This document shows, in pieces, positions 1 to 4,898 of a DNA stretch of 4,898 nt; the first letter of the stretch is position 1, and each line of letters opens with the position of its first letter. This stretch comes from a virus (taxonomy: Duplodnaviria > Heunggongvirae > Uroviricota > Caudoviricetes). The position numbers were made by a program, and so were the translations under genes. The notes beneath the pieces are model-generated. The model did no database searches and was not told where the DNA came from. It saw only the letters and a list, made by a program, of their open reading frames with translations. The DNA lies in the IMG/VR virus record IMGVR_UViG_2534681628_000018; one strand, 5' to 3'.

Positions 1-1
1 T

Positions 2-169
2 CGCGATGTACGCACAATCGTTGAGCTGGGAAAAACAATCGACTTTGATGCCAGAATCGTTATTCCATTTGAAGGCGTGCGCCACAATGCGCTGGATGAT
101 GCCCGTCACCAGGCAAAATACGTTTCAGCAATCTGGCAAAAACTGATCCCGAATCCGGTTGATTTTTAA
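2..169 (+). CDS. C-terminal fragment of a DnaQ-like (DEDDh) 3'-5' exonuclease; 5' end lies outside the window
   Basis: Frame is open from the window edge to TAA at 167-169 and translates to RDVRTIVELGKTIDFDARIVIPFEGVRHNALDDARHQAKYVSAIWQKLIPNPVDF. The segment H-N-A-L-D-D-A...Y fits the Exo III motif (H-x-A-x-x-D-A) of DnaQ/RNase T/ExoX-type exonucleases. Not in the ORF track because it contains no start codon. Only 55 residues are visible. Confidence 0.45.
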   Translation, partial: RDVRTIVELGKTIDFDARIVIPFEGVRHNALDDARHQAKYVSAIWQKLIPNPVDF

Positions 170-235
170 TGTTCAACCCTGATCGCCGTCCCCGAATTAT
201 ATTGGCGGCGGTCATGCTGTAAGGCACGTGACCAC

Positions 236-487
236 ATGTACGAATTAACTCTATCGCCAGCAGAGATTCAAGAGATCACGAAATACGAGCGATACACAAA
301 ACAGCAACACCAGTTAAGGCTGCACGGTATCCCATTTGTAATCGGTCCTAAAAACGAACCAATAGTTCTTCGCAGGGATATTCCACACGGACTGACTACG
401 ATGCCAAAAGCACCTGAACTGGTTTCCGCTGAACCCGATTTTGAGGCGCTGAACAATGGGAAGACCAAGAAAAAACAAAAAAGATAA
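236..487 (+). CDS. xis: Excisionase (lambda Xis-like recombination directionality factor), 83 aa
   Basis: Small ORF immediately upstream of and overlapping int. The N-terminus MYELTL resembles lambda Xis (MYLTLQEW...), and the basic C-terminal tail NNGKTKKKQKR resembles lambda's ...RNGKKAKS. ATG at 236 is the only start in this frame after the upstream stop at 167-169; AAGG lies about 12 nt upstream. Confidence 0.65.
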   Translation: MYELTLSPAEIQEITKYERYTKQQHQLRLHGIPFVIGPKNEPIVLRRDIPHGLTTMPKAPELVSAEPDFEALNNGKTKKKQKR

Positions 488-1475
488 TGCACTACCACCG
501 CGTGTTAGATCGAATGGTTACAGTTACGTATGGAAACCCGAAGGAAGCACAAGAACTATAGGGCTCGGAAGAGTGCGGGAAACCAGCATAGCTAAAGTCT
601 GGCAAAATTATGAGCTGGAAAAAGCAAAACTCCACAACATAATGACAGTAGCTAAATTATGGCACATGTTTATGGACTCCCCTGCATTTACAGAACTGGC
701 CCCCCGAACCCAAAAAGATTATCGGCAACATCAAAGGGCATTGTTGGCAGTATTCGGAAAAGTGCTTGCTGATAATGTAAAAATTGAACAGGTAAGAATT
801 TTCATGGATAAGCGAGGACTTGAGAGCAAGACCCAGGCAAACCATGAACTGGCAAGTCTGAGCCGTATATACGGATGGGGATACGAGCGTGGGTATGTAA
901 AAAATAATCCATGCAAAGGAGTCAGAAAATTCACACTTAAAGCCCGTACTGTTTACATCACCGATGAACAGTATGCTGCAATATATGCGGAAGCAATTCC
1001 ACAGTTATGTATTGCAATGGAGATATCCTATCTTTGTGCGGCAAGGCTCGGTGATGTACTCGAGCTGAAATGGCAGGATATTATGGATAAAGGGATTTAC
1101 ATTGAGCAAAACAAGACTGGCACTAAACAAATCAAGGAATGGTCTCCGCGATTACGTACGGCGATCCAGTTAGCCCGAAATGTATCTTCCGGCACATGCG
1201 AGTATGTGATCAACACAACCAAAGGCGAGAAGGTAATAGCCAAGACGCTGAACAACTGGTGGAATCAGGCTAAACGTGCAGCCGAGCAAAAAGCCGGCGT
1301 TCCGTTTGGATGCAACTTCCATGACATAAAAGCCAAAGGGATTTCAGATTACGAAGGCAGCAGTCGCGACAAACAAATTTTCAGTGGACACAAAACAGAA
1401 AATCAGGTGTTGATTTACGATCGTAAAACCAAAATCACCCCAACACTGGATTTGCCGCTTGTGGTCAGTAAGTAG
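456..1475 (+). CDS. int: Site-specific tyrosine recombinase, lambda Int family, 339 aa
   Basis: N-terminus MGRPRKNKKDNALPPRVRSNGYSYVWKPEG...GLGRVRE parallels the lambda/HK022 Int arm-binding domain (MGRRRSHERRDLPPNLYIRNNGYY...GLGRDRR). Catalytic-domain landmarks align by eye: AARLGDVLELKWQDI (Arg I), IEQNKTGTK (Lys), FHDIK (box II His), GHK (His), VLIYDRK (Tyr nucleophile). First in-frame ATG after the stop at 450-452; TAG stop at 1473-1475. Confidence 0.92.
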   Translation: MGRPRKNKKDNALPPRVRSNGYSYVWKPEGSTRTIGLGRVRETSIAKVWQNYELEKAKLHNIMTVAKLWHMFMDSPAFTELAPRTQKDYRQHQRALLAVFGKVLADNVKIEQVRIFMDKRGLESKTQANHELASLSRIYGWGYERGYVKNNPCKGVRKFTLKARTVYITDEQYAAIYAEAIPQLCIAMEISYLCAARLGDVLELKWQDIMDKGIYIEQNKTGTKQIKEWSPRLRTAIQLARNVSSGTCEYVINTTKGEKVIAKTLNNWWNQAKRAAEQKAGVPFGCNFHDIKAKGISDYEGSSRDKQIFSGHKTENQVLIYDRKTKITPTLDLPLVVSK

Positions 1476-1480
1476 GCAAT

Positions 1481-1496
1481 CCAGAAAATTTTCTGG
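1481..1496. other. Perfect 16-bp palindrome CCAGAAAATTTTCTGG, 5 nt downstream of the int stop
   Basis: Read directly from the sequence; self-complementary. No T-run follows on either strand, so more likely a protein-binding site or RNA stem than an intrinsic terminator. Confidence 0.3.
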
Positions 1497-1503
1497 CAAA
1501 AAG

Positions 1504-1513
1504 ACTTGGTATA
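1504..1513 (+). repeat. Candidate integrase arm-type site ACTTGGTATA (int-proximal arm)
   Basis: The same 10-mer recurs at 1733-1742 on the other side of the att core, and TTGGTATATT (1506-1515) recurs at 1747-1756. A degenerate copy CTTGGTGTT lies at 1549-1557. Confidence 0.4.
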
Positions 1514-1616
1514 TTAACTCTGAATAGCTCCCTAATATCTTGATTTTTCTTGGTGTTAGGTCTGATTAACTTTTCAGCTATTTTGCGTATTGCACTGATT
1601 TTTCTTTATTTTTCTT

Positions 1617-1676
1617 CGGTCTTGAAAACCGGCGACCCGAAAGGGTTCCAGAGTTCGAATCTCTGCGCTTCCGCCA
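1617..1676 (+). other. att core: 3'-terminal 60 nt of a tRNA-Ser(UGA) gene (serT-type), from the anticodon stem through the CCA end; not a complete tRNA
   Basis: CGGTCTTGAAAACCGGCGACCCGAAAGGGTTCCAGAGTTCGAATCTCTGCGCTTCCGCCA matches the 3' part of E. coli tRNA-Ser(UGA) as I recall it: anticodon loop CUUGAAA, long variable arm, T-arm CAGAG/TTCGAAT/CTCTG, acceptor 3' strand CGCTTCC, discriminator G, CCA. The required 5' acceptor strand GGAAGCG and D-arm are absent from the ~30 nt upstream (1587-1616 is AT-rich and unrelated). Confidence 0.85.
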
Positions 1677-1684
1677 AATAATCA

Positions 1685-1718
1685 AGGGGTTACAAAATGG
1701 TAGCCCCTTTGCTTTTTT
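1685..1718 (+). terminator. Rho-independent terminator directly downstream of the tRNA-Ser fragment; possibly bidirectional
   Basis: Stem AGGGGTTAC (1685-1693) pairs with GTAGCCCCT (1700-1708), 9 bp with one G-U pair, loop AAAATG, followed by TTGCTTTTTT (1709-1718). On the minus strand the same hairpin is followed by a weaker U-rich stretch (TGATTATTTGG), so it could also end the tfa/stf transcript. Confidence 0.6.
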
Positions 1719-1722
1719 GGCT

Positions 1723-1756
1723 CTTGGTATAAACTTGGTATACCAATTGGTATATT
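1723..1756 (+). repeat. Cluster of candidate integrase arm-type sites: three direct TTGGTATA copies at ~11-12 bp spacing plus an embedded 12-bp palindrome
   Basis: CTTGGTATA at 1723-1731 and 1734-1742, ATTGGTATA at 1746-1754; perfect palindrome TACCAATTGGTA at 1741-1752. Helical-repeat spacing and placement 47-80 bp from the core resemble the P'1-P'3 arrangement of lambda attP. Confidence 0.45.
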
Positions 1757-1817
1757 TTCAGTCTTTAATATCTGCGATATTTTTCCCGCGAGCACCTCTT
1801 TTGATGTCTTTGTGGCC

Positions 1818-2402
1818 TCAAGGTTTTTCTGAGCTAACGACCAGTTTCCTGATTGAACCCAAATCCTCCAGATTATTCAGTTCTTCCTTCATCTCCCGCT
1901 GACGTCGATAAATCTCGTCATTGCGATCGAGCTGCGCCTGCGCCATTGCTGCCGCCAGTTCTTCCAGTTCCGGCATTGACAGTTTCACCTGTTGATTATC
2001 GGCATCACCCCATGCAAGGGCGGTTCGTGCCGTATCGGATTTCGCCGCCATTACTACCGGATAAAGACGGGCCATTGAGTCGGGGCCAGCGTTCCAGGTG
2101 CGACCGTTCCATTCAAAGGTGAACGGCAGTGCTTCCTGTTCTGTGCGCCATGCCTCGATTTCCTGCTTTTTGGCATCCTTCGCCGCGGCGATAAGTTCCG
2201 GCGTGACAGTGAAAGGGGCGATTTCGCCCCATTTGCCGTTCTGCAACTCTTCCCAGATGCGCTGGCCTGTCGGTGCGGTATCATCCTGCATGGCGGTATA
2301 CGGGACGAATTCCGTTTCACCTTCAAATAACACCTCGCAGTCAACCGCACCATTTTCAAGATAATGGGCGTTTCTGATGCCCTTTACCGCTCTGATTTTC
2401 AT
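1818..2402 (-). CDS. tfa: Tail fibre assembly / tail fibre chaperone-like protein, 194 aa
   Basis: Begins 13 nt downstream of the stf stop on the same strand, with GGGGAA about 8 nt upstream of its ATG (minus-strand reading TAA-CGGGGAATAAAAC-ATG). Same length as lambda Tfa (194 aa) and shares a central W-N-G-x-x-W segment (FTFEWNGRTWNAG vs lambda EYQKWNGTAWVKD). The C-terminal half is not obviously lambda-Tfa-like, so the assignment rests mainly on synteny. Confidence 0.6.
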   Translation of the reverse strand: MKIRAVKGIRNAHYLENGAVDCEVLFEGETEFVPYTAMQDDTAPTGQRIWEELQNGKWGEIAPFTVTPELIAAAKDAKKQEIEAWRTEQEALPFTFEWNGRTWNAGPDSMARLYPVVMAAKSDTARTALAWGDADNQQVKLSMPELEELAAAMAQAQLDRNDEIYRRQREMKEELNNLEDLGSIRKLVVSSEKP

Positions 2403-2415
2403 GTTTTATTCCCCG

Positions 2416-4898
2416 TTACTCGATGCGCACAAACAGGCAGATACGACCGGTTATTCCTTTAGAGTCCCTGACCCCGGATAGCGCCATATAACGCCCCGGG
2501 AAAGTGTACCCTGTAGCTCCTGCACTCGGTGCGGAATTGTAGGAGCCAACCCCAGCAGAAGATATTAAGCACGAAAGATTAACTCCGCCCAGTTGTGACC
2601 CCTGCACCACATCACCCAGGCCAATATTGATTTCTTTATCCCCGGAAGTTGTTCCGCGATAAACAGCCAGCACTGGAACACCCACTGCCGGGTATTTGAA
2701 ATATGAGCCTGAGCCTGCTGTCCGGGACAGTAAGAACGCCAGCGAATCGCCGTCGTAAATAATGGGGCTTACTGTTGCATTCCAGTTGTTTCCACTCCAG
2801 CGGTAAGTCAGGCGATGAATACTGTGCTCACCTTCGTAATACTGGTTAAAACACAGCAGCGTTTTGAATTTACGCACTGTGTCTGACTCGTCGTTATCAA
2901 AGGGTGACCACATCACATCAATGATGCCGTTAAATTTCGTTGTGCCAGCCAGCAGCATGGAAGAGTCCGCAATACTGACCGCATAACGCCCCGGGGCGGC
3001 CTTTTTCAGCCATTCAACAAAATCGGCCTGCCCGTTAAATGTCAGAGCGTCGGCACTGGTGAATGCCTGACCGAATCCATGCATGCCGGACAGTGCCAGT
3101 CTGCCCGGTGTGCGGTCGCGGATATCGCTCTGGGGTTCCATCGTCGCAGCCGCTTTCAGTTCAAGCTCCGTGCGCATGGCTTCAGGCGTGTTTCGTGCCA
3201 GTAATGAGCGAGCCTTGTTGCTGCATGGAATTGCTTTTGCTTTAAAGTTATCACCAAAATAAAGGAGAGAGTTTTGTCCCACCCCTGCCTTGCTGATACT
3301 GGTTAACGTATCGTTAAGCGGCTGTTTACCTGCCAGTGCATTAGTGACGGTTGTCGCAAAGTTCGGGTCATTGCCCAGTGCCGCTGCCAGCTCGTTCAGC
3401 GTGTCCAGGGCTTCCGGTGATGAGCCAACCAGTGCGGCGAGCAGTTTGCGCACAAACGCCGCATTGGCTATTTCAGTGCCTGCTGCATCATCCTGTGGTG
3501 TTGGCGTGGACGGCGTTCCGGTCAGTGCCGGGCTGTTCAGTGGCGCTCGGGTTTCAATCAGTGCCCGGAGTGAAGCCTCGTTGACTTTCAGGTTTTCCCA
3601 GCCAACCAGATAACCACCTCCGGTAGTCCAGTAGCGATTGTAATAAATATGACCGTTAATACCGTAAAAAATAATGATTTTGGCCACATATGCCGTATCA
3701 TGGCTGATTTGAGGTTCCGGCCAGATAATTTCAACGGTACCCTTGAACAGCACGCCCTGTATTACCGCATTTGTATCTGCATAAACGGCATAGCGTCCGG
3801 GATTTGCCGTTTTTACCCAGCGGAGAAAATCGGCCTCTGTTTTAAACTCGGTCCTGTCGCCGATGAAAAATACTTTCCCGAATCCAAACATGCCGGGAAT
3901 CGCCAGACGGCCTTCGGTGCGGTCGTAAATATTCTCCTGCGCATCCTTCTGTGCTGCATTGCCAAGTTGTGGCGTCAGATTCGTCCAGGTGACCGGGGCG
4001 GAGATATTATCGCCACGAACGGTCATAAGAATCCGTCCGTCTTTTCCAAAAAACAGAACCAGCTTTGTTGCTGTCTGGCTGGTTTTGTCGGCCCGGCCAT
4101 TATCCAGCCAGATAATTTCTGTTATCCCGGTTGTTTCTTCCGTTCGTGTGGCAAAGGTGTAATAGCGTCCCGGGTGCAGGTTGTGAGCGGTTCTGGCTAC
4201 AGTCGCCATATCGCTGGCAATAATTGAACGCGCTCCGGCGTCCGTCATTCCGTAACCATACGCACCGGGAAGCGCAATGCGGCCTTTCGTGCTGTCGTGA
4301 ATGTCTGTCTGAATATCCATTACCGCTGCGCTTTTCAGCTCAAGCTCATTGCGCATAGCTTCCACTGTGGCCTGTGCCAGCAGTGACCGGGCTTTTTCTG
4401 ACAGTGGAGACAGTGAAGCATTTCCGTCCTGATTAAAGCACAGAAGATTATCTGCCCGTTCTTCCAGATTACTGATTGCGGTTAACACGTCACTGAGTGG
4501 CTGTTTACCTGCCAGTGCTTTGGTGACTGTCGTCGCAAAATTCGGGTCATTTCCCAGCGCCGCTGCCAGCTCGTTCAGCGTGTCCAGGGCTTCCGGTGAC
4601 GAGTCAACCAGTGCAGCGAGCAGTTTGCGGACAAATGCCGCGTTCGCTGTTTCCAGACCGGCAGCATCGTCCGGTGGGGTTGGTGTGGTGGGCGTGCCGG
4701 TGAATGCCGGGCTGTCCAGCGGCGCTTTTGTTTTCGTCTCGTCCATGACGGTTTTGACGGCCTTCGGTGTGGCTGCCAGTTCTTCGCTGTCGTTGTCCGT
4801 ATCACTACAGAGTTGCACCAGGCCTTTTTCTGTCGTGGAAGCACTGCTTCCCTTCAGGTCATCAACTATCCGTTGCGCCTCGTCCCTGTGCTGTTTTG
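2416..4898 (-). CDS. stf: Side tail fibre protein (lambda Stf-like), C-terminal ~827 codons; N-terminus lies beyond the window edge
   Basis: The ORF track starts it at a GTG (4818), but the frame carries no stop in the codons from 4896 down to 4819 (...KQHRDEAQRIVDDLKGSSASTTEKGLVQLCSDTDNDSEELAATPKAVK). This continues the match to the conserved lambda Stf segment (...RKGIVQLSSATNSTSETLAATPKAVKVVMDETNRKAPLDSPALTGTP...NTLNELAAALGNDPDFATTMTNALAGKQP). TAA stop at 2416-2418. Confidence 0.9.
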   Translation of the reverse strand, partial: KQHRDEAQRIVDDLKGSSASTTEKGLVQLCSDTDNDSEELAATPKAVKTVMDETKTKAPLDSPAFTGTPTTPTPPDDAAGLETANAAFVRKLLAALVDSSPEALDTLNELAAALGNDPNFATTVTKALAGKQPLSDVLTAISNLEERADNLLCFNQDGNASLSPLSEKARSLLAQATVEAMRNELELKSAAVMDIQTDIHDSTKGRIALPGAYGYGMTDAGARSIIASDMATVARTAHNLHPGRYYTFATRTEETTGITEIIWLDNGRADKTSQTATKLVLFFGKDGRILMTVRGDNISAPVTWTNLTPQLGNAAQKDAQENIYDRTEGRLAIPGMFGFGKVFFIGDRTEFKTEADFLRWVKTANPGRYAVYADTNAVIQGVLFKGTVEIIWPEPQISHDTAYVAKIIIFYGINGHIYYNRYWTTGGGYLVGWENLKVNEASLRALIETRAPLNSPALTGTPSTPTPQDDAAGTEIANAAFVRKLLAALVGSSPEALDTLNELAAALGNDPNFATTVTNALAGKQPLNDTLTSISKAGVGQNSLLYFGDNFKAKAIPCSNKARSLLARNTPEAMRTELELKAAATMEPQSDIRDRTPGRLALSGMHGFGQAFTSADALTFNGQADFVEWLKKAAPGRYAVSIADSSMLLAGTTKFNGIIDVMWSPFDNDESDTVRKFKTLLCFNQYYEGEHSIHRLTYRWSGNNWNATVSPIIYDGDSLAFLLSRTAGSGSYFKYPAVGVPVLAVYRGTTSGDKEINIGLGDVVQGSQLGGVNLSCLISSAGVGSYNSAPSAGATGYTFPGRYMALSGVRDSKGITGRICLFVRIE
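3302..3547. repeat. Intragenic direct repeat, copy A (~246 bp), encoding the second copy of the conserved Stf collar segment
   Basis: Aligns without gaps to 4481-4726 at roughly 80-85% identity by hand count, including a 41-bp perfect match (3380-3420 = 4559-4599, GCCGCTGCCAGCTCGTTCAGCGTGTCCAGGGCTTCCGGTGA). Confidence 0.85.
4481..4726. repeat. Intragenic direct repeat, copy B (~246 bp), encoding the first copy of the conserved Stf collar segment
   Basis: See copy A. The copies lie 1,179 bp apart, an exact multiple of three, so they are in the same reading frame and orientation. Confidence 0.85.

Follow-up and report, generated by a model that had tools for sequence, protein, structure and literature searches.

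In phage lambda, a heterobivalent tyrosine integrase (Int) acts on an attachment site with a core of 15 bp, located between gal and bio. Repeated arm-type Int sites lie on both arms of this core, the triplet P′1-3 being int-proximal, and the stretches from these sites to the core contain IHF sites. The xis gene overlaps int from upstream; on the vegetative map, int/xis point towards att from one side and stf/tfa from the other, with a b region of roughly 5 kb separating tfa and attP. [quoted passage not shown] The DNA considered here, a stretch of 4,898 nucleotides referred to as the window, shares features with both. We conclude with a probability of about 0.9 that it holds a complete attP (phage arm, core and phage arm) of a lambdoid Escherichia coli phage that integrates into serT, the tRNA-Ser(UGA) gene situated between hyaA and yccA. 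A serT-type attP with phage genes on both sides is ordinary, already known biology.

On the plus strand of the window, the end of an exonuclease gene, xis and int point at a fragment comprising the 3′ 60 nt of serT; on the minus strand, a tail fibre gene and a DUF4376 gene approach this fragment from the opposite side. The fragment (1617-1676) is identical in all bases to K-12 serT from the anticodon stem through CCA, and neither ARAGORN nor Rfam reports a tRNA in the window, so that the tRNA fragment of the initial annotation is real but partial. Together with the following AATAA it makes up a plus-strand att core of 65 bp (1617-1681, zero-mismatch limits) identical to attB, which starts one base inside the anticodon stem and ends 5 nt past CCA. 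In a four-way alignment of attP, attL, attR and attB, the match between the window and K-12 attB is confined to 1617-1681; the boundary initially placed at about 1720 was thus slightly off. To the left of 1617 the window tracks the int-side arm of attR-type loci (int-core-yccA), and to the right of 1681 it tracks the phage-side arm of attL-type loci (hya-serT-tfa). Two draft prophages illustrate this base for base: positions 1-1681 show 0 mismatches to the int-core-yccA end of one of them (L018), and positions 1617-2760 show 0 mismatches to the hya-serT-tfa end of the other (L007). The comparison with attB, attL-type and attR-type loci reveals no host sequence in the window outside the 65-bp core, nor is there a second att copy within the window. 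The proposal that the window carries attP rather than a prophage-chromosome junction is therefore borne out, both arms around the core being phage-specific. An ordinary attL or attR junction with the host, for which the presence of a tRNA fragment is the sole support, has practically no chance of being correct: the 5′ half of serT and hyaA, as well as the host terminator and yccA, are all missing, and phage proteins on both flanks and the lack of an intact tRNA contradict it as well.

Judging from the limits of identity, the crossover must lie inside 1617-1681. All compared sequences are free of polymorphisms in this interval, so that these 65 bp are the finest limits that they set for the crossover. 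The anticodon loop of serT, CTTGAAA (1621-1627, plus strand), is flanked by the inverted stem halves CGGT and ACCG, and presumably provides the 7-bp overlap with its core-type sites. [quoted passage not shown] The serT loci compared here likewise have a rebuilt 3′ part of the gene and a displaced 3′ fragment, and in attL-type loci serT is intact and followed by phage sequence; nothing in the window is notably different from this class. In contrast to lambda, the target is a tRNA gene and the block of identity is as long as 65 bp.

The arms on both sides of the core contain a set of candidate binding sites, which were assigned by repetition, conservation and consensus match. The motif TTGGTATA has five matches in the window (0.07 expected), all of them in the att region (1504-1754). 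On the int-proximal arm, a candidate arm-type Int site, ACTTGGTATA (1504-1513, plus strand; repeat family D1), is conserved in relatives. A possible degenerate second site, CTTGGTGTT (1550-1558, plus strand), has two mismatches to the repeat, and this segment is nearly conserved across relatives, with one substitution in RM11911. The int-distal arm has three candidate sites in tandem, TCTTGGTATA, ACTTGGTATA and AATTGGTATA (1722-1754, plus strand), which start at 1722, 1733 and 1745 with spacings of 11 and 12 nt and are identical in Evi, L024, O26, A36 and L007. The IHF consensus WATCAANNNNTTR is matched only twice in the window (0.28 expected), exactly in both cases and in the att region between the arm sites and the core: on the minus strand of the int-proximal arm (1533-1545) and on the plus strand of the int-distal arm (1680-1692). 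The latter site arises from the phage-specific sequence following serT, where host attB has AGATAAGGGGTTA, with two mismatches to the consensus. The same phage-specific sequence includes a predicted intrinsic terminator (1684-1718, plus strand) consisting of a 10-pair stem and a subsequent T run (-17.5 kcal/mol, z = -3.2). This phage version is found in the attL-type locus L007, and the host version is found in attR and attB. Directly after the int stop codon there is a perfect 16-nt palindrome, CCAGAAAATTTTCTGG (1481-1496; inverted repeat I5), which is nearly invariant in all of the relatives compared. Homology with Evi, L024, RM11911 and O26 ceases at 1758/1759, just past the third arm repeat, and we therefore take this point as the outer edge of attP, giving a candidate functional att span of about 255 bp (1504-1759). 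As in lambda, repeated arm-type sites appear to occupy both arms, one of them with a triplet, and candidate IHF sites lie between them and the core; unlike in lambda, the triplet is int-distal, and the sequence of the arm sites differs.

To the left of the core, the window begins with the last 55 codons (2-169, plus strand) of a gene for an Rv2179c-like 3′-5′ exonuclease (PF16473, E = 1.3e-13), whose start lies outside the window; relatives have it annotated upstream of xis as a gene of 2.4 kb. The xis gene (236-487, plus strand) encodes an excisionase-like protein of 83 amino acids that matches PF13986 (DUF4224, E = 1.8e-9) and phrog_1266 "excisionase" (E = 6.5e-23), whereas Pfam and PHROG searches gave no connection with the Xis family of lambda. 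As in lambda, it overlaps the start of int (456-1475, plus strand), which encodes a tyrosine integrase of the lambda family with 339 amino acids (PF00589). Although distant from lambda Int (phmmer against 1z1b, E = 4e-18), this Int aligns with its residues 1-340, the arm-binding N-terminus included, and the alignment starts from residue 1 (MGRPRKNKKDNALPPRVRSNGYSY in Int, MGRRRSHERRDLPPNLYIRNNGYYCY in lambda Int). It is thus of the same heterobivalent type as lambda Int, arm-binding domain included, although a Pfam search of the window proteins reported no match of the arm-domain model in it. The exact Int protein occurs in 178 blocks and adjoins yccA in nine of the ten places listed.

Does such an integrase function? 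The alignment with lambda Int identifies the catalytic residues R (AARLGD), K (QNKTG), H (FHD), H (GHK) and Y (LIYD), so that Arg I, Lys, His II, His III and Tyr are retained; the Arg II position, however, is occupied by Lys (FHDIKA), unlike in lambda Int, and this Lys is kept in Evi, the O26 type and P393-F10. About 0.5% of family members naturally have Lys at this position, and the corresponding R292K variant of Cre is active, but with lowered activity (PMC2943603). Because Lys replaces a near-invariant Arg II, we infer the activity of this Int from the many precise lysogen junctions with identical proteins and from the isolated phage Evi. On balance we favour the view that the serT phage group has an Int of the lambda type that is naturally active with Lys at catalytic Arg II. 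If so, the attP of the window would be the working substrate of such an enzyme, and the group would offer a natural test case of a heterobivalent integrase tolerating or exploiting Lys at Arg II, for example through slower ligation.

By analogy with lambda, recombination may be outlined as follows. Int would contact the ACTTGGTATA arm repeats through its N-terminal domain, using one or perhaps two int-proximal and three int-distal copies, while IHF would bend the DNA at both consensus sites. Chromosomal serT and the phage core would be paired at their anticodon stem-loops by the catalytic domains, with strand exchange within or close to the 7-bp anticodon loop. Upon integration, the tail-fibre end would come to adjoin an intact serT, the 3′ 60 nt and terminator of which are supplied by the phage, and the phage terminator would end transcription of the regenerated gene. 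The int end would come to adjoin the displaced serT fragment, followed by yccA. The DUF4224 protein, acting as Xis, would steer the reverse reaction, yielding exactly the window sequence again.

To the right of the core, the position of tfa is occupied by a gene for a protein of 194 amino acids (1818-2402, minus strand) belonging to DUF4376 (PF14301, E = 1.6e-16; phrog_1141 "tail fiber protein", E = 8e-90). The initial annotation was right about the position of this gene, but the protein is not a Tfa of the lambda type (Caudo_TAP). In ten of the ten places listed, the exact protein is encoded by the last gene of a lambda-tailed prophage beside serT-hyaA. Behind it lie the C-terminal 826 codons of a side tail fibre gene (2416-4898, minus strand; PF03406, phrog_2636), which starts outside the window and encodes 1086 amino acids at full length in L007-type loci. 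This gene contains an internal duplication of 265 nt (3290-3554 and 4469-4733, 83% identity). The xis, int, tfa-position and stf reading frames all lie where the initial annotation had put them. Its comparison with the vegetative map of lambda holds in that int/xis and stf/tfa converge on att, but it needs two qualifications: the gene in the position of tfa is unlike that of lambda, and there is no b region in the gap between the end of the att arm (1759) and the stop codon of the DUF4376 gene (1818).

The two halves of the window, sought at separate ends of serT prophages, were found there. In single serT prophages (the Stx2 prophage of P393-F10, the L007 type and the L018 type), they occupy opposite ends in attL and attR configuration with host DNA outside, which is the integrated counterpart of the attP form seen in the window. 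In the complete genome of P393-F10, a single serT prophage of 49 kb bears both modules, the int module at one end (97.4% identity) and DUF4376-stf at the other (91-92%). Since this prophage has a contractile P2-like tail and stx2, the serT-site modules are shared among mosaic phages. Escherichia phage Evi (LR597642), a coliphage isolated from infant faeces (PMC10910852), has the same exo-xis-int-att module with 96.2% identity over 1-1758, a span including the whole functional att region with all arm repeats and both IHF sites. Past 1758, a remnant of EspV and small ORFs spanning about 1.2 kb come first in Evi and a different set of tail fibre genes follows, whereas the window leads straight into DUF4376-stf. 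Tandem serT prophages, as in O26:H11 11368, Z1323CEC0003 and RM11911, have the same int-core-arm junction at a chromosomal position flanked by prophage genes on either side; their int side is 91-98% identical to the window, but the modules to the right of 1759 differ. No collection searched contains the junction of this int module with this tail-fibre end.

From which physical context, then, does the window derive? The junction inside a tandem array is identical in sequence to attP, and thus a free phage genome and tandem prophages are inseparable by sequence alone; for this int module, both contexts have precedents, in tandem prophages and in the isolated phage Evi. Our tentative preference, held at slightly less than even odds, is that two prophages lie in tandem at serT in a bacterial chromosome and that the window spans the point where they meet, in the order hya-serT-[prophage 1 ... 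exo-xis-int]-core-[tfa-stf ... prophage 2]-core-yccA. If a further element integrated into the attL or attR of a resident prophage, a sequence of the attP form would be rebuilt between the two. The initial annotation regarded the tandem case as unusual, but 80 of 5426 complete E. coli genomes carry such an arm-core-arm segment (at least 80% of window positions 1560-1760) inside the chromosome. In Z1323CEC0003, which has three att places, prophage genes extend over 20 kb to either side of the junction, and the same layout is present in RM11911, in O26:H11 11368 and in L024, a draft contig of 273 kb with 99.83% identity to window positions 1-1759. Three IMG/VR contigs also show the junction pattern; two are short like the window, and the other is a region of 84.7 kb, which would exceed a single lambdoid phage and is therefore counted in favour of tandem prophages. 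Moreover, public data contain far more bacterial assemblies than phage genomes. In STEC and EPEC, prophages arranged in tandem at one shared att site have been described as common (PMC8112680), and Islander lists 125 tandem arrays (PMC4383910). On the other hand, this particular junction is absent from the complete E. coli genomes searched, the exact tfa-position protein is located at single attL-type ends in all ten places listed, and the window has neither a second att copy nor host DNA.

It is also quite possible, if less probable, that the window belongs to an unintegrated phage genome, whether virion-derived, circularised, or excised and replicating, in which case the site is a true attP. 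Evi bears the same int-att module with the same gene order around att, P393-F10 has both modules in one element, and precise excision of one prophage gives exactly this arrangement, both halves being identical to integrated prophage ends. The flanks are intact within the window as well: Int and the DUF4376 protein are identical to widespread proteins, and stf is open over 826 codons. However, INPHARED, IMG/VR and JGI metagenome contigs do not contain the junction, and sequencing of a phage normally yields 40-50 kb rather than 4.9 kb, which is relevant only if the window is the whole contig. It is improbable, though conceivable, that a short-read assembler fused the int-side and tfa-side arms of a single lysogen across the repeated core to give a false attP. 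Every lysogen has the core twice (attL and attR), as an exact repeat of 65 bp or about 94 bp counting the similar terminators; both halves of the window equal lysogen ends base for base, and the window is short, with both ends in genes repeated among E. coli prophages (exo and the stf N-terminal region). Nevertheless, assemblers usually break at such repeats and seldom mis-join them, real junctions of the attP form are frequent for this family in finished, long-read genomes, and the sequence at 1617 and 1681 looks normal.

The complete attP, which we regard as the main finding, has little importance beyond annotation. It fixes the att site for E. coli prophages of a common serT-integrating group, some members of which bear stx2 or type III effector genes, with a 65-bp core, an attP of roughly 255 bp and candidate Int and IHF sites. 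These limits can be used for delimiting serT prophages and for telling from an assembly that it contains tandem arrays or excised circles. Should reads trace the junction to circular molecules, the phage would have been active in the source sample.

Five kinds of sequence were aligned: the window, the empty serT site (attB) of Escherichia coli K-12, loci in which an identical DUF4376 protein ends a prophage beside serT-hyaA (L007 and similar), loci in which an identical Int ends a prophage beside yccA (L017, L018 and similar), and related junctions. Identity between the window and attB is limited to 65 bp (1617-1681). Before 1617, the window agrees with the int-side arm of the int-core-yccA loci instead of with the 5′ half of serT, and after 1681 its serT terminator is of a phage-specific version (TCAAGGGGTTACAAAATGGTAGCCCC...), the one also present in the hya-serT-tfa loci, whereas attB and the int-core-yccA loci have the host version (GATAAGGGGTTAGCTAAATGCTAACCCC...). 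The attR-type locus L018 matches window positions 1-1681 without a mismatch (overall identity, 99.5%), and the attL-type locus L007 likewise matches 1617-2760 (overall identity, 99.06%). Since phage arms are thus matched on both sides of the 65-bp core, the window is an arm-core-arm segment, that is, the attP form. The flanks exclude attL or attR, a prophage-host junction, and the proposal in the initial annotation of an attP rather than a prophage-chromosome junction is borne out by the comparison with attB, attL-type and attR-type loci. On the same grounds, crossover must lie within 1617-1681. Polymorphisms were also tried for mapping the crossover and for a two-phage origin of the halves; they do not discriminate, because the core does not vary and each half has a 100% match in a different lysogen.

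ORF calls and profile matches place on the plus strand the final 55 codons of a phage 3′-5′ exonuclease gene (2-169), a DUF4224/excisionase-family gene of 83 aa (236-487) and int, encoding a tyrosine integrase of 339 aa (456-1475), and on the minus strand a DUF4376 gene of 194 aa (1818-2402) together with a tail-fibre gene that runs open from 2416 up to the edge of the window. A 342-bp non-coding gap separates int from the DUF4376 gene. Neither ARAGORN nor Rfam detects an RNA gene in the window, and the tRNA piece was therefore identified by alignment to K-12 serT: 1617-1676 is the 3′ 60 nt of serT (tRNA-Ser UGA), from the anticodon stem to CCA. The lambda-like gene order initially read around the att site is real, but the gene in the position of tfa encodes a DUF4376 protein instead of a Tfa of the lambda type; moreover, unlike lambda, the window has no counterpart of the b region. 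A direct repeat of 265 nt lies within the tail-fibre gene (3290-3554 and 4469-4733; 83% identity, 1179 nt apart), so that the fibre has two collar or 'Phage_fiber_2'-type modules, each followed by a similar domain. In its C-terminal third, 19 of the 31 mismatches to L007, the closest attL-type locus, fall within 190 bp (2761-2948), and the adjoining 1144 bp are identical to L007, a pattern suggestive of a recombination patch towards the C-terminus of the fibre.

The att region has features from which we infer a lambda-like intasome. The decamer ACTTGGTATA, a candidate arm-type Int site, occurs once in the int-proximal arm (1504) and as three tandem copies in the int-distal arm (1722, 1733 and 1745), and TTGGTATA has five matches in the window, all in the att region, against 0.07 expected. 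Just two stretches of the window match the IHF consensus (1533-1545 and 1680-1692), and each of these putative IHF sites lies between arm repeats and core. The latter is present in the phage version only, the host (K-12 attB, L027) having AGATAAG there. Homology with the isolated coliphage Evi and with the relatives L024, RM11911 and O26:H11 11368 ends at 1758/1759, directly after the third repeat, which marks the outer edge of the functional att site. Int aligns to lambda Int from residue 1, the arm-binding domain included, and the 65-bp identity block starts one base inside the anticodon stem, the hallmark of tRNA integration sites that belong to the anticodon-centred class (PMC4383910). Taken together, the repeats, the IHF matches, the boundary with Evi, the Int alignment and the anticodon-stem start argue for such an intasome.

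Other details of this region deserve mention. The phage-versus-host difference just past serT (1680-1692) creates an exact IHF consensus and yet keeps the terminator hairpin. A perfect 16-nt palindrome, CCAGAAAATTTTCTGG (1481-1496), lies 5 nt past the int stop and is nearly invariant in all aligned relatives; it might bind a protein at this border of the att arm. In Int, lysine occupies the catalytic Arg II position (lambda R311; window 1320-1343, residues 289-296, FHDIKAKG), where lambda Int has FHELRS and the window Int FHDIKA. This lysine occurs throughout the serT-type group (Evi, the O26-type copy and P393-F10), and arginine is kept in the ompW-type integrase of a related prophage (L003). 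A survey across the family found 99.1% arginine and 0.5% lysine at Arg II, and Cre R292K is active and ligation-defective (PMC2943603).

A search for the two halves in lysogens, suggested at the outset, found the int-side and stf-side modules at opposite ends of serT prophages, with both in one genome, P393-F10. In all 10 places listed for the exact DUF4376 protein, its gene closes a lambda-tailed prophage (L, K, I, J, Lom and an Stf of 1086 aa), with serT and hyaA coming next, and the exact Int is followed by the core and yccA in nine of the 10 listed. These places are the longest contigs; contigs of 2-5 kb, one of which might be the source of the window, also carry these proteins. In the complete genome of P393-F10, the yccA end of a single 49-kb prophage is an int module 97.4% identical to window 1-1710, and the serT-hyaA end of the same prophage is stf-DUF4376 (91-92%). 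Excision of a P393-F10-like prophage, or a second integration beside such a prophage, gives the gene order of the window. The P393-F10 prophage (NZ_CP076274.1) also carries stx2 and a subtilase AB5 toxin operon along with its int module, and it combines lambda-like head genes with a P2-like contractile tail, yet has the stf-DUF4376 end at serT.

In which molecule does this attP reside? Two prophages in tandem at one att site meet in a sequence identical to that of attP, and the window alone thus fits either a tandem array or a free phage. A tandem array receives the largest share, with a probability of roughly 0.45: of 5426 complete E. coli genomes, 80 have the arm-core-arm segment inside the chromosome, the junction in Z1323CEC0003 (three att places) is flanked on either side by 20 kb of prophage genes, and the same layout is seen in RM11911, O26:H11 11368 and a 273-kb draft contig (L024). 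serT is a recognized integration locus (PMC8767318), and prophages arrayed in tandem on one att site have been described as common in STEC and EPEC (PMC8112680). A free or circular phage genome is a possible, tentative alternative, as Evi (LR597642), a coliphage isolated from infant faeces (PMC10910852), carries the int module at 96% identity with tail genes past att. An assembly join across the 65-bp repeat is improbable, and what remains is left to other contexts. These weights, which are soft, come mainly from the frequency of each context in public data.

No record covering at least 80% of the window was found among INPHARED phages, RefSeq complete E. coli genomes or PLSDB plasmids. A 60-mer of 1716-1775 has no match in IMG/VR, nor do GTDB representative genomes or JGI metagenomes contain a pattern specific for the junction (int-side arm, 116 N, tfa-side arm). 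A family-wide 82-nt attP-form pattern matches three IMG/VR contigs, all of the O26 type (~91%), and has no match in GTDB representative genomes or JGI metagenomes. The pairing of the window int module with the window DUF4376-stf end was likewise not found elsewhere in phage, plasmid, E. coli, GTDB, IMG/VR and JGI searches. It fits the mosaicism of the relatives, as the tail end adjoining the int-att module varies among Evi, L024, RM11911, A36 and P393-F10. Two further prophages are interrupted by other elements. In the serT prophage of TUM1881 (NZ_CP128979.1, locus 13452-32103), ~17 kb with its own integrase, primase-like, capsid, portal and terminase genes and an IS3 splits the large terminase gene; this satellite-like insert resembles the helper-embedded satellites of PMC10111431. 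In the chromosome of E. coli Br_190_kylling (L003, locus 20234-27198), the ompW site shows a comparable int-att-tail-fibre order, in which the integrase is a different one; a P4-like element interrupts the prophage past this att.

This attP is of the textbook lambda type, with a tRNA gene as its target; the whole functional site is 96% identical to that of the deposited phage Evi and recurs in many sequenced chromosomes. The following process may be envisaged: attP, bound by Int at its arms and bent by IHF, would capture the anticodon stem-loop of serT. Strand exchange would then occur in or near the 7-nt anticodon loop (1621-1627), so that the 3′ part of serT and its terminator (1684-1718) would be supplied by the phage, and the DUF4224 protein would serve as the directionality factor.

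Follow-up and report, generated by a model that had tools for sequence, protein, structure and literature searches.

The window (the whole stretch of 4,898 nt that was analysed) carries the following genes.

2-169, plus strand: end of an exonuclease gene
236-487, plus strand: xis-like DUF4224 gene, 83 aa (ORF; Pfam DUF4224 E=1.8e-9; PHROG excisionase phrog_1266 E=6.5e-23)
456-1475, plus strand: int, lambda-type tyrosine integrase, 339 aa, with a putative N-terminal arm-binding domain
1476-1817: int-tfa gap, 342 bp
1818-2402, minus strand: DUF4376 tail-fibre assembly gene (tfa)
2416-4818, minus strand: tail-fibre gene, 800 aa

The gene order in lambda is stf-tfa-att-int-xis-exo, and the window has the same order, reversed. 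The end of the DUF4224 ORF overlaps the start of int by 32 nt (456-487), and a DUF4224 gene also lies upstream of int in relatives, an arrangement that is conserved across the Int family. Its product is presumed to be the recombination directionality factor. With regard to Sp4, a prophage discussed below, the accessible text of Asadulghani et al. (PMC2669165) has the Xis protein as probably non-functional because known DNA-binding motifs are missing. We note that the DUF4224 gene is kept beside int family-wide, despite that verdict. The tail-fibre gene has a 265-nt direct repeat (3290-3554 and 4469-4733, 83% identity, 1179 nt apart); a fibre module has been duplicated within the gene.

The int-tfa gap and serT

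A block of 65 bp in the gap (1617-1681, plus strand) is identical in alignment to serT of E. coli K-12, starting with base pair 4 of the anticodon stem and ending 5 nt after the CCA (CCA at 1674-1676), and this core block is matched in all 5426 complete E. coli genomes. ARAGORN and Rfam runs on the gap gave no tRNA and one chance Rfam match to a snoRNA, the tRNA being missed because the gap holds only its 3' part. Two features are associated with the block.

1616-1632, plus strand: anticodon stem-loop, loop CTTGAAA at 1621-1627
1684-1719, plus strand: phage-borne terminator-like hairpin and T-run (10-bp stem 1684-1709, then TGCTTTTTTG)

A homologous hairpin is found in K-12 and in every serT-type relative, and after integration the phage hairpin takes over from the serT terminator.

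In E. coli O157 Sakai, Sp4 lies directly 3' of serT and carries the 1682-1758 arm, and in other strains the other prophage end is found, reading from int through the 1476-1616 arm and the core to yccA. In phage Evi the attP is uninterrupted, with 98.3% identity to the window over 1400-1758. The serT identity, the Sp4/serT junction, the junction at the yccA end and the contiguous arrangement in Evi together show that the gap is an attP, with serT as attB. Circular Sp4 was detected after mitomycin C and its attP sequenced by Asadulghani et al. (PMC2669165), with a core attachment sequence described in the accessible text.

Strand exchange is expected in the anticodon stem-loop within the serT-identical block, at about 1616-1632. 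The anticodon stem (tCGGT / ACCGG) around the 7-nt loop CTTGAAA would make a plausible pair of core sites flanking the overlap, and this fits a natural junction seen after 1622, the 5' edge of the anticodon loop.

That junction comes from a natural recombinant in which the int-side arm is joined right after CGGTCT (1622) to a truncated DUF1737 gene, of the late region of another lambdoid prophage (L066 3500-3792 and L180 2882-3153, the latter from E. coli O103 RM8385). The junction query was matched at a coverage of at least 80% in about 755 E. coli records, and the junction looks like att-core recombination with a secondary site. We also observed contiguous attP copies, with both arms and the core, inside 79 complete E. 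coli chromosomes (L002 5001-5282; L171 195-480); these probably reflect prophages lying in tandem or side by side at serT.

Repeats and IHF-like sites on the two arms

The 8-mer TTGGTATA has 5 exact occurrences in the window against 0.07 expected, all of them in 1506-1754, and a count of 5 was reached in none of 200 shuffles, with no shuffle exceeding 2. The copies and the IHF-like sites are listed here with offsets counted from the centre of the anticodon loop (1624).

1504-1513, plus strand: P1-like candidate arm-type site, ACTTGGTATA, direct, centre -114 (TTGGTATA at 1506-1513)
1533-1545, minus strand: predicted IHF site, H1-like, AATCAAGATATTA, perfect consensus, centre -85
1588-1600, minus strand: predicted IHF-like site, H2-like, AATCAGTGCAATA, one mismatch (AT for TT), centre -30
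1680-1692, plus strand: candidate IHF site, H'-like, AATCAAGGGGTTA, perfect consensus, centre +62, overlapping the terminator stem
1722-1731, plus strand: P'1-like candidate arm-type site, TCTTGGTATA, +104 (TTGGTATA at 1724-1731)
1733-1742, plus strand: P'2-like candidate arm-type site, ACTTGGTATA, +115 (TTGGTATA at 1735-1742)
1745-1754, plus strand: P'3-like candidate arm-type site, AATTGGTATA, +127 (TTGGTATA at 1747-1754)
1739-1754: perfect palindrome of 16 bp, TATACCAATTGGTATA, which yields an inverted fifth TTGGTATA copy at 1739-1746 (+119)

The initial annotation of this DNA had proposed a copy at 1504-1513 on the int side and three direct copies 11-12 bp apart on the tfa side. The int-side copy is an exact ACTTGGTATA, and the tfa-side copies are present as listed, with start-to-start spacings of 11 and 12 bp. 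It had also proposed a degenerate copy at 1549-1557 (plus strand, CTTGGTGTT), which we rejected as an arm site. The sequence is present, but against a matrix of 14 good sites it scores 1.5 bits, a score reached by 70% of shuffled arms, and 4 of its 9 columns vary among 18 arm variants, the same as background. No family counterpart at -71 was found among seven related phage attPs. When two mismatches are allowed the motif is found 8 times against 9.9 expected from shuffles, with no enrichment, and a scan of the int-side arm with motif and matrix showed no inverted copy in 1514-1616.

In the case of the palindrome, the 12 bp first reported (1741-1752) are indeed perfectly palindromic, but the true length is 16 bp. 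Both the palindrome and the inverted copy at +119 arise because the last two copies are spaced by 12 and not 13 bp and have a CCA spacer. The palindrome is lineage-specific, being exact or with one change across variants of the lineage and imperfect in L171/L172 (TATACTAATTGGTATA), and it is not present in relatives from other genera, where the spacer is TTCA or TTCG; it does not stand as a conserved feature. One could suppose that what functions here is the palindrome itself, as an operator to which a dimeric regulator binds, and that the direct repeats are incidental, as its perfection over 16 bp and near-constancy within the lineage would allow. We consider this very improbable, as the relatives in other genera that do not have the palindrome keep three direct copies (11 + 13 bp), it is broken in L171/L172, and a palindrome leaves the copy at 1504-1513 and the family-wide geometry unexplained.

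Conservation within the lineage was assessed on 18 distinct variants of the int-side arm from E. coli and E. albertii, over 141 columns, of which 67 vary (48%). At the P1-like site TGGTATA is invariant and CTTGGTATA varies only at its second base, which is T or C. Taking the specified positions of the P1-, H1- and H2-like sites together, 1 of 25 varies, compared with 66 of the remaining 116 (Fisher p=3.6e-7, an optimistic value given the relatedness of the 18 arm variants and the post hoc choice of H2). The most variable stretch of the arm is 1565-1587, the -50 region. The T-to-C form of the motif, CCTGGTATA, was seen at P1 in three variants (L050 at 3549, L053 at 3550, and L178), and L050 has a second CCTGGTATA at 3767, a lone remnant downstream of attR beside a hybrid host/phage terminator.

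The tfa-side arm is present in 776 of the 5426 complete E. coli genomes (~14%), and in most of these (>690) similarity stops at 1758-1759, about 4 bp past the third copy. This module boundary is independent of the next gene, which may be tfa, an espV fragment or a YkgJ-like gene. The gap is AT-rich and intergenic and the motif contains TATA-like hexamers, and one might regard the copies as chance or neutral remnants of local duplications, or as transcription signals for tfa or cargo. That is extremely improbable given the shuffling result, the invariance of the copies where their flanks vary and their conservation across genera; the copies also stay with int and att when the adjoining gene changes, and a promoter scan of 1400-1900 gave no promoter-like site.

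Scanning the whole window with the strict IHF consensus WATCAANNNNTTR gave 2 matches where 0.28 were expected, and both fall within the att gap; a count of 2 was reached in 5 of 200 shuffles. One is the minus-strand match at 1533-1545 that had been reported earlier, and which is borne out by its substitution pattern, with none of the 8 specified bases and 4 of the 5 N/R positions varying among the 18 variants, and by a counterpart in phage BUCT708. The perfect plus-strand match at 1680-1692 and the one-mismatch match at 1588-1600 had been overlooked. The latter, H2-like site has a similar pattern (0 of 8 specified bases and 3 of 5 N/R positions vary), to be read with its mismatch and post hoc choice in mind. 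It shares the minus-strand stretch AAGAAAAATCA with the H1-like site and overlaps a direct repeat, TGATTTTTCTT (1541-1551 and 1596-1606). In BUCT708 the IHF consensus is matched perfectly at -85 and at -30, and the strand is that of the H1- and H2-like sites of the window.

The H'-like site is uncertain. L090-L092 have the match, and it is missing from L096, BUCT708, Chris1, KpF5 and ST64B. The host has AAGATAAGGGGTTAG at this position, without an IHF match, and the perfect consensus is found in the phage arm only because the phage differs from the host in the serT 3' flank. In that flank the phage copy (1680-1692) reads AATAATCAAGGGG and the host AATAAGATAAGGGG (L003 660-680).

The integrase family and its attachment sites

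Int is homologous to lambda Int over its full length. It matches the lambda Int structures 1Z1B, 1P7D and 1AE9 with E=4e-18 to 1e-11, and the alignment with 1Z1B (E=4.2e-18) is colinear from residue 1 (1-319 aligned to 1-340). The catalytic domain PF00589 is found at E=6.5e-8 with 33 bits, above the cut-off of 27.1 bits. When residues 1-70 are used alone, the best PDB match is the lambda Int N-domain (1KJK/2WCC, E=0.0067), and a profile of the N-terminus from 26 family members matches the lambda N-domain with an hhalign probability of 81.8% (E=1.1e-5). PF09003 is the top Pfam match for the N-terminus, but at 15.5 bits against a curated cut-off of 22 bits, and single-sequence AlphaFold2 gave no usable model of Int (pLDDT 35.8). 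The full-length alignment, the 1KJK match and the hhalign result agree with the initial annotation in predicting a lambda-like N-terminal arm-binding domain, that is, a separate domain homologous to lambda Int residues 1-64.

The motif is conserved in the attP regions of related integrases. A TTGGTATA triple with spacing of 11 + 13 bp lies 3' of tRNA-Ser in six other genera, namely Buttiauxella, Dryocola, Citrobacter, Pluralibacter, Sodalis and Symbiopectobacterium, where Int is 57-67% identical, and Chris1 (Int 59% identical) has the same triple at the same spacing. More distant relatives keep the triple, and the arm geometry with it, but with a different motif, which may be CTTGGAATA, CTTAGAATA, TGAGAAAAT, GTTAGCGTA or TTTCCTAAT. 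The IMG/VR loci mostly end 3 nt past int and about 13 are informative. Two of the IMG/VR loci with Int 76-77% identical, L079 and L080, have no tRNA or motif cluster in their sequence past int, and these probably carry cargo between int and att.

The geometry was compared in seven complete phage attPs (Chris1, KpF5, ST64B, mEp390, ZF40, BUCT708 and Fostie), in tRNA orientation and counting from the anticodon-loop centre. Five of them (Chris1, KpF5, ST64B, mEp390 and ZF40) carry a direct copy at -112 to -114, and all seven have an inverted copy at -48 to -50. On the 3' side of the tRNA the serine-tRNA types (n=4) have a direct triple at +105, +115/116 and +128/129, and in the leucine-tRNA types (n=3) the direct copies number two to four and span +132 to +163. 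The direct copies in the window are at -114, +104, +115 and +127. The inverted copy at -50, which is the position of P2 in lambda, is present in the seven related phage attPs and missing in the lineage of the window.

With regard to the tRNA target, serT cores are paired with CTTGGTATA or CTTAGAATA arms, and serU cores with CTTGGTATA, CTTGGAATA or TGAGAAAAT; BUCT708 has a serT core as in the window and an Int that is 54% identical. The motif tracks integrase lineage, not tRNA target. Where the N-domains of a pair are at least 60% identical the motif similarity is 96-99%, and in other pairs it is 59-67%. Covariation was considered as an argument for the N-domain specifically and then dropped, as the correlation of motif similarity with catalytic-domain identity is just as strong (rho 0.62, against 0.56 for N-domain identity), so that covariation fails to single out the N-domain.

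This has a bearing on the suggestion that the repeats are bound by some other recombination protein, either the DUF4224 protein (236-487) or a host factor. The DUF4224 gene accompanies int in relatives and could co-vary with the motif just as Int does, and covariation is unable to tell Int apart through its N-domain. We nevertheless judge another binding protein improbable, as the motif is on both arms at positions like those of lambda P1, P2 and P'1-3, the triple is spaced at about one helical turn, and the lambda-like arm-binding N-terminus of Int needs a target. In lambda itself the Xis sites are restricted to the P arm, beside P2 (PMC4880445).

There is a difference in orientation between the window and its relatives, seen on comparing window 1476-1758 with L084-L088, L090-L168 and L181-L183. 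Some 30 relatives have the triple next after int and then the tRNA in antisense, whereas in the window the P1 arm comes after int, with a sense tRNA fragment and then the triple beyond it. The att cassette is accordingly turned round with respect to int in the lineage of the window.

Comparison with lambda and proposed roles of the sites

Our main reading, to which we give a probability of about 85%, is that 1476-1758 is the attP of a lambdoid prophage of the Sp4/CP-933M/Evi type, with serT (tRNA-Ser UGA) as its target, and that the four direct copies are arm-type sites for Int. The initial annotation had put the repeats forward as candidate arm-type sites, and the lambda-like positions, the invariance within the lineage and the sites in relatives lend that comparative support; the TTGGTATA repeats are very probably the Int arm sites for insertion into E. 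coli serT.

The lambda paradigm has five arm sites together with H1, H2 and H' (PMC4880445). By analogy, the N-terminal domain of Int (456-1475) would bind 1504-1513, as the counterpart of P1, and the copies in 1722-1754, as counterparts of P'1-P'3. IHF bends at 1533-1545 (H1) and 1588-1600 (H2) would route the int-side arm back to the core, and a possible IHF bend at 1680-1692 (H', +62) could make a U-turn that sets +115 to +127 over the core. Arm-bound Int protomers would in this way reach the core sites, giving an assembled integrative complex, and strand exchange by the catalytic domains would take place in the anticodon stem-loop within the serT-identical block.

The likeness to lambda extends beyond the homology of Int, N-terminus included. 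On one arm a distal direct site is separated from the core by two predicted IHF sites, on the other three direct sites follow each other in tandem at intervals of about one helical turn, and the arm motif is unrelated to the core. Judged on sequence, the window has what is expected of a lambda-type attP in its repeated motif on both arms and in its IHF matches between arm and core. The full five-site arm set with an inverted P2-type site was not found in it; a P2-type site belongs to the lambda layout, and not to the heterobivalent-integrase kind as a whole.

There are also clear differences. The arm motif of the window is (A/C/T)(C/T/A)TTGGTATA and that of lambda is C/AAGTCACTAT, in keeping with the earlier claim that the recognition sequence is unlike lambda's. 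The core is in a tRNA anticodon stem-loop and not, as in lambda, between gal and bio. The P' sites of lambda are nearer to the core than the P'-like triple of the window, which is at +104 to +127 with the tRNA 3' half and the terminator between it and the core. The int gene of lambda abuts the P' arm, and in the window int adjoins the P1 arm. The window is without an inverted P2-like site, and its putative excisionase is a DUF4224 protein.

In lambda P2 is an excision-specific arm site, and integration uses P1, P'1-P'3, H1 and H2. The Sp4/CP-933M/Evi lineage could be running a rewired intasome, with the att cassette inverted relative to int and xis and the P2-like site lost, in which either the inverted copy in the P' cluster substitutes or excision is P2-independent and inefficient. 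We think this rather unlikely. The integration sites P1, P'1-P'3, H1 and H2 may all have been kept, by analogy with lambda, and the inverted copy at 1739-1746 might be the substitute for the lost P2-like site. Inefficient P2-independent excision would fit the accessible text of PMC2669165, in which circular Sp4 was reported only after treatment with mitomycin C.

Among known prophages, Sakai Sp4, EDL933 CP-933M and Evi have the same int-att module as the window. They diverge beyond 1758, where Sp4 and Evi have espV and espF-like effector genes and the window has tfa. The phages ST64B, KpF5, Chris1, BUCT708, mEp390, ZF40 and Fostie (Int 42-59% identical) share the Int family and the attP geometry, and in Chris1 the arm motif is identical to the TTGGTATA of the window. 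In those seven phages int adjoins the triple, the tRNA is antisense to int and the inverted copy at -48 to -50 is present, whereas the window is reversed and without the -50 copy; motifs (CTTAGAATA, TGAGAAAAT, TTCGCCAT and more) and targets (serU, leuZ-type) also differ within this set.

A literature search for arm-type sites of the serT, Sp4, CP-933M or ST64B attP found no published description in the literature covered, and in the sole treatment of the Sp4 attP that we found (PMC2669165) arm-type and IHF sites go unmentioned in the accessible text, as they do in a paper on ST64B. The arm sites of the window are an uncharacterised but ordinary member of a well-known class of sites, and our analysis does not overturn current understanding. 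It would set the bounds of a functional attP at roughly 1500-1758, about 255 bp, in a type of prophage present in ~14% of complete E. coli genomes. The carriers include O157, O111, O121 and O103 strains, in which type III effector cargo (espV, espF-like) lies directly beside the att site.

Integrases of the family also form a natural series in which the attP geometry is common to all and the arm motif changes by single bases (CTTGGTATA, CTTGGAATA and CTTAGAATA). The N-terminal strands differ in step with the motif, YSYVWKP in some and YSYYYKP in others. Such a series could reveal how arm-site specificity is read and could yield orthogonal integration tools, and the P2-less variant could inform how excision directionality is set.

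In the Xenorhabdus, Photorhabdus and Providencia group the triple has the motif TTCACTAT, which resembles the lambda arm consensus. Triples of ATAGTGA(A/C) lie just 3' of int in relatives from Xenorhabdus, Photorhabdus, Providencia and Arsenophonus (L127, L133, L142-L147, L152, L154, L157, L159, L162 and L168), with an Int about 45% identical to that of the window. In those checked by ARAGORN it is tRNA-Leu(UAA) that adjoins int, and the reverse complement of ATAGTGA(A/C) resembles the lambda arm-site consensus.

Follow-up and report, generated by a model that had tools for sequence, protein, structure and literature searches.

A probable attP of a temperate Escherichia phage that carries the 3ʹ part of serT, with strand exchange probably in the anticodon loop

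Positions 1476-1758 of the viral DNA analysed here (IMGVR_UViG_2534681628_000018; 4,898 nt, the whole of which we call the window) very probably represent the attP of a temperate Escherichia phage, whose lambda-family integrase recombines with the bacterial serT gene in the anticodon loop. At the centre of this region, window positions 1617-1676 (CGGTCTTGAAAACCGGCGACCCGAAAGGGTTCCAGAGTTCGAATCTCTGCGCTTCCGCCA) are identical in 60 of 60 nucleotides to nt 29-88 of serT, including the CCA, as expected from the preliminary description, which had proposed that the att core is the last 60 nt of a serT-type tRNA-Ser(UGA) gene.

The serT fragment and its junctions in lysogens

The 60-mer was found at 100% identity in all 5426 of the 5426 complete E. 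coli genomes (E = 2e-22, 28 Gb searched), where the annotation underlying the match is tRNA-Ser. The median number of copies per genome is one, which is consistent with a single-copy serT gene. In K-12, the 60-mer forms the 3ʹ end of a tRNA-Ser gene of 88 nt with the anticodon TGA, in the order hyaA, serT, yccA; the host locus had thus been predicted correctly. The fragment comprises a partial anticodon stem, the loop, the variable arm, the T arm, the 3ʹ acceptor strand and the CCA. Its elements are as follows (tRNA nt = window position minus 1588; the first two, the T loop and the CCA were assigned by tRNA numbering):

1617-1620, plus strand: 5ʹ arm of the anticodon stem, 4/5 nt
1621-1627, plus strand: anticodon loop, with the anticodon at tRNA nt 35-37
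1649-1665, plus strand: T stem-loop CAGAG-TTCGAAT-CTCTG, a perfect symmetric 5-7-5 element
1654-1660, plus strand: T loop
1674-1676, plus strand: CCA
1617-1681, plus strand: common core of 65 nt, identical in attP, attB, attL and attR (serT nt 29-88 followed by AATAA)

The alignment covers tRNA nt 29-88 only, so that the sequence from the anticodon stem through the CCA is present and the 5ʹ half is absent, as described earlier; in the 28 nt upstream of 1617, alignments revealed no similarity to the 5ʹ part of the tRNA. ARAGORN called neither a partial nor a complete tRNA in the window, and an Rfam search of the window up to E = 1 matched nothing. A complete tRNA is thereby excluded, and the tRNA fragment is recognisable by alignment only. 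An open reading frame of 43 codons at 1550-1681 was rejected as a gene, being a mechanical ORF that crosses the tRNA fragment.

The extent of the common core was taken from a four-way alignment in which the window and K-12 serT were compared with the two junctions of a prophage in E. coli A36. The 60-nt identity block named in the preliminary description is exact for the tRNA part, but the block shared by attP and attB is really 65 nt, since the AATAA after the CCA is common to the phage and the bacterial sites. Beyond it lies a hairpin that is a diverged version of the terminator of serT, with similarity extending to about 1716. The earlier remark that 60 nt is long for a core of the lambda family did not hold: the block is long because attP must replace the gene 3ʹ of the crossover, and extended identity blocks are ordinary where an in-gene crossover makes attP supply everything 3ʹ of it (PMC10111431; PMC4383910).

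The recombinant junctions expected in lysogens were present in A36, where a prophage of 42 kb occupies serT. Towards hyaA, a complete tRNA-Ser (called by ARAGORN) is followed by sequence like window 1677-1800, then by DUF4376 and the tail-fibre genes. On the other side, the order is exo, DUF4224, int (97.6% identical DNA), the displaced 60-nt fragment, the bacterial downstream sequence and yccA; at this int junction, ARAGORN called no tRNA. In the four-way alignment, attL of A36 consists of attB-left, the block and attP-right, and attR of attP-left, the block and attB-right. A prophage of O157:H7 PV15-279, located between serT and yccA, has an Int 96% identical to that of the window and the same displaced fragment and attR. 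The module occurs in 744 of the 5426 complete E. coli genomes (about 14%), and its copies in phage Evi and in E. coli genomes are about 96-98% identical. In phage Evi (LR597642), the module is contiguous and 96.2% identical over window positions 1-1758, with an Int identity of 98.5%. The module is found in E. albertii as well: in an exact scan of one genome per species, E. albertii NBRC 107761 was the sole match to the left junction. It gave no new junction because its contig stops a single base beyond the CCA, where the shared block has just ended. In previous studies, serT was described as the site of prophage CP-933M in O157:H7 EDL933, between tusE (yccK) and tRNA-SerT (PMC5552260), prophages at serT were reported in O121 strains (PMC8767318), and an Stx2f prophage was located at serT in E. 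albertii (PMC10673567).

Integration joins the bacterial 5ʹ 28 nt of serT to the phage copy of nt 29-88, and the phage-borne predicted terminator then adjoins the rebuilt gene, while the former 3ʹ part of the bacterial gene remains between int and yccA as a dead fragment. Judging from these junctions, insertion at serT rebuilds the gene instead of destroying it. To our knowledge, serT exists in a single copy and encodes the only E. coli tRNA reading UCA, and for this reason an exact replacement of the 3ʹ part would be required.

Several sequence changes were noticed around the displaced fragment. In one IMG/VR lysogen (L015), the variable arm of the displaced serT fragment carries a C-to-T change, which is post-integration damage and is uninformative on the crossover. 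The int-side junction of O157:H7 has an A-to-G change at the first base after the CCA (position 3061 of the sequence L093). Plasmid pZ0117ECO0133-3 (L010, 26,994 bp) carries a frameshift-ridden copy of the segment exo-xis-int-fragment-yccA-tusE-rlmI that is also on the chromosome of the same strain; we rejected it as a separate element, the frameshift-ridden chromosomal copy being most likely an assembly artefact.

Gene order, the attP region and the integrase

The fragment lies in a non-coding stretch of about 340 nt (1476-1817), 141 nt downstream of the end of int at 1475. The genes around it are:

2-169, plus strand: 3ʹ end of an exonuclease gene that leaves the window at its left edge (PF16473, Rv2179c-like 3ʹ-5ʹ exoribonuclease, E = 1.3e-13)
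236-487, plus strand: excisionase (Xis) of 83 aa (DUF4224, E = 1.8e-9; PHROG 1266 'excisionase', E = 6.5e-23)
456-1475, plus strand: tyrosine integrase (Int) of 339 aa (PF00589, 33 bits against a cutoff of 27.1; PHROG 1 and PHROG 7244 'integrase')
1818-2402, minus strand: tail-fibre accessory protein DUF4376 (Pfam E = 1.6e-16; PHROG 1141, E = 7.7e-90)
2416-4898, minus strand: side tail-fibre gene that leaves the window at its right edge (Phage_fiber_2; PHROG 2636, E = 2e-182)

The early-left operon has the order exo-xis-int, in which the start of int overlaps xis by 32 nt; the full gene homologous to the truncated first one is labelled 'exonuclease' in A36, in E. coli RM11911 and in phage Evi. 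On the opposite side, the DUF4376 gene is the last late gene before attP, and the A36 homologue of the side tail-fibre gene is annotated as prophage tail fiber. The tail-fibre genes of the window share only about 87% identity with their counterparts in the A36 prophage and are unrelated to what Evi carries there. Within the side tail-fibre gene, we observed a direct repeat of 265 nt (3290-3554 and 4469-4733, 83% identical, 1179 nt apart), and the encoded protein contains the segment ...AAFVRKLLAAL...LNELAAALGNDPNFATTVT... twice, which suggests a duplicated fibre module.

The following elements were located in the attP region:

1476-1758, plus strand: whole attP region of about 280 bp, from the int stop codon to the module boundary
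1481-1496, no strand assigned: perfect 16-nt palindrome CCAGAAAATTTTCTGG (inverted repeat I2), 6 nt past the int stop codon
1506-1513, plus strand: candidate arm-type Int site TTGGTATA of the P arm, 115 nt before the anticodon loop
1533-1545, minus strand: IHF-consensus match AATCAAGATATTA of the P arm (consensus WATCAANNNNTTR)
1550-1557, plus strand: degenerate arm-like repeat TTGGTGTT of the P arm, a 6/8 match read from the sequence and weak as evidence
1680-1692, plus strand: IHF-consensus match AATCAAGGGGTTA of the Pʹ arm (same consensus)
1684-1719 (hairpin 1684-1709), plus strand: predicted intrinsic terminator with a 10-bp stem and a T run, from a pattern match
1724-1731, 1735-1742 and 1747-1754, plus strand: three tandem candidate arm-type sites TTGGTATA of the Pʹ arm, from the repeat count
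1739-1746, inverted repeat: inverted copy of TTGGTATA that overlaps the Pʹ arm repeats

Five copies of the 8-mer TTGGTATA are present in the window, all of them within 1506-1754, against 0.07 expected. The consensus WATCAANNNNTTR is matched only twice in the window (0.28 expected), and the two matches flank the core. In the P-arm match, the SNPs of O157 and A36 are confined to N positions, and the degenerate repeat TTGGTGTT is unchanged in the window, O157 and A36 copies. The right match is found in the phage only, attB having AAGATAAGGGGTTA in its place, which is no match; it arises at the very point where the phage and the bacterial sequences diverge. The terminator, which is the only terminator-like site within 1400-1900, can be aligned with the hairpin that follows serT in K-12, and in A36 it sits after the rebuilt tRNA. 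We also noticed that the right arm of the phage (1682-1719) is a diverged homologue of the serT terminator region, in comparison to positions 1566-1605 of the sequence L001, which suggests that the right arm of attP may originally have been taken from a bacterial serT locus. The palindrome next to int, which differs by one change in the attR of O157:H7 and by none in that of A36, could be a protein-binding site or a part of the int 3ʹ end. With a core, candidate arm-type sites, putative bending sites and an excisionase, the site is an attP of the lambda type, as far as its arm and IHF sites, assigned by motif, indicate.

The right end of attP was set at about 1758 because the near-identity of three copies (the window, phage Evi and the RM11911 chromosome) stops there. 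They are unrelated beyond this point, the megablast match to Evi also ends at 1758, and the same int-attP module is joined to differing tail-fibre modules. The mosaic boundary (1755-1760) is sharp and lies four bases past the last arm repeat.

An alternative origin of the window has to be considered in this context, namely that it represents an attP-like hybrid junction of two tandem prophages at serT in a bacterial chromosome, rather than part of a free phage or circular genome. Such an arrangement exists in RM11911, where a contiguous attP connects two lambdoid prophages, one by its tail-fibre end and the following one by its int end (at about 18877-19160 of L092, chromosome positions 1-50000), which indicates tandem prophages in that strain. 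Six genomes among the 40 matches listed show the 1-1758/1759 type of match. At most 67% of the window is covered by any one phage record or E. coli genome, and an exact 48-mer across the right module boundary (1758) had no match in IMG/VR, as might be expected of a hybrid. However, both flanks of the A36 prophage match the two sides of the window, as they would for a single phage. We regard the tandem origin as unlikely; a tandem junction would have the same organisation and function as attP, and only the provenance of the window would change.

Regarding the protein that would act on the attP proposed here, the alignment with lambda Int (PDB 1Z1B, E = 4e-18) pairs Int residues 1-319 with lambda residues 1-340, the identity in tblastn being 24%, and Int also aligns with the catalytic domain of lambda Int in 1AE9, 1P7D and 1Z1B. 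Residues 1-60 align with the arm-binding region of lambda Int (1-60); since no Pfam arm-domain model was matched at E = 0.01, the assignment of an arm-binding domain relies on this pairwise alignment. Five of the six lambda catalytic residues are present, with R197, K220, H289, H312 and Y321 at the positions of lambda R212, K235, H308, H333 and Y342, and K292 (codon 1329-1331, in the motif FHDIKAKG encoded at 1317-1340) sits at lambda R311. Four clade members (42-100% identity) all have the lysine at this Arg-II position, and more than 550 Int relatives in IMG/VR match the motif FHD[LI]KAK. An Arg-to-Lys change at the same position was described in two other predicted tyrosine integrases (PMC12884075, 2026). 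Because a lysine replaces Arg311 of lambda, we can only infer that Int is active, from the abundance of lysogens and from a free phage.

Position of the strand exchange

The preliminary description had left the crossover point open. We found no polymorphism marking the crossover in the block of the window, Evi, RM11911, A36, O157 or E. albertii, and since the block is identical in every attP, attB, attL and attR examined, the sequence alone cannot map the crossover. The relatives of the integrase point, by inference, to the anticodon loop. The element concerned is:

1617-1632, plus strand: anticodon stem-loop CGGT-CTTGAAA-ACCGG, in which putative core-type Int sites flank the presumed strand-exchange region 1621-1627

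In the window, identity with the tRNA sets in at nt 29, with 4 nt still to go to the anticodon loop, and is kept as far as the 3ʹ end of the gene. The relatives of the clade have integrases 42-59% identical to that of the window and target serU or leuZ. Klebsiella phage KpF5 (Int 51%) and Salmonella phage S.Typ Adana (49%) carry a serU 3ʹ fragment from tRNA nt 29, as does the IMG/VR contig L090 (59%), serU being tRNA-Ser CGA. These serU-specific fragments begin with CGGT and the anticodon loop. Phage mEp390 (42.5%) carries a fragment of tRNA-Leu(UAA), which we take to be leuZ, starting 2 nt before the anticodon loop. The blocks of the clade thus begin 2-4 nt before the anticodon loop across three tRNA targets. 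Such a sharp common left boundary indicates that the exchange probably takes place there, since the sequence to the left of the crossover is unselected and ends up in the dead fragment.

The spacing of the arm repeats was compared in the same set, with positions counted from the first base of the anticodon loop:

Window and phage Evi: TTGGTATA at -115, +103, +114 and +126
KpF5 and Adana: TGAGAAAA at -114, +104, +114 and +127
L090: TTGGTATA at -115, +104, +115 and +128
mEp390: TTCGCCAT at -115 and at +130 to +161

The left arm repeat is located at -114/-115 in all relatives, though the repeat words differ. We also notice that L090, which is directed to serU, has the arm word of the window, TTGGTATA, at matching positions; the arm-binding specificity appears to be common to both despite their differing core targets.

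From this comparison, we place strand exchange with good confidence at the left end of the block, within the anticodon loop (1621-1627). Alternatively, the same attP could be used with strand exchange in the T loop (1654-1660) or where the T stem meets the acceptor, near the 3ʹ end of the block, and the 30-40 nt of identity on the anticodon side would then be a historical leftover; we consider this alternative improbable. The perfect symmetry of the T arm makes it a possible core, and a centre in the T loop would place the right-arm repeats at about +70 to +95, nearer to the spacing in lambda. Sites in the T loop or at the junction are, moreover, established for other integrases (PMC4383910; PMC1762012, Ms6). 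However, in every attP of the clade the tRNA identity stops 2-4 nt before the anticodon loop, for all three targets, and it is from the anticodon loop that the left arm repeat keeps its fixed distance. In addition, serT and serU, the targets of integrases that are 50-59% identical, have a common anticodon stem-loop (one anticodon base differs) and unrelated T stems.

With the exchange in the anticodon loop, Int monomers would bind the arms of the anticodon stem, CGGT and ACCG, as inverted core-type sites, and the strands would be exchanged across the 7-nt anticodon loop CTTGAAA, while the other 50 or so nt of the block would serve gene replacement only. The N-terminal domain of Int may bridge to the TTGGTATA repeats, one at -115 and three at +103 to +126, with IHF bending the arms at the two consensus sites, and the DUF4224 excisionase would direct excision. 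The opposite reading, a decayed tRNA pseudogene, a chance match or an assembly artefact with no role in integration, has only the absence of a complete tRNA in its favour and practically no chance of being correct, given the 60/60 identity, the position beside int and xis and the conservation in phage Evi and hundreds of genomes, and it is refuted by the recombinant junctions of lysogens in the four-way alignment.

Known systems and relevance

The attP of the window is of an already known kind, a textbook case of the lambda Int mechanism at an anticodon-loop tRNA site. The same exo-xis-int-attP module is present in serT prophages of the CP-933M type and in phage Evi; the late genes differ, and the similarity of Evi to the window stops at the boundary given above. 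Our literature search returned no paper dissecting this attP. The likeness to lambda includes the homology of Int over its full length, the order of tail fibre, attP, int, xis and exo, and an attP of about 280 bp with repeats in both arms (the right one having a tandem of three) and IHF-consensus sites. In contrast to lambda, which uses an intergenic gal-bio site, the target is inside a tRNA gene, and the common core has 65 nt as compared to 15 nt in lambda. The sequence of the arm repeats differs as well, the right-arm repeats (+103 to +126) are further from the putative crossover, a lysine takes the place of Arg311, and the excisionase is a DUF4224 protein.

A classification of tRNA integration sublocations, reportedly drawn up by Williams in 2002, is said to include an anticodon-loop 'A' class, and classic anticodon-loop sites are those of P22 in thrW and of HP1 in a tRNA-Leu gene. 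As in the 'A' class, the attP of the window holds the tRNA from the anticodon stem to the 3ʹ end, the gene is regenerated and a 3ʹ fragment is left behind; it differs in that the identity continues 5 nt past the CCA, followed by the phage copy of the terminator, and in that the anticodon-loop crossover is here deduced by comparison. An attP centred on the anticodon is a described class in Islander, with 2083 such islands and 3760 islands with a 3ʹ fragment (PMC4383910).

Among the closer relatives, KpF5, S.Typ Adana, vB_EcoS-689R5 and mEp390 have integrases 42-55% identical to that of the window, with an invariant HD(L/I)KAKG. These relatives, specific for serU and leuZ, resemble the window in the start of the block, the repeat at -114/-115 and the tandem repeats past the 3ʹ end of the tRNA; they differ in the target (serU CGA or leuZ UAA), in the arm words TGAGAAAA and TTCGCCAT, and in the orientation of the whole attP cassette of arm repeats, tRNA 3ʹ part and terminator, which is inverted with respect to int. 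In them, int lies beside the rebuilt tRNA, whereas in the orientation of the window it lies beside the displaced fragment. The relative L055 has a 72%-identical Int beside a full serT, which this Int appears to use as its target, with the attP cassette inverted; the inverted-cassette relatives are L007 (2300-2365), L008 (2300-2365), L009 (2330-2400), L055 and L090. Directly after int, 11 IMG/VR relatives (L053, L054, L060, L061, L063, L070, L071, L073, L074, L077 and L085) have other genes and no attP, and many further contigs end at the int stop codon. It is a long shot that the inversion is recurrent and tolerated and the lysine mechanistically relevant, making the clade a natural test system. 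If this were true, the clade could show how the geometry of the arms determines which way recombination runs, regardless of where int lies, and how a tyrosine recombinase works without Arg-II.

The present analysis describes the phage as a temperate Escherichia phage that would lysogenise at serT, between hyaA and yccA. The exact junction sequences are usable for the detection of lysogens, and int and attP together form a compact cassette (about 236-1758) that could be used as a vector for integration at serT. The arm geometry over three targets, the inversion of attP and the lysine at Arg-II go slightly past the routine, and the comparative case for an anticodon-loop crossover, together with the spacing of the arm repeats across the serT, serU and leuZ relatives, is a useful refinement. 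The site is also a clean example of how a replacement 3ʹ end and the phage's own terminator may make integration into a single-copy tRNA gene harmless.

Follow-up and report, generated by a model that had tools for sequence, protein, structure and literature searches.

The tail-fibre gene in the 4,898-nt stretch of prophage DNA analysed here (the window) probably encodes a stacked two-cassette fibre, in which the collars that open the two cassettes are in-frame direct repeats whose exchange removes the intervening part of the gene, namely linker 1 and the domains D1 and D2. We put the probability of this reading at roughly four in five. It draws on the anatomy of the gene, on the distribution of long and short forms among its relatives and, principally, on three pairs of nearly identical long and short genes whose junctions fall within or beside the longest perfect block shared by the two collars. 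The evidence of these pairs is comparative and comes from other genomes than that of the window's strain.

Two collar-headed cassettes in a prophage tail fibre

The fibre gene occupies positions 2416-4898 on the minus strand, where its frame is open from 4896 down to a stop codon at 2416-2418. The window holds the 3' 826 codons; the 5' end is lost at the contig end, and full-length relatives are 1032-1087 aa long. Besides the open frame, the fragment has a match to PF03406 (Phage_fiber_2) at aa 20-59 (E = 8.6e-16; 57.7 bits against a cut-off of 22) and matches to 45 PHROG tail-fibre families. All full-length relatives at 83-98% identity, including a 98% identical protein of 1086 aa (P0002), have the PF08400 N-terminal domain. 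The same region of the window gene lies beyond the contig end, and the complete gene very likely carries this domain as well. The gene is an E. coli prophage tail fibre, very probably of Stf type (a 'prophage tail fiber N-terminal domain-containing protein', PF08400 plus PF03406).

Directly 3' of the fibre gene, in the window and in every relative examined, lies a gene specifying a DUF4376 protein of 194 aa (1818-2402, minus strand; PF14301, E = 1.6e-16; phrog_1141 'tail fiber protein', E = 8e-90), which is the position of a tail-fibre assembly protein or chaperone. In relatives the fibre gene closes a tail-gene cluster and is preceded by baseplate J/tail protein/Caudo_TAP genes or by gpJ-Lom, and some relatives are Mu-like, with com and mom adjoining the fibre genes. 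Outside the repeat, the window also contains the 3' 60 nt of a tRNA-Ser gene as an attachment-site copy (1617-1676, plus strand), identical to the final 60 nt of a tRNA-Ser gene in E. coli A36 that is 88 nt long. Here the fibre-bearing prophage meets the integrase-bearing element. ARAGORN found no whole tRNA in the window.

The fibre is laid out as collar 1, linker 1, D1 and D2, followed by collar 2, linker 2, D3 and the tip, with each collar of ~89 aa starting a distal cassette that continues with a linker and one or more D domains of ~130 aa. Collar 1, the proximal copy (aa 55-143; 4468-4734), leads into module A (aa 144-447; 3556-4467), in which protein self-comparison places linker 1, D1 (about 3982-4341) and D2 (3556-3981), and which is absent in natural short forms. 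Collar 2, the distal copy (aa 448-536; 3289-3555), is followed by linker 2 and D3 (aa 537-700; 2797-3288) and by the C-terminal tip (aa 701-826; 2419-2796), the most variable part in relatives (53-98% identity); all of these features are on the minus strand. Linker 2 and D3 are paralogous to linker 1 and D1 (37% identity, E = 2e-25) and also match D2 (40% identity, E = 8e-23). Both collars follow a unit of about 74-89 aa (APLxSPxxTGxPTxPT ... IANxAFV ... P(E/G)xLDTLxE(L/I)AAA ... NDPN(F/Y)xTT ... NALAxK), and the Stf peptide motif quoted by a sequence-only reading of this DNA is likewise matched by both encoded peptides. Fibres with cassette A alone (L022, L030 and L031) and with cassette B alone (L003-L005, L038 and L040) exist, which supports the origin that the same reading had offered as an alternative, a fusion of two fibre genes in their distal regions. 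A profile of 11 D domains returned nothing credible from the PDB (best E = 0.014, for a 17-residue motif of an LHCI protein) and nothing from Pfam. AlphaFold2 monomer modelling, from an alignment of 25 sequences in each case, gave unusable results for module A (aa 144-447; mean pLDDT 44.3) and for module B (aa 537-826; mean pLDDT 45.6). The roles of the collars and the D domains discussed below are putative.

At the DNA level, a repeat search returned a single direct-repeat family in the window, made up of 3290-3554 within collar 2 and 4469-4733 within collar 1. The copies are 265 nt long and identical at 219 of 265 positions (83%), and their start-to-start spacing of 1179 nt (3 x 393) keeps them in frame. 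Two direct repeats had been noted before, and are borne out on the minus strand at a slightly greater length. They had been called tandem and 1,179 apart, of which the in-frame, start-to-start distance stands; the copies are not adjacent, having 914 nt between them. The longest perfect run between the copies, by our base-by-base count, is 41 nt, at 4559-4599 in copy 1, where it encodes SSPEALDTLNELAA, and at 3380-3420 in copy 2 (both minus strand), in exact agreement with the 41-bp perfect core reported from the sequence-only reading. The protein-level duplication is far longer than the DNA repeat, pairing aa 55-281 with aa 448-683 at 54% identity (E = 5e-74).

The two copies align over 87 codons, of which 49 are the same, 26 carry synonymous differences and 12 carry non-synonymous ones. 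A run of at least 41 nt has P = 0.009 with 46 mismatches placed at random; the mismatches are unevenly spread, and the run spans the most conserved peptide, SSPEALDTLNELAAA. Among solved structures, the core peptide of the collar finds a match in chain 9d93 ('tail collar fibers, gp4'; E = 4e-10), and the core also matches hundreds of actinobacteriophage tail genes at the DNA level. The 41-nt core is real yet typical of the family and not special to this gene, because the longest perfect runs in 22 related genes range from 17 to 68 nt; these runs lie in or beside the central part in all except 3 genes. The collar pairs of 22 relatives are 76-83% identical, with 8 fixed differences between collar 1 and collar 2.

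Several ways in which such copies might be kept alike or diversified were considered and rejected. Continuing gene conversion between the collars fails in that within-gene copies are no more alike than between-gene copies in any segment (permutation P 0.45-0.72), and for this reason there is no sign of ongoing exchange within the gene short of deletion. About 32 shared polymorphisms do point to older exchange among the collar pools. A diversity-generating retroelement is at odds with mismatches that fall on all four bases in both copies (48 in total; in copy 1, A 13, C 15, G 10, T 10), 32 of them at third codon positions, and no reverse transcriptase was found in the window. A fibre switch of the Gin/Cin/Min kind was dismissed on three grounds: the repeats are direct, there is no invertase in the window and none annotated beside the fibre genes in the related loci read, and proper inverted crossover sites are missing, the inverted repeats of the window being short, imperfect pairs of 14-20 nt at chance level.

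Long and short forms among relatives

The long form, with two cores, occurred in 118 of 240 retrieved protein clusters, and the named phage Rac-SA53 has it as well. In the best 120 clusters, from E. coli, E. marmotae, E. albertii and Salmonella, the long architecture extends over 100% of the query at 83-100% identity; of 5426 complete E. coli genomes, 32 contain module A at a coverage of at least 80%. In the 118 clusters the two cassettes are a fixed and diverged arrangement.

A one-cassette short form, with one core and one D domain, makes up about 105 of the 240 clusters, and long and short proteins fall into length classes offset by 393 aa (1044/651, 1047/654 and 1035/642). A crossover made in silico between the two cores leaves an open, in-frame gene, and the resulting deletion junction has an ungapped match in 24 of the 5426 complete E. 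coli genomes. Intact short genes in complete assemblies include those of SC418 (654 aa), C311 (759 aa) and the plasmid pCFSAN004178P_01 (749 aa). The expectation that recombination from core to core would give a shorter in-frame fibre is upheld both by the in-silico frame and by natural genes of exactly that structure, which are common.

All five short forms examined have a chimeric collar, of collar-1 type at its 5' end and of collar-2 type at its 3' end (diagnostic sites 1111...2222), and in these five collars the type switches between collar columns 99 and 212. Moreover, each short form has flanks that resemble those of long forms more closely than those of other short forms.

Three near-isogenic pairs of a long and a short gene locate the exchange more closely; each pair is 99.9% identical on both sides of the indel, and the module lost amounts to 391-394 residues. 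In the first (L040, short, and L014, long), an indel of 1179 nt separates flanks that are almost identical, with 1 mismatch across 2915 nt 5' of it and 1 across 1552 nt 3' of it. The exchange lies at columns 178-182, beside a 45-nt perfect block, and the short gene reads as collar 1 at column 177 but as collar 2 at column 183, an allele combination missing from its long partner. The second pair (L045, short, and L046, long) differs by an indel of 1182 nt, with the exchange within the 41-nt perfect block at columns 142-182. In the third pair (L043, short, and L044, long), the indel is 1173 nt and the last switch falls within a 38-nt perfect block at columns 148-185, upstream of which the collar is a patchy mosaic. 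Between any two of the three short genes the difference is 9-13%, and the events are therefore independent. All short members are from draft assemblies (ERR14043493, GCA_002965345.1 and GCA_036176945.1; Logan for L040, NCBI for L043 and L045), as are two of the long partners; the short-form contigs are 88-383 kb long, L046 lies on a contig of 4.97 Mb, and the short protein of the first pair is found on 7 contigs from several samples and sources.

Because these three near-identical pairs map the crossovers within or beside the longest perfect block, they argue that deletion from collar to collar does occur in nature, and repeatedly. We found no deletion derivative from the window's own lineage: the nearest short form shares 96% protein identity with the window gene, and its DNA identity is 95.2% on one side and 91.6% on the other.

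Proposed exchange between collars and competing explanations

In the mechanism that we propose, the collars would be old, diverged paralogues that are most alike in their central core because the core encodes the most conserved peptide. Lying in direct orientation and in the same frame, they would act as sites of homologous exchange, and a crossover in or beside the core would produce a collar whose 5' half comes from collar 1 and whose 3' half comes from collar 2. Such a crossover would precisely delete the 391-394 codons of linker 1, D1 and D2, and the shorter fibre would keep its tip and assembly gene. A perfect block of 41 nt is probably sufficient for homologous pairing by E. coli or phage recombinases. 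Two hallmarks of recombination-prone direct repeats are seen, with in-frame direct copies that share such a block and, in other genomes, products whose junction lies in the repeat. The reaction may be carried out by RecA or a phage recombinase or may arise from replication slippage between the direct repeats, and it is probably rare and unprogrammed. That its direction is loss, not gain, would follow by parsimony alone.

What the deletion takes away differs from what had been foreseen. The sequence-only reading spoke of a distal module, whereas the part lost is internal (linker 1, D1 and D2), and the C-terminal tip and the DUF4376 gene remain. Nor is the suggested variation in host range implied, because the tip and the adjacent assembly gene are left unchanged by the deletion. 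The main consequence is more plausibly a fibre of altered length, or one that lacks two internal knob domains, with the primary receptor unchanged.

Four other explanations of the two forms have to be weighed against collar-to-collar deletion. The collars could be a static structural feature, one for each cassette, that serves trimer registration or folding without any recombinational role, the short forms then being a separate and older type of gene. Conservation of the long form in 118 clusters fits this account, as do collars that are just 76-83% identical, with 8 fixed differences, and within-gene copies that show no excess similarity; constraint alone can explain the perfect core, given that the core peptide is conserved as far as 9d93 and the actinobacteriophage genes. 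We nevertheless consider it quite improbable in view of three long/short pairs, from three lineages, whose flanks on either side of the indel agree at 99.9%, and of short forms whose flanks are invariably nearer to long forms than to one another. The event might also have run in the reverse direction, from a one-cassette ancestor that gained a collar-flanked module A from another fibre gene in the same cell by cassette stacking. The first long form must have come from such a join. Single-cassette fibres of both kinds exist, modules vary independently in relatives (for example, the tip is 60% identical in L010 and 98% in L011), and E. coli genomes often have several fibre genes of this sort, in up to 12 places per genome. 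As an account of the pairs, however, gain demands two crossovers and a donor with identical flanks of more than 1.5 kb on each side, as against a single intramolecular event for loss, and none of the 240 protein clusters contains three collars or a duplicated module A; we regard it as unlikely.

That intact short forms stand in complete genomes, 24 overall, and in one complete plasmid makes it highly improbable that those of the three pairs are assembly artefacts, in which short-read assemblers would have used the perfect block to pass straight from one collar to the other, leaving module A out. The concern is raised by the draft status of the short loci in all three pairs and by perfect blocks of 38-45 nt, longer than small k-mer sizes such as 31. 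The contigs are nonetheless long (88-383 kb), and in the first pair the short protein recurs on 7 contigs from several samples and sources and its junction cannot stem from a k-mer path, because the allele combination at columns 177 and 183 is absent in the long partner; for the second and third pairs a mis-join across the repeat of 38-45 nt retains a slight residual chance. A programmed device of the contingency type, comparable to Gin/Cin but free of an invertase and selected for generating both fibre forms at an appreciable rate in each phage population, would be in keeping with losses that recur in three lineages, with the similar abundance of the two forms (118 and about 105 clusters; 32 and 24 complete genomes) and with the lack of an invertase beside the fibre genes in the loci read. 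We hold it to be very unlikely all the same: a lineage cannot undo the deletion, the repeats are just about 80% identical and not homogenised, a perfect block that ranges over 17-68 nt is not maintained, the event leaves the distal tip unaltered, and no dedicated recombinase or recombination site was found. There is also an outside chance that the dimorphism is selected as bet-hedging, with deletion at an appreciable rate during induction or lytic growth giving mixed fibre populations. If so, variation in fibre length and in two extra binding knobs (D1 and D2) would shift adsorption or host range without an invertase.

Modular evolution of tail fibres has been established since the early 1990s, and its general picture is unchanged by the collar-to-collar deletion described here, which is an ordinary case of it and not a new kind of switch. 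What the case offers is a clear instance from nature in which a conserved motif within a tail-fibre gene serves as a crossover point, with junctions mapped to a few nucleotides. It also provides, in the collar core, a defined breakpoint for fibre engineering at which cassettes could be added or removed, and it carries a warning to annotators and phage typers that genes of 650 aa and 1045 aa can be one fibre with or without one module.

Comparison with known systems of fibre variation

In the switches of Mu (Gin and the G segment), P1 (Cin and the C segment) and p15B (Min), a serine invertase acts on inverted sites to exchange opposed alternative 3' ends, reversibly and frequently. The collar repeats resemble these systems in that alternative fibre forms come from one locus within related myovirus tail modules; they differ in that the repeats are direct, the deletion runs one way and none of the parts of the switch is present.

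The closest named counterpart of the long architecture is tail3 of Escherichia phage Rac-SA53 (KU052037, 1061 aa), which also shares its gene neighbourhood (tail1, tail2, tail3 and tail4). It is annotated merely as 'tail fiber protein', with the repeat unmentioned. Protein identity to the window fibre is 98% ahead of the first collar, 94% in collar 1, 90% in linker 1 and D1, 73% in D2 and 89% in collar 2, whereas the third D domain is just 52-56% identical and the tip has no detectable similarity.

Recombination at conserved motifs is also described for the T-even long-tail-fibre adhesins gp37 and gp38 (Tetart et al. 1996, 1998, cited in PMC3157838), where, in the account given there, short conserved motifs in hypervariable fibre genes are crossover points at which segments are duplicated, deleted or swapped. 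The genes and motifs of that account are unrelated to ours (His boxes and glycine-rich motifs of about 10-30 nt, in virulent phages), and its events were selected in the laboratory and altered host range, whereas here the evidence is comparative alone and the tip is unaffected. Nearer in kind are the side-tail-fibre genes of E. coli prophages, in which stf of lambda undergoes homologous exchange with the stf genes of the defective prophages Rac and Qin (De Paepe et al. 2014, PMC3945230). These genes have conserved segments of the type seen here and recombine through them; for lambda and Rac, exchange over about 700 bp at 88% identity occurs at about 2e-6 per phage, mostly through Red-beta, and stf exchange depends on Red-beta or RecA (PMC3945230). 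Unlike the deletion proposed here, that exchange is an intermolecular replacement between phage and prophage, and no internal module is deleted between two repeats.

The collar itself has its best-known counterpart in gene S of P1 and P7, whose repeated elements were described by Sandmeier, Iida and Arber (1992) and Sandmeier (1994), both listed among the references of PMC3945230. It corresponds to 'repeated element b' of P1 gpS, of which we took the b1 and b2 annotation from GenBank AF234172 and M81956. Element b2 (aa 327-400, APLASPALTGVPTAPT...SSPEALDTLYELAAALGNDPNFATTMTNALAGK) is 65% identical in protein to collar 1 and 69% to collar 2, b1 is 51-54% identical to the two collars, and the b2 DNA of P1 and P7 gene S is 83-85% identical to collar 2. 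In gene S, too, one fibre gene thus contains two direct copies. In P1, b1 (aa 252-326) runs straight into b2 (aa 327-400) without an intervening module, both of them within the constant part that precedes the invertible segment; the two collars of the window fibre, by contrast, are 304 residues apart and each, without an invertase, opens its own distal cassette.

The fibre gene and its prophage surroundings

Two prophages meet within the 4898-nt window. On the plus strand, the 3' end of an exonuclease gene (identified from the annotation of 98%-identical relatives) is followed by a DUF4224 gene (236-487) and a tyrosine integrase gene (456-1475); 744 complete E. coli genomes contain a prophage end 98% identical to this stretch. 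An attachment-site copy at 1617-1676 consists of the 3'-terminal 60 nt of a tRNA-Ser; ARAGORN found no complete tRNA in the window. The minus strand carries a DUF4376 gene (1818-2402) and the tail-fibre gene, which begins beyond the contig end and has its stop codon at 2416-2418. Over window 1-1700 both prophages join at one tRNA-Ser, the integrase end adjoining the 60-nt 3' copy. The sequence that follows this copy is identical at 193 of 200 positions to that downstream of the intact tRNA-Ser beside hyaA in E. coli A36, in which a fibre-bearing prophage starts at this place.

By comparing the 826-aa fibre fragment with itself and with its relatives, we divided it into a Phage_fiber_2 repeat (PF03406; aa 20-59), collar 1 (aa 55-143), linker 1 and domain D1 (aa 144-305), D2 (aa 306-447), collar 2 (aa 448-536), linker 2 and D3 (aa 537-700), and a C-terminal tip (aa 701-826). 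D1, D2 and D3 (window 3982-4341, 3556-3981 and, with linker 2, 2797-3288) are paralogous domains of ~130 aa that are 33-40% identical and have in common the motifs GR(L/I)A(L/I)PGxxG(F/Y)G and PGRY. In sequence searches the D domain fell into no Pfam family and had no structurally solved relative, and only 85 representative clusters among 1.84 billion proteins matched it, mostly with one to three matched stretches per protein. AlphaFold2 monomer models of both modules were unusable (pLDDT 44-46).

An old, in-frame repeat of a widespread collar motif

A repeat search identified one long direct repeat in the window (3290-3554 and 4469-4733; 265 nt, 83% identity), whose spacing of 1179 nt equals 393 codons and thus places the copies in frame. 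The copies are identical at 219 of 265 positions, with a longest perfect run of 41 nt (3380-3420 = 4559-4599), bearing out the in-frame direct repeats with a 41-bp perfect core claimed from the sequence alone. Among the 87 aligned codons, 49 are the same in both copies, and the others comprise 26 synonymous and 12 non-synonymous differences; across the 267-nt collar, 32 of the 48 mismatches fall at third codon positions, with no base of the four favoured. The copies are not adjacent, however, and the duplication at the protein level (aa 55-281 against 448-683; 54% identity, E = 5e-74) exceeds the DNA repeat. Collar columns are counted so that column n stands for window position 4735-n in collar 1 and for 3556-n in collar 2. 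In the window's collar 1, three diagnostic sites in a row, just distal to the 41-nt core (window 4501-4523; columns 212, 219 and 234), have the collar-2-type base, in contrast to collar 1 of other long forms; a short conversion patch, extending the stretch over which the copies are alike, could account for this.

The two-collar long form is fixed among relatives. Each of the best 120 protein clusters spans 100% of the fragment at 83-100% identity; their full-length proteins measure 1032-1087 aa and come from E. coli, E. marmotae, E. albertii and Salmonella. The tail3 gene of phage Rac-SA53 shares this layout. In 22 long-form genes (18 distinct), collars 1 and 2 are 76-83% identical, and in 19 of the 22 the longest perfect run between them (17-68 nt across the set) falls within or next to the central core. 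Within the core, the distance between paralogues (8.5 differences per 91 nt) is close to that between orthologues (5-7 per 91), and in the flanks paralogues are far more different (27 per 95 nt and 18 per 81 nt). The two collars of one gene resemble each other no more closely than do collars taken from separate genes (P 0.45-0.72), and they show 8 fixed differences and ~32 shared polymorphisms, indicating that the repeat is old and without ongoing homogenisation. This weighs against a special role for the 41-nt core: a fixed, diverged duplication in relatives was part of what the sequence-only reading named as refuting its proposal.

We found the same fibre cassette in three kinds of prophage (fibre loci L038/L039, 3001-4989; L040, 3001-4956; L005 and L008). 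In a lambdoid prophage it occupies the true Stf position, behind gpJ and Lom; in myovirus tail modules it comes after baseplate J / tail protein / Caudo_TAP, and in Mu-like elements it adjoins com and mom; N-terminal variants with or without PF13620 track these contexts. The Mu-like prophage of E. coli ETEC1732, which has a long-form fibre, adjoins a truncated flhA (L008, 1-656), which suggests insertion into this flagellar gene. Many related fibre proteins (P0016, P0021, P0048 and others; matches H17 and H19-H21) are labelled "shikimate transporter" in NCBI, evidently a propagated misannotation.

As a motif, the collar is shared very widely among phage fibres. The fragment matched 45 PHROG families, and most of the best 25 listed had two matched stretches, many at both collars. 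A solved chain, 9d93 ("tail collar fibers, gp4"), resembles the core peptide at E = 4e-10. Core DNA alone matched 472 phage records, including P1, P2 and Klebsiella phages; ~300 were mycobacteriophage records (79-87% identity over ~94 nt, in minor-tail or tail genes). Matches of 79-87% nucleotide identity (window 3346-3439, copy 4525-4618) also occur in Gordonia, Nocardia and Microbacterium phages, a striking DNA-level likeness between phages of Actinobacteria and of Enterobacteria that is probably explained by peptide conservation and GC-rich codons. Gene S of P1 and P7 is 83-85% identical in DNA to collar 2 at the "repeated element b2" annotated in GenBank. Translated P1 gpS has two collar copies side by side, b1 (aa 252-326) and b2 (aa 327-400), each with an identity to the window's collars in the range 51-69%; a fibre gene with two direct collar copies is therefore already annotated in P1.

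Natural short forms and near-isogenic pairs

Recombination in silico across the core left the frame open and encoded a 433-aa fragment. Using window 2901-3420 joined to 4600-4898 as a junction query, we obtained ungapped full-length matches in 24 of 5426 complete E. coli genomes; for comparison, module A (linker 1-D1-D2, 3556-4467) is present at 80% or more in 32 genomes of this set. Intact short genes occur in complete assemblies (SC418, 654 aa, equal to 1047 - 393; C311, 759 aa; plasmid pCFSAN004178P_01, 749 aa), and the lengths of long and short forms fall into classes 393 aa apart. Searching proteins with the in-silico product yielded ~105 clusters that have a single collar core and a single D domain, against 118 two-core clusters from the first protein search. 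Typing at the 26 sites that tell the two collars apart gave collar-1 type to column 99 and collar-2 type from column 212 in each of the five short forms examined. The flanks of short forms are nearer to long forms than to other short forms.

Three pairs with at least 99.4% identity on both sides emerged when every short and long protein was compared over its N-terminal and C-terminal parts. In pair 1 (short L040, Logan ERR14043493, with the same protein on 7 contigs; long L014, IMG/VR), the 5' side (2915 nt) and the 3' side (1552 nt) each differ at a single position, the indel is 1179 nt and the exchange lies at columns 178-182, beside a 45-nt perfect block (132-176). In pair 2 (short L043, Escherichia sp. 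MOD1-EC5950; long L044, E. marmotae; indel 1173 nt), the last switch is within a 38-nt perfect block (148-185), and upstream of it lies an alternating patch of the kind that patchy heteroduplex repair or an unsampled parent would produce. In pair 3 (short L045, long L046; indel 1182 nt), the exchange is within a 41-nt perfect block (142-182). Mapped from columns to window positions, these exchanges fall on or beside the window's own core.

Between the short genes of the three pairs the divergence is 9-13%, so the events are independent. Loss is the simpler direction, as it takes one intramolecular event, whereas gain needs two crossovers with an identically flanked donor. Mis-assembly is unlikely: the junction of the pair-1 short form joins two alleles, 6 nt apart, in a combination absent from the long partner. 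The proposal that deletion yields a shorter in-frame fibre is thus corroborated by natural variants, namely junction matches, chimeric collars and near-isogenic pairs.

Origin of the long gene and consequences of deletion

Cassette A (collar, linker, D1-D2) also exists by itself: one related fibre (L022, 769 aa) has collar-D1-D2 and its own tip, and two others (L030, L031) have collar-D1-Dx-tip. In the fibre of the lytic, rV5-like phage Av-05 (L034), D1 and D2 (60% and 43% identical) again precede a collar-like 5' half (APLYNPNFSGTPTVPTP...IANVDFV) that lacks the LDTLNELAAA core and gives way to an unrelated distal part. Modules also vary independently; tips are 60% (L010) and 98% (L011) identical to the window's in two genes otherwise identical to each other in module comparisons. 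Given the cassette-A-only fibres and this independent variation, the long gene is best explained as a stack of two distal cassettes that recombination brought together. This is the alternative offered by the sequence-only reading, a fusion of two ancestral fibre genes, and it leaves room for the internal cassette to be lost later.

The deletion takes out linker 1-D1-D2 and retains a collar (5' part of collar 1, 3' part of collar 2), D3, the tip and the DUF4376 gene. The distal tip, the usual receptor-binding part of a fibre, is unchanged. The expected effect would be a shorter shaft with two knobs fewer; a change of host range would require that D1 or D2 bind something.

We found no invertase, reverse transcriptase or dedicated recombination site in the window. 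Published measurements give a sense of scale. Exchange between lambda stf and Rac stf, across ~700 bp of 88% identity, occurs at ~2e-6, mostly via Red-beta (PMC3945230), and exchanges in T-even adhesin genes favour conserved motifs, according to PMC3157838, which cites Tetart 1996 and 1998. That receptor-binding proteins are mosaic is amply documented (PMC10684548). Rather than a new switching system, collar-to-collar deletion is a case of the long-known modular, motif-mediated evolution of tail fibres.
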